NCBI RefSeq assembly: GCF_018977255.1 | Contig: NW_024704742.1 | Span: 31,250,001 to 31,314,000 of the forward strand | Source: Callorhinchus milii | Lineage: Eukaryota | DNA: 64,000 bases | Reading direction: 5' to 3' | Shown: piece after piece, positions 1 through 64,000 of the stretch | Position numbering within the stretch: the stretch's first letter is position 1 | How the letters are laid out: the number at the start of each line of letters is the position of its first letter | Notes under the pieces: model-generated | What the model was told of the DNA's origin: nothing | What the model saw: only the letters and a program-made list of their open reading frames with translations | Databases searched by the model: none | Position numbers and translations under genes: made by a program

Positions 1-189
1 CAGAGCAGCAAGCTCGGTGTTACTGTAAAGAATCTCCAGTTGTGCAAATTACATTCCTTCTGAAGGAAACGCTGGTGATGTCGGGTGTAACTTAGTTCCT
101 GGTTAACTTCCAGGGTTAACGATTAAGATGTTGGGGATAAATCCAGAGAAATTGGTTTATATGGAAGACCAATTTTGATGGACAAAGAG

Positions 190-545
190 ACCTTTCGTCT
201 TACGGATTACTTCCCCTATCTTCCTCCATTTACCGAAACAAGCTGTTTTTAAATATGTCTAGCGTACTGGCCTCAACCACCTGTTCCACTTGTTAATTAT
301 CCCCTGGGCAAAGAAATATCCCTGATGTGGGTCTTGAAATTGTCCTTTGAAACCCTGCATCTGTCCTGTTCTGTTACCTTGGAGAAGCTGAATGTACTGT
401 TTTGGGTTTACTTTCTCGGTCCCATGTAAAATCTTGTATATCTCAGTGAAGTGCTCTCTGAGATGTCTCTTTTCCAGCCTGATGAGCTACAGTTTATCTA
501 ATTGTTGCTCATAGTCATAGCTCATTTCCCTAGCAGTGAGGATCA
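190..545 (-). mobile_element. Old CR1-clade LINE 3' fragment
   Basis: Minus strand translates to roughly YEQQLDKL*LIRLEKRHLREHFTEIYKILHG, the CR1 ORF2 C-terminal motif YEERL..L.L..LE.RRLRGDLIE.YKI..G, followed by a decayed 3' region. Confidence 0.7.
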
Positions 546-727
546 TGGTGCTGTGCTGTGTGAAGTGCTTCCAGACGTTCTCCCAATGTGAAAGGCACTA
601 TGAAAATGTAAATGTTGTTGTCCTGTGCTATGTGAAGCACTTCGGAACATCCTTCTGATGTGAAAGATACTATGCACAGTTAATGTATACTATTGTTATA
701 ATCATTTGCTCATCTTAATGGATGCAC

Positions 728-950
728 TAACAACTTGCATTTATACAGCAACCTTTATGTAGGGTAACTTCTCAGAGCGCATTATAGGGAAGGGGCTGAT
801 GTTGAACAATGGGGGTAGGGAGGGAGATGGCAATAGGCATGTTTAAAGAGCTAGGATTTGAGGTGGGACGTAAAGACAGAGAGGTGGTAAGATGGATGCT
901 GGAGGGAAGGAGTTCCTGAGGTTAAATACCGTGAGAAGGAGATGGGACCG
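728..950 (-). mobile_element. L2 LINE 3' end remnant
   Basis: Starts with aacaacttgcatttatacagc, the reverse complement of the L2 tail seen throughout the window; purine-rich 3' region follows. Confidence 0.65.
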
Positions 951-1029
951 AAGCCTTGCTCAGCTTTTTATCTCTACCCTCATCCCTACAGAAATGAAAA
1001 CAAAAGAACAGCTTTAACGTTTCGCTACC

Positions 1030-1972
1030 TCTGGATACCTCCTGGATGAGAGACAACTTTCTTCAGCTCAAAGTGCATAAAACCGAGGCCCTCCTGATTG
1101 GCTCACGTCAGCTCCTCCGCACCTCAGCGCTGACAGCATCAGCATCCAAGGCTGCACTCTCCACCTCTCAAAGCCGGTCAGGAACCTCGGTGTTCTGTTC
1201 GACCCTGAGCTGTCCTTTCTTCCTCATATCCGCGCCACAACTGGCACCGCCTTCCATCGCCTACGAAACATAGCCGGACTACTGCACTACCTCACCCCTC
1301 ACGCTGCTGAAACTCTGGTCCACGCCTTTATCACCTCAAGGCTGGATTATGGGAACTCTCTCCTCGCCGGCCTTCCTGGCACCTCCCTCCACAAGCTGCA
1401 GGTCATTCAGAACTCTGCAGCTCGTGTACTGTCCCGCACCAGACTTCGCGACCACATCACTCCCACCCTCGCTCGCCTCCACTGGCTCCCCATCCCCCAG
1501 AGGATCGAATTCAAGATCCTCATCCTCGCCTACAAGGCCATTCACTCCCTCCTACCTCTCTGACCTACCATCCCCCTACTTACCTGCCCGTATCCTCCGT
1601 TCCTCTGGCTCCGGTCTCCTCCACATCCCCCGCCCCAACCTCCCTACCATCGGTGGCCGGGTCTTCAGCCTCTCAGCCCCTAGGCTCTGGAACTCTATCC
1701 CCCAGTGCCTTCGCCGCCTCCTCCCTTTCCTCCTTCAAGGCCGGTCTCAAGACCTTTCTCTTTGACCATGCCTTCAGCTCCCCTCTCGACTCTCTACCCT
1801 CTCCTCGCCTCCTCCCTTCCCTCCCCTCACACTGACCATTTCCCCCCTCCTCGCTCCCTCCCTTTCCTCCCTGACCATTTCCCCCCTGCTCGGGTCCTGA
1901 CCCAACTGTCCAGTGCCTTGGGACATCCTCCTGACGTGAAAGGCGCTCTGTAAATGGAATCTTGTTGTTGTT
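1030..1972 (+). mobile_element. 5'-truncated L2 LINE (decayed ORF2 C-terminus plus 3' tail)
   Basis: WMRDNFLQLKVHKTEALLIG, LVHAFITSRLDYGNSLL, LQVIQNSAARVL, LHWLPIPQRIEFKIL and APRLWNS motifs across frameshifts; ends gtgaaaggcgctctgtaaatg...(ttg)n. Confidence 0.95.
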
Positions 1973-3644
1973 GATTGCTGAATTCCTGCAGAAAGATGGA
2001 TCTTTGAGAGGAGGATTCTCACTACGCTGAGAGCGAGTGACTGTGGGGAGATGATGGTGAGTGTTCGGCCTGTACACTGAGCACAAACACATTCGAAAAG
2101 TGAGCTTTTTTTTTGACAAAGCCAGTCGATGCGGCCGGTCTCTTTCCACCCTGGACCTGTTGAATCCTGGTCAGAAGATGAATCTCTGGATTAGATTCGA
2201 GGCAGCTTTCTTGGAAATGAAAAGGGGTCCAGAAAATGCAGACAGCATTTCCCATCGCTCTTTTAATGGCCTGTTATATTGTAGCAGGATATTTTTGTCA
2301 CGCCGAATCTGATTGATGGTCTCGGCTATAAGACGTTACAACTACACAGTAAATTGACCAAACACCTAAACATACAAATTATTAAAAAGGGGGTAGCCTT
2401 CGGTCTCCCGGGACCCAGGCAGGCTTTAGTTAAGATGATCCCATTTCCAAGTGCAATTTATAGTCTATTGACTTGTGGCAGTGTCTTTCTAGATGTGAGG
2501 AAATTGTCATACATTGCAAATGAGAGCTGTTTTGACATCGGCTTCTCAGAGTGTGCAGTGTGGAAATGATATTGGTGTCTGGGTTGTTAAGGTTAAATTA
2601 AACCATATTGTTGCTCACAGCCAGGCATTCATTTCCTCTTTGCAGCTGTCCTTGTGTACAATTACTCTGATTAGGGTGAGTTACAGTGTGTTTTTGACAC
2701 CTATTGTGCTGATGTAAACTGAGATTTCCCACTCAAGTGCCATTAGTCATTACCTGAATGCATTGTTAGTTTGACTGAGTTGGTCCTTGCACATTATGTG
2801 GCTGCTCATCTGCCAGACAAGTATCTAAATGAGAGCCCGAGCGCTCAGCCCTCACCTCCTAACATTAGGAGAACATCAGAGCCAGAAAATCTTGACTTGA
2901 ATGATATAAAGATAAATAGAATAAAAATTTATAATAATAATTATAATAGTGATCCTTGCATTTGATATAGCTCCTTATCACATAGTTGAGCGGTCTCAAA
3001 GCGCTTCACAGAATATACTGTAAAGTGAATTGACTGTGTATTTTGTGAGTGAAATGAAAAATCTGATATAGAATAGGAAGAGAAAAAGGCTAGTCAGCTT
3101 GCAGAACCTGCTCCATTAGTTTATTAAACAACGCAGATCTTTCAAATCCTATTTCTTCGCCTTTTTTTCATAACACCTAAATACCCTTACTTCCCAAACG
3201 CCTCCCTTTTAAACACATTAAACAGCGTGGGAATGTTCAGAGAAAGTAGGTTCCTTATATATGGATATCTTGTATTTGCTTACCCCCGATGGCTACATTT
3301 ATATTGTTGTGTTGTGTGACAGGAAGTGGGATCGATATTCACTTGCTAACCTTTTTTTTTCAAAATCAATGAGTTAGTGGAGTATTTCAAAGATTTGGTG
3401 ACTTTTGTAAGTTTAGAGATTTTAGGAAGGATTTAATGCTCTGTTAGCTGGTAGCGAGGCCATGTCTCTAATGTTGTAGGGGTCAACACTGGCATGGAGC
3501 TAACCATCCTCTTCCGCCTGCTGGTCTGGAGTTTTTGATTGCATAGAGTCCAGAAGTAGGAGGTGGAATTTCCCTTCACTCTCTTGAATGGGACTAAATT
3601 CTATCAGTGACTGGATGTACAGTGCATACTACATCACTGAGTTT

Positions 3645-3945
3645 GTTGATGTCGAAGCTATGCGGTTTTAGCTGATTAGACTCCAGCAGTATCTCAACGC
3701 GCGCTCTGGGGTCCCCAAGCCTTAACTTTTGCCAACCTGCCCCTAATACTTCTGGAATTAGATAAGCGGGATGCATCCCTCCAGAGAGAGAGTGCACATT
3801 CCATTCCAACAATCTATCTCTGAAATTTCCAGGTGTTGGTTGGATGTATGGAATTCTCAGTTTGGTTTGGATACTTGTAAGCATCACGATGGGTTTCTGG
3901 ATGTATCAGAAACCCGGCTGAACAAACAAAATGTTTGCTGATGTT
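3645..3945 (+). repeat. Unclassified interspersed repeat family A, copy 1
   Basis: Aligns by eye with 15760-16010, 27515-27740(-), 41385-41640, 47440-47700(-) and 14100-14185(-); contains the palindrome gggatgcatccc. Confidence 0.8.
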
Positions 3946-4670
3946 CACAATAGGAACCAGCTTTCTTGAGGATTATGAGGATTTATTCACTGGGTTCCAG
4001 GTCACCTTTACCATTTAATAATGCTCAGATGTGGGAAACAGAGCTTAAAATGTGCAATTGAAGAGCAAATACACAGCAATACAGGAGAACTGGGTGATTA
4101 GCCACATGCCTAAGCTTCCTTCAAGGAATTATTGCCTTGGTCTCAGTACTGAAAATGAGAACTGAATAAAGTGACCCTATTTCACTGTCCACTATAGCTA
4201 CATGCAATGATTTAATAATAATCCTTGCAATTGATTTAGCGCCTTATCATGTCTTCGCGATGTCTCAAAGCTCTTCACAAAATATACTGTGAAGTGAATT
4301 GGCTGTATATTTTGTGGGCGAAACATGGTTCGATGGCTACTTGGTTTCAGAAATTACTTAACTTATCTTTATAATAATAAATAATAGCAATTCTTGCATT
4401 TGACCTAGTATCTTTCACATAGTATCTTTAACTGGAGGACTGTTGGCAAGGAGAAACTCCCTCTGCCTTCCAAATAGTGCCAGAAGATCTGTAAAGTATA
4501 CATGAACAGGAGAAATTGGGACCTTGGTTTAATGTCTCATTCCAAAAAAGCCCTTCAGCAAAGAGAACAAGATCACTTTTAAAATCATCCACCCCAGGTT
4601 GTTGATGAAATTGAGAAGCAAAAGCAGTGTCAGAACAAACAAAACAATAACTTGCATTTATATAGCGTTA

Positions 4671-5268
4671 CAAGAGTAGGGAAGTCTTGCTGCAGTTGTA
4701 TAAGGCCTTCCTTGGTGAGACCGCACCTAGAATATTGTGTGCAGTTTTGGTCTCCTTATTTAAGAAAGGATATACTCGTCTTAGAGGGGGTGCAGCATAG
4801 CTTCACTAGGTTGGTTCCTGGGATGAGGGGGTTGACCTATGAGGATAGGTTGAGTAAACTTGGGGTATATACTCTAGAATATAGAAGAATTAGAGGTGAT
4901 CTTATAGAAACCTATAAGATTCTTAAGGGTCTTCACAGGGTAGATGCTGTGAGACTGTTTCCCCTGGTTGGAGAATCTAAAACTAGGGGTCATAGTCTCA
5001 AGATTAAGGGATAGCCTTTTCGAACTGAGTTCAGAGGGTAGTGAATTTGTGGAATTCTCTACCACAGAAGGCTGTGGATGCTCAGTCCTTGAACATATTC
5101 AAGACTGAGTTTGATAGTTTTCTAAAGGATAGAGGGATTAAAGGATATGGGGATAGAGTGGTTAAATGGAATTAGGGTAGAAGATCAGCCATGATCTTAT
5201 TAAATGGTGGGGCAGGCTCGAGGGGCCGAATGGCCTACTCCTGCTCCTAGGTCTTATGATCTTATGGT
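4671..5268 (+). mobile_element. 5'-truncated CR1-clade LINE (ORF2 C-terminus plus 3'UTR)
   Basis: LVRPHLEYCVQFWSPYLRKDI...GDLIETYKILKG...KTRGHSLK, then QRVVNLWNSLPQKAV; terminal gggccgaatggcctactcctgctcct stem and (tcttatga) repeat. Confidence 0.95.
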
Positions 5269-5844
5269 CCTTCGCGCAGGATAGAGTCTCAGAGTGCTGA
5301 ATAATGTAGTTTGACGCTGAGCCGAGCTGAGTATAAAGATCATGATTGAAGAAGAAAGTTTTCAGGTGTGATATGAAGATGGATAAAGAGGGGGCAAGAC
5401 AGAGGGATTGAACACACCAGCCTAAAGTATGCGTACATCTCAAGATCACAAGACAGGTTTGAGTGAAGAAGGCCCTTTGGCTCTTTTGAATTTATTCTTC
5501 AGAATACTCACCCTTCGGTCTTCCCATTATAGCATTGAGCTGTTTCTTAAATGTGTCCAGTGCTAGCACTCTTCCTTGTAACTGTGGTATGTCGTGATGA
5601 CTCAGAGTGTTTGGGATGTGGACAACTTGATGAAAAACAAAATTGAATCCTCCTCCTACTTGAGCTCATAATTATCTATGACCTGGCCTCATACTCAGCC
5701 TCAATCAGTTAAATTTGATAAAACAGATGGTTGCCATTTGTTGCTTTTGGATGTCTGAGTCCTCAGCAGTTGTATATCCAGGTCAACAGTTCAACAACTT
5801 CTCTGTGAGATCTGTGCCAAACCCCACTTGAAACCCAAGAACTA

Positions 5845-5992
5845 AGGGAGATTACATGAGGGAGAAGGAAATAGAGGGTTTAGGCAGGAACAATTAGGAA
5901 GGGTGGAAGCTCATGCAGAGTATAAAGACTGGGGTGGATTAGATAAGCCAAATGGCTTGTTCTGTGCTGTTACTTTTTATGTAATTCTATGC
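5845..5992 (+). mobile_element. CR1 3'UTR fragment
   Basis: Ends gccaaatggcttgttctgtgctgtt...ttctatg; the same subfamily occurs inverted at about 45260-45360. Confidence 0.65.
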
Positions 5993-6280
5993 AAGTGCAG
6001 AATTCTTTAACATCATATTGGGCATTGACAGAATAACTGAGACAATCACAAGTTGAGTGAATTGCTCTGATGCCAAACTGATGATTGTGGCTGAAATGTT
6101 GCAGTGGCTCCTTTCTCACTGATCTTTGAGATGATCAGTAGCAGGGATAAAGATTTGTAGTTGTCAGGGAAAACATAGCTTATTTCTAAGTGGAGAAGCA
6201 TTACTTTTGTTGTTCTTCAGATAAGACAAGCACAATTAACATTGATATCTGGGGATGTTATGTGAAGCTAACAAATAGAA

Positions 6281-6800
6281 ATAATAATTCTTACATTTGA
6301 TATAGCACCTCTCATGTCAGGAGGATGACTCAAAGTGCTTCACAAAATATACTGTAAAGTGCAGTATTGTGGGCAAACTCAGCAATGTCCCACAAACAGC
6401 CATAAAATGAATGATCAACTTTATTTGGGAAATTGTTAGCCAAGTCATCAGGAGAAACTCCCTTCTCTTTTCAAATAGTGCCATGGGATCTTTAACGTCC
6501 ACCTAAACAGGCAGATGGGACCTTGGTTTAATGTCTCATCTAAAGGACAGCATCTCCAACAATGCAGCACTCCTCCAGCACTACATTGCAGTGCCAGCTT
6601 AGGCCAGTGGTATCCATCATTCATTTATGCCATCAATCAAGGAATATTCAGTCAAGAAAAAAATGAAAACAGGCTACTGATCGAACATGGACTTACATAG
6701 ACTTGTGCGAATGTTCGGGGGTCCACTTCTTGATGGCCCCCCCCCAAACACACAACCTTCTGACTCAAAGGCAAGTGCTACAGACTGAGCCAGGCTGACA
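6281..6800 (-). mobile_element. Deu-domain tRNA-SINE (SacSINE1-like)
   Basis: Reverse complement has head tgtcagcctggctcagtctgtagcact...gagtcagaagg, Deu core gtggacgttaaagatcccatggcact and an L2-like tail; unrelated sequence interrupts it at about 6600-6740. Confidence 0.85.
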
Positions 6801-7147
6801 TAACAAGTACTCTGGGATCATAATGTGATAATGCCTGTAAGCAATACTTATACCAGGAGATTATTTCAAAATAATATATTTTTCTAGATGGTGCTGAAAA
6901 GCATGAGGTGCTACAAAAATTAAAAAATTAAAATTAAAAAATTACATAATTGTCTTTTTCATTAACCATAGTAGTTTGGGAAAAGTTTGGCTCAAATCAG
7001 AACCCAATTGAAAGCTTTGCTTGACCATTGCTTAAAAGGAAAGCCATTTCCTGAAATGCCATGTGCTTCCATTCATTCTTGAAATGGATCCCATTGAATT
7101 TGAGTACCATTTCCCTTATTCCAGATCTAAAGATCTTCAGCAATAGT

Positions 7148-7655
7148 GACAGCAACAACAACAAATTACACTTGTATAGTGCCCTTCACGTCGGAGAGAC
7201 AGGTGTTTTGGACCTGAGCTAGTAGTTGGGGTCAGAAGGGGAAGAGGGCAAGGGGTGGGGGTTGGGAGGGTAGCCAAAGGCACGATCGAAGAGGAAGGTT
7301 TTCGGACGGGACTTGAAGGAGGCAAGAGGGGGTGAGTTGGAGAGATTGCGGGATAGAGTTCCAAAGTGTGGGGGTAGAGATGCTGAATGCCCAACTGCTA
7401 ATGGTGGGGCTAGAAGTGCAGGGGACCTAAAAGAGGCTGGTGTCCGCCGAGCAGAGGGGGCGGACAGGCTGATATGGGGTTATGAAGTCGGAGAGGTAGG
7501 GGGAGCAAGACCGTGGAAGGCCTTGAAGGTAAGAATGAGGGTTTTGTACTTGATTCTATGAGGAATGAGGAGCCAGTGAAGACGGGCAAAAACGGGGTGA
7601 TAGGTTCCCGGAGCCTGGTGCGGGAGAGCTGCAGAGTTGCAGAGAGTTCTGAATA
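7148..7655 (-). mobile_element. L2 LINE 3' fragment
   Basis: Minus ORF reads ARLHWLLIPHRIKYKTLILTFKAFHGLAP; (caa)n tail near 7150. A plus-strand L2 tail abuts at 7655-7705. Confidence 0.92.
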
Positions 7656-8929
7656 ACTCTGCGTGAGGGACGCTATATAAATGCAAGTTGTTGTTCTTGT
7701 TGTTGACTCTAAAGTATGTGGAAATAGGCCTTGAATCACTGCAAGAGCTCAGTCATGCAAAGAGAATCCCTTATGCTATGATGATAGATTTTGAAACAAA
7801 AAACTTGTCTGACCAAGCAACAAACTTCCGTGAAATTCATTATGAATCAAGATGAGGGAAGACAAATAGAGGGTATAAGTTTAATTAAATACAGTGGTAG
7901 TAAATATCCAGAACAACTTGTCTGGAGATTCAGTGGAGGCTAACAATAGGAACAATTTCAAGAGAGAGCTGGACAGAGTTTGGTGTTAAAATAATTAAGG
8001 ACTATTGAATGGTATTTTTCGAACTTTGGTCGGATGGACTGAAGTGGTACCTGACTTTGTCAAACTGCCTGTAATGGTGCCATTGCGAAAGATCTTTTGA
8101 TCTGAAATACTGGCTGTGGTAAACGAGCTCCTTTCCAAGATCCATGGGTTGAACATTAGACGGATTTTAACCTGAATCCAGGTTAAAATATTGGAATCTT
8201 AGGTTTGGGGCCAGAGGTCCCAAACCATCTTCCAGACATGTACGTGGTTTTAAAGATGGCGGTTTGTTTCCATGCCTGGCTTGGAAATCTGCGAGAGATT
8301 GTGACCCACCATTGCTGTGCAATCGCCCTTACAGCAGTCGTATTGGGATCAGCAGTGCTGCTGGTCAGACTTGTGTAAACAATAACTATATTTAGGTACA
8401 ATCCAGCAAGTACTTCGGCATTCTTTGTCAGAGCTAATTGTGTAAATTTGTTGCACATGCAGCAAGTTGCTGAGCATTCAGTTGCCCAGCTCAGGTTGGC
8501 CTGTAGCTAATACACTGCTGCATGCCCTATGCAGCAAGCGCTCCAGGACGCTAACTCGAGTGAAAGGCGCTATGTAAATGCAATTTGTTGTTGAAGCATC
8601 TTTGTGAGGGCAAGGATGCTATGGAATTATTGTTGGCTTCACAAGGGTACATTAATATATTAACGTGTTAGTATGGGTGGCTATGTTTGCTTGAAATTTT
8701 TTTTGGGGGGAGTGAGGGTGGAGGGGTGTGTGGGGGTGAGGCAACCGCACAAAGTATCCAGTTTTGGCCTTATTCCTTTTCATTCTGGAAAACAAAGATT
8801 AGGAGGACCCTGGAAGAAAAAGTTTACTCTGGGCGTAAAACACAAGCAAAGAGTTGTAAAAGATCTGGCGCCCTGTCTCGAGCTGCTGTTTGATCTCGCT
8901 GATGGCCACTGTCAGAACTTACTAGTCAT

Positions 8930-9860
8930 TTGCCGTTTCATTAGCTGCTAGCTTTTCAATTTCTGCCCCTGGAAGTTACACAGCTTTGAACAAGTCCCTG
9001 CAGTAATTGAATTTGCTGCAGAAATAGAATGGTGAAAAATTTCATTTTCTTCTGGCGCACCAGCAGACATGCCGCTGGACTTCATGCATTTGCCTCCCAT
9101 AATGGACCCCTTTGCAAAGCCTCCCTAAAATAATATCTGAGTGCATCAGCCTGTCACTTTGTAATTTTCTCCTAAATGCCTTCCACAAATAATGGTTTTC
9201 AGAATGAGCATTAACAGGCTTGATTACATGAAATTGTCCTTTTAATTTACACCAGGATTCTATTGATCACACAAGTGCAGATTAAAGTGTTCAATGAAGC
9301 CAGTGATGAGGTATTAACCACCTAAGGGTCCTCCAGGGGCTTGCAGGGAGCCCAGGAATATGCTATAAGTGTACAGTTATTTCACCATAATGAAGTGCCA
9401 CTATGCGGAGGCATGAATCTCTGGCAGGAAGAATAGATTGGAGATGATGAGCTCTTCAAGTCATTTCTTGGTTACTCATTCAGCATCATGCCCAGATTCT
9501 CTTGCGATTCTTCTGCATTACTTGTCATGAAATGCCAGGATTTACTTAGCCAGCGAATGCAATTTTTATGACCTTATTGCTTTTTTCCATGGTAATAGTT
9601 TTGAATCAATTTATCAATCCAGCCGGTGCCATCAGACATATTGCCCTGAAGATCAAGTCCAGGTCATTTCATCAATTCACTCTGGTACAGGGACAGGAAA
9701 ACCTCAGCTTGTGTAGGCTTTTTGCTGAAAATGGCTCAGTAAACATGCTGGCATCAAATTAACCCTGTGCGCACTGAATTTTCCTTTGCATCTCTCCTTG
9801 TAAACATGGTGTTGCAACTGCTCTGCGTAACCTGGCAACAACCTTGATTGATTGTACATT
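8930..9860. promoter_or_regulatory. Candidate conserved non-coding element cluster
   Basis: About 0.9 kb with no recognisable repeat; many TAAT/ATTA, ctgtca and tgattgat motifs. Conservation is inferred, not shown. Confidence 0.4.
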
Positions 9861-10789
9861 GTGACTGCTTCTTTTTGTGTGTGAAGATTTTTAAGATTTC
9901 CCCCCTCAATACATACAAAAGCAGAACATTGTGTAGCTGGGTTTTATCAATAACATTATGGGATATAGTACAAAGGTAGTTCGGGACATATGCCTCCGCC
10001 AGGAAGGTGGACGTGAACTAGATGGACCTTGGTCTTTTTTTATCTAGTATTTCTTATGTTCTTATTTTGAATGTCAACAAATTGAACTAAAGGTACATAA
10101 ATCAACCTTTTTGTTTGCCAAATACTGTATTTCCAAAAGTGTCATCTGTTAAAAGAGCGGTGCAGAATAGTTTTAAATTAAAAAATTCATTATATATAAC
10201 TAAAAAATGTATTAAATATCTTTTATATGAATTGTTTCAGAAAGCAGATTAAAAAATAGATACCGGAAATCAATAATAAGAACAATAATCCTTGCATTTG
10301 ATATAGAGCCTTTTCACTTCAGAGAACATACCGTAAAGCGAACTGACTGACTAAGCGCTTAACAGTGGTGGAGCCTGACTCCGAGCCGAGAGGAGGAGGG
10401 AGGTGGCCATAAGCACGGTCGAAGAGGAAGGTTTTCAGGCGGGACTTGAAAGAGGGGAGAGAGGGGGCAAAGTGGAGGAATTGAGTGGGAGTGTTCCAGA
10501 GTTAACCCACGTATGGCCACACCATAGAACTGATTAAACATTTCCAATACAATTTATATTCATATTAATAATCATCCTTGTATTTGATATAGCACCTTAT
10601 TATGACTTTGAGACATCTCAAAGCCCATCACAGAATATACTCTAAATATACTACGAAATGAATTGACTGTGTATTTTTGTGGGTGAAATTTATATAGGAT
10701 CTTTCACACCGGGAGAATGTCTCAAATTACTTTGGCTTAAATTGTCACAGGATGGAAGTGGAGACGTTTTCCATGGTTTGTCGTAGGGA

Positions 10790-10945
10790 ATAATTGTCTG
10801 AAGTTGGGAGTTGAGCGAATTTGTTGGGACAGGGTAGAGGGAGTGTTGTTCTGCAATCCGGGCTGTGGTGTACCTGATCGGGAGCTCAGTGACTAAAATG
10901 AACCATGTATCATTCCCAAATCTGTCAGTTTGATGAACATAGAAA
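10790..10945 (+). mobile_element. Decayed SINE 3' part (LF-SINE-related shark motif)
   Basis: gggacagggtagagggagtgttgttctgcaatccgggctgtggtgtacctg resembles a recalled chondrichthyan repeat gggacagtgtagagggagctttactctgtatctaacccgtgctgtacctg. Confidence 0.45.
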
Positions 10946-11289
10946 CTTTAACAATTACAATTTGGATTTATACGGTGCTTTCCACACGGGATAAATGTCT
11001 CATAAGCGCTTTACCAGGATGATAAAAAGAAGCGAGAAGAGGAAGGAGAATATAAGGGTGTTGATCAAATGGATAGTCCGAGTTTTGAAGACCAGGAGAG
11101 ATGGAAAAATGAAAAGGGATTAAGGTGGAGTGTTCCAGAGACTGGAGGCATTTGGCTAAAGGCTTGGGTGTTAGATGCATGTTGTCTCTGAATCTCTAGA
11201 GCATTACCCATTTTTATGTTATATTTTTCATTTCTACTGAGTTTGACCCAGGTTAATGTGGGAACCTTAAGTTATTAACTTATTTGTAC

Positions 11290-11720
11290 AAAAGGCCAAT
11301 CAAATTTCTTCAGGCTGCAGCACTGGTACGGAACAGATACATAAAGCCAACATCGCAAAGCACTTTCACGCAAAACAGAATTCATGATTATTTTGAAATC
11401 AATCACTGCTCCTGCAGTAAGCTGCCATTTTTTAGTGTGCACATTAAAACTACAGTGTTGATGGCTTCTATATTTATTATGCTGCTCGTGTCTGCCTGGA
11501 GTTTGAATGATTTCGCACATCACCATTCCAGATGTTTGTTCCTGTTTTGATTATTGGCACAAACGCAGATCACAAACGGCGAGCGCTGTCATTTCTCTCA
11601 GAGCTGAGCCCGAGATCCTTCACCGATCTTCTTGTCTTTAGGTACAAGGCTTTTGGTTTGGCAGGTGTCTCATGCTGCAAAAAAAGGAAGAGTTTAAGCT
11701 CTCAGTCACATTGGTAAAGA
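11290..11720. promoter_or_regulatory. Candidate conserved non-coding element
   Basis: Repeat-free, retains CpGs, and carries atcaat, tgattatt, gctgtca and ccaatcaaa motifs. Confidence 0.3.
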
Positions 11721-12400
11721 ATAAAAAAATAATTTCAGCAATAAGTAGTTTGTTTCACAACCTTGTTTTTTAAATGCCTAATTTCTGTTTGGAGAGAGGG
11801 AGTTCCATTACAAAGACGTGACAGAAAGATCAATGATAGATGATTGACCCCATTGTTATGTTTCTATGAAATATGGTAATATGCTAATGGTATTGACACT
11901 GAATGAATTCATATAGACATTTAAGTATTAGGTGTTAAATTTTAAAAAAACACAGGTAACTTTGAACAATCAAACAATTTTATCTGTATTTCCTTTTTTC
12001 AGTCTTTGACTTTCCGATAGAACAGAAAACACATGTCTCATCCCCATGTAGGTTTATAACATTATGAAATATTATCAACCTTGAGAGGATAAAGCAAGAT
12101 GTGAACTAGTCTTTTTGTTGCCACAGTCAATCCCTCATCTGTGTTATTGAGGTGATAGGGATAATTGATCTTGTATGGAATCGACAACCCAGTTACAAAG
12201 CAGTCGCCTGAATCCAATATCTCGGGCCCCCTTTATTAGCAAGCGCAAAAAAAAATGGTTGGCTTCTGTGTGATCAGGTACCCGGCTGAAATCACTTCCT
12301 GTACATAATGCACATTTGCAGTGAGTGTGGAGGAAGTAACAATGTGCAGGAAATGATGACAGTGATGACTCGATGACCCAGATATTGATTTTTTTAGTCT

Positions 12401-12653
12401 CATAGGCCCGAAATTCCACTTAGTCTTAGCCTGTCAGACCATTCTATCTCAAAAATCTAAGAAGATGCCTAATTGTGGATCGTTCTTAAATTCAGTCTTA
12501 ATTGGAAAGGCAGTTTTCCACAGTTCATTAAAAGAGCTGGCTTCCAAATACAGCCCAAATTGGAGAATTTTCCACAAATCTGTGCGATCTTAAAGTTTAA
12601 GGCAGGCAAAATAATATTCCAGACTAAGGGCAAGGTGGAATTTCAGATTTATG
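12401..12653. mobile_element. MITE with GAAATTCCAC terminal inverted repeats
   Basis: Left end cataggcccgaaattccacttagtcttagcctg versus right-end reverse complement cataaatctgaaattccaccttgcccttagtctg. Confidence 0.7.
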
Positions 12654-12816
12654 GACTTTCAGACATGCAGTACTATATGCAGCCATCTCAATACTGTGGT
12701 GCTCTCTGCCTTTTAGAAAAGAATGAGACATGTCTCTCATTTAGAAGCCGAGCTTCTGTTTTCTCAATCACCAGCCTTTGTTCTGACTCTGTGACCAAAT
12801 GTCTCCAATACATATT

Positions 12817-13126
12817 AATAATAATAATAATCCTTGCATTTGATATAGCGTTTTTCACATCTTCTCGACGTCTTAAAGCGCTTCACAGAATAGATTGTAA
12901 AGTGAATTGACTGTATATTTGTGGGCGAAATGTGGCAGCCAATTCGCACAGCAGTGTCCCACAAACAATCGTGGATTGAAATGACCGATTTATTATTGTT
13001 TTTTTGAGGGATTATTATCAGGCGTGTGGAGTAAGGAAACTTGCCCAAGGTTTCACCCTGCCGGGAATCAAACCCAGTTCTTTCATTTGCAAAGCGAGTG
13101 CTCTAACCACTGAGCTACAAGACTCC
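12817..13126 (-). mobile_element. tRNA-Ala-derived SINE, short form, full length
   Basis: Reverse complement begins ggagtcttgtagctcagtggttagagcactcgctttgcaa (A box, TGC anticodon loop) and ends gcgctatatcaaatgcaagg(att)n. Confidence 0.95.
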
Positions 13127-13502
13127 AATATTGAAGATTGTGATGTGTGCTAACTGCCTGAAATAATTCAGTTTCAATCTTGATGATCTGCAGAGCATCC
13201 TGAATGTTGAGATCACAAAAGAGGATCGAGTAAAGAAGATTCTTCGGTCCATTTGATCTCATCCTTCCAGAATACTAACTCATTTTGCTATGTTCACCTC
13301 CAAAACACACAGTCACTGTACCTCAGGTTATATCCTGTTAAGCCCTTTAAGACATCCTCCCATTATTACCCCTGGAAAGAGATCCAACAATCTACTAACC
13401 TTCGGAACTTGCCAAAGGTTTTGCCCCCCCACACCAACCCCTGGGACTCAAACGCAGGTCCTCTTGCTTGCGATATGAGTGCAATAACTTACATTTATAA
13501 AA

Positions 13503-13701
13503 TCGCAGCGAGATGGGGAGGAGGGAGTCGCAGAGAGATGGGGGTGGAGGGGTGAGGGAGTCGCAGAGAGATGGGGGAGGGGGGAATGGGGACGGAGTCG
13601 CAGAGGAATGGGGGGGAGGGAGTCGCAGAGAGATGGGGGGGAGGGAGTCGCAGAGAGATGGGAGAGGGGGGAGTGGGGACAGAGTCGCAGAGAGATGGGG
13701 G
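13503..13701 (+). repeat. G-rich minisatellite
   Basis: Seven copies of the core (gag)tcgcagagagatgggg with variable G-rich spacers. Confidence 0.9.
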
Positions 13702-14629
13702 CAGAAAGGCTGAACAATTTGAAAGCTGTTTTATGTTTGTTAATCTCGTTGCGGCAGACTGTTGGTGGTGGTGGTGTGTGAATGCCGAGTGTTGCCACGG
13801 GAGCAATGTGATGGCAAGTAACATGCCGAGCTCGGAATGATGGCATTATAAAACGTTATGATATCCTTTGAGAACATTATCTTTTACAATACGGTATGAA
13901 ACTATTTAGAAGTGGTTGACATTTACACCCACAGTACAGGAGCGCAGTAGGGTTTTTTGTGCTCACATGGCCGACAAGAAGACTGTTTGGAATAAATGAG
14001 TTGATTTTATGGCTTACAAGGAAACGCTGCTTAGTTTTGTTTGTTCATTTACGAGGAAATGTCGTTTGTTCCAGCGAAAAATTATCTAAGTATCGTAAAA
14101 TCACAGATGCTTTTTTGGGTCAGCCTGCTGTCTGATGCATGCGGAAACCCATCATCATGCTTAAGAGTATCCAAATTAAACGTTAAAATGTAAACGTTGC
14201 CCTGGATCCTTCATTACACTAAGAGATAGAATCCTGTGACAGGGCCTGTCAAACTGTGAGCAATTCTCACTGGGTGGACATGAAGATAATGGCAAACCCT
14301 TCCACACCTTGGTTATTACACACAGTCAACCCATTTTACAGTATATTCTGTGAAGGGCTTTGAGACGTCTCAATGACGTGATAAGGCGCTATATCAAATG
14401 CAAGGATTATTATTATTAAATTCAAGAATTATTGTTAAATTCAGCATCAGTTGAAACTGCTGTGTAATATTAAAAATAAGGTGGAAAATATGATATTCCA
14501 AAAAAAATTAACATCAATTATCTCCCACCCACAGATCTATTTTTTACAGCAAAGAGGAAGGCCATTTGACCTATCATGTCCATCCTTCCTTTTAGAAAAG
14601 CGTGGCGGTTGTTGTTTGTGATGGTGGTC

Positions 14630-14862
14630 GTGATTTCAGCCACTATGCCCTGAATCTCTGGAACTCCTCTGAATCCTTCTCTCTTGCCCCTCTCTGTCTG
14701 TCTTCAAATCACACCTGAAGACTTTCGACTTCAACCCTACCTTCGGTCACCTCCTTCCCCCCACCTCCCGTTTCTGGTTTGCCGTCAAGCCACACTGCTA
14801 TTAAGCACTCCCGAGTCGCTACCTGGGTGAAGGACGCTATATAAATGCAAGATGTTGTTGTT
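14630..14862 (+). mobile_element. L2 LINE 3' end
   Basis: ttcagccactatgccctgaatctctggaactcc...gacgctatataaatgcaagatgttgttgttg. Confidence 0.8.
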
Positions 14863-15318
14863 GAATATTTCGCCCCCAAAATATACAGTAAATTCACTTT
14901 ACAGTATATTCTGTGAAGTGCTTTGAGACCTCTCGAATACGTGATAAGGCGCTATATCAAATGCAAGGATAGTATTATTTATTATAACATGAATAAGAAG
15001 TTGGCAGTTCGTGGTGCTTGACTCTCTGATCTCATCTATGCTCATTGCTCTCTATTCACAAAGTTGCTGCAGCATTCCTTTAAAATAATGGATAATTTAC
15101 TGCATAGAAGGAGACTGTTTGGTCCATCGTGTCTATAGTCGTGCTAGCTCCCCACTCTGGATCTATCTGCTCTTTCCCATGCCCTTTATTGTTGATTTTC
15201 TTGGAGTGTTTATCCAGCTCCCTTTCGACTTGGCTTCAGCAGCCATTTGGCATTGTAACAATCTTTGTGCAACTTTTGTTTCCCCTAATCTTCCCCTTTT
15301 TCCCTCTTGATGATAGTC

Positions 15319-15376
15319 AGTTTATGTCTGCAGGTTATTGATCTCTTAGTTTATGTCTGCAGGTTATTGATCTCTT
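15319..15376 (+). repeat. Perfect 29-bp tandem duplication
   Basis: agtttatgtctgcaggttattgatctctt occurs twice in tandem. Confidence 0.95.
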
Positions 15377-15759
15377 AAAACATGAGACGACTCTGTTATT
15401 TGGTGATATTTGGTGTCTATAATATTTCAACCTGGTTTATAACGGGAGGCGGGGAATGGGCCATCAAAAGTGGCCATGACATTGCCCGCACTGTGACTGA
15501 CGCTAATCATGCTATCCCTCTTCAAAGACAATAAGGTCCCAATGCAGGTTAAGCTTGTGGTGTAAAGACCTGTGTACAAACAGTCCTCCTTTATGTTTCT
15601 AAGCTCCTGGTGGTACAGTGGAGAGGCTTCCTCCATTTGTGGTCCATTATTGAAGTCCAGAATCAGGCAGTGAGGTGCACTTGTGGCAAACCCGGGAAGC
15701 GGTTGCAGGGAGGGATTTTTTTATTGACCTGTCGCGAAGCACCCAGTTTTTATGTGGGA

Positions 15760-16010
15760 CTGCTTTCAATGACAAGCCATGTAGTTTTAGGTGGTTCAAT
15801 TCCAGTAGTACCCTGATGCACGCTGTGGGGTCCCAATCTTTGCTTATTGCCAAACTACGCCTAATACTTTCCGGAATTATATTATCAGGATGCATCCCTC
15901 CTGGAAGAGAATGTGCATTCCATTCCAGCAAATATCTTGGGAATTTCCATTATAGGTGGGATGTGTGGAACTCTGTCTAGTTTGGATACTCTTAAGCACG
16001 GTGATGGCTT
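15760..16010 (+). repeat. Unclassified repeat family A, copy 2
   Basis: Shares ggatgcatccctcc...gtgcattccattcca...tttggatactcttaagca with 3645-3945. Confidence 0.8.
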
Positions 16011-16209
16011 GGGGGTGGGCGGGGTGGTGGGGTGGACCCAAATGACCAAAAAATAATAATAGCTGTAAAGTGTAGTGACGTTATGAAAGCAGCAGCCAAT
16101 TTGAGCGCAGCAATGCACCATAAACAGCTATGAAATGAATGACCCATTTATCTGAAGAATCTATTCAGAAATGTTTTAAAAATTCAATAATGCATTCTAC
16201 GGCATATCT

Positions 16210-16292
16210 GAGGTTGAGGTTACACACTCCATAAGAAATGTGCAATTTTGATAATTACACATTTCTTATGAAGAAGTTGTAAATTAGACCCC
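16210..16292. repeat. Short inverted repeat or mini-MITE
   Basis: cataagaaatgtg (16230-16242) pairs perfectly with cacatttcttatg (16258-16270), with weaker outer pairing. Confidence 0.7.
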
Positions 16293-19129
16293 ACAGTTAT
16301 TCTGTGAGGGTTTGTCTACTTTTGGTATGTGACAATTGATCAGAAACATTCTAGTACAGTGCGTGTGTGGATTCCATGATCGTGAAAAGATTAAGAGATG
16401 ACTGTGTATTGCGATAAGCAGGTTTTATTGTAATACATCTCAGAGTGAGCAGTTATTGAAGATCAGCTGAATTTCTTGCCATGCTATACATTTGTCAGGG
16501 CCACAGGGCAGATGCCAGAGATGGTGCTGCTGACTATGAGAAGGAGATGCCTGGTCCGTCCTGGGACTTGTCTCTTGCGTGACCTACAAGGTTTTAAGAG
16601 AAGAGCCTCTAGCTTTTTATTGGCAGAGCCACTCTTGCACTCTTTGGAGGTCAGCCTAAGAAACACCATTAGGGAAATGGCTAATGGAATTAAGGATATA
16701 ATAATATAGGGATATAGTGAGAAAATTGTATTAACAAGAAATAAATCATGTTGAGTGTAAGGTAAGTGTTTTTTAATTGATTGATGGAAAGAACGTACGG
16801 TAGGTTTTTCAAAGCCTAACAGCCATTTACCGCTTCAGCCTAAGGAAAAAGGCAAAAATGGATAAGGGAATTATAGTGCAAAGATTGAATTAAATAAATT
16901 ATTCAGAGAAGCTAGTCGTTTAGTGCTGACATTACTAATGTGAAGGAGCATTTAATCTTTCTTACTAACAACATTCCAGCATGGCACAATGTTTTATGAA
17001 GATGAGCACTGCAGATTTGTGGAATTCATTTGAGTGCACGCTCGGATTTTGGAGATCATCAAAAAAATTAATATCAGTGTACATTCACATCAATATCAGT
17101 CATTTATTTTTTAAATGTTAGTTTTTTTATATATATAAATTGTTTTTATTGCATTTGCACAAAAAATACCCACCGGGACGGACCTCCCAATTTTGCAGGA
17201 GAGGATTAAAGCACTGACTGTTTTGTATAAGATGAAGAAAGGGGACACAGCCATCTGCATCTAATCACAGTATGTTGTGGGTGAAGGGGGGTGGGGGGGG
17301 TTCTCAGTATATGAAATCCTCTGTTAAAGGGTAAAATGTAAAACTTGTCATCACATCATATAATTGTGAAACAGAAAGGCTGTGATAATTTTTTTCTCCT
17401 AAGATTTTTTACCCCCTCTTTCCTGCTTTTCTCTGCATCGCTCACTATCTTGGCAAAGAAGAGATACAGCCAGGTAACCTGTTTCACATCCATTGCCAGG
17501 TGTGGGTGGCTGTGCATCTCCCATTTCCTTTCATTTCCACCCCGCGTGGAGGTACTTATGTCACCAATACGCCACTTCTTCCACAAGGGCACATCTGACA
17601 TCGGGAACTGGGTGTGCAGGGCACACAGTCCTGTATCTATCACTCCCACTGCCCAGGCCATTGGGACTTCAAAGTGCAGCATTAGCACTAACTGGGACAT
17701 GAACATGCCAAGAAAGTCATATTGTGTGGAGCATTTAGTTTTAGAATCCCCCCTCCCCCCACACATATAGAAAACTGTCACTGAAAACCATTATGCTAAT
17801 CAATACGTTTGAAATACTGAATGTAAAAACACCTTTTCCAGTTACAAAGGTGGAGCATTGGACTCTCAGCTCAGAATCCCAAGAAGCCCCATTCCCCTGG
17901 ACAAGATTTACATTCCAATTTGGGCTTGGTTAAATATTTTGGCTAAAATAAATCCTCACAGACCCAAGAATCAGGTACGTATTCAATGCCAATTTCAGGA
18001 TGATCAATTTAAGACTTGAATCTGAAAAAAAACAAAATGCCATCCCCAGTTCGAAACATGTAAATTAATTTTTAGTGAGGTTTCTAATGATAAAATGTTT
18101 TCATTCCACATGGAGCGGTGGATTGGTTGGCTTTGACTTGTTCATGTCATAGATTAATTTCAACATCCTAATGTGGGATTAGCCCGAAGGTCTCATCCTG
18201 TAACAAGTAACTATTCAGCTATTGTCTATACGTCATCCACCCAATGCAGATCTTCCATGTTCAAGCGCTCCAAGACTCTCCCCCATGTGAAGGGCGCAAT
18301 ATAAATGCAAGTTGTTGTTCCTACTGTGCAGACACAGCCACTGTGCAGCCATTATTGCAAAGAACCAAAGAAATTTACAGCATAGAAGAACTATTTGGCC
18401 TAATGTGTCTATGCTGGCCCTTTGAAAGAGTAATCCATTGAATCCTATTTCCCTGCCTAGTTCAGGTCTTCTATTGCGGTCTGGATGCGTGTTATCAGAT
18501 TTGGTCTCTTCCATGGTTAGCTACAATGAGAGCTTAAAAAGGAATCACAACATGAACATATCTGACCCGGTCCCCATAATTCAGGTGAAGGAGCCCTTTA
18601 AAATGCACTTTGGGGATTAATGGTGCCTTAATGAACAATCAGATTATATTATTTTAATATGCTATTTGCTAATCAGACTTGTATCCTTTTATGCCAAAGA
18701 TGCTCTTCAAATACTTCTGTGTTTAGGTAACTAGATTCTATCTATTCCTACACAATTGTATCTGTGATAGGATGACTGTTTTCCTTTAGATAAATAACAT
18801 TATTGGAGTGTCCATTCCTGCTGGTGAGGAATGTTTGGACCTCTACATTTAAATAAAGGATCTTACGGATGACTTATCACTCAATGAACTTGGTCTCTTC
18901 AGCTTTACTTCAGTTTATTACATCTATACTCCGTGGCTGTTTACTGTTCTATTCCACATTGCTGCGCACAACTTGGTTGCTGTGTTTGCCCAGAAAACAC
19001 ACAGTCACTCCACTTTACAATATATCCTGTGAAGTGCTTTGGGATGTCCTCCTGACATGAAAGGTGCTATACCAAAATGCAACAATGATGCTGATTATTT
19101 TTTTTACTGTTATTGTTATTATCATTTTA

Positions 19130-19548
19130 CAGATGACCTCCCCAGCTCCACCCTCACTAGCTCCAGATCATTCAATAATTTACAGCTTTCATGCTTTCCA
19201 CCACAAGGCTCTTTGGCTCACTGTGATCTCACATGACCCTTCTCTCCCGGTCACTCCATCAGGCAGCTCTGGCCTGTTCCTCCCCATTGGTGGGCATATT
19301 TTCAGCCAATTTGCCCCATTCTCTGGAACTGTTTTCTGACAATCTTCACCTTGCTCCCTCCTATTCTGCTTTCAAGACGTATCAAAAGGCCTATTTCTTT
19401 TGAAATAGGCCTTAAACCTTAAACCCCCACCCCCGCCGCCATCTCCCTTCCAGCTCGAGCTTCAACTCCATCTTTGTGTAGCACTTTGAGCACTTCCTTG
19501 TGCTATCTCTTCATGAAAGTGGTTGTACAAGTGTCAATTCTTGTTGTA
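19130..19548 (+). mobile_element. Decayed L2 3' fragment
   Basis: ccccattggtgggcatattttcagcc...ctctggaac...ttcaagac segment and a ttgttgt tail. Confidence 0.7.
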
Positions 19549-19610
19549 CAAATAATAAAGCAGTTCATCCACTAATCAGGATACCACAGCCCTAATGGGA
19601 ACAAAGGGGT

Positions 19611-19968
19611 ATCAGCCTGGCTGAATTGGTAGCATCTAGCTTCTGAGTCAGAAAGTTGTGGATTCAAGCCCCATGTGGGAACTCGAAAGCTACTACATCC
19701 TGACACTCCCAATGTAGTGCTGGGGGAGTGCTGAATTGTTGGGGGTGACATCCTCCAGATGAGATGTTAAATTGCAGTTTCATCTGCCATTTCAGGTGGA
19801 CATTAATAATCCCATGGCACTGTTCGAATGGAGAAGGGAGTTTCTTCTGGTGTGCAGGGTAACGATTCCTTAAATAAAACGTTAAAATGTAATGACTGCG
19901 TATTTTACAGGCAAACGCGGTAGCGAATCTGTGCACAGCAATGTTCAATAACGTGGCAAGAATTATTG
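19611..19968 (+). mobile_element. Deu-domain SINE with an inverted internal segment
   Basis: Head atcagcctggctgaattggtagca...ctgagtcagaa and Deu core caggtggacattaataatcccatggcactg on +; 19880-19948 is the 3' segment in reverse orientation. Confidence 0.8.
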
Positions 19969-20934
19969 GGGAAGCAACCCGTTAATCCCACAATAATAAT
20001 AATCCTTATTAATAATCCATCAAATTTTACATGATCCAGCTCTTACCGCCATCAGAAAAATAATCTTTAACTAGAATGCATTAATCACATTTCATTATTA
20101 GAAGTAGCATCCCAAGCCTTGAAGGTGCCTTTGTGTGGTTGAACCAAATTAAATTAAATTTACATTAACCAGAGAGATGAATTGTTACAATATAGATATT
20201 GCATATATAATTACCACAAACAGCGGAACTCGCTAATAGGCACTCACTAACATTGCGTCGAACCAGACTTGCACGTAACGGCACCAGGGGAACTGTTATC
20301 AGCAAACCTGGAATCCACAGCATCTGGGAAACGGGAGCGCAGAGGGAAGTTTCTGTATACCTTTGAGATATAAACTATTTGAATAGGAATGTGGTGCAAA
20401 CATCTCTGAAATCATGTGCGGATTTATGAGATTTCTAATGGGGCGCTGCTCATTAAATCAGAAAATCCTAGATGTTTCAGCACAGGAGAAAGTCATTGTG
20501 CTCGTTCACCAGTTCCCCACCAGAGCAATCACCTGTAACTCCACTCCTTTGTTTTGCATGTTTATTTTTCAAGTGTCCGATTGGCTTTTGAATATCATAA
20601 AAATGAATAATAATTCTTCCATTTATTATATTGTGCCTTACTGCATATTCGAGACGTCTCAAAGTGCTTCACAGAATATAGTGTAAAGAGAATTGACTGT
20701 ATAACCAAATAATCATCAGTATTTTTTATTTTTTTATCCAAATTGGCTGAATCCCATTTGCCATTTTCCACTTCTGATAACTCTTTGTGTAAAAATATTT
20801 CTGCTAACCTTGTTGTTTATACTTCCAGTGATAACCTTGAGTTTATAGAAACAATCTATCATTGCAGCCAAACATCCATCCATCTGGAGTCCAATGAGGA
20901 ATTGGATGTGGGCTCTGAGATACCAGCTCGAAAA

Positions 20935-21201
20935 ATCTAAAAGAACCAGATGGGAGTTGAGGAGAATTTGTTTTATGCAGAAAGTTGTTACGATCAGGAA
21001 TACACTGCCTGAAAGGGTGGTGGAAGCAGATTCAATAATAATTTTCAAAAGTGAATTAGATATGTACTTGGAACAGAAAAACTGCAAGGCTATGGGGAAA
21101 GGTTGAGGGAGTGGGACTAGTTGGATAATTCTTTCAAAGAGCCAGCACAGTCATGATGGGCCGAATGGTCTCCTTCTGTGCTGTAAGATTCTATGATTCT
21201 G
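20935..21201 (+). mobile_element. CR1 LINE 3' end
   Basis: ELRRICFMQKVVTIRNTLPERVVEADSIIIFKSELDMYL; ends gggccgaatggtctccttctgtgctgtaagattctatgattct. Confidence 0.9.
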
Positions 21202-21552
21202 TGTGCATGTGGGCGAGATAACTAGGGGCATCATTGGCGCAGGCATTGTGAACCAAGTAATCTTCTGCACATGTGAATAACTGGTTTGTAACTGGATAAT
21301 TATCACATGAGCTGGCTTCTGAAACATTGCAAATTTTGGCCAGCTATTGCAGTTAGGATTTAACTAATGTTTCGTGCAGATTTAGCATGTCCTCTTTTTT
21401 GTCTTCACTGTGCCTGTGCATACAACCAGCTCTATTTAAACACATGAAGGGCAATGGTGGTTAGTACAGATCCCTTGACTAATGACAACAGTGACAAGGA
21501 ACGGAATATCTTTCTATATTTGGCACTGAGTATCAACATTAAGAAGTGCAAG

Positions 21553-21900
21553 TCTGGCTCAGTTGTAGAACTCTCCTCTGAGTCAGCAGTTGTGGGTTGA
21601 AACATCAAGACTTGGAATTTATATATTCTATACACTGTGCTGGGTGTAGGCTGGAGTGTTGGCAGTCTTTTGGTTGAGACTTTAAGCAAGGCTCCATCTG
21701 CCTATTCAGACGTAAATAATCCCAAGGAACTGTTTGGAAGGAGAAAGGAGTTTCTCCTGGTGTCCTGGCCAATAATCTCCAATATAAAATTGGTCATTCA
21801 CGTCATGGCTGTGCGCAAATGGGCTGTCACATTGACCTACAAGCAGTTTGAGATGTTCTTCCGACTTGAAAGGCGCGTTGTCAAACGTAAGGAATATTAT
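21553..21900 (+). mobile_element. Deu-domain SINE
   Basis: ctggctcagttgtagaactctcctctgagtcag head; gagtttctcctggtgtcctggccaa core; L2-like tail. Confidence 0.8.
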
Positions 21901-21940
21901 TTCACAAGATAGCCACAGGACAAGAAAGCTTCCCGACGAT

Positions 21941-22174
21941 GGGAGAAATTCCACCTGGGTCTAGATGTATTCTAATTTATGTCCACTTTAGAACTTCCAG
22001 AATTTTGGCAAATCATTAAATACAAACTTAACTTCAAAGCTGGTTTTGGTGGGTTTTAAAATAACTTATGTTAAACCAATCTCAAAATGAAGGATGTAGC
22101 TGCTAAATTCTGGACGCTCCAAAATGCTACATAAATAAATATAGAGTAAGTAGAACCAGGTGGAATTTCTTCCC
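21941..22174. mobile_element. MITE with about 23-bp TIRs
   Basis: gggagaaattccacctgggtcta versus tagaaccaggtggaatttcttccc; an inner tccagaattt/aaattctgga pair is also inverted. Confidence 0.8.
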
Positions 22175-23069
22175 AATCCATGGCCTTATTAAAGCTTCCC
22201 ACATAAAGCTTCTTACAATAATAGCCTGGCTTTATCATATATAATTATCATATATCATATACAAAGGACGGTGCACACACACATAACTGCACTCCTTCTC
22301 ACTGGATGGGGAACAGACTCGAGGAAGCAATAATCAAAGCAGTAACTCCTATTGGTTTTAAAATAAGACTGTAATTCGAACTGGTAACTGAGGTAAACAT
22401 AACCCCCCCGACCCCCGCCCCGCCACCAACCCCCCCGACCCCCGCCACCCCCCGCTTTTAAAAAGTACTTTGGTCCTCAGGAGCTTGAAGTGAATTCCCC
22501 AGTTAATGCCAATTGTTTTTTATTCTGACATCTAATGGTTCCCCTATTAAAGCCGTACTGGGCAGAAGTTCAGAATGCACAAAATGTAAATTGCATTTTA
22601 TTGTCCTGTCCCACTGCTGTCATTCGAACTAATCTTCTTTTCTCATTGCTATTATCATTGTCAGCCATTCTCCTCACGACAATACTCTCTGCTGATGGTG
22701 TCTTAGGTCACAGCCCAGCAGAGCAGTTTAAACAGCGGCGAGGCAGGGAGGACGGCTTTGGAAAGACTCTCAAAGTCACGTTCTGCATTTGGAGCTTCTT
22801 TCAACGAAGGATCAAACCGTAATTGCAGTATTAGGAAATGTTACTAACCGCTGCTTCGAGTCCAATAAAAAAAACAGAGAACAGCCTCGCTGGTTAACGG
22901 CATGAAATAAAATAAATATTCCCTTTGGCTACAAATAATTAGTTCATATTAAAAAAAATCTGTCTCCTTTGGGTCTCTATAAATGGGGCACATTTAAAGT
23001 GTTAGTTAGCCAAAGTTTTAATAACTGGGAGAAATCACTGCAGCAGTGAAATGTGGGAAGTAGAATAGT

Positions 23070-23410
23070 GGAGTCCTTTAGCATATTGGTTAGCACACTC
23101 ACCTTGCAAGCGAGAGAAACCGGGTTCGATTCCCAGGCAGGGCGAAACGTTAGGCAAGTTTCCTTACTCCACACGCTTCTGTTTACCTAGCAGTAAGTAA
23201 GAACCTGGTTGCTAGTCGATTGTCGGATCGCTTTCCAGAAGTAATAATTCCTACCCAGAAAATAAAATAATTTGGTCACTCAATCCATGACTGTTTGTGG
23301 GATACTATTGTGTGCAATTGGTTGCCGCATTTCACCCACAAAATACAGTTAATCCACTTTACAATATATTCCATGAAGCGCTTTGAGACGTCTTAACGCA
23401 AGGTTTATTA
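23070..23410 (+). mobile_element. tRNA-Ala SINE, long form
   Basis: tRNA head with B box ggttcgattccc, plus the extra ctgtttacctagcagtaagtaagaacctggttgctagtcgattg segment. Confidence 0.9.
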
Positions 23411-23534
23411 TAGAAAATCAATAGCTGGATTTCCTTTAAAGAATTTGCGATGACTCAGTGCTAGTTATGAAAATGTTTGCTGTTATTTAAAAGGGTTTAT
23501 CTTATTGCTTTTTAACCTGTGGCATTCCATGAAA

Positions 23535-23838
23535 CACTGGCTCCCCATCCCCCAGAGGATCGAGTTCAAAATTCTCGTCCTCACCTTTAAAGCCATCCAT
23601 GGCCTTGCCCCCTCCTACCTCTCTGACCTGCTGACTCCCTACCAACCTGCCCGCACCCTCCGTTCATCGGGCTCCAGCCTGCTCCATGGCTCCCGCCCTC
23701 TCTGCTTTCCCTCACCTCTACACCACCCCCCCCTCCCCCATGCTCAGGATGCGACACCTGACTGTTCAGTGCTTTGGGACGTCCTCCTGACATGAAAAGC
23801 GCTCTATAAATGTAATTTTGTTGTTGTTGTTGTTGTTG
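23535..23838 (+). mobile_element. L2 3' fragment with internal deletion
   Basis: HWLPIPQRIEFKILVLTFKAIHGLAPSYLSDLL; (ttg)n tail. Confidence 0.92.
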
Positions 23839-24544
23839 TAAGGCCATAAGGTGCTAGCTGCTGATTCTAGCGAGGAAACGTTTGATGATGGAGTGGAGAT
23901 TTGCATTTTCTTTTAGGCTTTGTAAAACCTCACAGTTCTTGCTTTTACGACAAGTCCTCAATGTCACGTGCAAACTGAAAATATCCTTCTGTAGAATTAT
24001 CCAATGCTACTGTCTGATTGTTTGCTACATAATTTTCAAGCTGCATTATTTAACCTCTGGACTACCTCTTGTCTCCCACCTGACCTGTCCTACCATGAAT
24101 AGTGAGCTGTCAGCCATTCAGCCCCTGCTCTCTGGAACTCCATCCCCGAATCCATCCACCTTGCCTGTGCTTTCGGCCACCATCTCTGCCATACTCAGCT
24201 CTCCCTTCCCCAGCTTGAGATCCCAGTCTGCACTGAGAAGGACTTTGAGCTGTCCAATGTAAATTGTTATTGTAACTTCTGGGAGTGAGGCAGATATATC
24301 CTTAATGTTCAGTGTGAAATGAATAATAACCACAATATGGTGGGTTGTTAAAGAAGGGGTGAGAAAACAATAATCAAAAGATAGCACCTGATAGCACCAG
24401 CAAGGACCAGACTGGTTATACCTGAACCATAGCATCAGCAGCCACACTTCCATGCTGAATATGACGAGATCCTCGGAAAATTGACTACACGTAACTAGTG
24501 CATTGTTGAATTCTCAACAACAACAGCAACAACTTGCATTTATA

Positions 24545-24904
24545 CCTCTCCGACCTCCTAACCTCCTACCACCCTGTTCGCTCCCTCTGTTCAGCCTGCT
24601 TCACGTCCTCCGCCTTGCTCGCCCCACTATCGGTGGGTGGGCCTTCCGCTACTCAGCACCCAGCCTCTGGAACTCCATCCTGCAGTCCCTCCGTCTCGTC
24701 CCCTCCCTTGCCACCTTCAAGACCCACTTCAAGACCCACCTCTTTGTCCTTGCTTACGATCTCCCGGCTTCCCCCCCGCCCTCCACCCTCCCCCATCCCC
24801 CACCCCGACCCTCAGCTTCGGTCCGTAACTCTGTATGTCTAGCACCTTGGGATGTCCTCCCGATATGAAAGGGGCTATACAAAGGTAATTTTGTTGTTGT
24901 TGTT
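24545..24904 (+). mobile_element. L2 3' fragment nested in the tail of an opposite-strand L2
   Basis: RPTIGGWAFRYSAPSLWNS...FKTHFKTHLF and a (ttg)n tail; flanked by the two halves of a minus-strand L2 end (24515-24545 and 24906-25165). Confidence 0.9.
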
Positions 24905-25349
24905 GATATACAGCACCTTTTGCGTTGGATAATGTGTTGGAACTCTTACAATGGCGGGATTAGACAATGAGCAGCAGAGAGGGAGGAGGAGGAGGTGCCC
25001 ATGGGTGTGGTCAAAGAGGAAGGTTTTAAGGTAGGATTAAAGACCGATAGAGAGGGAACAAGATGGATGGATACAGCTGGAGAGTAACAGAGGTTAAGGG
25101 TGTAGTGACTGAAGGCTTGGCCACCAATGGTGCCACGGAAGGAGTGGGGCACATGCAGCATGTCTATATTACCTGAACAGAAATATCATTAGTTGTTTAT
25201 CTGAGAGCTTTAGAGATTAATTACATATAAACCAAGCTGGTTGGGTCCAGAAAAAATCTTCTTGAGCTATGGTATGAATCTCTTGTTTTCGCAAAGTATC
25301 TTTCCACTCTTTGGAAAATTTATGAATAACATTTCTGCTTAATGCACTT

Positions 25350-25852
25350 ATAATAATACTTGCATCTTGATATAGCACCTTTCACATGGGGCGGATGTCT
25401 CAAAGCGTTTCATAGGTTAATACTGCATTGTGACAGTATTCGATAGGTAAATGCAGCAGCCAATGTATGCACAACAATGTCCTACAAACAGCCATGAAGT
25501 GAATGACAACTACAATAACCTGCATTTATATAGCGCTCTTCAAGCAGGGTAGCATCTCAGAGAGGTGAAATTACCAATTTTGTTAGGGGGATTGTTGACC
25601 AGGATACCGGGAGAAATTCCCTTTACTTTTCGAAAAGTGCCATGGGATCTCTATTGTCAACCAGAACAGCCAGGCGGGACCTCAATTTCAACATCACGTC
25701 TATAGGACGACACCTCCAACAATGCAATACTCCCCCAGCACTGCATTGGAGTGTCAACCTAGATTATGTGGATCCAAAGTCCCAACGTGGGGTTTGAACC
25801 CACAACTGTCTGTCTCTGAGAGGAGAATGCTACCAACTGAGCCAGGCTGACA
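25350..25852 (-). mobile_element. Deu-domain SINE, near full length
   Basis: Head gtgtcagcctggctcagttggtagcattctcc on -, Deu core gatcccatggcac; an L2 tail is inserted at about 25505-25563. Confidence 0.88.
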
Positions 25853-27514
25853 CTTTACTCTTACAGCCAGGATAGCCTTTAGGTTTAAATTGACGCATTA
25901 ACCTCATAAATGGGGTAAAATAAATGGGGAGGTGGGATATGGGGAGGTTTGTAGTATGTAGGTCATGGAATGAGCTGAATGAAATGGCTGCTTGAGTTCC
26001 TAATTTCCAATGTTCCTCTAGGGAGAGATTAGAACAGGAATGTGCAATAGTTATTTTATTCAAGGTTGCAGAATGCCTCGTGATGGAGCACTGAGTGAAG
26101 TGTGGAAGTGGGGTAAGTGCTTGTGCAGTATTTAATAATGAAGGGGAAAAAAAATCTAGGCTTTTATATTGATGAGAATGAAGAGGAGTTTTGCATTGGC
26201 CATGCAGTTAGAGATATTTTGCAGATTGAGTTAGTACTATATTTATTTGACTTTTTAACTTCTCTTATCTTTTGAACATGGCTCCTTGCCTAAGTTGTCT
26301 AGCATTGCCGAGAACTTACAAAGCTCATTACACATATTGATCAGTCAGCTGGCATCTCAGCCACAATTGGAACTACAATCCATCAGCAAAGCGGTGGAAA
26401 CTGAGCACAGTGAAAAGAAATTCAGCCTTAAAGGAACTCTATCAATTTAAAACTTTTATATATTAGATTTCAGGTTCCTTTGGGGATTTTTAAAAAATAT
26501 TTTATTAATATTGTATATTAATGCTTTACTCTATGTAGTTCTGATTCTACGTATACCGTGGGAGCCCTGTTGACAAGGTACCAAAAAGGATTAAAAGCAA
26601 AGATTTGACAGAGAAGAATTTAAAACAGATAAAACAAATGGAGTGAAAGAGAGCTTTGCAAATTACAATAGCATCTCACGAGTGCACCTGTGCCAAAATG
26701 TCAGAATTATTTTGTTCTTAAATCTTTATTGACCTGAAGATCCATAATAGCACACAAAATGTAAAGGAATTTACTGAGGCTGAGGCTTGTTTTAGTAGTT
26801 AACGTGAATCAGTAAACAATCTTGTTTGTGATTCGATAACCATAATAATCTGATGGGTAAATAGGCAAGATTAAGATGTATTAACCAAAAAGATTTTTGA
26901 CTTGGGTGTTTATTGCGAGATCACTGATCTCTGAAATGCTGTGAAAGGAAAATGAGAATTATGAAATAATTAAAATAAATTAATATGTATATTCTATTTT
27001 ATGGATTATGCATTGTGTATTGTGTATTTTATATTATATCAATGTAATATATATACACATAGGACAATAGAGCTCTACAACCATTCAGCTAACGTATGTG
27101 TTGCCTCTTTGAAAGAGCAATCCATTCAGTCACATTTACCTGCCATTTCCCCATACGCCAAGAAATTTTTCATTTTTCTTATCTATGTAGTTCCTTCTTT
27201 TAAGATAATAAAGATCCCACCTGAGCTGCTTCTCCTGGTATTTTCCACATCATCCTAACAACTCTGTAAAACAAAATCCTTCCAATCTCCCTTTTGCTCC
27301 CCAGGGATTTTATTCAGTAATACCCAAATGCTCTGACACTATAAGGGTCGCTGTATAAATGCAAGTTTTTGTTGTTATCATTTGCTAATATATACGCGCA
27401 GTACAATGTATGATCATTGTTGTACCTAAATAGTGCTAGGATAACTCTTCTTTCATCCTTCAATCCAATGATTTCTAAGCAAGGCAGGCACCCTAACCAC
27501 TGAGCTACAGGACT

Positions 27515-27740
27515 CTACAGGTGTATCCCACCTACACATGGAAATCCCAGAGATAGATTGTTGGAATAGAATGTGCACTCTCTCCCTGGGGATGCATCCC
27601 GCTTACTTAATTCTAGAAATTATTAGACGCATGTTGGCAAGAGGCTTGGGGACATCAGAATGTGTGTTGGGGTACTGCTGTTTAGCCAACTAAAACCACA
27701 TAGCTTGTCATTGATATTGCTATCAGGCAAGCTTTCCTGC
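27515..27740 (-). repeat. Unclassified repeat family A, copy 3
   Basis: Reverse complement aagtaagcgggatgcatccccagggagagagtgcacattctattccaacaatctatctctg is nearly identical to 3760-3822. Confidence 0.85.
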
Positions 27741-27814
27741 TGCTTGTCCAGCTAGGACCACCCCACCCGTACAATTGGTCATTCACTTCATGAGTGTTTA
27801 GAGGACATTACTGT

Positions 27815-28097
27815 GTCTGGCCCACCATCGGAGGTCGCGCTTTCAGCCACTACGCACCAAAACTCTAGAACACTATTCCTCAATCCCTCCACCTTGCCCC
27901 CTTGCTCCCCTTTTTCAAGTTCTGCCTGAAAACCTTCCTCTTTGACTGCGCTTATGACCACGTCCACCACCCCCACATCACCCCCCCCCCCCCCCCCCCC
28001 GGTTCGCAGTCAGGCTCCACCACTGTTAAGCGCTCTGATGAAATGCTGCCCTGCGTGGAGGGCGCAATATAAGTGCAAGTTGTTGTTGTTGTTGTTG
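27815..28097 (+). mobile_element. L2 3' end
   Basis: cccaccatcggaggtcgcgctttcagcc...ggcgcaatataagtgcaag(ttg)n. Confidence 0.88.
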
Positions 28098-28312
28098 CAA
28101 AAGTTGTAACAAAAACAACTTGTACGTTTGCCTATAAATGCAGTCATTGCATATTACAATGAAATCCTATGAAGCGCTTTGAGATGTTTTAACGTGATAA
28201 GGTGCTACATCAAATGCAAGAATTATTTATCAGATCCTCTGTTACAACACAGTATTATAAGTTTGTCAGTTACTGCACCAAATATCAATATGCGTAGAGT
28301 GTTGTTGCACTG

Positions 28313-29600
28313 AACAACAACAACAACAACAACAAAATTACATTTGTATAGCGCCTTTCACATCAGGAAGATGTCACAAGGCGCTGGACAGACAGAGTTA
28401 TGGACTTGAGCTGGGGGTTGGGGTCAGGGAGGGTGGAGGGCAGGGAGGAAGCTGGGAGATCAAAAGCACGGTCGAAGAGGAGGGTCTTGAGGTGGGTCTT
28501 GAAGGTGGCAAGGGAGGGGGCGCGGTGGAGGGATTGTGCGATGGAGTTACAGAGGGTGGGGGCAGAGTGGCAGATGGCCAAGAGTGGGGCAAGCAAGGCT
28601 GGGGATGTGAAACAGGCTGGAGCCCGCTGAGCAGAGAAAGTGACTAGGATGGTAGGGGATTAGGAGGTTGCAGAGGTAGCGGGGAGCAAGACAATGGAGG
28701 GCTTTGAAGGTGAGAACCAGGATCTTGAACTGTATCTTCTGTGTGATGGGAAGCCAGTGGAGTTGGGCAAGGATGGAGGTGATAGGGTCGCGGAGCCTAG
28801 TGCGGGAGAGGACACGGGCTGCAGAGTTCTGGATGATCTGCAGCCTGTGGAGGGAAGAGTTGTGGAGGCCAACAAGCATGGAGTTTGCATATGATGTAAT
28901 GAAAACATACATGAGGATTTTGGCGGTCTGCGTTGTGAGACAGTAGCGGAGCCGGGCGATGTTGCAGAGGTGGGGGAAGGCAGAGCAGATCATGGCGCAG
29001 ATGTGGGATAGAAAGGATAGTTGAAGGTCAAACAAGATCCCAAGGTTCCAGACTGGCTTAGAAAATTGGAGTGTGCAACCATAGATGGTGTTGCTTTCAG
29101 CGCTTGAGGTGAGGAGTCGCTGACGGGAGCCAATCAGGAAAACCTCGGTCTTGTTGACGTTCAACTAAAGAAAGTTAGCTCTCATCCAGGACTTGATATC
29201 TGACAGACATTCTGTCAGGACAGCAGTGGTCCTGAAGTCAAGGGTGGAGGCAGAGAGGTAGAGTTGGGTGTCATCCGCATACATGTGCAAGTTGACCCCA
29301 TGTATGCGGATGATGTCACCAAGAGGGAGCATATAGATATTGAAGAGGAGGGAACCAAGGACACAGCCCTGAGGAACACCACACGAGACGGGTCAGGGGA
29401 GAAGCCATTTGTGAAGATGAAGTGGAGGCGGTGTGAGCGGTATGATCTGAGCCACTCAAGGACAGAGCTGTGAAGGTTGAGGTGAGAGGAGAGGCAGTGG
29501 ATAAGGATAGAGTGGTCGACGTTGTCGAAAGCAGCAGGGAGGTCAAGGAGGATGAGGAGGCAGAGGGAGCCCTGGTCGCAAATGGACAGAATGTCATTCA
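28313..29600 (-). mobile_element. L2 LINE fragment including part of the RT domain
   Basis: Minus frames give [31 protein letters not shown] (catalytic YADD), NVNKTE and LHWLPITQKIQFKIL; (caa)n tail near 28313; frameshifted. Confidence 0.96.
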
Positions 29601-30284
29601 GGTTACTCGGCCCAACTAGCCTGTGCTGGTGTTTATAGTTCATCTATGATGCAAATTTCCTCTTAAATACATTGATGCTTCTCGTTTCAAGCTCAGTTTA
29701 TGTCAGTGAGTTTCACATTCTTGATGAGCCGGGCGGAGGATGCCGGGGCTGGAGCAGAGGGAGGCTGTGAAAGGTCCCTTAACCTATTAAACTTCCTATT
29801 AGATCTATTACTCACTATTGTATATTTATGTATGGTATTAGGGTGTGTTTTAAGCATTATAAAACATAAGATTGTTCCTGAAAATAACTTCCATGTAGAT
29901 TGTCTTTCTGCATCTTTTTCACAGCGCAGTTTGAGGGCACGTGAAGCACTTCCGTGAAAGCACTTGTTGATCAAACTCAGTCGGATGAATCTTTGCTGTG
30001 TGTTTCCTGTGAATTTCTGATACGTACATTTGTTAATCACAGCAACCAATAAATAATATCATCCTTGCCTTATCAAGTCATTGAGAATGCCTCAAAGCGA
30101 TTCACAGGATATACTGTAAAGTGGATTGAATGTATTTTGTCGACGAAACAGTAGTGTCCCACAAACAGCCATGGAGTGAATGATCAATTAAATACTAACC
30201 CTGGGAGACTTAAAAGCTGAATAACAGGTTACCTACACTTGGGTCCTGATAGCAAACACTTTCTTTGTGGATAAATATTAACCG

Positions 30285-30625
30285 CATAGTCCCGTATCGT
30301 AGTGGTTAGCACTCTTGCCACAAGTGAGAGGACCCGGTTTCGATTCCTGGGCAGGGTGAAACCTTAGGGAAGTTTCCTTACTCCACACACCTCTGTTTAC
30401 CTTGCAGTAAATAGGTACCCGGTTGTTAGTTGGTTGGTAAATGGCTTTCCAGGAGTAATAATCCCTCCAAAAAGAAATAATTGGTCACTCAATCCACAAC
30501 TGTTTGTGGGACACTGCTATGGCTACCATGTTTCACCCAAAAGTACAGTCAATCCCCTTTACAATATATTCTGTGAAGTGCTTTGAGATGTGATAAGGCC
30601 TGTATGAAATGCAAGGATTATTATA
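30285..30625 (+). mobile_element. tRNA-Ala SINE, long form
   Basis: tRNA head, ctctgtttaccttgcagtaaataggtacccgg segment, shared 3' half, aaatgcaaggattatt tail. Confidence 0.88.
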
Positions 30626-30787
30626 TGTCATAATGCGGACCAGAAGCAGTTCTATTCAGACTTTACATGGATTTAGTTTGAAACAAGGGCAAGTTCATGC
30701 TGAGTCTTGTGCAGTTGTATTTCTTGCACAATGCCCTCTGTTTGGTGCACGCGTGACTTAAATCATTTTGGACACCAACGCAGAACT

Positions 30788-31114
30788 GGAGTTCTGTAGC
30801 TCAGTGGTTAGAGCACTCGCTTTGCAAGTGAGAGACCTGAGTTCAATTCCAGGCAGAGGGCGAAACCTTGGGCAAGTTTCCTTACTCCCCACAGAGCCTA
30901 ATAATAATCCCTCCAAAAAACCCAAAACAATAATTAAATTGGTCATTTTCAATCTACGACTGTTTGTGGGACATTGCTGTGCGCAATTGGCTGCCGCGTT
31001 CGCCCACAAATATACAGTCAATTCACTTTACAGTGTGTTCTGTGAAGCGCTTTGGGACGTCCTCCTGACGTGAAAAGCGCTATATCAAATGCAAGGATTA
31101 TTATTATTATTATT
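30788..31114 (+). mobile_element. tRNA-Ala SINE, short form, young full-length copy
   Basis: ggagttctgtagctcagtggttagagcactcgctttgcaag...gttcaattcc head; highly similar to 43467-43783; (att)n tail. Confidence 0.96.
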
Positions 31115-31279
31115 AACTAGAAAGGTTGATTTTTGTGAATGCAGCAGAATAGCAAGTGCAACAATTTGAATTTTCTGAATGTGATGAAGTCTCCTAGGTA
31201 GTGGGGCAGCTGTGTGCGTTCAACATGACTCCAAGACGTTCAAAGGCAGCTCCGTAAATACTCAATGTGAACGCTGCCG

Positions 31280-32530
31280 GGAAAGGCCGGGTGGGAAGAG
31301 AAAAACGGCAACTTATTTTCATGATGCCCCGTCGTCATTTCAACTGGATGGATTTAGAATCTGTCAAAGTTGTGAATAGAGATGAAGGACAGAGAGGTAA
31401 TTGCCTCCTCGCCTTTTACAAGTTTCAAAGGCAGCCAATGCAGGCCGACAGAAGGAGAGCTGTCTCTTTAACAAGGGGACAGTCAGTTGTGAGGTTATCT
31501 TCTTTCATGTTTATGGCAGTCTGCTACAGTTATTTCAAAAGCTGACATTGATCGACAGCTTCTATTAAGGGCTATCCAGAGCAGCTGGATTTAACAGATA
31601 TATTAAATAAAAACAGTTATTGCTTTTCATTGCTTTTCATAAAAAATCACCGCTAAATAGGTTCTGCCATCAGATGCAGTTGGGTACAAGGTTTTAATTT
31701 GAGGGACTGCTTTATAACACTGCACAATTGACACCAGCCTTTGTTTCCCTACAATAATGATTTTGTACATCTTGGAGAATTGATGGGCTGTCCTGGTGCT
31801 GTTGTGCTTTGTTGTTCTTTTATACATGGTGTGCTTGTCAGTGCGATGCAGCAGAAGCAGGGATAATGTCATAGCAGCCTCTTATCTCAGGATGTTGTAA
31901 TGGAGCCGCTGTAAGCCCATGCTTGGCTGTAAGATAAGAGCAACCTTACAAGCAAAGAGACCCAGGAGACAACAATGGCAGAGCTGTCAGGCACATATTA
32001 CAGCTCTTTTTTGCGCTAAGGGAGATATATGCACACTGAGTGGTGAATTACAAGCGTGAAATAGGCCCTGAATGTTCATCTAATAATGATGTATTTTTAA
32101 CAGGATTATGCTGTCCAATGATATTCTTTATCTAAGCAGTAAATGAAGGGGCAGCTGCAGGCTGCAAGTAACGTGTCATGTCTCCCTTTGTGCACTGCAT
32201 ATTAAAACCTTTATGGAAGTAATTAAATGTGTGCTTAATGGCAATGAGCTAGCAGAATGAATGTAAAATTGAATTAACAGATTTGATGGGGCACCATTAC
32301 AAGATGAACTAAATGCAATTACTGCAGGCATCTTTTTCCAAGTCAGATCTGCCTACATGACATGACTTAATTACAGGTTGTCAAATGCAGTTGCCTTGTG
32401 ATCTAATTGTCTAATATTTGGCATTTTAGTTTCAGCCAAAGCTCCGGAGACTGCAGACTGATCCAATGTTATGTAACCCAGTGACACTGGAAGCCGGTTC
32501 TAAATTAATATCAATGTAAATAGAATTAGG
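31280..32530. promoter_or_regulatory. Candidate long conserved non-coding element (enhancer-like)
   Basis: About 1.25 kb repeat-free block; dense taattaa/ttaattac, gctgtca, aacaatg/ctttgt and gataag motifs; no credible ORF. Confidence 0.5.
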
Positions 32531-33269
32531 ATGCAAATATTTAAAAATATATATATATTTTTGTCNAAAAAAGTTATCGCGGCAACATTGTAATCTTGAC
32601 ATGAAGTGGGATACGATGGAAATGGCGGTGTTGAGGCCTGGGAACTAGTTTCGAACATGACTATTTACATTTTTCTGGTTTGGAATGCCTCTGAGAAAAT
32701 TGTAACTATTTAACTGACATCATATATTTATGGGGATGTGAAATGAATATGACTTTTTCTCATTTTTTTAAATTAAAAAAAAGGTTCATGAATGATTCAG
32801 TCGCTCAGAATTGATTTACAAGACAATCAGACTCAAGCCACAGTGAGAGGTTCAGCCCCAACAAGTGTTTTTTTTTAACTGGACATTGTAATCCTTTGGG
32901 AGGAAAGAGAGAGAGAGAGAGAGAAATAGAGGATTACAAGGTGAATCTCATAATCACCAGTGGAGGTTTTTTCAACTTTAAAATTGTTGCTGTGAATTCT
33001 GCTCAGCGTAAATGGCAGAGATTCTTTAGTCGCTAGCAGTGCAGTAAAATCTCACGTGAGCTGGCAAGTGATAAGCAGCGAGGCATGTCATTACATGATG
33101 CGCCTTGATCCTCGAAAGTAGGGATATCTGCAAGACCAGAAAAGCTAGCTACTGTTAAAGGGAAATGGTGTGAAACATTGACAAGTTAGTAGAGCTGTAG
33201 ACAGTTCCAGCACAAAATGAGGCCATTCAATTCATTGTGCTCGTACTGCCTCTCTGCTCTCCGGCCTTT

Positions 33270-33780
33270 CAATAATAATAACAATAATAAACAAAACAAT
33301 AATAAATTGGTCATTTTCAATCTACGACTGTTTGTGGGACATTGCTGTGCACAATTGGCTGCCGCGTTCGCCCACAAAATATACAGTCAATTCACTTCAC
33401 AGTATATTCTGTGAAGCGCTTTGAGACGTCTAGAAGACGTGAAAGCGCTATATCAAATGCAAGGATTATTATTATTAATAATAAAAAATAATAATCCTTG
33501 CATTTGATATAGCGCATTATCACGTCATGGAGACATCTCAAAGCGCTTCACAAAATATACTGTAAAGTGAATTGCCTGTATACTTTCTGGGCGAAACGCG
33601 GCAGCCAATTACGCTCAGGAGTTTGATTTTTTTAAGGGATTATTATCCACAGAAAATGATCCACCAATCGACTAACAAACAGGTTCCGACTTACTGCTAG
33701 GTAAAATGAGGCATGTGGAGTAAGGAACCTGGCCTAAAGTTTCATCCCCACCCCCCCCAGACATCAAACCTAGGCCCTCA
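33270..33780. mobile_element. Tail-to-tail inverted pair of tRNA-Ala SINEs
   Basis: Plus copy 33270-33475 ends caaggattattatt; minus copy begins aataatccttgcatttgatatagcg near 33490 and runs to about 33780. Confidence 0.92.
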
Positions 33781-33884
33781 TACCCTTTTATATTTTGATA
33801 TCTACTTGTGAAATAGATAGGGAGAAATAGATTTACCCAACTGGCTCAAATCTGATCTAATGGTCCACTGGCAGATTTGGGTGA

Positions 33885-35716
33885 ACCACATCAAAACATA
33901 TCACAACCCTCGCCTCCGCTAAATCGTCCTTCTACTCCAAAATAATCTTGGAGGTGAAGGACAACCCCAAACTCCTATTCTCCATCACAAACGGGCTCCT
34001 CCGTCCACCCTCTTACACCGCATCCGTTCACTCTTCAAACTCTGACTGAGGAGATACTGGATTTCCTCCAGTCCAAAATCGAGGGGATTCATTCAGCTGC
34101 CTCCGCCTTCCCAGCCGCCACTCTCTCCCCATCTCCTCCCCAGACTGCGACCCCTACCCATCCCTCCCTCCACATCTTCGTACCTATCCCTCCCTCCTCT
34201 CTCATCACCATCATATCCAGCATGAAACACATCACCTGCTCCCTTGATCCCTCTCCTTACCTCTCAGCTCCACCTTCTCGCCATTCTACTCTCTGACACC
34301 ATTAATCTCTCCTTATCATCTGGTACAATTCCCATCTCTCTAAAAAGAGCTATGATCACCTCCATCCTGAAAAAACTTCCTTGGAACCATCCCTGCTTTC
34401 TAACTACCAGCCCATTTCCAACCTCCCTTTCTTTCCAAGGTCCTTAAAAGAGTTGTTGCTTCCCAGCTCCTTCCTCTCCTACCATTCCTTTCACGAACTG
34501 CTCTGGTCAACGTCACAAACGACATCATATCCATCTGTGACCAGGGCTCCCTCTGCTTCCTTGTCCTTCTTGACCTCTCCGCTGCCTTCGATACCATGGA
34601 CCACTCCATCCTCCTCCACCGCCTCTCCTCTCACCTCAATCTTCAAGATTCTGTCCTTGAATGGTTCAGGTCCTATCTCTCACACCATCTCTAATTTGTC
34701 TCCACCAACGGTTTCTCTTCCAGCCCCCGCACAGTCTCGTGCAGTGTTCCTCAGGGCTCTATCCTCCGTCCTTTCCTCTTCACCCTCTATACGCTCCCCT
34801 TTGGTGACATCATCCGCAGACATGGGGTCAACTTCCACATGTACACGGATGACACCCAACTCTATCTCTGCCTCCACTCTCGATTCTAGGAGAACTGATG
34901 TCCTAACAGACTGTCTGTCAGACCTCAACTACTGGATGAGAGCTAACTTTCTTCAGTTGGACGTCAACAAGACTGAAGCCCTCCTGATTGGCTCGCACAA
35001 ACGCCTCCGCACCTGAGGCACTGGCAGCATCAGCATCCATGGATTCGCACTCCACCTCACCAAGCCAGTCAGGAACCTGGGTGCTTGTTCAACCCTCAAC
35101 TGTCCTTTCTCCCCCATATCTGTGCCGCAACCCGCTGTGCCTTTGTCTCACCCCTCAGACCACCAAACCCCTCATACACGCATACGTCGCCTCAAGGTTT
35201 GACTACAGAAACTCCCTCTGCAGCTTATGTCCTCTCCCGCACCAGGCTCCGTGAGTCCATCACCCCCACCCTCGCTCGGCTCCACTGGCTCCCCATCCCT
35301 CAGATGACAGAATTCAAAATCCTCATCCTCACTTTCAAAGCCCTCTACGGCCTTGCCCCCTCCTACCTCTCTGACCTGCTAACCCCCTATCAACCCGTCT
35401 GCTCCCTCTGTTCAGCAGGCTCCGGCCTGCTCCATGTCCCCCACCCGACTCGCCCTACCATTCGGCAGCCGGGCTTTCAACCTCTCTGCCCACACCCTTT
35501 GGAACTCCATCCCACAATCCCTTTGCCTTGCTCCTTCCCTTGCCTTCTTCAAGGCACGACTCAAGACCCTCCTTTTCGACTGTGCCTTCATCTGTCCTCC
35601 TACCTCTCTGCCCTCCCTCATCCCAAGCCTGTCCCCCCACCCCACGCTCGGGTCCTGATCCCCGACGTCCTCCTGATGTGAAAGGCGCTTTCCAAATGTC
35701 ATTTTGTTGTTGTTGT
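33885..35716 (+). mobile_element. L2 LINE, longest fragment (about 1.8 kb decayed ORF2 with RT)
   Basis: [64 protein letters not shown] and LHWLPIPQ motifs; (ttg)n tail; several stops and frameshifts. Confidence 0.97.
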
Positions 35717-35854
35717 CTGATTCTCTGTTCAAAGCTAATATAGATTCTGCTTTAACCACCATCCCAAATAGATCATTCTGCATCCTAACAACCGTCTGTG
35801 TAAACAGAATTTCCTCCTAAAAATTCCCAAACAAAATTCCCTTTTAAAAGCTAA

Positions 35855-36395
35855 CGTAGATTACATTTGTATAGCACCTTTCACGTCGGGAGGACATCCC
35901 TGGTGCTGAACAGTCGAGGATTTGGACCCGAGCTGAGGGTTGGGATTGGGGAGGGTGGAGGGCAGGAGGGTGGCCAAAGGCTCGGTCGAAGAGGAGGGTT
36001 TTGACATGCGCCTTGAAGGAGAAGGGGTGGTGCAAGGCGCAGGGACTGTGGAATGGAGTTCCATAGGGTGGGGGCAGAATGACTGAAGGCCTGGCTGCCA
36101 ATGGTGGAACGGTCCGTCTGGGAGACGTGGAGGAGGCCAGAGCCTGCTGAGCGGAGGAAGCGGACAGGTTGATATGGGGTGAACAGGCCGCAGAGGTAGG
36201 GAGGGGCAAGGCTGTGGAGGGCTTTGAAGGTGAGGATGAGGATTTTGAACTCTATCGTCTGTGGGATGGGGAGCCAGTGTTACCGGGCGAGGGTGGCGGC
36301 GATGGGGTCATGGAGGCTAGTGCGGGAGAAGACGCGAGTTGCAGAGTTCTGGATGATCTGCAGCTTGTAGATGGAAGAGTTGGGAAGGCCGACAA
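35855..36395 (-). mobile_element. L2 3' fragment
   Basis: Reverse complement covers LQIIQNSATRV to the tail gtgaaaggtgctatacaaatgtaat; inverted relative to the 33885-35716 copy. Confidence 0.93.
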
Positions 36396-36467
36396 GGTTT
36401 CCGACAAGGTTCACATGGTTTCTGTCCTTGTTAGAGTCACATCCAGTAGCATCTTACCAATATACAT

Positions 36468-36653
36468 AATAATAATAATGCTTGCATTTGATATAGTGCC
36501 TTATCACACCGTTGAGATGTCTCAAAGAGCTTCAGTGAATATACTATGAAGTGAATTGACTGTATATTTTGTGGGTGAAACATGGACAGTCATGGATTGA
36601 TTGACCAAATTCTTCTTCTTTTTTTTAAAATTTATTTATTTATTTATTTATTT

Positions 36654-36685
<32 letters not shown>

Positions 36686-37010
36686 TTTGTTTGTTTGTTT
36701 GTTTGTTTGTTTGTTTGTTTGTTTGTTTGTTTGTTTGCTTGCTTGCTTGCTTACTTAATTTTCGAAGGGATTGGAGTCCTGTAGCTCATCTAGTCAATCT
36801 AATATAATCTTTCAATCAATCGACAATATATCTGTGAAGCGCTTTGGGACGTACTCTCTATCAAATGCAAGGATTATTATTATTATTATTATTATTATTA
36901 TTGTTACCACAGAAAGTGATCCGCCAAATGACTAACAACTGGGTTCCTACTTACTGCTGGGTAAACAGGCGTGTGGAGTAAGGAAACATGCCTAAGGTTT
37001 TGTCAGGCCT
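36468..37010 (-). mobile_element. Long-form tRNA-Ala SINE with an expanded compound microsatellite and a nested deleted SINE
   Basis: SINE 3' half 36468-36610; (ttta)n(tttg)n(cttg)n 36630-36752; plus-strand mini-SINE 36773-36902 (ggagtcctgtagctca...caagg(att)n); host 5' part resumes near 36905. Confidence 0.85.
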
Positions 37011-37094
37011 GGGAAAGCTCCAAATAATCCAAAAAGATTATTTTGCAACATGTGGTGTAAGAGGTATCAGTTATAAACTGCGGCAATTTATAAT

Positions 37095-37250
37095 TGGTTT
37101 CTTTAATAAAGAACCAACTGTTGAGATCTACCCTCTGAATCAATCACTTTCAGGGCAGAGTTCCCACGGGCCGGCAAGACATCCTTACAGATCTTGGAAG
37201 GCATTCCCACTCGGATTCCCTATTAAGGAATCCCATTAGAAATTGCCACA
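37095..37250 (+). repeat. Unclassified repeat family B, copy 1
   Basis: gagttcccacgggc...gacatccttacag...ggattccctattaaggaatcccattagaaat matches the reverse complement of 59830-59985 and part of 55480-55572. Confidence 0.7.
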
Positions 37251-38262
37251 CTAGTGCTTCCTTGAGTGGTAGCTAACCTGAAAGTGAATTAATTGCTGTA
37301 GAAAGTGAACGTGGCCTATTTATAGGGATCAAATCTCAATGTCCTGTCTCACTTACATATCAGAGTGACACTCCTCTTACATTGAATTTACTGCAGACAT
37401 TTTTTTAATGGGGTTAAAATCCAATACTTTGGGTGTATGTAAATCAGATGACTCAAACCATAACATCAATAGGGAATGGAAGGATCATTTTCGGAAATGT
37501 GTTCCTACGAATGGAGGCGCGTTGACTTGATTAACTATGTATTCCACCTTGCATGCAAAGGAAGTTCAGTTGTAATTATATGTCAGCATTACCACAACTC
37601 TTTAGTTCACTGGAGCTTGTAAGTACGTACAAGACTGCAATTCATCTGTGATTTAAAATCATCAGCATATATTGAGTGAATACAGAGATGCTGGGGAACG
37701 ACAGCAGGTCAATCAGTATTGCAACTCTAGGTTAATGTTCCAAGTATAAGTTCTGGCACCTGCCTATCTCTCTGATTTTCCCCTACCCCACTCTTCTGCT
37801 TGCCCCATATGCTCGGCAAACTCGAGCCTTCTGCACTTTCCCCATCTTCTCTGCCCTCACCATTGGTGGCCGAGTCTTCATCATCTTCTCCACACCCTCT
37901 GGAACCAGATTTCTGCATGTTTCTTTCTGACATCTTCATAATGATAAAAATATGGGTTTCACCCACAAAACACAAGGTCAACCCACTTTACAATATATTC
38001 TGTGAGATGATGTGATAAAGCTATGTGATATCAAATGCAAGGATTATTAGCAGTATTGCTGTTAGATGTCAAACACCTGACTGACCCAAAAAACCGTCAT
38101 CAATGGATGGCAATGGATTTCCAGGATTTGCCATTTTTCTTTTTATTTCTTTCTAAAAATGCCAGTTGAAAAATGTGATGTTTCACACCAGGTTTGATGC
38201 TATCGAATGGAATCTGTCACAAAACTGAGCATTTTTCATCCTCATTTATCTTTGTAACTTTT

Positions 38263-38492
38263 AACCTTGGGCAAGTTTCCTTACTCCATATGCCTGATAA
38301 TAATCCCCAAAACAATAATAAATTGGTTACTTCAATCCACAACTGTTTGTAGGACACTGCTGTGCACAATTGACTGCCGCATTTTCGTCCAGAAATATAC
38401 AGTCAATTCACTTTACAATATATTCTGTGAAGTGCTTTGAGATGTCTAGAAGAAGTGAAAAGCACTATATCAAATGCAATGTTTATTATTAT
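38263..38492 (+). mobile_element. tRNA-Ala SINE, 5'-truncated short form
   Basis: accttgggcaagtttccttactcca...cactatatcaaatgcaatg(tta)n. Confidence 0.9.
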
Positions 38493-39139
38493 TGTAGATT
38501 AGTCAATTTTAGACTTGGTCATTTTAAAATACGTTCATTATTATTTGACTTTCATTGCAAACCTCCGCTTTACATTTTGCATTCAGAATTAAGCAGGTGG
38601 TAGTTTTAGGAATATATTATATGAATATAAAGGAAATCAAGGACAAATAAATCATTTGACCCACCCAAACTCACCTTTCCATTAATAATAATTCTTCCAT
38701 TTGGTGTAATGCCTTTCAAGTCAGGAGAACATCACAGCATATACTCTAAATTACAGTGACTGTATGTTTTGTGTGTTTCGACAACTTAACTTGCCTAATG
38801 CAGCATCCAGCTTTTTTTTTGGACAACAACCAATAATAATAATAATCCCTGCATTTGATTTATCACGTCTTTGAGATGTCTGATAAGCGCTTCACAGAAT
38901 ATACTGCAAAGTGAATTGACTGTATATTTTTATGGGCAAAACAAAATAATGGTCTGTTTTGAGTGCTCTTTAGATTGTACAAGCTTTCATGAAAAATCTG
39001 GTGGGTGATTTATTTCTGGATTTATAATAAATTATTATTGTTTTAACTAGAAAATAATAGTTATAATCTGGGGCAAAATATGGATCCCAGGATTAGCACA
39101 AGTATTTCTCTGAATCCTATAAGCAATACTTTGTACCAA

Positions 39140-39535
39140 ATACATACCGAAGATGTGTGATCAAGCCCTGCATCAGGACTTTGTACTCACATAGTCTAGG
39201 CTGACACTCCAATACAGTGCTGGGGATGTGCTGTATTGTTTGAGGTATCAAAGAGATGTTAATCCAAGGTCTCATATACCTGATCAGGTGGACATTAAAG
39301 ATCTCAGGCACTATTTGAAAAAAAAGGGAATTTCTTTCAATGACTTGGCTGACAATTAGAAAAAAATGATAATTTATTTAATTGCTGTTGGTGGTATATC
39401 GCTGTGCAAAAATTGACTGCTACAATCATTAAGAGAATACACAATCACTACATTTTAAGATTAAATCCTGTGAAGTGATTTGACATGTTTCAATTACATT
39501 ATAAAACACAGTATCAAATGCAAGGATTATTATGA
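39140..39535 (+). mobile_element. Deu-domain SINE
   Basis: tctaggctgacactccaatacagtgctgggg...caggtggacattaaagatctcaggcact...caaatgcaaggattatt. Confidence 0.82.
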
Positions 39536-39813
39536 TTTTTGTTTCCCAAACCAATAAACCGTGGAGAACATAGTTAGTATTCAGAACAGCTTTATTTCCT
39601 TGGATTTCCTTGGATGTTCAGAACTGCCTTACATACTCCTCACTAAACAATGCACTGGTAACAATTAGTTTTCATTTGATCACATCTGTCAAATTCCTCT
39701 GATTTCGACTACCTGTTGACTTTTCAAAATGCTGGAGGATGTTCTCAAAGGGCAAATAAAAAAGCAAATCAATTGTTCTCAGTTTGCCTACATAATAGAC
39801 AGCCACACCACTG

Positions 39814-40136
39814 TAATAATAACGATAATAATCCTTGCATTTCGTATAGCGATTTTCACGTCTTCTAGCATCTCAAAGCGCTTCACAGAATATACTGTAA
39901 AGTGAATTGACTGTATATTTGTGGGTGAAATGTGGCAGCCAATTGTGCACAGCAGTGTCCCACAAACAGTCGTGGATTGAGTGACCAAATTATTATTTAT
40001 TTAAAAAAAATTCTTGAGGGATTATTATCAGGCATGTGGAGTAAGGAAATTTGTCCAAGGTTTTGCTCTGCTGGGAATCAAACTCGGGTCTCTCACCTGC
40101 GAGGAGAGTGCTCTAACCACTGAGCTACAGGACTCC
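39814..40136 (-). mobile_element. tRNA-Ala SINE, short form, full length
   Basis: Ends on + with ctctaaccactgagctacaggactcc (the head); (aat)n tail near 39814. Confidence 0.94.
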
Positions 40137-41384
40137 ACAATATATCCTGTGCAGTATATCCTGTGAAGCACTTTGAGACATTTGCCCGACCCAGTAAAGC
40201 GCTGTATGCCTCTGCTAGAGGCTTACACCAGTGTAATGTTAATGCCTACTGAAATTGGAATTGTATTATATCTATAAAAATAATAATAATATGGTCACTC
40301 AATCGACGACTGTTTGTGAGGCATGGCTGTGCACAATTGGCTGCTGCGTTTCGCCCACAAAATATACAGTCAATTCACTTTACAGTAGATTCTGTGAAGT
40401 GCTTTGAGACATCTTGAAGACGTGATAAGGGGCTATATCAAATGCAAAGGTTATTATTATTATATAAGTGTGGCATTCAGCGATATAATAACTCCAGCAG
40501 AGCTAAAAGACCAGTTCCCTTTTTGCTCAGTGTTTATTATAATAATCCTTGCATTTGATAAAGTGCCTTATCGTCTCATTGAGATGTCTCAAAGCGCTTC
40601 ACAGGATATACTGTAAAGTGTTCTTTTTACTGTGTGTATTGTTGGTGAAGCTGGACAGGATTGTTGATTGGGGATATGATACAAAAAAGGAAACCCTTGA
40701 AACAGCTTTTTATCAACTCTTCATAACATAAGTCCACAATTACTAGGGCCAAAGGGTGAAGGGCAAGGCAGTGGGTATACAAATACATAAGCATCTTACT
40801 GAGACAATAATCTTTTAAAACAAACCCTTGATCTGGCTGCTGCCTTGGGTTTAATTTTTTCATTCCGTTCATTTTCCTTTCAGACATTATTCAGATTTAT
40901 GCTGTCCCAGTAATCTGTTTACTGAGGAGCCCATTACTAAGCTCCGAGATAATTGGTTGCTTTCGAATGAATGAAATTGGACTTAAACTGACAAGGAGAT
41001 TATCGGCACAGGACCGATACAGTTTTAATTGTAAAAATGGTTGGTTTAACATTTTACAGCATAAAATTCCATTACTCCAGTATAATAAGATTGTGTTTTG
41101 ACAAGCTCAGTGATGTACAGTGAAAGCATCAGCAAACACAGGTTGCACAGATCATAAACTATATTAAGCTGTATTACTGGACCACTTGCTTGGGACAGTT
41201 GACTCCAGATAAATGAGCAGATGATCCAAGCATAGCATCTCAATGTATTAAATTGCTTCCTCTTCATTGCAACTGTACAGAAGTCATGATGAATATTTGT
41301 TTGAAGATTGTGTACAACATTTTAATTCATGCATAAAACATTGCCTGATGCATAATTTGTGTTTAACTCTTAGCTTCCTAAGCT

Positions 41385-41640
41385 ATTTGATTTTAGCTGG
41401 TTAAACTCTAGCGGTACCCCATTGAACACTCTAAGGACCCCAAGCCTTGGCTCCTGCCAACCTGTACCTCATACTCTCTGGTATTAGGTAAACAGGTGCG
41501 TCCCTCTCGGGAAAGAGTGCATATTGCAAATGCAGGGAAATTTTCATGTGTAGGTGGCATAAATGGTTTGGATAGATTTCCGCATGTGCCAGACACCCAG
41601 CTGATCATAAAAGGGCAAGTATGCTCACCTTTCAACAGTC
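41385..41640 (+). repeat. Unclassified repeat family A, copy 4
   Basis: ttttagctggttaaactctagcggtacccc...ggaccccaagcctt...tttccgcatgtgccagacacccagctga. Confidence 0.75.
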
Positions 41641-42799
41641 TTTTCCTGGTTTGTTGCATATGAATATGTCAGGGATTGACCATATCCTGATTAAAATAGG
41701 ATCATGTTAGTCAACACGTTTCCAGGTTTTAGTTGGCCAAGGCCACAACCTCTGGGGCTTGTTTTCACTGTGATTTAAACTAAGTACAGTAGTTGGTTCG
41801 GGTGGACAGCAGAAGTCAAGAAAATATATATAAGTTATTTTGTTTCGTAACATAAGGCCCAGGAAAAAATCGATTAAGTGGAATAAACTAAAATTCAAGT
41901 TGAAAATAAAACAGGGAACAAGAGGGAAAGGAGAGAGAAAGAGAAAAGGAGTCACAAATTGAGGAAGATTAAAAGGATTTAAAATAGTGTTTATCTTTAT
42001 CTTTTTCTTGTTCTTGTGGAACATCCCAACTCGAATCAAGATTTTCAAGCCATTTTCACCAATGTATTTTACTATCTGAGAATTAATATTATCATCATCT
42101 CAGACAATATAGTGCAATTCTGTTTTGGTTAGCTGGATGTCGGACACACTTGAAAGCCCATCACCATGCAGAATAGCCGTTCCAAACTACTTAAGATATG
42201 TAGTTATATGCACAGAAATTTATGTTTGTATTCATTTTCATTTCATACATTATTCAGATTTATAATGTAATAAGGGTGAAAAATATGACAATTTGGAAAA
42301 GATTTGGTGGGATAATTACCACATTGAACCTGTAATGAATTGTTGTATTGGTCAACCAGTAATGTTTTTCACCTGGTTCATCATGGAAATCCGTTTCCTC
42401 CCCTTTAATATGGTTTTGGGGGTGGTGGGGTGGGGGTGGGGGGGGGCATTGCCAATCATATTATTGCCTTAAATGGTGAGTTCTATTACTTGTGAAAATA
42501 TAGATGGAAAAGGTAAAATTACTACTGTTGCTTCTCACCTCACAGTGCTGGTAAAGATATTCATTGTGGGCTCCTAATTCAAAGTTATTAAAGACGAAAC
42601 AAGAAATTGGAGGGTGTCCTAAATATTTTCCTAGAAGGCTGCTCTTGATTTTTTTTCACACTGTTGAGAATTTTTTGTAATGCCATGCTTCATCTAAAAA
42701 TCCTGCAGAATTATGTTTTTTGATGAGAACACTTTGCCATTACTGTGGGAAAGTCTAAGTGGAAAACAACAGTTCTTTAACACAAGTCCTTAGTAATAT

Positions 42800-43392
42800 T
42801 GCATGTCAGCACAGGACTCTGTGCTTTGGATGAGACATTAAACCAACCTGTCTGGTCAGGTGGAAGTTAAAGATCCCATGGCACTATTCAAAAAGAGAAG
42901 GGAGTTTCTCCCGGTATCCTGGTCAACAATCCCCCAATTAAAATTGCTCACTCACTCGATGACTATTTGTGGGACATTGCTATGTGCATCCATAATAATA
43001 ATCCTTTCAGAGTCTTTCTTGTAAAGGAGGATGTTTCAAAGCGCTTCATAGGAATTACTGTAAAGTGTAGTAACTGTGTAATTTGTAGGTGAACACAACA
43101 GCCAATTTGCGCAGAGTAATGTCCCATATAAAGTGAATGACCAATTTTATTTGAGGAGAAACTGTTCACTTTTCAACTACTGCCATGAAATGTTCAATGT
43201 GCACCTGAACAGGCTGACAGGATCTCGGTTTAGTGTCTTATCCAAAAGACACCTCTGACAACACAGTTTATCCCCAGCACTGAGTTGGAGTCATAGCCTA
43301 GACTGTATTACTTCAATGTCCTGATGTGGGGCTTGAAGAAACAATCTTCTAACTCATAGGCGAAAGTACTACCAACTTAGCTGAGCTGACAC
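42800..43392. mobile_element. Two Deu-domain SINEs in inverted arrangement
   Basis: Plus piece 42800-42990 (ggatgagacattaaacc...gttaaagatcccatggcact); minus copy 42993-43392 ends actaccaacttagctgagctgacac. Confidence 0.85.
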
Positions 43393-43466
43393 CTAAAAAT
43401 TAGGACCACATACAACCTTGAAACATTTTTACGTTAAGAATTTATCATGAGAACTAGTACCCCTGT

Positions 43467-43783
43467 GGAGTCCTGTAGCTCAGTGGTTAGAGCACTCGCT
43501 TTGCAAGCGAGAGACCTGAGTTCAATTCCAGTCAGGGCGAAACCTTGGGCAAGTTTCCTTACTCCACACACCTAATAATAATCCCTCCAAAACCAAAAAC
43601 AATAATAAATTGGTCATTTTCAATCTACGACTGCTTGTGGGACATTGCTGTGCGCAATTGGCTGCCGCGTTCGTCCACAAATATACAGTCAATTCACTTT
43701 ACAGTGTGTTCTGTGAAGCGCTTTGGGATGTCCTCCTGACATGAAAAACGCTATATCAAATGCAAGGATTATTATTATATTAT
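43467..43783 (+). mobile_element. tRNA-Ala SINE, short form, young full-length copy
   Basis: ggagtcctgtagctcagtggttagagcactcgctttgcaagcgagagacctgagttcaattcc head with intact A and B boxes; L2-like tail and (att)n. Confidence 0.96.
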
Positions 43784-44420
43784 TTGAGCTGAGCTGGTGA
43801 TACGGCAAATATTGCAGAACTGTAGATGTGAGTAGGAAGTGCCACGCATTTCCTTCTCACTCTTGCTCGTCAGGAGACCGTTGGGGTTATTTGAAAGTGG
43901 ATCACTTTGTGGTTGGTATTTCAGCTCAATGTTCATCCTGAACACCAGGTGGCATCATTACTGTATAGCTCTGGGCAGTGAACTTGGGTTGTCGAATGTG
44001 AAACGCAAAGTCAATGTGCAGTGAGCAAATACAAAACAATTTGCATAGCATCTTTCACGTCGGGAGGACGTCTCAAAGCACTTGACACTGCTGGCACAAA
44101 TGCATTAAAAAAATGCACCTTTTGGAAAATACAATGCAGTAGATTAAAAACAGCCTTCCAGATCGGATAAAGATCCGTTTTATTTAATATTGTTTTCTTT
44201 CCCCCATGTGGGGGAACTTCAAACTCATTCTGAATTAATCCAAATTAATTGGATAAATACTTTAAATGTACAGTATGGTATCTCAACAGTCAGGTTGTGT
44301 CAAGAGCCCTGACATTACGATACTCCAGCTCCTCAAATCATTGGTCCAAACAAGAACAACGATGCAATCATCTCAATACAATCTCTTGTGCAAGATTGTC
44401 TTCCGTAATGAATAAATAAA

Positions 44421-44456
44421 ACTACATTTGATCTTAGCCCAAATTCTGAGAAGCTG
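44421..44456 (-). pseudogene. U2 snRNA 5' fragment
   Basis: Reverse complement gcttctcagaatttgggctaagatcaaatgtagt versus U2 5' end gcttctcggccttttggctaagatcaagtgtagt: ungapped, 5 mismatches in 34 nt; similarity stops after tgtagt. Confidence 0.75.
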
Positions 44457-46204
44457 GTTACACCACTGGTAACTGACTGGCATAAGGGCACTTATTTACG
44501 TGGCAGTTTCGCAACAGTTTCACTCTTATCCGATTGCACCATGTTATACATGTTTACATGATTGTGGCTTCAGAACATCATAATAGTCAGCAGAGTTTCA
44601 GCAGAGTGGGCTTGTCAGGGTTAACTTTGCCACTTGCCACTGTTGATCTCAACCAAATGTTTCGCCCACAAAATATACAGTCAATTCGCTTTGCAGTATA
44701 TTCTGTGAATCGTTTTGAGATATCTAGAAGACCTGATAAGGCGCTATATCAAATGTAAGGATTATTATTATTATTATTATTATTATCCCACTTGTCCCAT
44801 GATAGCCACTAACATTGCTCTCATGGGATTGGGAAGAGGGGGGGATAAGTATATATATATATATATATAGTTTACTGTGAAACGCTTTGGGACGTCCTTC
44901 TGACATAAATCAAATTAAATCAAATGTCAAGATTGTTTTTTTTATTACTCATGAAACAGAACAGGAGACAAAATTAATGCAAAGAATCTGGTTTGTAACT
45001 AAATAACTAAATAATAACTTTAATGATACAAAACAAATTGGAGCTGAATAAGAGAAGTCAAACAGCCATTCTACACAATTTCTTTCTATGCTAAAAGTGG
45101 AGTATTTCAAGCAGAGATGAATATCTCTCATTCTGTCACAACTCTACTTGATATGCAGTATTTGTTTACATAGAATTATATACTGTAGTGCTCTGAAATG
45201 TTACCCTGCGTGGAGTGCACTACATAAGTTATTGTTTTACTGTAGTATAATTCTGCACGAAAACAGGCTTTTAAGCCTGTTCGTCCATGCGGGTGCTTAT
45301 ACTCCACACAAGCTTCTCTCCCTCTCTTATAACCCTCTGTTCCCCTCTCCCTCATATGTACATTATGTTTCCTCTCATATATGAAATCCCTGTGATTTGT
45401 CGTAATTGTCGTAATTCAACTTTGGGCAATCTGAGACCGATTTGTAAGGAAACTTATTATCTAAAAAGAATAAACCTGGCCGTGACTACCTACAGGGACA
45501 GTGCAACTGTGGCATTAATGGAAAGTGCAGTCGATGGCAAGTAATTTTGTGAAGTGTCTGGCACAAAGTGAACCTGTTTCTATACGTATTTAATGAGGAA
45601 AGGAGGATGCAGGGAATAAAGGGCATGAGATATGGATTGGCAGAATTTGCCTGCGCAGCTGGTACAATTCACAGTAAAAACCTGTGAAGCGCTTTTAAAC
45701 ATTTCAGCGATGCGATAAAGCTCTATTTCCAATGCAAGGATTTTGCGAATTTCCTGAATTAAACAACTTCCAATATTCACAAAACAGCTCCAGTTGGTAC
45801 ACTGAATCAAGTTTACAAATCCCTGCATCTTAGACTATATTGTGCATTTGTAATAGGAATCAGACCTGCAGAGATGTGCAATGTTAAAGTCCCTATGATC
45901 ACCGGCAAGTGGAATAACTCACCTTAAATGGCCACTTGGTGTTGAGAAAGTATTGAGTTGTGTAACATCATAAAGAGCACCCTTTTGATGCATTAGTAAG
46001 CACTTAATGTGGATTCCAGCTCAAGTCTGTGGTGAACTTGACAGTTCCAGCAGCAGCCCTGGGAGAGATGGCTTCTTACAGGGGCAATATTTCCACAGCA
46101 GATTTTTTAATTGAAAAATCGTATTATTTTAGTGCTCTTATTGTGCCACACAGACACGTACTTTGATGGAATACAGTTAAAAAACTGACACAATTAAAAA
46201 AAAG

Positions 46205-46757
46205 TAGTAATAATAATAATCCTTGGATTTGGTATCGAGCCTTAAATGTCATCTAAACATCTTAAAGCACTTCACAGGATTTATTGCAAAGTGTAGTGAC
46301 TTTGTATTTTGTAGGTGAACTTGGGAGTGAATTTGCACACATTAGTGTCCCATAAAACAGCCATGAAGCAAGTGACCAATTTTATCTGGAGAATAAAAGA
46401 TTTGAAGCAGGCTTGCATCTGGAAGCAAACTAGGTTTTAATAATATAATAATCCTTGCATTTTAAACTCACCTCCTTAACCACAAACCTGATGAAGCAAG
46501 CCTTCAAGCCAATGGAGAATTGTTGGCCAGGGCATTGGGAGAAACTCTCCCTTTCGGATAGTGCCATGGGATCTTTAACGTTTATTTGAACAAACAGATG
46601 GGGTCTTTAATGTTTCATCCGAAGGATGGCATCTCCAAAAATGCATCACAATATGTTGGAACATCATCTTAGAGAATATGATTTCCAAGTCCCGACGTGG
46701 GGTTTAAACCCATAACCTTTTGATTCAGAGATGAGAGTGCTACTAAATGAGTCAGGT
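46205..46757 (-). mobile_element. Deu-domain SINE with about 120-bp internal insert
   Basis: Deu core gtgccatgggatctttaacgt on +, head near 46750; extra segment 46395-46513 lies between ggagaat direct repeats. Confidence 0.85.
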
Positions 46758-47439
46758 TTCCATAGATGGTAGAAATATTAGTTTTCCGATGTCTAAGCTA
46801 ACTTTATTTGGTATTTCTAGTAGAGACTACTTATTAATAATAATACTGTACTATAATCCTTGCATTTGATATAGTGCATTGTTGCATCTCCTTAAAGTGC
46901 CTCACAGGATATATTGTAAAGTGCTGTGTATACTGTGTATATTTGTGGGCGAACGCAGCAGCCAATTTGTGCATATTGGTGTCCCACAAACTGCCAGCGA
47001 CTGAGTGATTTGTTCTATTTGGGGGATTGTTGCCTAGGACACTGGAAGGGTATATTAGGCTGAATTTCCCTCTCCTATTACACATAAGCAAAAGTCTTTT
47101 CCCCATTTACCACACTTCTTTCCTTATTGATATCAATGTGTAGGTTATATTGTAGCACAGTTAGGTAAAATTGTGTTGGTTTATTTCACATGGTGGGGGG
47201 GGGGTAGAGAATCCAATTTACAATACAGTGCAATGGAAAGTTACATTAAACAGCCACTTTCATGTCAGGAGGACATCTCAGAGCGCTCAACAGTATGAGC
47301 TTAACACCCGAGCAGGAGGCGTGGAGAGGGGAAAGATGACCGAAAGTGCGGTCAAATAGGTACATCTTGGGATGGACCTTGAATGAAATACCACAGGGTA
47401 AGCCTGCTCATGGATCCTTATAGGCAAAACACAGAGGGG

Positions 47440-47700
47440 ACTCATCCTACCTGTCTGGGCAATACCTGGACTTTTTTGGGGGGTGCCTGATACATGCGGA
47501 AACCCAACACCATGCTTAAGAGTATCCAAACCAAACTGGGAGTTAGTTTCATGTATGCCACCAACACATGGAAATTTCTTTCTATTTAATGGAACTTGCA
47601 TTCTCTCCCTAAAGGGATACATCCTGCTCGCCTAATTCCAGAGAATATTAGGACCCCAGAGTGTGCGTTGGGGAACTTCTGGAGTTTAACCAGCGAAAGC
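47440..47700 (-). repeat. Unclassified repeat family A, copy 5
   Basis: Reverse complement gctggttaaactccag...ctctggaattagg...tttggatactcttaagcatggtgttgggtttccgcatgtatcag. Confidence 0.8.
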
Positions 47701-48473
47701 CGCCNAAAAAAATTGTGCTAATCCACTGTAGTGACCACTGCTCCAGCTGAAAGTTTTTTTTAATATGGATGCCGCTTTCACCACAGTGATGAACCTCACA
47801 GTGAGATTCCAACCACCGCTGACTGCTAGTAAAGTATAATGACACTTCCAGCCTCATTTTAAATTTAAAATAGGTTATTAACAAATCTGGAGGCTTTCGT
47901 TATGTCATTCTGGCCATTAATGGGTGATTAATAATACTAGTTACAGGACAAAAGGGTGCAAGAACACCTTAAATTACTGAGCCACACTGGAAGAGGAAAG
48001 ACATTTCTGAATGAAACGGCTTTGCCATTCTGTAACACTGGAGAGAAATGGAAAATATTAATACTGGGAAGAGAAGGAAGCAAGTAGCAACTTAGAACCA
48101 TAGAACAGCAACCAGCAAAAAGGAAGGCCATTCAGCCCATCGTATCTGTGCTGGCTCTTTGAAAGAGCAATTTATTCAGTCTCGTTATTTTAAAAAAATT
48201 CTGATTTCACATCAGGAGTGACTGTATATTTGGCAGTCGAACCCGGCAGCCAATTTGCACACAGCAGTATCCTACAAACAATAATGACATGAATTTTATT
48301 TTTTAGGAGATTGTGGGCCAAGCCAGCAAGAAATCTCCCTTTTCTTTCAAATAGTGCTATGGGATCTTTGACATCCACCTTACAGCCACTATGCCAAATG
48401 CAAGGATTATTATTGTTCTTAAGATGCTCATAATGTGCTCTCTAAATTTAGAATGAAGTGCAGCACAGTGGAA

Positions 48474-48925
48474 AACAACAACAACTTGCACTTATATTGC
48501 GCCCTCCATGAAGGGTAGCGTCTCAGAGCACTTAACACTGGTGGAGACTGACTCTGAGCCAGTGGAGGGGGGAGGTGGCCGTAAGCAAGGCCAAAGAGGA
48601 AAGTTTTCAGGTGGGACTTGAAAGCAGGGAGAGAGGGTGCAAGACGGAGGAATTGAGGGAAAGTGTTCCAGAGTTTTGGGGTGTAAAGGCTGAAAGCATG
48701 ACTTCCAATGGTGGGGAGAAGCATGCGAGGGATGAGCAGGAGACCGGAGCAAGTCGAGCGGAGGCGCTGGGTGGTGGATTGGGGAGTGAGGAGGTCGGGG
48801 AGGTAGGGAGGTACCAGGGAGTGAATGGATTTGAACACGAGTGTGAGGATCTTGAAGTCGATCCGGTCGGTGATGGGGAGCCAGTGGAGTCTGACCAGAA
48901 CTGGTGAGATGTGAGTACAGAGTAA
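48474..48925 (-). mobile_element. L2 3' fragment
   Basis: HISPVLVRLHWLPITDRIDFKIL...YTPKLWNTFP...FKSHLKTFLF; (caa)n tail. Confidence 0.94.
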
Positions 48926-50129
48926 GCTGTATTCAATGTAAGCTACGCAACAAAACAGACAACCTTCGCAAAAAGAATATCTAGGTTTTTTTAAAAAAAT
49001 GCTTTTAGGGATTCTATTTGTACCACAGGTTTCCACTTTACAGCTTTTTTAGACAAGTTTGTTTTCAATTGGATATTATATATTTATGGAAATGCAGGAA
49101 AACAAATATGCAATTTCCTGCTTCCAGGTTTGCAGACATTTTTCACATCTTTGTCACTTGACCTTATGATAAAAATTAATAATAATAGTTGTTTTTGATA
49201 TAACACCTATAAAATCAAAATGTCTCAAAAGTGTTTTGAAGGGAATTGTTGTCAAGTGTCAATTTGTTATATTGTAGGCAAAAGTGGCAGCCAGTTTAAG
49301 CACAGCAATATCCTGCAAACAGCCATAAAGAGAATGAGCAATTTTATCTAGAGAAATGTTGGTCAGGACCCAGGAAGAAACTCCTCTCTCTTTTCAGATA
49401 TTGTCACGGGATTGCTAACATCAAATTGAACATGCAGATGGGTCCTCAGTCCCAATCTGCCTTCCCCAGTGTAATAGATTTTGTGTGTTTAACATTATTA
49501 TTTAACAACTAAATCCACGACTGTTTGTGGGACACTGTTGTGCTCAATTTGCTGCCATGTACCGCCCACAAAATAGACAGTCAATCCACAACATATTCTG
49601 TGAAGTGCTTTGAGATGTCTCAAAATGACGTGATAAGGCGCTATTTTAAATACAAGGTTTATTATTATATTAAAGATATGATTGGCAATCGACCATAGCT
49701 GGTATTGCGAAACTTTCTGATTTGTGTGCCAAACAGCACTGGTGGTCTAAGTGTATAAATATCATCACACATAAAGACCTACCCGCTGTTTTGAATAAGC
49801 GAGGTTGCTGTTTAGATTAATTCCCTGTTACATACTCTGTTACTGTGCTTGGAAAGTCCCCTTTCAGGATTTGAAGGCCAGCCTAAGAGGAGGTGATTTT
49901 ATCTTTTATTACTGTTTGAAATTCAGGTAGGCTGGTCAGTATAGATACTGCACTCAGTATTATGAGGGACTTTCCTTCTGATACCAGACAGAAAATATAA
50001 GACTTCATTCCCAGAAATGACAAGATCAATAGGTACTCCCCAAAGAAATGTAACAGATTCCCAAGCCATATCAGAATAGCAGCAAGCTGTAAGTGACAAT
50101 AGGATCATAGCACACAATCTGTAGTGTAT

Positions 50130-50400
50130 TATCTCTATTGGTCTGAAGGCCTGCTTCATTGTGTTTGTGGTTAAGGAGGCGAGCTTAAAGTTATTTTTGT
50201 ATCACAAGTTTGCAAGCCTACTTCAACTTATTTATCCTCCAGATAAGATCGGTCATACACTTCACGTTTTTTTTTGTGGGACATTGCTGTGAGCAAGTTA
50301 GCTGCTGCTAACTTAGCTGCTGCGTTTGCCTACAAATATGCAGTCACTCCACTTACAGCAATTAGCTGTGGAGCGCTGTGAGATGTTTTGACATTGAGCT
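50130..50400 (+). mobile_element. Deu-SINE 3' half carrying the same insert as 46395-46513
   Basis: Reverse complement cctccttaaccacaaac...atgaagcaggccttcag and atctggaggataaa...ttgaagtaggcttgca match 46385-46510. Confidence 0.75.
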
Positions 50401-50739
50401 CTCAAAGTCTGAATTTTTTTCATTTCCCATCCGCAACTTGATGCGCATACAAAATTCACTAATAAAAACCCCAAGAGTTGGTGAACTGACCAATTTTATT
50501 TGGATTATTGTTGGCCAGAACATCTGACAAAGCTTACTTCTTTGAAAAGCTTGACTAGGGAAATTAGGGAAAAGTTTCTCTGAAGGTGATTTCTCCTTGC
50601 GATTTTGTCTTGCTCATCCCTCAGTTCCCACGCATCCTAACGGGAAAATACAGAGGAAAATATAGAGGACCACTAACAAAATACACCCAGCAGTAACTTC
50701 CCAAACCTCAGAAATTGGACCCTTTCTCCCTTGTCGTTC

Positions 50740-51400
50740 ACGAAAAATGAAATGCATGATATAGATCCAGTACCTTCATACAATAACAAAATCCAATCTG
50801 TTGGGATACTTCATTTCCATCTCCTAGTTAAATGGTATATAAACCCGATAAATTATTGATCACAATTACAAATCCATATCTAACTGCTATAAATCCAATA
50901 AATATGTTAAATATGCGATGCTCAGAATTTGGGGAAATCGAACCAATAAAATAATTAAATTGAATAGACTTCTTTGCATTTACATTTTTTTCTTTCCGAT
51001 TTACCTTCTAAATAACATGATACATAATTAATATATTAATATCTACAAATCATGCTACTGTAAATGAATCCCATTGCAAACCAATAAATATGGGGCTTAA
51101 TAAATTGTAGCCTTTTCAATGATCTTTCAGAATTCCTCTGCCAGAACCCAGGAATATATTCCTTCTATAATAGTGTATATTCCAGTTTGAGGAATAATTG
51201 AAATGCAACAAATTTCACTGGGAAATTAATTTCATTCCCTAATTGTTGCAAAGATGGGAAAAAAACTTAATACTCAAATATTAGGAACAAATGGACACCA
51301 AATCATTACTGATTTATGTAAAACCAAGTTCAGCAGGGAACAAAATGTTCAATAAATAGGGGATGATGGCAAAAACCTTAGACTTCGGTCATCATCAGGT
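50740..51400 (-). mobile_element. Possible highly decayed L1/Tx1-clade ORF2 C-terminal relic
   Basis: Minus-strand peptides LNILFPAE, FPSLQQL, IAVRYGF and IIYRVYIP occur in the order expected for fish L1 (N.LF.P, F.SF.QL, R.GL, KI.HR.Y.TP); many stops. Confidence 0.35.
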
Positions 51401-52950
51401 CTGGATAAACGTGGTTAGAAATTATTTTGATCAAATAATATTTGATACTATTACCAGGGAATGTGAGATTAAATTCATGTGATTCAGAATGGTTTTGCCT
51501 GGTATCTCTTATTACAATTTAACAAATCTAGTTACCAGACCAAGGACAAATAAAAAGGAAAAATGTGAGTTCTCATGAACATAGTAACCATAAAAAATTT
51601 CAACGCAGAGGAAGATCATTTGGGCCATCTTATCTCTTTGAAAGACCAATCCATTCATTCCTATTTATTTTTTCTCCCTACCCTGAAAACTGCTTGTAAC
51701 AAATACAAACAAGTATACTCGTCCCCCTACCCATCCAATTTCATACAAAGTACATTTGATGCATCTATTTCTAAATTTAATAACAGTGGTCTGGGTGGTG
51801 TGGAGTATTAATAATAATAATAATGTGTTTATTTGACATAGCGCCTTTCTTGTCGGAAAAATGTCTCGAAGCGATTCACAGGATTTACTGTAATGTGCAG
51901 TGACTGTGTCTTTTGTAGGCAAATACGGTAGCTAATTTGCGCACAGAAATATCCCACAAACAACCATAAAGTGAAATTAGGGACAAGAAGAAAAGGTAGT
52001 TGAAATAAAAAAAACTGCTGCCTGTTCTGTTATATTCCTCCCCTGAGTTGCAAACTGAACTGAACCTGCTTTAAAAAGGAGAGGTTGGTAATGCACCAGT
52101 CACATTGTTGACTACATTGACTAATCCTCTTTTGGGGAAGGTAAACAGGTTTTCCTTGGAGCTGAGCTGACTGTTTAGCAATGAAATGTAGGAATTTAGC
52201 CAATCCTCTGTGGCGGTCTTGGTAGTCCAGTTCCTGAGCCAGTTGGAACCACAGTACTCTAGACCAATGCTGATGACAAACCAGCTTGAAAACGCAACCT
52301 TCTGACTCAGAGGCAAGAATGCTACCAACTGAGCCGGGCTGAGACCTGCCCACGGGCAATTATCCCATGCTGCATTTTAGAATCTTGCCTCTTACAGTAA
52401 ATAACTGTGTGAAAAGCAATGATGCAAGAGACAAGTGAACAACAGTATTTACAAATCCAACGGAAATCCCTTTAGTTTAAAGAAGTAAATCAATCAATTT
52501 ATAATTTTTATGCTAGAATATATTCATGCTGTATTAACACAGAATTCAATGCAGGGTAATATTACAATGCTCGATCTGAACAAAAATGATCTGATTGTAT
52601 TTTTAGCGTCAGCAACAAGTGCTGGGGCTTGAATCCTAGCCCTATCTAATGCTGGACACTGGAATGCAACACTGTAGCCACAGCAGTAAGCCTTCGGATA
52701 AAAATGGTCACTCACTTCATGACTATGGGACGTTGCTGTTTGCAAATTGGCTGCCCCATTCTTCCACAAAACACACAGTCAATATCCCTTACAGAACATC
52801 CTGTAAAGAGCTTTGAGATATCTTCCAGATGTGAAATCTGCTACATTATATTAAACGTAATTATTATTATTTTATTATTATGGTGTCCCACTAGCCTACA
52901 GAAATATCCCTCGCAGGTACAGTAATCACATAAAAGTGTTCTTCTAAGTA

Positions 52951-53129
52951 CAGTAAAACTCTTGATAACTTGACCCTGGCTTAACTTGTCACTGCCACTT
53001 AAGTCGTCAGGCTGTCAATATCCCAGCCGCATTTATTTATGTATTTATACAGATGCTTAACTTGCCACTCCAGATAGCTCGTCACTGAACCCTTTTCCCT
53101 TAGAGTGTCAGGTTATCAGGAGTTTACTG
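52951..53129. mobile_element. Tc1/mariner (pogo/Tigger-like) MITE
   Basis: ta|cagtaaaactcttgataacttgac versus right-end reverse complement cagtaaactcctgataacctgac; CAGT termini with TA on the left. Confidence 0.82.
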
Positions 53130-54719
53130 AATGCAAAGCCACATTTGTTCTAATAAATAAATCAAATTTTTGGCAAACTGAAATTCTTCACCACCAGAAG
53201 CAGAATCACAAATGAGATCATGTAAGTAATGATTTCATCTCAATTATAGGAGTTTTGATCTCTTACCTTGTGGTTGCTTCCAACTCATCCCAACACAGTC
53301 CCTGAAGTGGTACCTGCCATCATTTTTTAAGAGAGTGGCAAAAGTTGCTTTTGCACCTCATTGAACGCTCATCCGAACACACACTACAGCAACCAACACA
53401 AGCCTTAGAGTAAAGAGGTGTGTGTGTTTGTGTGTGTGTGTGTTTGGATACGTAGCTCAGAGAGTAGTTATATTGACATCTGAATTGTCCTGATGTGGAC
53501 TAGTTAGGATGCAAAAACAATTTACTGGATATGTCAATTTGGCATTAATGACATTAGATCTCTAAATCAGCCCCACAGACTTAGTAGCTTTTAGAGCCAT
53601 ATAGATTTCAAATAAATTGAATGTTTTAGAAAGAGTCTCAGTAAATTATGAATATGGCACCTGCTACATTAAGCTTTAATACATCTTAATTACTGGCGCA
53701 TTGCCTAAAACCTTCAAGGTTGAAGCGAAAATCTATCAGACTAAGCAGTGCTACAGTGGCCTATGTGTCTATACTATTAAAAGGTTATTATATAAGGCCA
53801 AAGGAAATTAATAATTAGTTTCTCATCACTGCCCACTTCTGTTGGGGGTGTTTGCTTTCACTGGGTTTGTTTCGTAGAAATTGCATCCAACTCTGCCCCA
53901 GGTAATGCCCGCTCTGGATTTTCTGAATCTGTGTTGAGAAATAGTTTGTGATCAGCTCAGTAGTTTTGAGCAGATCCGCTTTGCTTTGATCAACTTAGTT
54001 CACATAAAATAGGTTTGATCCCAGACCGTAAAATTCATGTTTAAACCGTGGACGTTTGTTAAGGCAAAAAAGAACTTGAAATCTTTATAGCGCCTATAAT
54101 GTTGAAACGTTTCAAAACACTTCACATTAATTACTGTCCCATGTAGTGCCTGTTCTTTGTAGCACACAGTAAAGACCTGCAGACAGCCATAAAGTGAATG
54201 ACCATTTATTTGGGGAGGTTGTTAGCCAGGACACCAGGAGAAACTCCCTTCTCTTTTTGAACATTAGCTCGTACTACGGGATAGCTTTAACACCCAGCTG
54301 AACAGGCACAGACTGGCCATTATCTTACTGCGTCATCTCTGAGACGTCTTGAAAACGTGATAAGGAGCTTTATCAAATGCAGCAGAACCCACCATGCAAA
54401 TCTAAAGCTTCATCAATAGTGATCCACCTGATCGGTGTTATATACAATTTTAAAAATATTCCCTTATAAACCTAGCTTTAATTCAATACTTGCTGTGCTG
54501 TGGCTGCCTTGGCATTTTTGCCATCCACAATTGTACCTGCCATTTTTCACACTAATCCCAATGCAAACTGAAACAAAAGTCAGACTGGTTATGTTTTTTG
54601 AAAGAATTATTTTTTTCCCAATCGACTTTCACAACAAGAAAACGGGTATTTACGATGAAAATGGTTAAAAACTAACTTTAAAAGTCTCTGCAACTTCATG
54701 ATCTTGGGTGTATTTGGGA

Positions 54720-55060
54720 GTTACAATGAGTGAATGGACTTGCCTTTCACCTCTATGGTGTGGGGTTGAGCCTAGTCCCACTGATAAGGGTGAACGTTTC
54801 CTCTGGATGTTGCAGGGCTCTTGTGTGAAATGAGGGCAATCTCAAAACAGCGGCCAGTTGGAGTGGCTCATATTTCACTGCCAATCTCAGCAAGAGAGGC
54901 CACAGCACTCTGTGTGTGGGAAAGGGAGAGTTTCACACAAGTGTGGTGTACAGTGCTCGTCTGAGGTTGGAGACTCAGGCATGTTTCTGGGTTGGATGGT
55001 GGGAACTGTTGATTTCCCCTATGATAATATCCCTCACTGAGTGAACAAAAATTCACTCAT
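54720..55060 (+). mobile_element. LF-SINE-related SINE copy (decayed)
   Basis: Collinear motifs gcctttcacctcta, tgtgaaatgag, tctcagcaagagaggcca and terminal aaattcac match the recalled LF-SINE consensus. Confidence 0.6.
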
Positions 55061-55779
55061 GAGGGATATTCCTACACCGACAACAACCTGCAATTATATA
55101 GCATCCCCTCATGCAGGATAGTGTGCCAGAGCGCTATTCCTATCTCACAACAGGACAAAGGGACAGAAAAAGAAGTTTAAAATAATTTTCACAAGTTTCG
55201 TTCTGCCAGGACCGTGAATTCAACAGCTATTGTAAAATCCACCCCCCCACTCTCCCACACCTTGAAATAAAAACCATATACATTGGTGGCTAATATTTAT
55301 AACAGGATTACTTAGTAAGGACACCAAGTGAAAACTCCTTCTGCAAATCAAACGTAGGAAATCTTGCCTTTTTATAGTGCTTTAATACATTGTAATGTCT
55401 GAAAACATCTTACAGCAATTGATGTTAAGTGTAGGGACCGTTTCATGCAGGTAAGGCCATGACATGCTACCCCAACGACTTGCAGGATCTCTAATATGAA
55501 TCATGTCGGACTGGATTTCCCATGAAGTACTTCTAGTATCCTTATTAAGGAATCCCGTTGAAAATTGCTGCATATTAGACTCCATTTTAAAGCACAATAC
55601 ACAAAGTGGAGCCCTTTTTTTAAAAAAAGGATTGACTTACCTATTGGTAGAGATAGTCCTTGACTTCAGTATGTTATTGAATAAATACCCACCATGCCTG
55701 TAACATCAAAAGTTATTGCAATATATCTATTGCAAGTTATATATAACACATTGTATCACACGGTGGAATGTGTGGGATA

Positions 55780-56290
55780 TGAATGGGGTTTTCATTGTTT
55801 GACAGTGTGATAATAAATCCTGCAGAACGCATCAAGCTATGCTTATTTTATCTGAAATACATGGACTTCAGCATGTTTTTGATTAATATCACATGCTGAA
55901 TTCAGTAGCTGAGTGCACGATGACTGATCAATAAGTGTCTTTGTATGTGTGACAAGGATGGCAGGGCTAATGGTGAGAAGTAACATGAGGTAGGAGCTAC
56001 CAGGTGTGCTATTAAGAGGTCATAAACCTGTCTTTCTATCTGAAGAATGATGTGTTGAGCTCCCCGGGTACATACATTTATCAATTGCTTCTGATTTGTA
56101 AGCAATGATAAGTGGTAGATAAGCCCGCTGCTTTATTTACTTGTCTAACGTTAGACAGTCTACCTGAATAGAGCCACTTATCAATTTGCATGAACTCCAA
56201 TGAGTTGAAAGGGGATGTGAAGAGTGTATTAACCATGCAGAAATGACTGTTGAACACGGTAGGTCAGGAGAGGAAAAGGTTTATAAATTA
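55780..56290. promoter_or_regulatory. Candidate conserved non-coding element
   Basis: Repeat-free; clustered tgattaat, atcaat and gataag/ttatc motifs. Confidence 0.3.
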
Positions 56291-56690
56291 CACTTGTCAC
56301 AGGACTATCTGAGCACTATTGTGCGTTCTTGTTTTGAGTTTGCAGCATACCCTAAGGTATGACAAAGGTGTTATGACAAAGAATTCAAAGGAGACTGAAG
56401 TATCTTTGTCATTGGGTTTTACAGAGCAATAGATGATAAACAATAGGCCTTTGCTTGGCTCATATTGCATTGTTAAAGATGTAACTTTCTCCTAAAATAT
56501 TAGAGACGGTGGGTGGGGTGAACGATGCATTACACTTTAAACATTGAAATGGAGGATAGTACAGGGTTGCGAGCTGAGCACCTTTGTACCTGCAAGTATT
56601 GTATTCAAGAACCAAAAGGCACCAAAATCTCCAGGGAAGTCATGATGGGCCAAATAACCTTCTTCTATGCCATTATGCTACAGAACGTGT

Positions 56691-57035
56691 GGAGTCCTGT
56701 AGCAGTCTTGTAGTACCCCATAGTGGTTGGATCACTCACCTTGCAAGCGAGAGGACTTGGGTTCGATTCCCTGGTGGAATGAAATGTTAGGCAAGTTTCC
56801 TTACTCTACACGCCTCTGTTTAGCTAACAGTAAGTAATCACCTGTTAGTTGATTGGCAGATTGCTTTCCGGGGGTAATAACCCCTTCAAATCTTTTATTT
56901 TTTTAAATAATAAATTGGTCAATCAATCCATGACTGTTTGTGAGACACTGCTGAGCACAATTGGCTGCTGCGTTTCGCCCACAAAATATACAATTCAGTT
57001 CACCTTACAGTATATGCTGTGAAGCGCTTTGAGAC
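56691..57035 (+). mobile_element. tRNA-Ala SINE, long form
   Basis: ggagtcctgtagc head, B box ggttcgattccc, long middle segment; its 3' end is interrupted by a minus-strand L2 tail at 57035. Confidence 0.9.
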
Positions 57036-57329
57036 AACAACAAATTACACTTGTGTAGAGCCCTTAACGTCGGAAAGGCATCCCAGGGCACTGGATAATC
57101 AGGGGTTTTGGACCCGAGCTGGGAGTTGGGATCAGAAGGAGAGAAGGGCATCGCTTTATCACATTGTCAAAGTCTCAAATGCAGTCAACAAGTCAATAAC
57201 TGACAACAACAACAACAACAACTTGCATTTAGATAGTGCAGTTCACATGGATAGTGTCTCAGAGTGCTGTAAAACTAAAGACTGGTCGTTGCTCTGAACC
57301 CTTAAGCCCTGCCCCAACACTGTGACAGT

Positions 57330-57635
57330 GATTGGATCTGAAACGCCATCCGAGTAACCATTATCTATGCGTAAGTCTAGACAGTGAGCATCGGCAGGCT
57401 ATTTGACTACAGGAGACAATACAGATGAGCCTGATCTGACCCTTCTCCCATTGTCCACATATGCTCAGTTTACTGCAAGGGTCATCAGGAGTCCAAATCC
57501 TGGTGCTTTTCTGCTTGCCTAACCCTAGGGCATTCAGATGAGGTATACAGCTCTGAATGCTCCCTAGGCTTTCAGCTAGCTCAGCCTGAACTGGGACTGT
57601 GTGGTTCAGTTATACTTGCTGAGCCATTGAGTCTG
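57330..57635 (-). mobile_element. Decayed third tRNA-type SINE family
   Basis: Reverse complement begins tggctcag...ctgaaccacacagtcccag...gctgagctagctga and later has caaatagcctgccgatgctcactgtctag, matching a recalled shark SINE. Confidence 0.55.
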
Positions 57636-59829
57636 TTCTGTCAATCTCAATCAGTGTTACTCAGACATGCATTTAAGTCGAGAATGTGTGCTCCAGTTGC
57701 TTTATGTTGCATTTGAAGACCAAGAGATAACTAAGGCATGAGGTGCAAGTGTTTGCCGATACCCTCCTTCCGATTCCAGCATAAGATAAGTTACTTTATT
57801 CATCATTATCATTGGTAGACTGACATTCAATCAAAAAGGGTTATGTTTGAATTCCAATTCTAAAATAATCATGGTAAGCTTACAGAAGTATGGGTAAAAG
57901 GGCAGGTAAATGGGACTGAAAGGATTGCTCTTAAAATGAGCCAGCACAGACACAATGAGCGAAATGATCTTCTGTGCTATAAATTTCTATGGTTCTAAAT
58001 GCTAAACAAAAACTCAAGAGGTGATTGGTATCAGTGAGCACGCTGTAGTAAGTGTAATAGTGGTTTGCCGGTTTGTACAAGCACAGGAACAAACATTGCT
58101 GAAGTTATTATCTGTCATGTCCCCAACATTTTAGTCAGTGTTCAGTTGTGGACAGGATGTACTTATTTGCTGTTAATGGAATCAAAGCTGGCTCTCGAGG
58201 CAATGGCACCAATGACTCATGCAGGACCTATCTCCAATCTTCGTTCTCGCTCAGTGTGCGAGAGCAGGCTGTTACATGGATTAACGTTCGGCGTATCAGT
58301 CAATTCTATTGTTATATTTACCGAATTCATCAATCCACATGAATCCATCTCTTCTGCTCCATGTGTGCCACTGGTTCTATCTTGATTTTATTTGAGGAGC
58401 GTCAATGATGATTCAAAGGCTCAGGAGTGTTGCACGTGGGTGATCTACTTTTCAAAGCAACGTGGGCAGCGGGAATGATTTGAACTATTCCTTTCCTTAA
58501 ACTTTCAGTCTTGATTCGGCTTCACTCTGAATTAAAAGTCGATTTGGCTTAAACATAACTGGAACCAAGTAGGGAATGTCAGTTGTGCAAAATTCCTTGA
58601 CCTGCAGGGATTCTGATGGATTTGTGAATACTGTGGTTCAGAATCGCTTGGTTCAGAGTCGCAGAGGGAGAGGTACAATGCCTTTGAGCATGACCTGGGA
58701 GACTATGTTCAAGCTAGCCTTGGGCCTTATTACAGGGGTTGAGACCCCATTAAGTTCATTTCATTCCTCACTGTTCTTTCCATTTGACTGATTTGGATGT
58801 CTCTCAACTATTTCAGGATGTCTCTCTAGCCAGGCCCAGAGCAGTCTGTGTCACTTACCTTGGCCACTTGAATTGTCTTAACATTTGCTTTCCTCAGAGT
58901 TAAGAGTTATCATTGATGATGTAATTGAGGACAGCTCAGTTGCTTCACAAAACCTGAAAGACTGTTCACAATTGAGTAATTAATCTGAAGCTCTGAGCAG
59001 AGGAATAGGAAAAACAACTGAGAACAGACCATGACAATTAAATACAGAGAAAGGTGAATAATGCACTGAAAAGAATGAGCTCACCCACTGGTTTAGTTCT
59101 GCTTTAAATTGTATTGCTGCAATTGTACTACAATTACAATACAATTTAGCATATAAGAGGACCAGCAGTTCTCTTAGCATGTGTAACCCGTTAAGTGTAT
59201 CACTCAAAGTTTCTACACAGCGTAATATGTCTTCCAGTGTCTGCTCAAATGTTCTGGGATGCTAACCTGCGTGAGGGGCGCTATATAGATGCAAGTTGCT
59301 GTTGTTGTTTCTGAGACCTATCTACAGTGCAGGGCACTCCACACAGAACAATGTTGTAACGTGCAGAGAAAGTTACGAGTTTGCAAGCAAGGCATTGTTG
59401 ATGGCACAAGAGGCTACCTTTAACTGTTTCAGACATGAGCTTTTCCTGCAATACTAAACTGCCTCCACCCTTCGCTTGTTTCTGTGTTTAAATTTAGGTA
59501 TCTGATAATGAATGCACCAAAACTATCAATGCTCATTACTTTTTTTCCATCGCTTGACTCATGTGCATCTCTTCCTGAGTCATTGTTGCTATTGCAGGCC
59601 CTTCAAACTCCTTTGTTGGGCGAATAGATAAATCAGCAGACATGTAGCTAAATCCCATCACTTCATGATTCCCCATGTCCACCTCCTATTTACATAAGTT
59701 CATTCAGCCACTTATTTACATAAATGTATTCATTTAGGACCCCTTCCTAGGTGTCTCGTCTTGTGGCTGAAGTAACTTGCTTTACCTGTAGTACAATTGC
59801 AGCAGTACAATGGGTAATAATGGGTTTAA

Positions 59830-59985
59830 TTGGTGGTATTTCTAATTGGGATTCCTTGATAAGGAATCCAGGTTGTGCAATTGGGGACTCCTTCCTGTAA
59901 GTATGTCACCCAGCCCATGGGAACTCTATGATCTATTTCTGCATTGATGAGATTATAACTGGATTTCTAATTAAGGTTTCCCACA
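59830..59985 (-). repeat. Unclassified repeat family B, copy 2
   Basis: ggattccttgataaggaatcc hairpin plus ctgtaagtatgtc...gcccatgggaactc; inverted match to 37095-37250. Confidence 0.7.
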
Positions 59986-60361
59986 TTTTCAACCCCTATG
60001 TTCTAACTGGGAAAATGAAACCAAGCAATTTATATGCTATGTGTCGTTAATAGATAAGGTAATAAACTTTACTGAAGTCTTATTCACAGGAGAGGTAGGT
60101 ACAAGGGAACCAACAGTAGAAGGGATTAATGCTACATTTATACAACACAGATAATGCCAATTCAACACTGACTTCACATATAATATAAATCAGGTTTAAA
60201 ATGTGTTTAAAATCAGGTTTTAAATGTGGCTAATAAATGGTGTTAAAGGGATGAGCTGTGAAGAACCACCAGAGAAGCTGAATATTTTCAGCTGTGATAA
60301 GAGACTTCTCTGAGGATAATAATAACAGGAGAAACTAGTGTCAAAAGATTTTTAATGTGCA

Positions 60362-60552
60362 TCTGACCAGAACATGGGACCTTGGTTTAATTTATCATCT
60401 GGAGGATGGCACCTCTGACAATGTAGTACACCACTCCAGTTGTGAAGTATAGTGTCAGTTGAGACAGTGAGCTCAAAGTCCCAATGTGGAAGTTGAACCC
60501 ACAACCTTCCAACCCGAAGCAGGAAGTACTGTGAATGAACCAAGCTGTCAGT
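60362..60552 (-). mobile_element. Deu-domain SINE 5' half
   Basis: gggaccttggtttaatttatcatc...ttgaacccacaaccttc...gaaccaagctgtca. Confidence 0.78.
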
Positions 60553-62254
60553 GCATCTTATAAAGGTATATACAATGTTAAATGAGACTGAGAGAGTAAA
60601 TCTGAAAAATAATTTCAGATACACCAAGGCAGCTTGAAAAGAGGGCACAATTTCAGAATTATGAAGGTCAACTTTAGAATAGTCGCCAGGACTCATTTCT
60701 TTACACAGAGTATAATCAGCAGCTGGAACTGGAAGCTTGGTGGAGGCTAAGACACTAAACTCATTAAAAAACAACTTCAATAGGAAGAAATTTGGGTGTC
60801 CACCTACAGGTAGTTACCAAATACCAATAAGACCCTAAATTCTACCTATCAGTCTCTTCACATGAGGAGTATTATACCCACTATCACTGGTGTAAAGTCA
60901 GCCACCTGAAAGTAAAGGAGCTTCCTCCAAGCAACTACCTCGTACGAAACTAAACTATACGAACTTGGATATCTCAAGTTTGGCTTGTGTGTTGTATACA
61001 TACTATATATGTTTATTGCTTGTGTGTGTATATAATTATATAACTGTGTTGTGTAAGTATTGTATATGTTTATTGCATGTCAGTGTTTGTACTGTGTGTG
61101 TGTATGTATATTACTGTTTGACAATGTACCTACATTTGTGTGACATTCTCACACAAGAAGAGACACATGCAGATTCCCTCCAATGTCTATTGTTCCCCAT
61201 TGAACCCCCTAACAAAATGAATGAAAATGAGCTGTTCTCATTTTATTGTTTCACACTTTAGTAAAATGCCCGTTTCCTTTTGCGCTGATGTGCGTGTGTT
61301 CCCTTGTACTGGGAGAGGACAAGATAAGGCTCTGTTGCATCACTCCAATGGAAATGCCTCACGACACTTACTGACTGGTAACACGTAAAGAATAACCACT
61401 TGAGCAAGGTCCTGGAAAAGAGAAGGAAACCCACCCAAAGCATGCTCGAGCAATGGGAAGCTTGGCGAGGAAAGGGTTAAGCGGATGTTCTGGTAGTCAC
61501 CAGGCACCTACTTCAAAACATGACTGTGTTTTCATTCATGGTTCCCACATGTCTTTTCACTGGAGTCAAAACGCTCAAAATTGCACATCAAAGTTGTTGA
61601 AATAATATGAGTAATACTTTGGTTATGTTCATTATGTGAAGAACACCCATGTATATGAAAAGAAAACAGCATGTTTAAATATCTCACAGTTTCCCCTCTC
61701 AAAGATTTCACGCAGAGGCCTTTATTTTCTCTCCCCCTGTTGATACTGGACGCTTTTCTCCTCGCTACCATGAGCCGGGGCATGGTGACGCTAACACAGT
61801 GATGGTTCTAGCAGCTCATCTGCGCTGTATTTATTTGTACACAGCATGCACTGGTCTTGCAAGATTCCAGTTCCATCTCTGCCTCTGAGCTCATCCACAT
61901 CCCGATCTATTTTGCTTTGTTTTTCAACCCTAGTGGAACAGTGTTAGCCCTGCTTTTTAACCAGGCACGATCTGCTGTCTATAGACCTGTCATGTTGAAT
62001 TGGTTTGGAACAACCGGGAAAAAGGATAGAAACTGAATGGAGAGTGAAAGAGTGGAAAATGCAGGAAAGTGAAAAGAGGTGGTGAGTTGGTGAAATGGAT
62101 TTGTGTGACAGGGGTGCCTAAATATGACTAGGGATACTCACATCTGAAAGTTTTAGGAGAAATAGCAATACAACAATTCCACCTCGGCTCAGTGCCACAG
62201 GTCTAGATGCATTTGAATAATATATTAATATGATGTATTCTGACCAATGTTTTA

Positions 62255-62690
62255 TGAGTTTCTCCCGGTGTCCTAGCCAACAATCCCCAAAGTATAATGG
62301 TCATCCATTTTTTTCACTGGGACGTGGCTGTGTATAAATTAGTTGCAAACAAAAACAGAAGTTGCTGGGAACATTCAATAAGTCAGGCAGCATCTATGGA
62401 GAAAGAAAAGTGAGTCAACATTTCGGGTCCACGACCCTTCATCAGAATGTGGACCCAAAGCGTTGACTCACTTTCCTTTCTCCATAGATGCTGCCAGACC
62501 TGCTGAGTGTTCCGAGCGACTTCTGTTTTTGTTTTCAGATTTCCAGCCTCTGCAGTATTTAGTATTTGTTTTATAAATTAGTTGCGTTCGCCTACAAACT
62601 GCACAGTCACTACATATTACAGTAAATCTTGTGAAACGCTTTGAGACATCCTTCCAACATGAAAGACGCTGTATTGATTGCAAGGATTAT
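62255..62690 (+). mobile_element. Deu-SINE 3' half interrupted by a Penelope-type insertion
   Basis: gagtttctcccggtgtcctagccaa...gggacgtggctgtg before the insertion; gttcgcctacaaa...gcaaggattat after it. Confidence 0.82.
62347..62571. mobile_element. Palindromic Penelope-like terminal-repeat element with hammerhead-like core
   Basis: About 85-bp inverted arms (62347-62430 and 62449-62534); 14-bp TSD tataaattagttgc; minus strand reads ctgatgaagggtcgtggacccgaaa. Confidence 0.8.
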
Positions 62691-63074
62691 CTTTTTTTTC
62701 TCATTAAAATCCACTTGCCCTTCCTTGGCCCAACCACATCATTTGTGCAGATATTTTCAGTGTTAATAGTGTCTCTATACAGTAGTTACCTGGGTACATA
62801 GCTTGTTCAGCCCTAATGATATCTACTAAATGTATCCTCCATATATTGTAGTAACATAACAGCAAGACCATTCATTCTTCTGCTGGTAGCACTCTCACTC
62901 TGAGTCAGAAGGTGGAAGGTTCAAGCTCCAAATTTACAAATCAGACTCTTTAAAGCCTTCGCAATACTGGAAGTTTAATTCCACTTAAAGTGCTTTTACG
63001 TGGTCACAAAGAAATATGGAACACCTCAAAACTGTATTCTTGGCCTTAAGACAATTGTCTTAACCTCTCCAATC

Positions 63075-63380
63075 AGCGGGCTCCGGCCTGCTCCATGTTT
63101 CCCGTCCGGCTCACCCACTATCGGCAGTCAGACCTTTAGCCTATCTGCCCCTACTCTATCCCACAGTCCCTTCGCCTCGCTCCCTCCCTTGCCTCCCTCA
63201 AGGCCTGTGTCAAGACCTTCCTCTTTGACCACGCCTTCAGTCACCTTCCTACCCATACTCTCCCTGCCCTTCACACCTACTGATCCCAACTCCCTGCTCA
63301 GGTCCAAATCCCTGACTGCCCAGTGCCTTGGGACATCCTTCTGAGGTGAAAGGCGCCATACAAATTAATTTATTGTTGTT
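63075..63380 (+). mobile_element. L2 3' end
   Basis: cccactatcggcagtcagacctttagcc...tcaagaccttcctctttgacc...gtgaaaggcgccatacaaat...ttgttgtt. Confidence 0.9.
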
Positions 63381-63469
63381 AACATTTAAGATTGTGCAAA
63401 ATATTGTAAAATTCTTATATTCTGATATTCTTATATCAGTTTCGATTTGGAAACAGACTATTTTTTAAT

Positions 63470-63577
63470 AATACTTTGGAAAACCGACTTCCAAATTTAA
63501 GAATTGTTGAGAGTTCTGCACAAGGATCGATGTTAAGATGACAGACTTAAGGCTAGGACCCTGAGAATTTCAGGCCT
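63470..63577 (-). mobile_element. Half copy of the 12401-12653 MITE family
   Basis: Reverse complement aggcctgaaattctcagggtcctagcct...ttcttaaatttggaagtcggttttcca matches the left arm of the 12401 MITE. Confidence 0.6.
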
Positions 63578-64000
63578 CGGGCTGTTTCAATGTGGGCAGG
63601 AAATAATTGCTGAAATCATGGTAATGGAAATTAACTAGCACATTGCGTCGAGGCACTAACGCTTGGAATAAATAGGGCTTTTTTAAAAAAAAGCTGTTGT
63701 CATGACGTCACTCTCCCCCCACCCCCCCACCAAAAGCAGGGGAGCACTGCCACCTTTTACCAGTCTTTATGCAGCACTAAAACAGAAATGTCAAAATATT
63801 GCCCCTCTTCTTTATTTTCCTATCTCACCATCATTTATTAACATTATCGCTTGATTTAACCCCAGTGCTGCTCAAGGTGGCAGACAAACAAGCGTCAGTA
63901 CTGTTGAAGCACTCTCAACATTCCTGCTTCTAGCTGGGCTGTTCAAACCTGCTAAGGAAACAGCTCTGGAAGGACCTCTGGCCTAAGCTTTTACCATATG

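What the first reader, a model, noticed from the sequence alone, without database searches (positions are those of the whole stretch)
62333..62585. Self-contained 225-bp palindromic Penelope-derived element with a 14-bp TSD and a hammerhead ribozyme-like core
Seen: a 225-bp unit (62347-62571) flanked by an exact 14-bp direct repeat, tataaattagttgc (62333-62346 and 62572-62585), that splits a Deu-SINE, so the unit moved as a whole. It is a long hairpin whose centre on the minus strand reads CUGAUGA-A-GGGUC-GUG-GACCC-GAAA-UGUUG (about 62415-62445). Established: Penelope-like elements carry minimal hammerhead motifs in their terminal repeats and often form inverted termini. Inference: this is a non-autonomous, ribozyme-bearing mini-retroelement mobilised in trans. 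This copy has GAAAUGUUG where GAAAC-GUH is canonical and an extra A after CUGAUGA, so it may be inactive.
Basis: partly seen in the sequence, partly recalled or inferred. Interest (0 to 1): 0.72.

Follow-up and report, generated by a model that had tools for sequence, protein, structure and literature searches.

The report
Fold-back stub of Penelope-like retroelement
The 225-base hairpin is real, but it is most likely an old, dead, stump-sized insertion of a very abundant Penelope-like jumping gene, made of two head-to-head pieces of that element's ribozyme-bearing end, which is an insertion pattern already described for this class.

Summary
Observation confirmed: a 225-bp insert between exact 14-bp repeats, with 86-bp inverted arms, splits a SINE. 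It consists of a 5'-truncated direct piece of a repeat end (62449-62534) with a one-sided 37-bp tail (62535-62571) and an inverted, tail-less piece that alone holds a minimal hammerhead (62347-62448). This is the published 'inverted pLTR + tail + TSD' pattern of Penelope-like elements. The 'extra A' is part of the published minimal-hammerhead consensus, not a defect; the majority letter of related contigs gives canonical GAAAC-GUU. The family is extremely abundant in three organisms, but the centre is not shared: 19 listed contigs across it fall into 10 length classes, and hundreds leave the copy at 62447. A self-contained mini-element moving as a unit is therefore not supported, though not excluded. 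The ribozyme is buried (25 kcal/mol) and lies on the strand opposite the tail. No link to an RT-endonuclease gene could be tested. The scan reached this reading before on other DNA. Ordinary.

The parts
62254..62332 (+). Left part of the host SINE copy (itself 5'-truncated at about 62256)
   Evidence: Alignments to other window copies begin at 62254-62256; 85-229 contigs per run (3 of 4 runs list 135-229) continue with other letters before 62256
62333..62346 (+). Left target-site duplication, 14 bp, 79% A+T, part of the SINE
62347..62448 (-). Inverted, tail-less piece of the repeat end (pLTR-like), 102 nt; reaches 16 nt further 5' than the direct piece
62413..62447 (-). Minimal type I hammerhead: C3-A9 62445-62439, extra A 62438, helix II (5 bp, 3-nt loop) 62437-62425, G12-A14 62424-62422, A15.1-U15.2-G16.2-U16.1 62421-62418, H17 = U 62417; helix I only 2 bp in this copy
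   Evidence: numbering; published consensus; only full match in the window
62433..62448 (.). Unpaired centre; head-to-head junction at 62448/62449 with an inferred 1-nt microhomology (C, later CpG-decayed to T)
   Evidence: loose ends of related contigs continue with C at 62448; microhomology is inference
62449..62534 (+). Direct, 5'-truncated piece of the repeat end; begins in hammerhead loop II, so it lacks CUGAUGA
62535..62571 (+). One-sided 37-bp 'tail' with a short stem-loop at its start
   Evidence: 30-40 bp one-sided tail described
62572..62585 (+). Right target-site duplication, identical to the left
62586..62700 (+). Right (3') part of the host SINE copy

Best explanation
A one-off, severely 5'-truncated insertion of an endonuclease-bearing Penelope-like retroelement. 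Shown: anatomy, TSD, split SINE, abundance of the family, varied centres. Inferred from PLE biology: the GIY-YIG endonuclease made a 14-nt staggered cut in A+T-rich DNA inside an already decayed SINE; both 3' ends primed reverse transcription on PLE RNA, the bottom strand at the tail end (123 nt, stopping in hammerhead loop II) and the top strand at the pLTR end 37 nt upstream (about 102 nt, stopping just past CUGAUGA); the two short cDNAs were joined head to head and filled in. Each arm then drifted by about 6%. The hammerhead is a passenger from the parent's terminal repeat; this copy is not expected to cleave or to move again.
For: Same layout as Pen2a_Av: inverted pLTR 37 bp shorter than the full one, 31-bp tail on one side, 9-bp TSD (PMC3846280); 'inverted 5'-truncated copy' plus 30-40 bp tail at one end as general PLE traits (PMC8557442). 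The anole PLE protein cleaves and extends both strands, prefers A+T-rich DNA and starts at two RNA sites whose interval is the tail (PMC11167929). The motif fits the PLE minimal-hammerhead consensus position by position. Summed depth over the insert 17,000-528,000 against 6-9.5 on unique flanks in run X1, and up to 4.3 and 3.7 million in X5 and X10 (not a copy number). Majority letters give GAAAC in both arms: 62420 A>G in 52-69% of depth, 62457 A>G 66-88%, 62460 G>A 97-99%. 173, 407, 553 and 67 contigs leave the copy at 62447 with mixed letters (agreement 0.37-0.39); 19 of the 32 listed pieces bridge the centre, in 10 net-length classes from -10 to +11, 1 of 19 without a gap, all near single-copy depth; 15 listed joints are all different and low-depth.
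Against: No copy of this repeat end was seen joined to an RT/GIY-YIG reading frame: no genome is held and 5 collection scans found nothing, so PLE membership rests on RNA motif and layout. One search shows only 32 of about 58,900 pieces and 15 of 294 joints, does not give the position of gaps, and contigs break in repeats. Five of the 19 bridging pieces share -8 and four share -4, which could be fixed-centre subfamilies, favoured junctions or orthologous loci. Helix II (5 bp) is shorter than the 7-8 bp given for S. mansoni motifs, though several listed PLE motifs have 5 bp. No Rfam hammerhead model matches.
Confidence: 0.8

Rival explanations
1. One reading: the 225-bp fold-back is a non-autonomous family, transcribed and retrotransposed as a unit by PLE protein in trans.
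For: PLE proteins can mobilise pLTR-flanked DNA in trans; non-autonomous PLE derivatives exist. One RNA-guess contig (X15, piece 20) crosses the centre without a gap, and classes -8 (5 of 19) and -4 (4 of 19) recur. The plus strand keeps the tail needed for priming.
Against: 10 length classes among 19 bridging pieces, none at high depth; hundreds of contigs diverge at 62447. No second copy in the window. The tail-bearing strand has no complete hammerhead, so the ribozyme could not serve the mobile RNA. Arm differences are private changes against the majority letters, split between both arms.
Confidence: 0.1
2. Same parent, other route: the inverted arm arose by fold-back self-priming on a longer (antisense) template at the palindromic hammerhead region, and the tail was trimmed from one arm during integration, as proposed by Arkhipova and colleagues.
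For: Proposed for head-to-head PLE junctions; both arms carry the same loop-II letters and the junction lies at helix II.
Against: Each arm has letters the other lacks (CUGAUGA block; tail), so neither finished arm is a plain copy of the other; self-priming here would rest on one base pair closing a 15-nt loop. In vitro both target strands are extended from two start sites.
Confidence: 0.2
3. A MITE or fold-back DNA transposon whose centre resembles a hammerhead by chance.
For: Short, palindromic, high copy, TSD-flanked; the two ends share 9 of their first 11 inward-facing letters.
Against: 37-bp tail on one side only; variable centres and many unpaired arms; 14-bp TSD is longer than those I recall for DNA transposons; full minimal-hammerhead match, against 0.12 looser matches per shuffled window.
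Confidence: 0.03
4. A co-opted structured RNA (microRNA precursor, working ribozyme or editing substrate).
For: Very stable hairpin; PLE repeats are heavily A-to-I edited in lizard (PMC5625713).
Against: Rfam matches are plant microRNA models far below their cut-offs (37 vs 73 bits); changes fall on both arms without compensation; helix II pairing probability about 1e-12 in the full RNA and at most 2e-5 in nascent prefixes.
Confidence: 0.03

Closest known systems
Insertions of endonuclease-positive Penelope-like elements with inverted pLTR and tail (Pen2a_Av, Arkhipova et al. 2013, PMC3846280; Craig et al. 2021, PMC8557442; passages read)
   Same: Head-to-head inverted 5'-truncated piece, tail of 30-40 bp at one end only (37 here), inverted piece shorter by the tail, TSD around the whole unit.
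   Different: No ORF left at all; TSD 14 bp against 8-10 bp in the rotifer cases; link to an RT gene not shown here.
Minimal hammerheads (min-HHR) of metazoan PLEs (Cervera and de la Pena 2014, PMC4209133; parts 1-2 of 4 and part 2 of 3 of supplement file 2 read)
   Same: CUGANGAH, G10.1-C11.1 closing pair, GAAA, two-base palindromic helix III, short helix I; mostly single motifs from truncated PLEs; opposite-strand pairs at ends of truncated copies already reported.
   Different: No cartilaginous-fish motif among the searched supplement text; this copy has U15.2 and helix I cut to 2 bp.
Anolis Poseidon element PAc (Frangieh et al. 2024, PMC11167929; parts 1-2 of 4 read)
   Same: Two RT start sites separated by the tail; both strands extended; A+T-rich target; hammerhead about 90-130 nt upstream of the start sites (111-118 nt from stem II in PAc; 91 and 128 nt here).
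   Different: PAc start region is called AC-rich, the tail here is U-rich; clade of the present family unknown.
Non-LTR retrozymes (Cervera and de la Pena 2020, PMC7229834, passages; Li et al. 2026 bioRxiv 10.64898/2026.07.22.740005, parts 1-3 of 5)
   Same: Small, non-coding, type I hammerhead, related to PLE terminal repeats.
   Different: Retrozymes are head-to-tail tandem repeats with at least two same-strand ribozymes that release circles; this unit is head-to-head with one ribozyme.

Membership tests
Penelope-like element (EN+) | Telomerase-like RT plus GIY-YIG endonuclease ORF in the full-length parent | not testable with these tools
   No genome held; 0 hits in 5 collection scans; the insert is too short for an ORF
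Penelope-like element (EN+) | Inverted 5'-truncated copy adjoining the 5' end (head to head) | tested here: met
   definition
Penelope-like element (EN+) | 30-40 bp tail at one end only | tested here: met
   37 bp, 62535-62571
Penelope-like element (EN+) | TSD in A+T-rich target | tested here: met
   14 bp, 79% A+T; empty-site alignment in 24 of 42 hits
Penelope-like element (EN+) | Dispersed, mostly 5'-truncated, variable copies | tested here: met
   depth profile, loose ends and varied joints in 4 of 4 runs
PLE minimal hammerhead | Core CUGANGA + extra base, G10.1-C11.1, GAAA, U16.1, H17 | tested here: met
PLE minimal hammerhead | Palindromic 15.2-16.2 | tested here: inconclusive
   U.G in this copy; C-G by majority letter, 52-69% of depth
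PLE minimal hammerhead | Helix I of 3-5 bp | tested here: not met
   2 bp in this copy; 4 bp would form with the first letters of the loose ends at 62447
PLE minimal hammerhead | Self-cleavage (as dimer or protein-assisted) | not testable with these tools
   Needs an assay; folding argues against it in this copy
Rfam hammerhead families | Match to a curated covariance model | tested here: not met
   No hammerhead model among 11 and 2 matches at E <= 10
Non-LTR retrozyme | Head-to-tail tandem units with two or more same-strand hammerheads | tested here: not met
   One motif, inverted layout; definition
Non-autonomous fixed-structure family | Many loci with the same centre and ends, each with its own TSD | tested here: inconclusive
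   Leans against: 10 length classes in 19 bridging pieces, none at high depth; table is a small selection and shows no flanks
MITE / fold-back DNA transposon | Terminal inverted repeats reaching both ends | tested here: not met
   37-bp unpaired tail
Deu-domain SINE (host element) | Similarity to the Deu domain consensus | not tested
   No consensus available; label recalled; PMC5499810 passages confirm such SINEs in cartilaginous fishes

The most novel reading that the evidence does not exclude
Among the many fold-back stubs of this family, some with a fixed centre (for example the recurrent class 8 nt shorter than this copy) are themselves re-mobilised as whole palindromes, forming a MITE-like non-autonomous class of retroelement whose hammerhead is locked inside its own hairpin; this copy would be a member or near relative of such a class.
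Probability: 0.1. Interest if true: 0.5.

Novelty: new member of a known kind. Interest (0 to 1): 0.17.

Why it matters
As a single locus it matters little. As a class, such stubs are a natural record of how Penelope-like elements integrate, which is still open: each TSD-bounded fold-back fixes both priming sites and both stopping points. Here the two arms start one tail-length apart and stop at the hammerhead, which fits the two start sites and two-strand extension seen in vitro for the anole element. A family this abundant would allow a genome-wide test of two-strand priming against self-priming. The stubs are also ready-made 86-bp hairpins, possible editing substrates if transcribed.

Tried and rejected
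No whole genome is held, so the genome-wide search could not be run. No second copy in the window by blastn, nhmmer or pattern. Exact-pattern scans of viral, metagenome and prokaryote genome contigs: 0 hits each, as expected for an animal repeat. Rfam: only weak plant microRNA and snoRNA models. No RNA holder listed; the one RNA-guess run laid has no cover on the unique flanks: no evidence either way on expression. Presence of the insert in organisms B and C: they hold flank-like contigs (X10 piece 62085-62253, 27 differences) and a joint 62285>62590, but any SINE copy could give that joint, so inconclusive. Loose ends before 62347 in X10 were first read as 'left end not shared' (note); I dropped this, because tail-bearing arms can simply be laid on the left arm. 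A second looser hammerhead hit at 7140 lacks U16.1. Pfam scan of 30 of 91 long open frames: two weak RVT_1 hits below cut-off, no GIY-YIG. The look-up of earlier findings by sequence gave one unrelated note. Paper searches for a description of this family in cartilaginous fishes found none; Repbase and Dfam cannot be searched here and may well hold it, and unread supplements (file 1; bioRxiv tables) may too.

Full report
OBSERVATION. An exact 14-bp direct repeat lies at 62333-62346 and 62572-62585; the chance is about 6e-9 per placement and 2.5e-6 if each end may move by 10 bases. Between the repeats lie 225 bp. The arms 62347-62432 and 62449-62534 differ at 11 of 86 positions, without gaps (the twelfth mismatch printed there is in the TSD). 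Both strands fold into one long hairpin, z about -17, with 0 of 200 shuffles as stable. The last 37 bp have no partner. With the insert and one repeat removed, 24 of 42 nhmmer hits elsewhere in the window run across the junction with 20 or more bases on each side, and 0 of 37 hits to the filled site fall within the insert (alignments). So one insertion event split a SINE. Both repeats carry the same departures from the other SINE copies, so the SINE had decayed before the insertion. The name Deu-SINE and a cartilaginous-fish host are recalled or taken from earlier notes, not tested; PMC5499810 (passages) describes such SINEs but its supplements could not be read.

ANATOMY. The plus strand carries, from 62449, a piece that begins in loop II of a hammerhead, runs through its 3' half and 70 further bases, and ends in the 37-bp tail. 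The minus strand carries, from 62448 leftwards, a second piece of the same sequence that starts 16 nt earlier, so that it includes CUGAUGA, and ends where the tail would begin. The two pieces meet head to head. Each has letters that the other lacks. Only the inverted piece holds a whole hammerhead, and it is on the strand opposite to the tail.

THE HAMMERHEAD. Numbered: C3-A9 at 62445-62439, one extra A, a 5-bp helix II closed by G10.1-C11.1 with a 3-nt loop, G12-A13-A14, A15.1-U15.2-G16.2-U16.1, and U17. Cervera and de la Pena 2014 (PMC4209133; abstract, parts 1-2 of 4, and part 2 of 3 of supplement file 2 read) give the consensus CUGANGAH - helix II - GAAAN palindrome NUH and name the base between 9 and 10.1 as conserved. 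The 'extra A' is therefore typical, and several listed motifs have a 5-bp helix II. A looser scan finds 2 sites in the window against 0.12 per shuffle (60 approximate dinucleotide shuffles); the second, at 7140, lacks U16.1. No Rfam hammerhead model matches (11 and 2 matches at E <= 10, none a hammerhead). This copy is unlikely to cleave: single minimal motifs showed no cleavage in that paper; helix I has 2 bp here; forcing helix II with an open core costs 25 kcal/mol, and helix II pairing probability is about 1e-12 in the full RNA and at most 2e-5 in nascent prefixes, because the antisense arm is made first.

OTHER COPIES. No genome is held, the window has no second copy and five collection scans were empty. 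I laid contigs of 4 of the 24 listed runs on 62050-62850 at 80% likeness: X1 (organism A), X5 (B), X10 (C), X15 (A, RNA by guess). Summed depth is 6-9.5 on unique flanks in X1 and 17,000-528,000 over the insert; peaks reach 4.3 million in X5 and 3.7 million in X10 (flank about 45). The tool warns that this is no copy number, but the family is clearly very abundant in three organisms. Majority letters give GAAAC in both arms (62420 A>G in 57, 54, 52, 69% of depth; 62457 A>G 74, 66, 69, 88%; 62460 G>A 97-99%) and N7 = C in 60-76%. The arm differences are private changes on both arms, about 6% each, several at CpG; an unchanged TSD pair is then not unusual (p about 0.16). On the key question, 173, 407, 553 and 67 contigs stop matching at 62447 and go on with mixed letters (agreement 0.37-0.39). 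Of the 32 pieces listed (of about 58,900), 19 bridge the centre with 31 or more bases on each side; their net length against this copy is -10 (1), -8 (5), -6 (1), -4 (4), -2 (1), 0 (2), +2 (1), +7 (2), +9 (1), +11 (1); one has no gap; all lie near single-copy depth. The 15 listed joints (279 more not shown) are all different, including inverted arms joined straight to the tail and, in table 5c, one fold-back with a 40-nt centre. Limits: the lists are selections, gap positions are not shown, flanks are not shown, and the recurring -8 and -4 classes could be fixed-centre subfamilies or the same locus in related species.

MECHANISM. Arkhipova et al. 2013 (PMC3846280, passages) describe a Penelope insert with an inverted pLTR 37 bp shorter than the full one, a 31-bp tail on one side and a 9-bp TSD, and note that head-to-head junctions are the commonest. 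Craig et al. 2021 (PMC8557442, passages) and a curation guide (PMC8969392, passages) list these as general PLE traits. Frangieh et al. 2024 (PMC11167929, parts 1-2 of 4) show that an anole PLE protein cuts A+T-rich DNA, extends both strands, starts at two RNA sites whose interval is the tail, and does not need hammerhead cleavage for insertion in vitro. My inference: a 14-nt staggered cut, one cDNA primed at the tail end and one at the pLTR end, both stopping at the structured hammerhead and joined through about one base of microhomology. Self-priming on a longer template with later loss of one tail remains possible. Steps shown: layout, TSD, split SINE, abundance, varied centres. Steps inferred: PLE enzyme, order of events, junction chemistry.

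COMPARISON AND MEMBERSHIP. It works like a truncated inverted PLE insertion and meets every layout test; the defining RT-endonuclease link could not be tested. It is not a non-LTR retrozyme, which needs head-to-tail units with two same-strand ribozymes (PMC7229834 passages; bioRxiv 10.64898/2026.07.22.740005 parts 1-3 of 5). It is not a MITE by its ends. Opposite-strand min-HHR pairs at truncated PLEs were already noted in 2014. Four paper searches found no description of this family in cartilaginous fishes; a whale shark genome paper lists Penelope among its repeats (PMC8455134, one passage). Repbase and Dfam could not be checked. PMC6155905 (passages) and PMC5625713 (passages) served as background.

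EARLIER NOTES. My reading was entered before any relevant note was seen (70% for an ordinary truncated and inverted PLE insertion). Later look-ups returned unchecked notes with the same conclusion for this and other genomes, including copies with other arm lengths and 14-15 bp TSDs. They are not counted as evidence.

VERDICT. Real feature, correct class guess, but an ordinary dead stub. Interest 0.17; new member of a known kind.

Noticed in passing
window 33345-33618: A 274-bp palindrome made of two 3' halves of the abundant SINE joined tail to tail at their (TTA)n ends, about 87% complementary; a weaker one lies at 40350-40649.
   Followed up: partly
window 62497-62538 (+): The direct arm ends in a branch-point-like stretch, a pyrimidine run and CAG, like a 3' splice site; the inverted arm stops just before the CAG. 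PLE terminal repeats can overlap introns; not tested.
   Followed up: no
window 62536-62552 (+): The tail starts with a short stem-loop; the majority letter at 62548 (C>A, 95-98% of depth) would add a base pair, so the stem may be a conserved recognition element.
   Followed up: partly
window 62347-62357 and 62561-62571: Both outer ends of the insert read nearly alike inward (9 of 11), so both inferred priming sites on the RNA end in the same U-rich letters.
   Followed up: no
window 29218-29643 (-) and 34404-34691 (+): Decayed reverse-transcriptase fragments (weak RVT_1 hits below cut-off), by recall of L2/CR1 type; 3' fragments of the same LINE recur across the window, including 63067-63380.
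   Followed up: partly
window 30787-31115 and 43464-43784: Two full-length SINE copies 94% identical over 328 bp, the youngest pair seen in the window.
   Followed up: no
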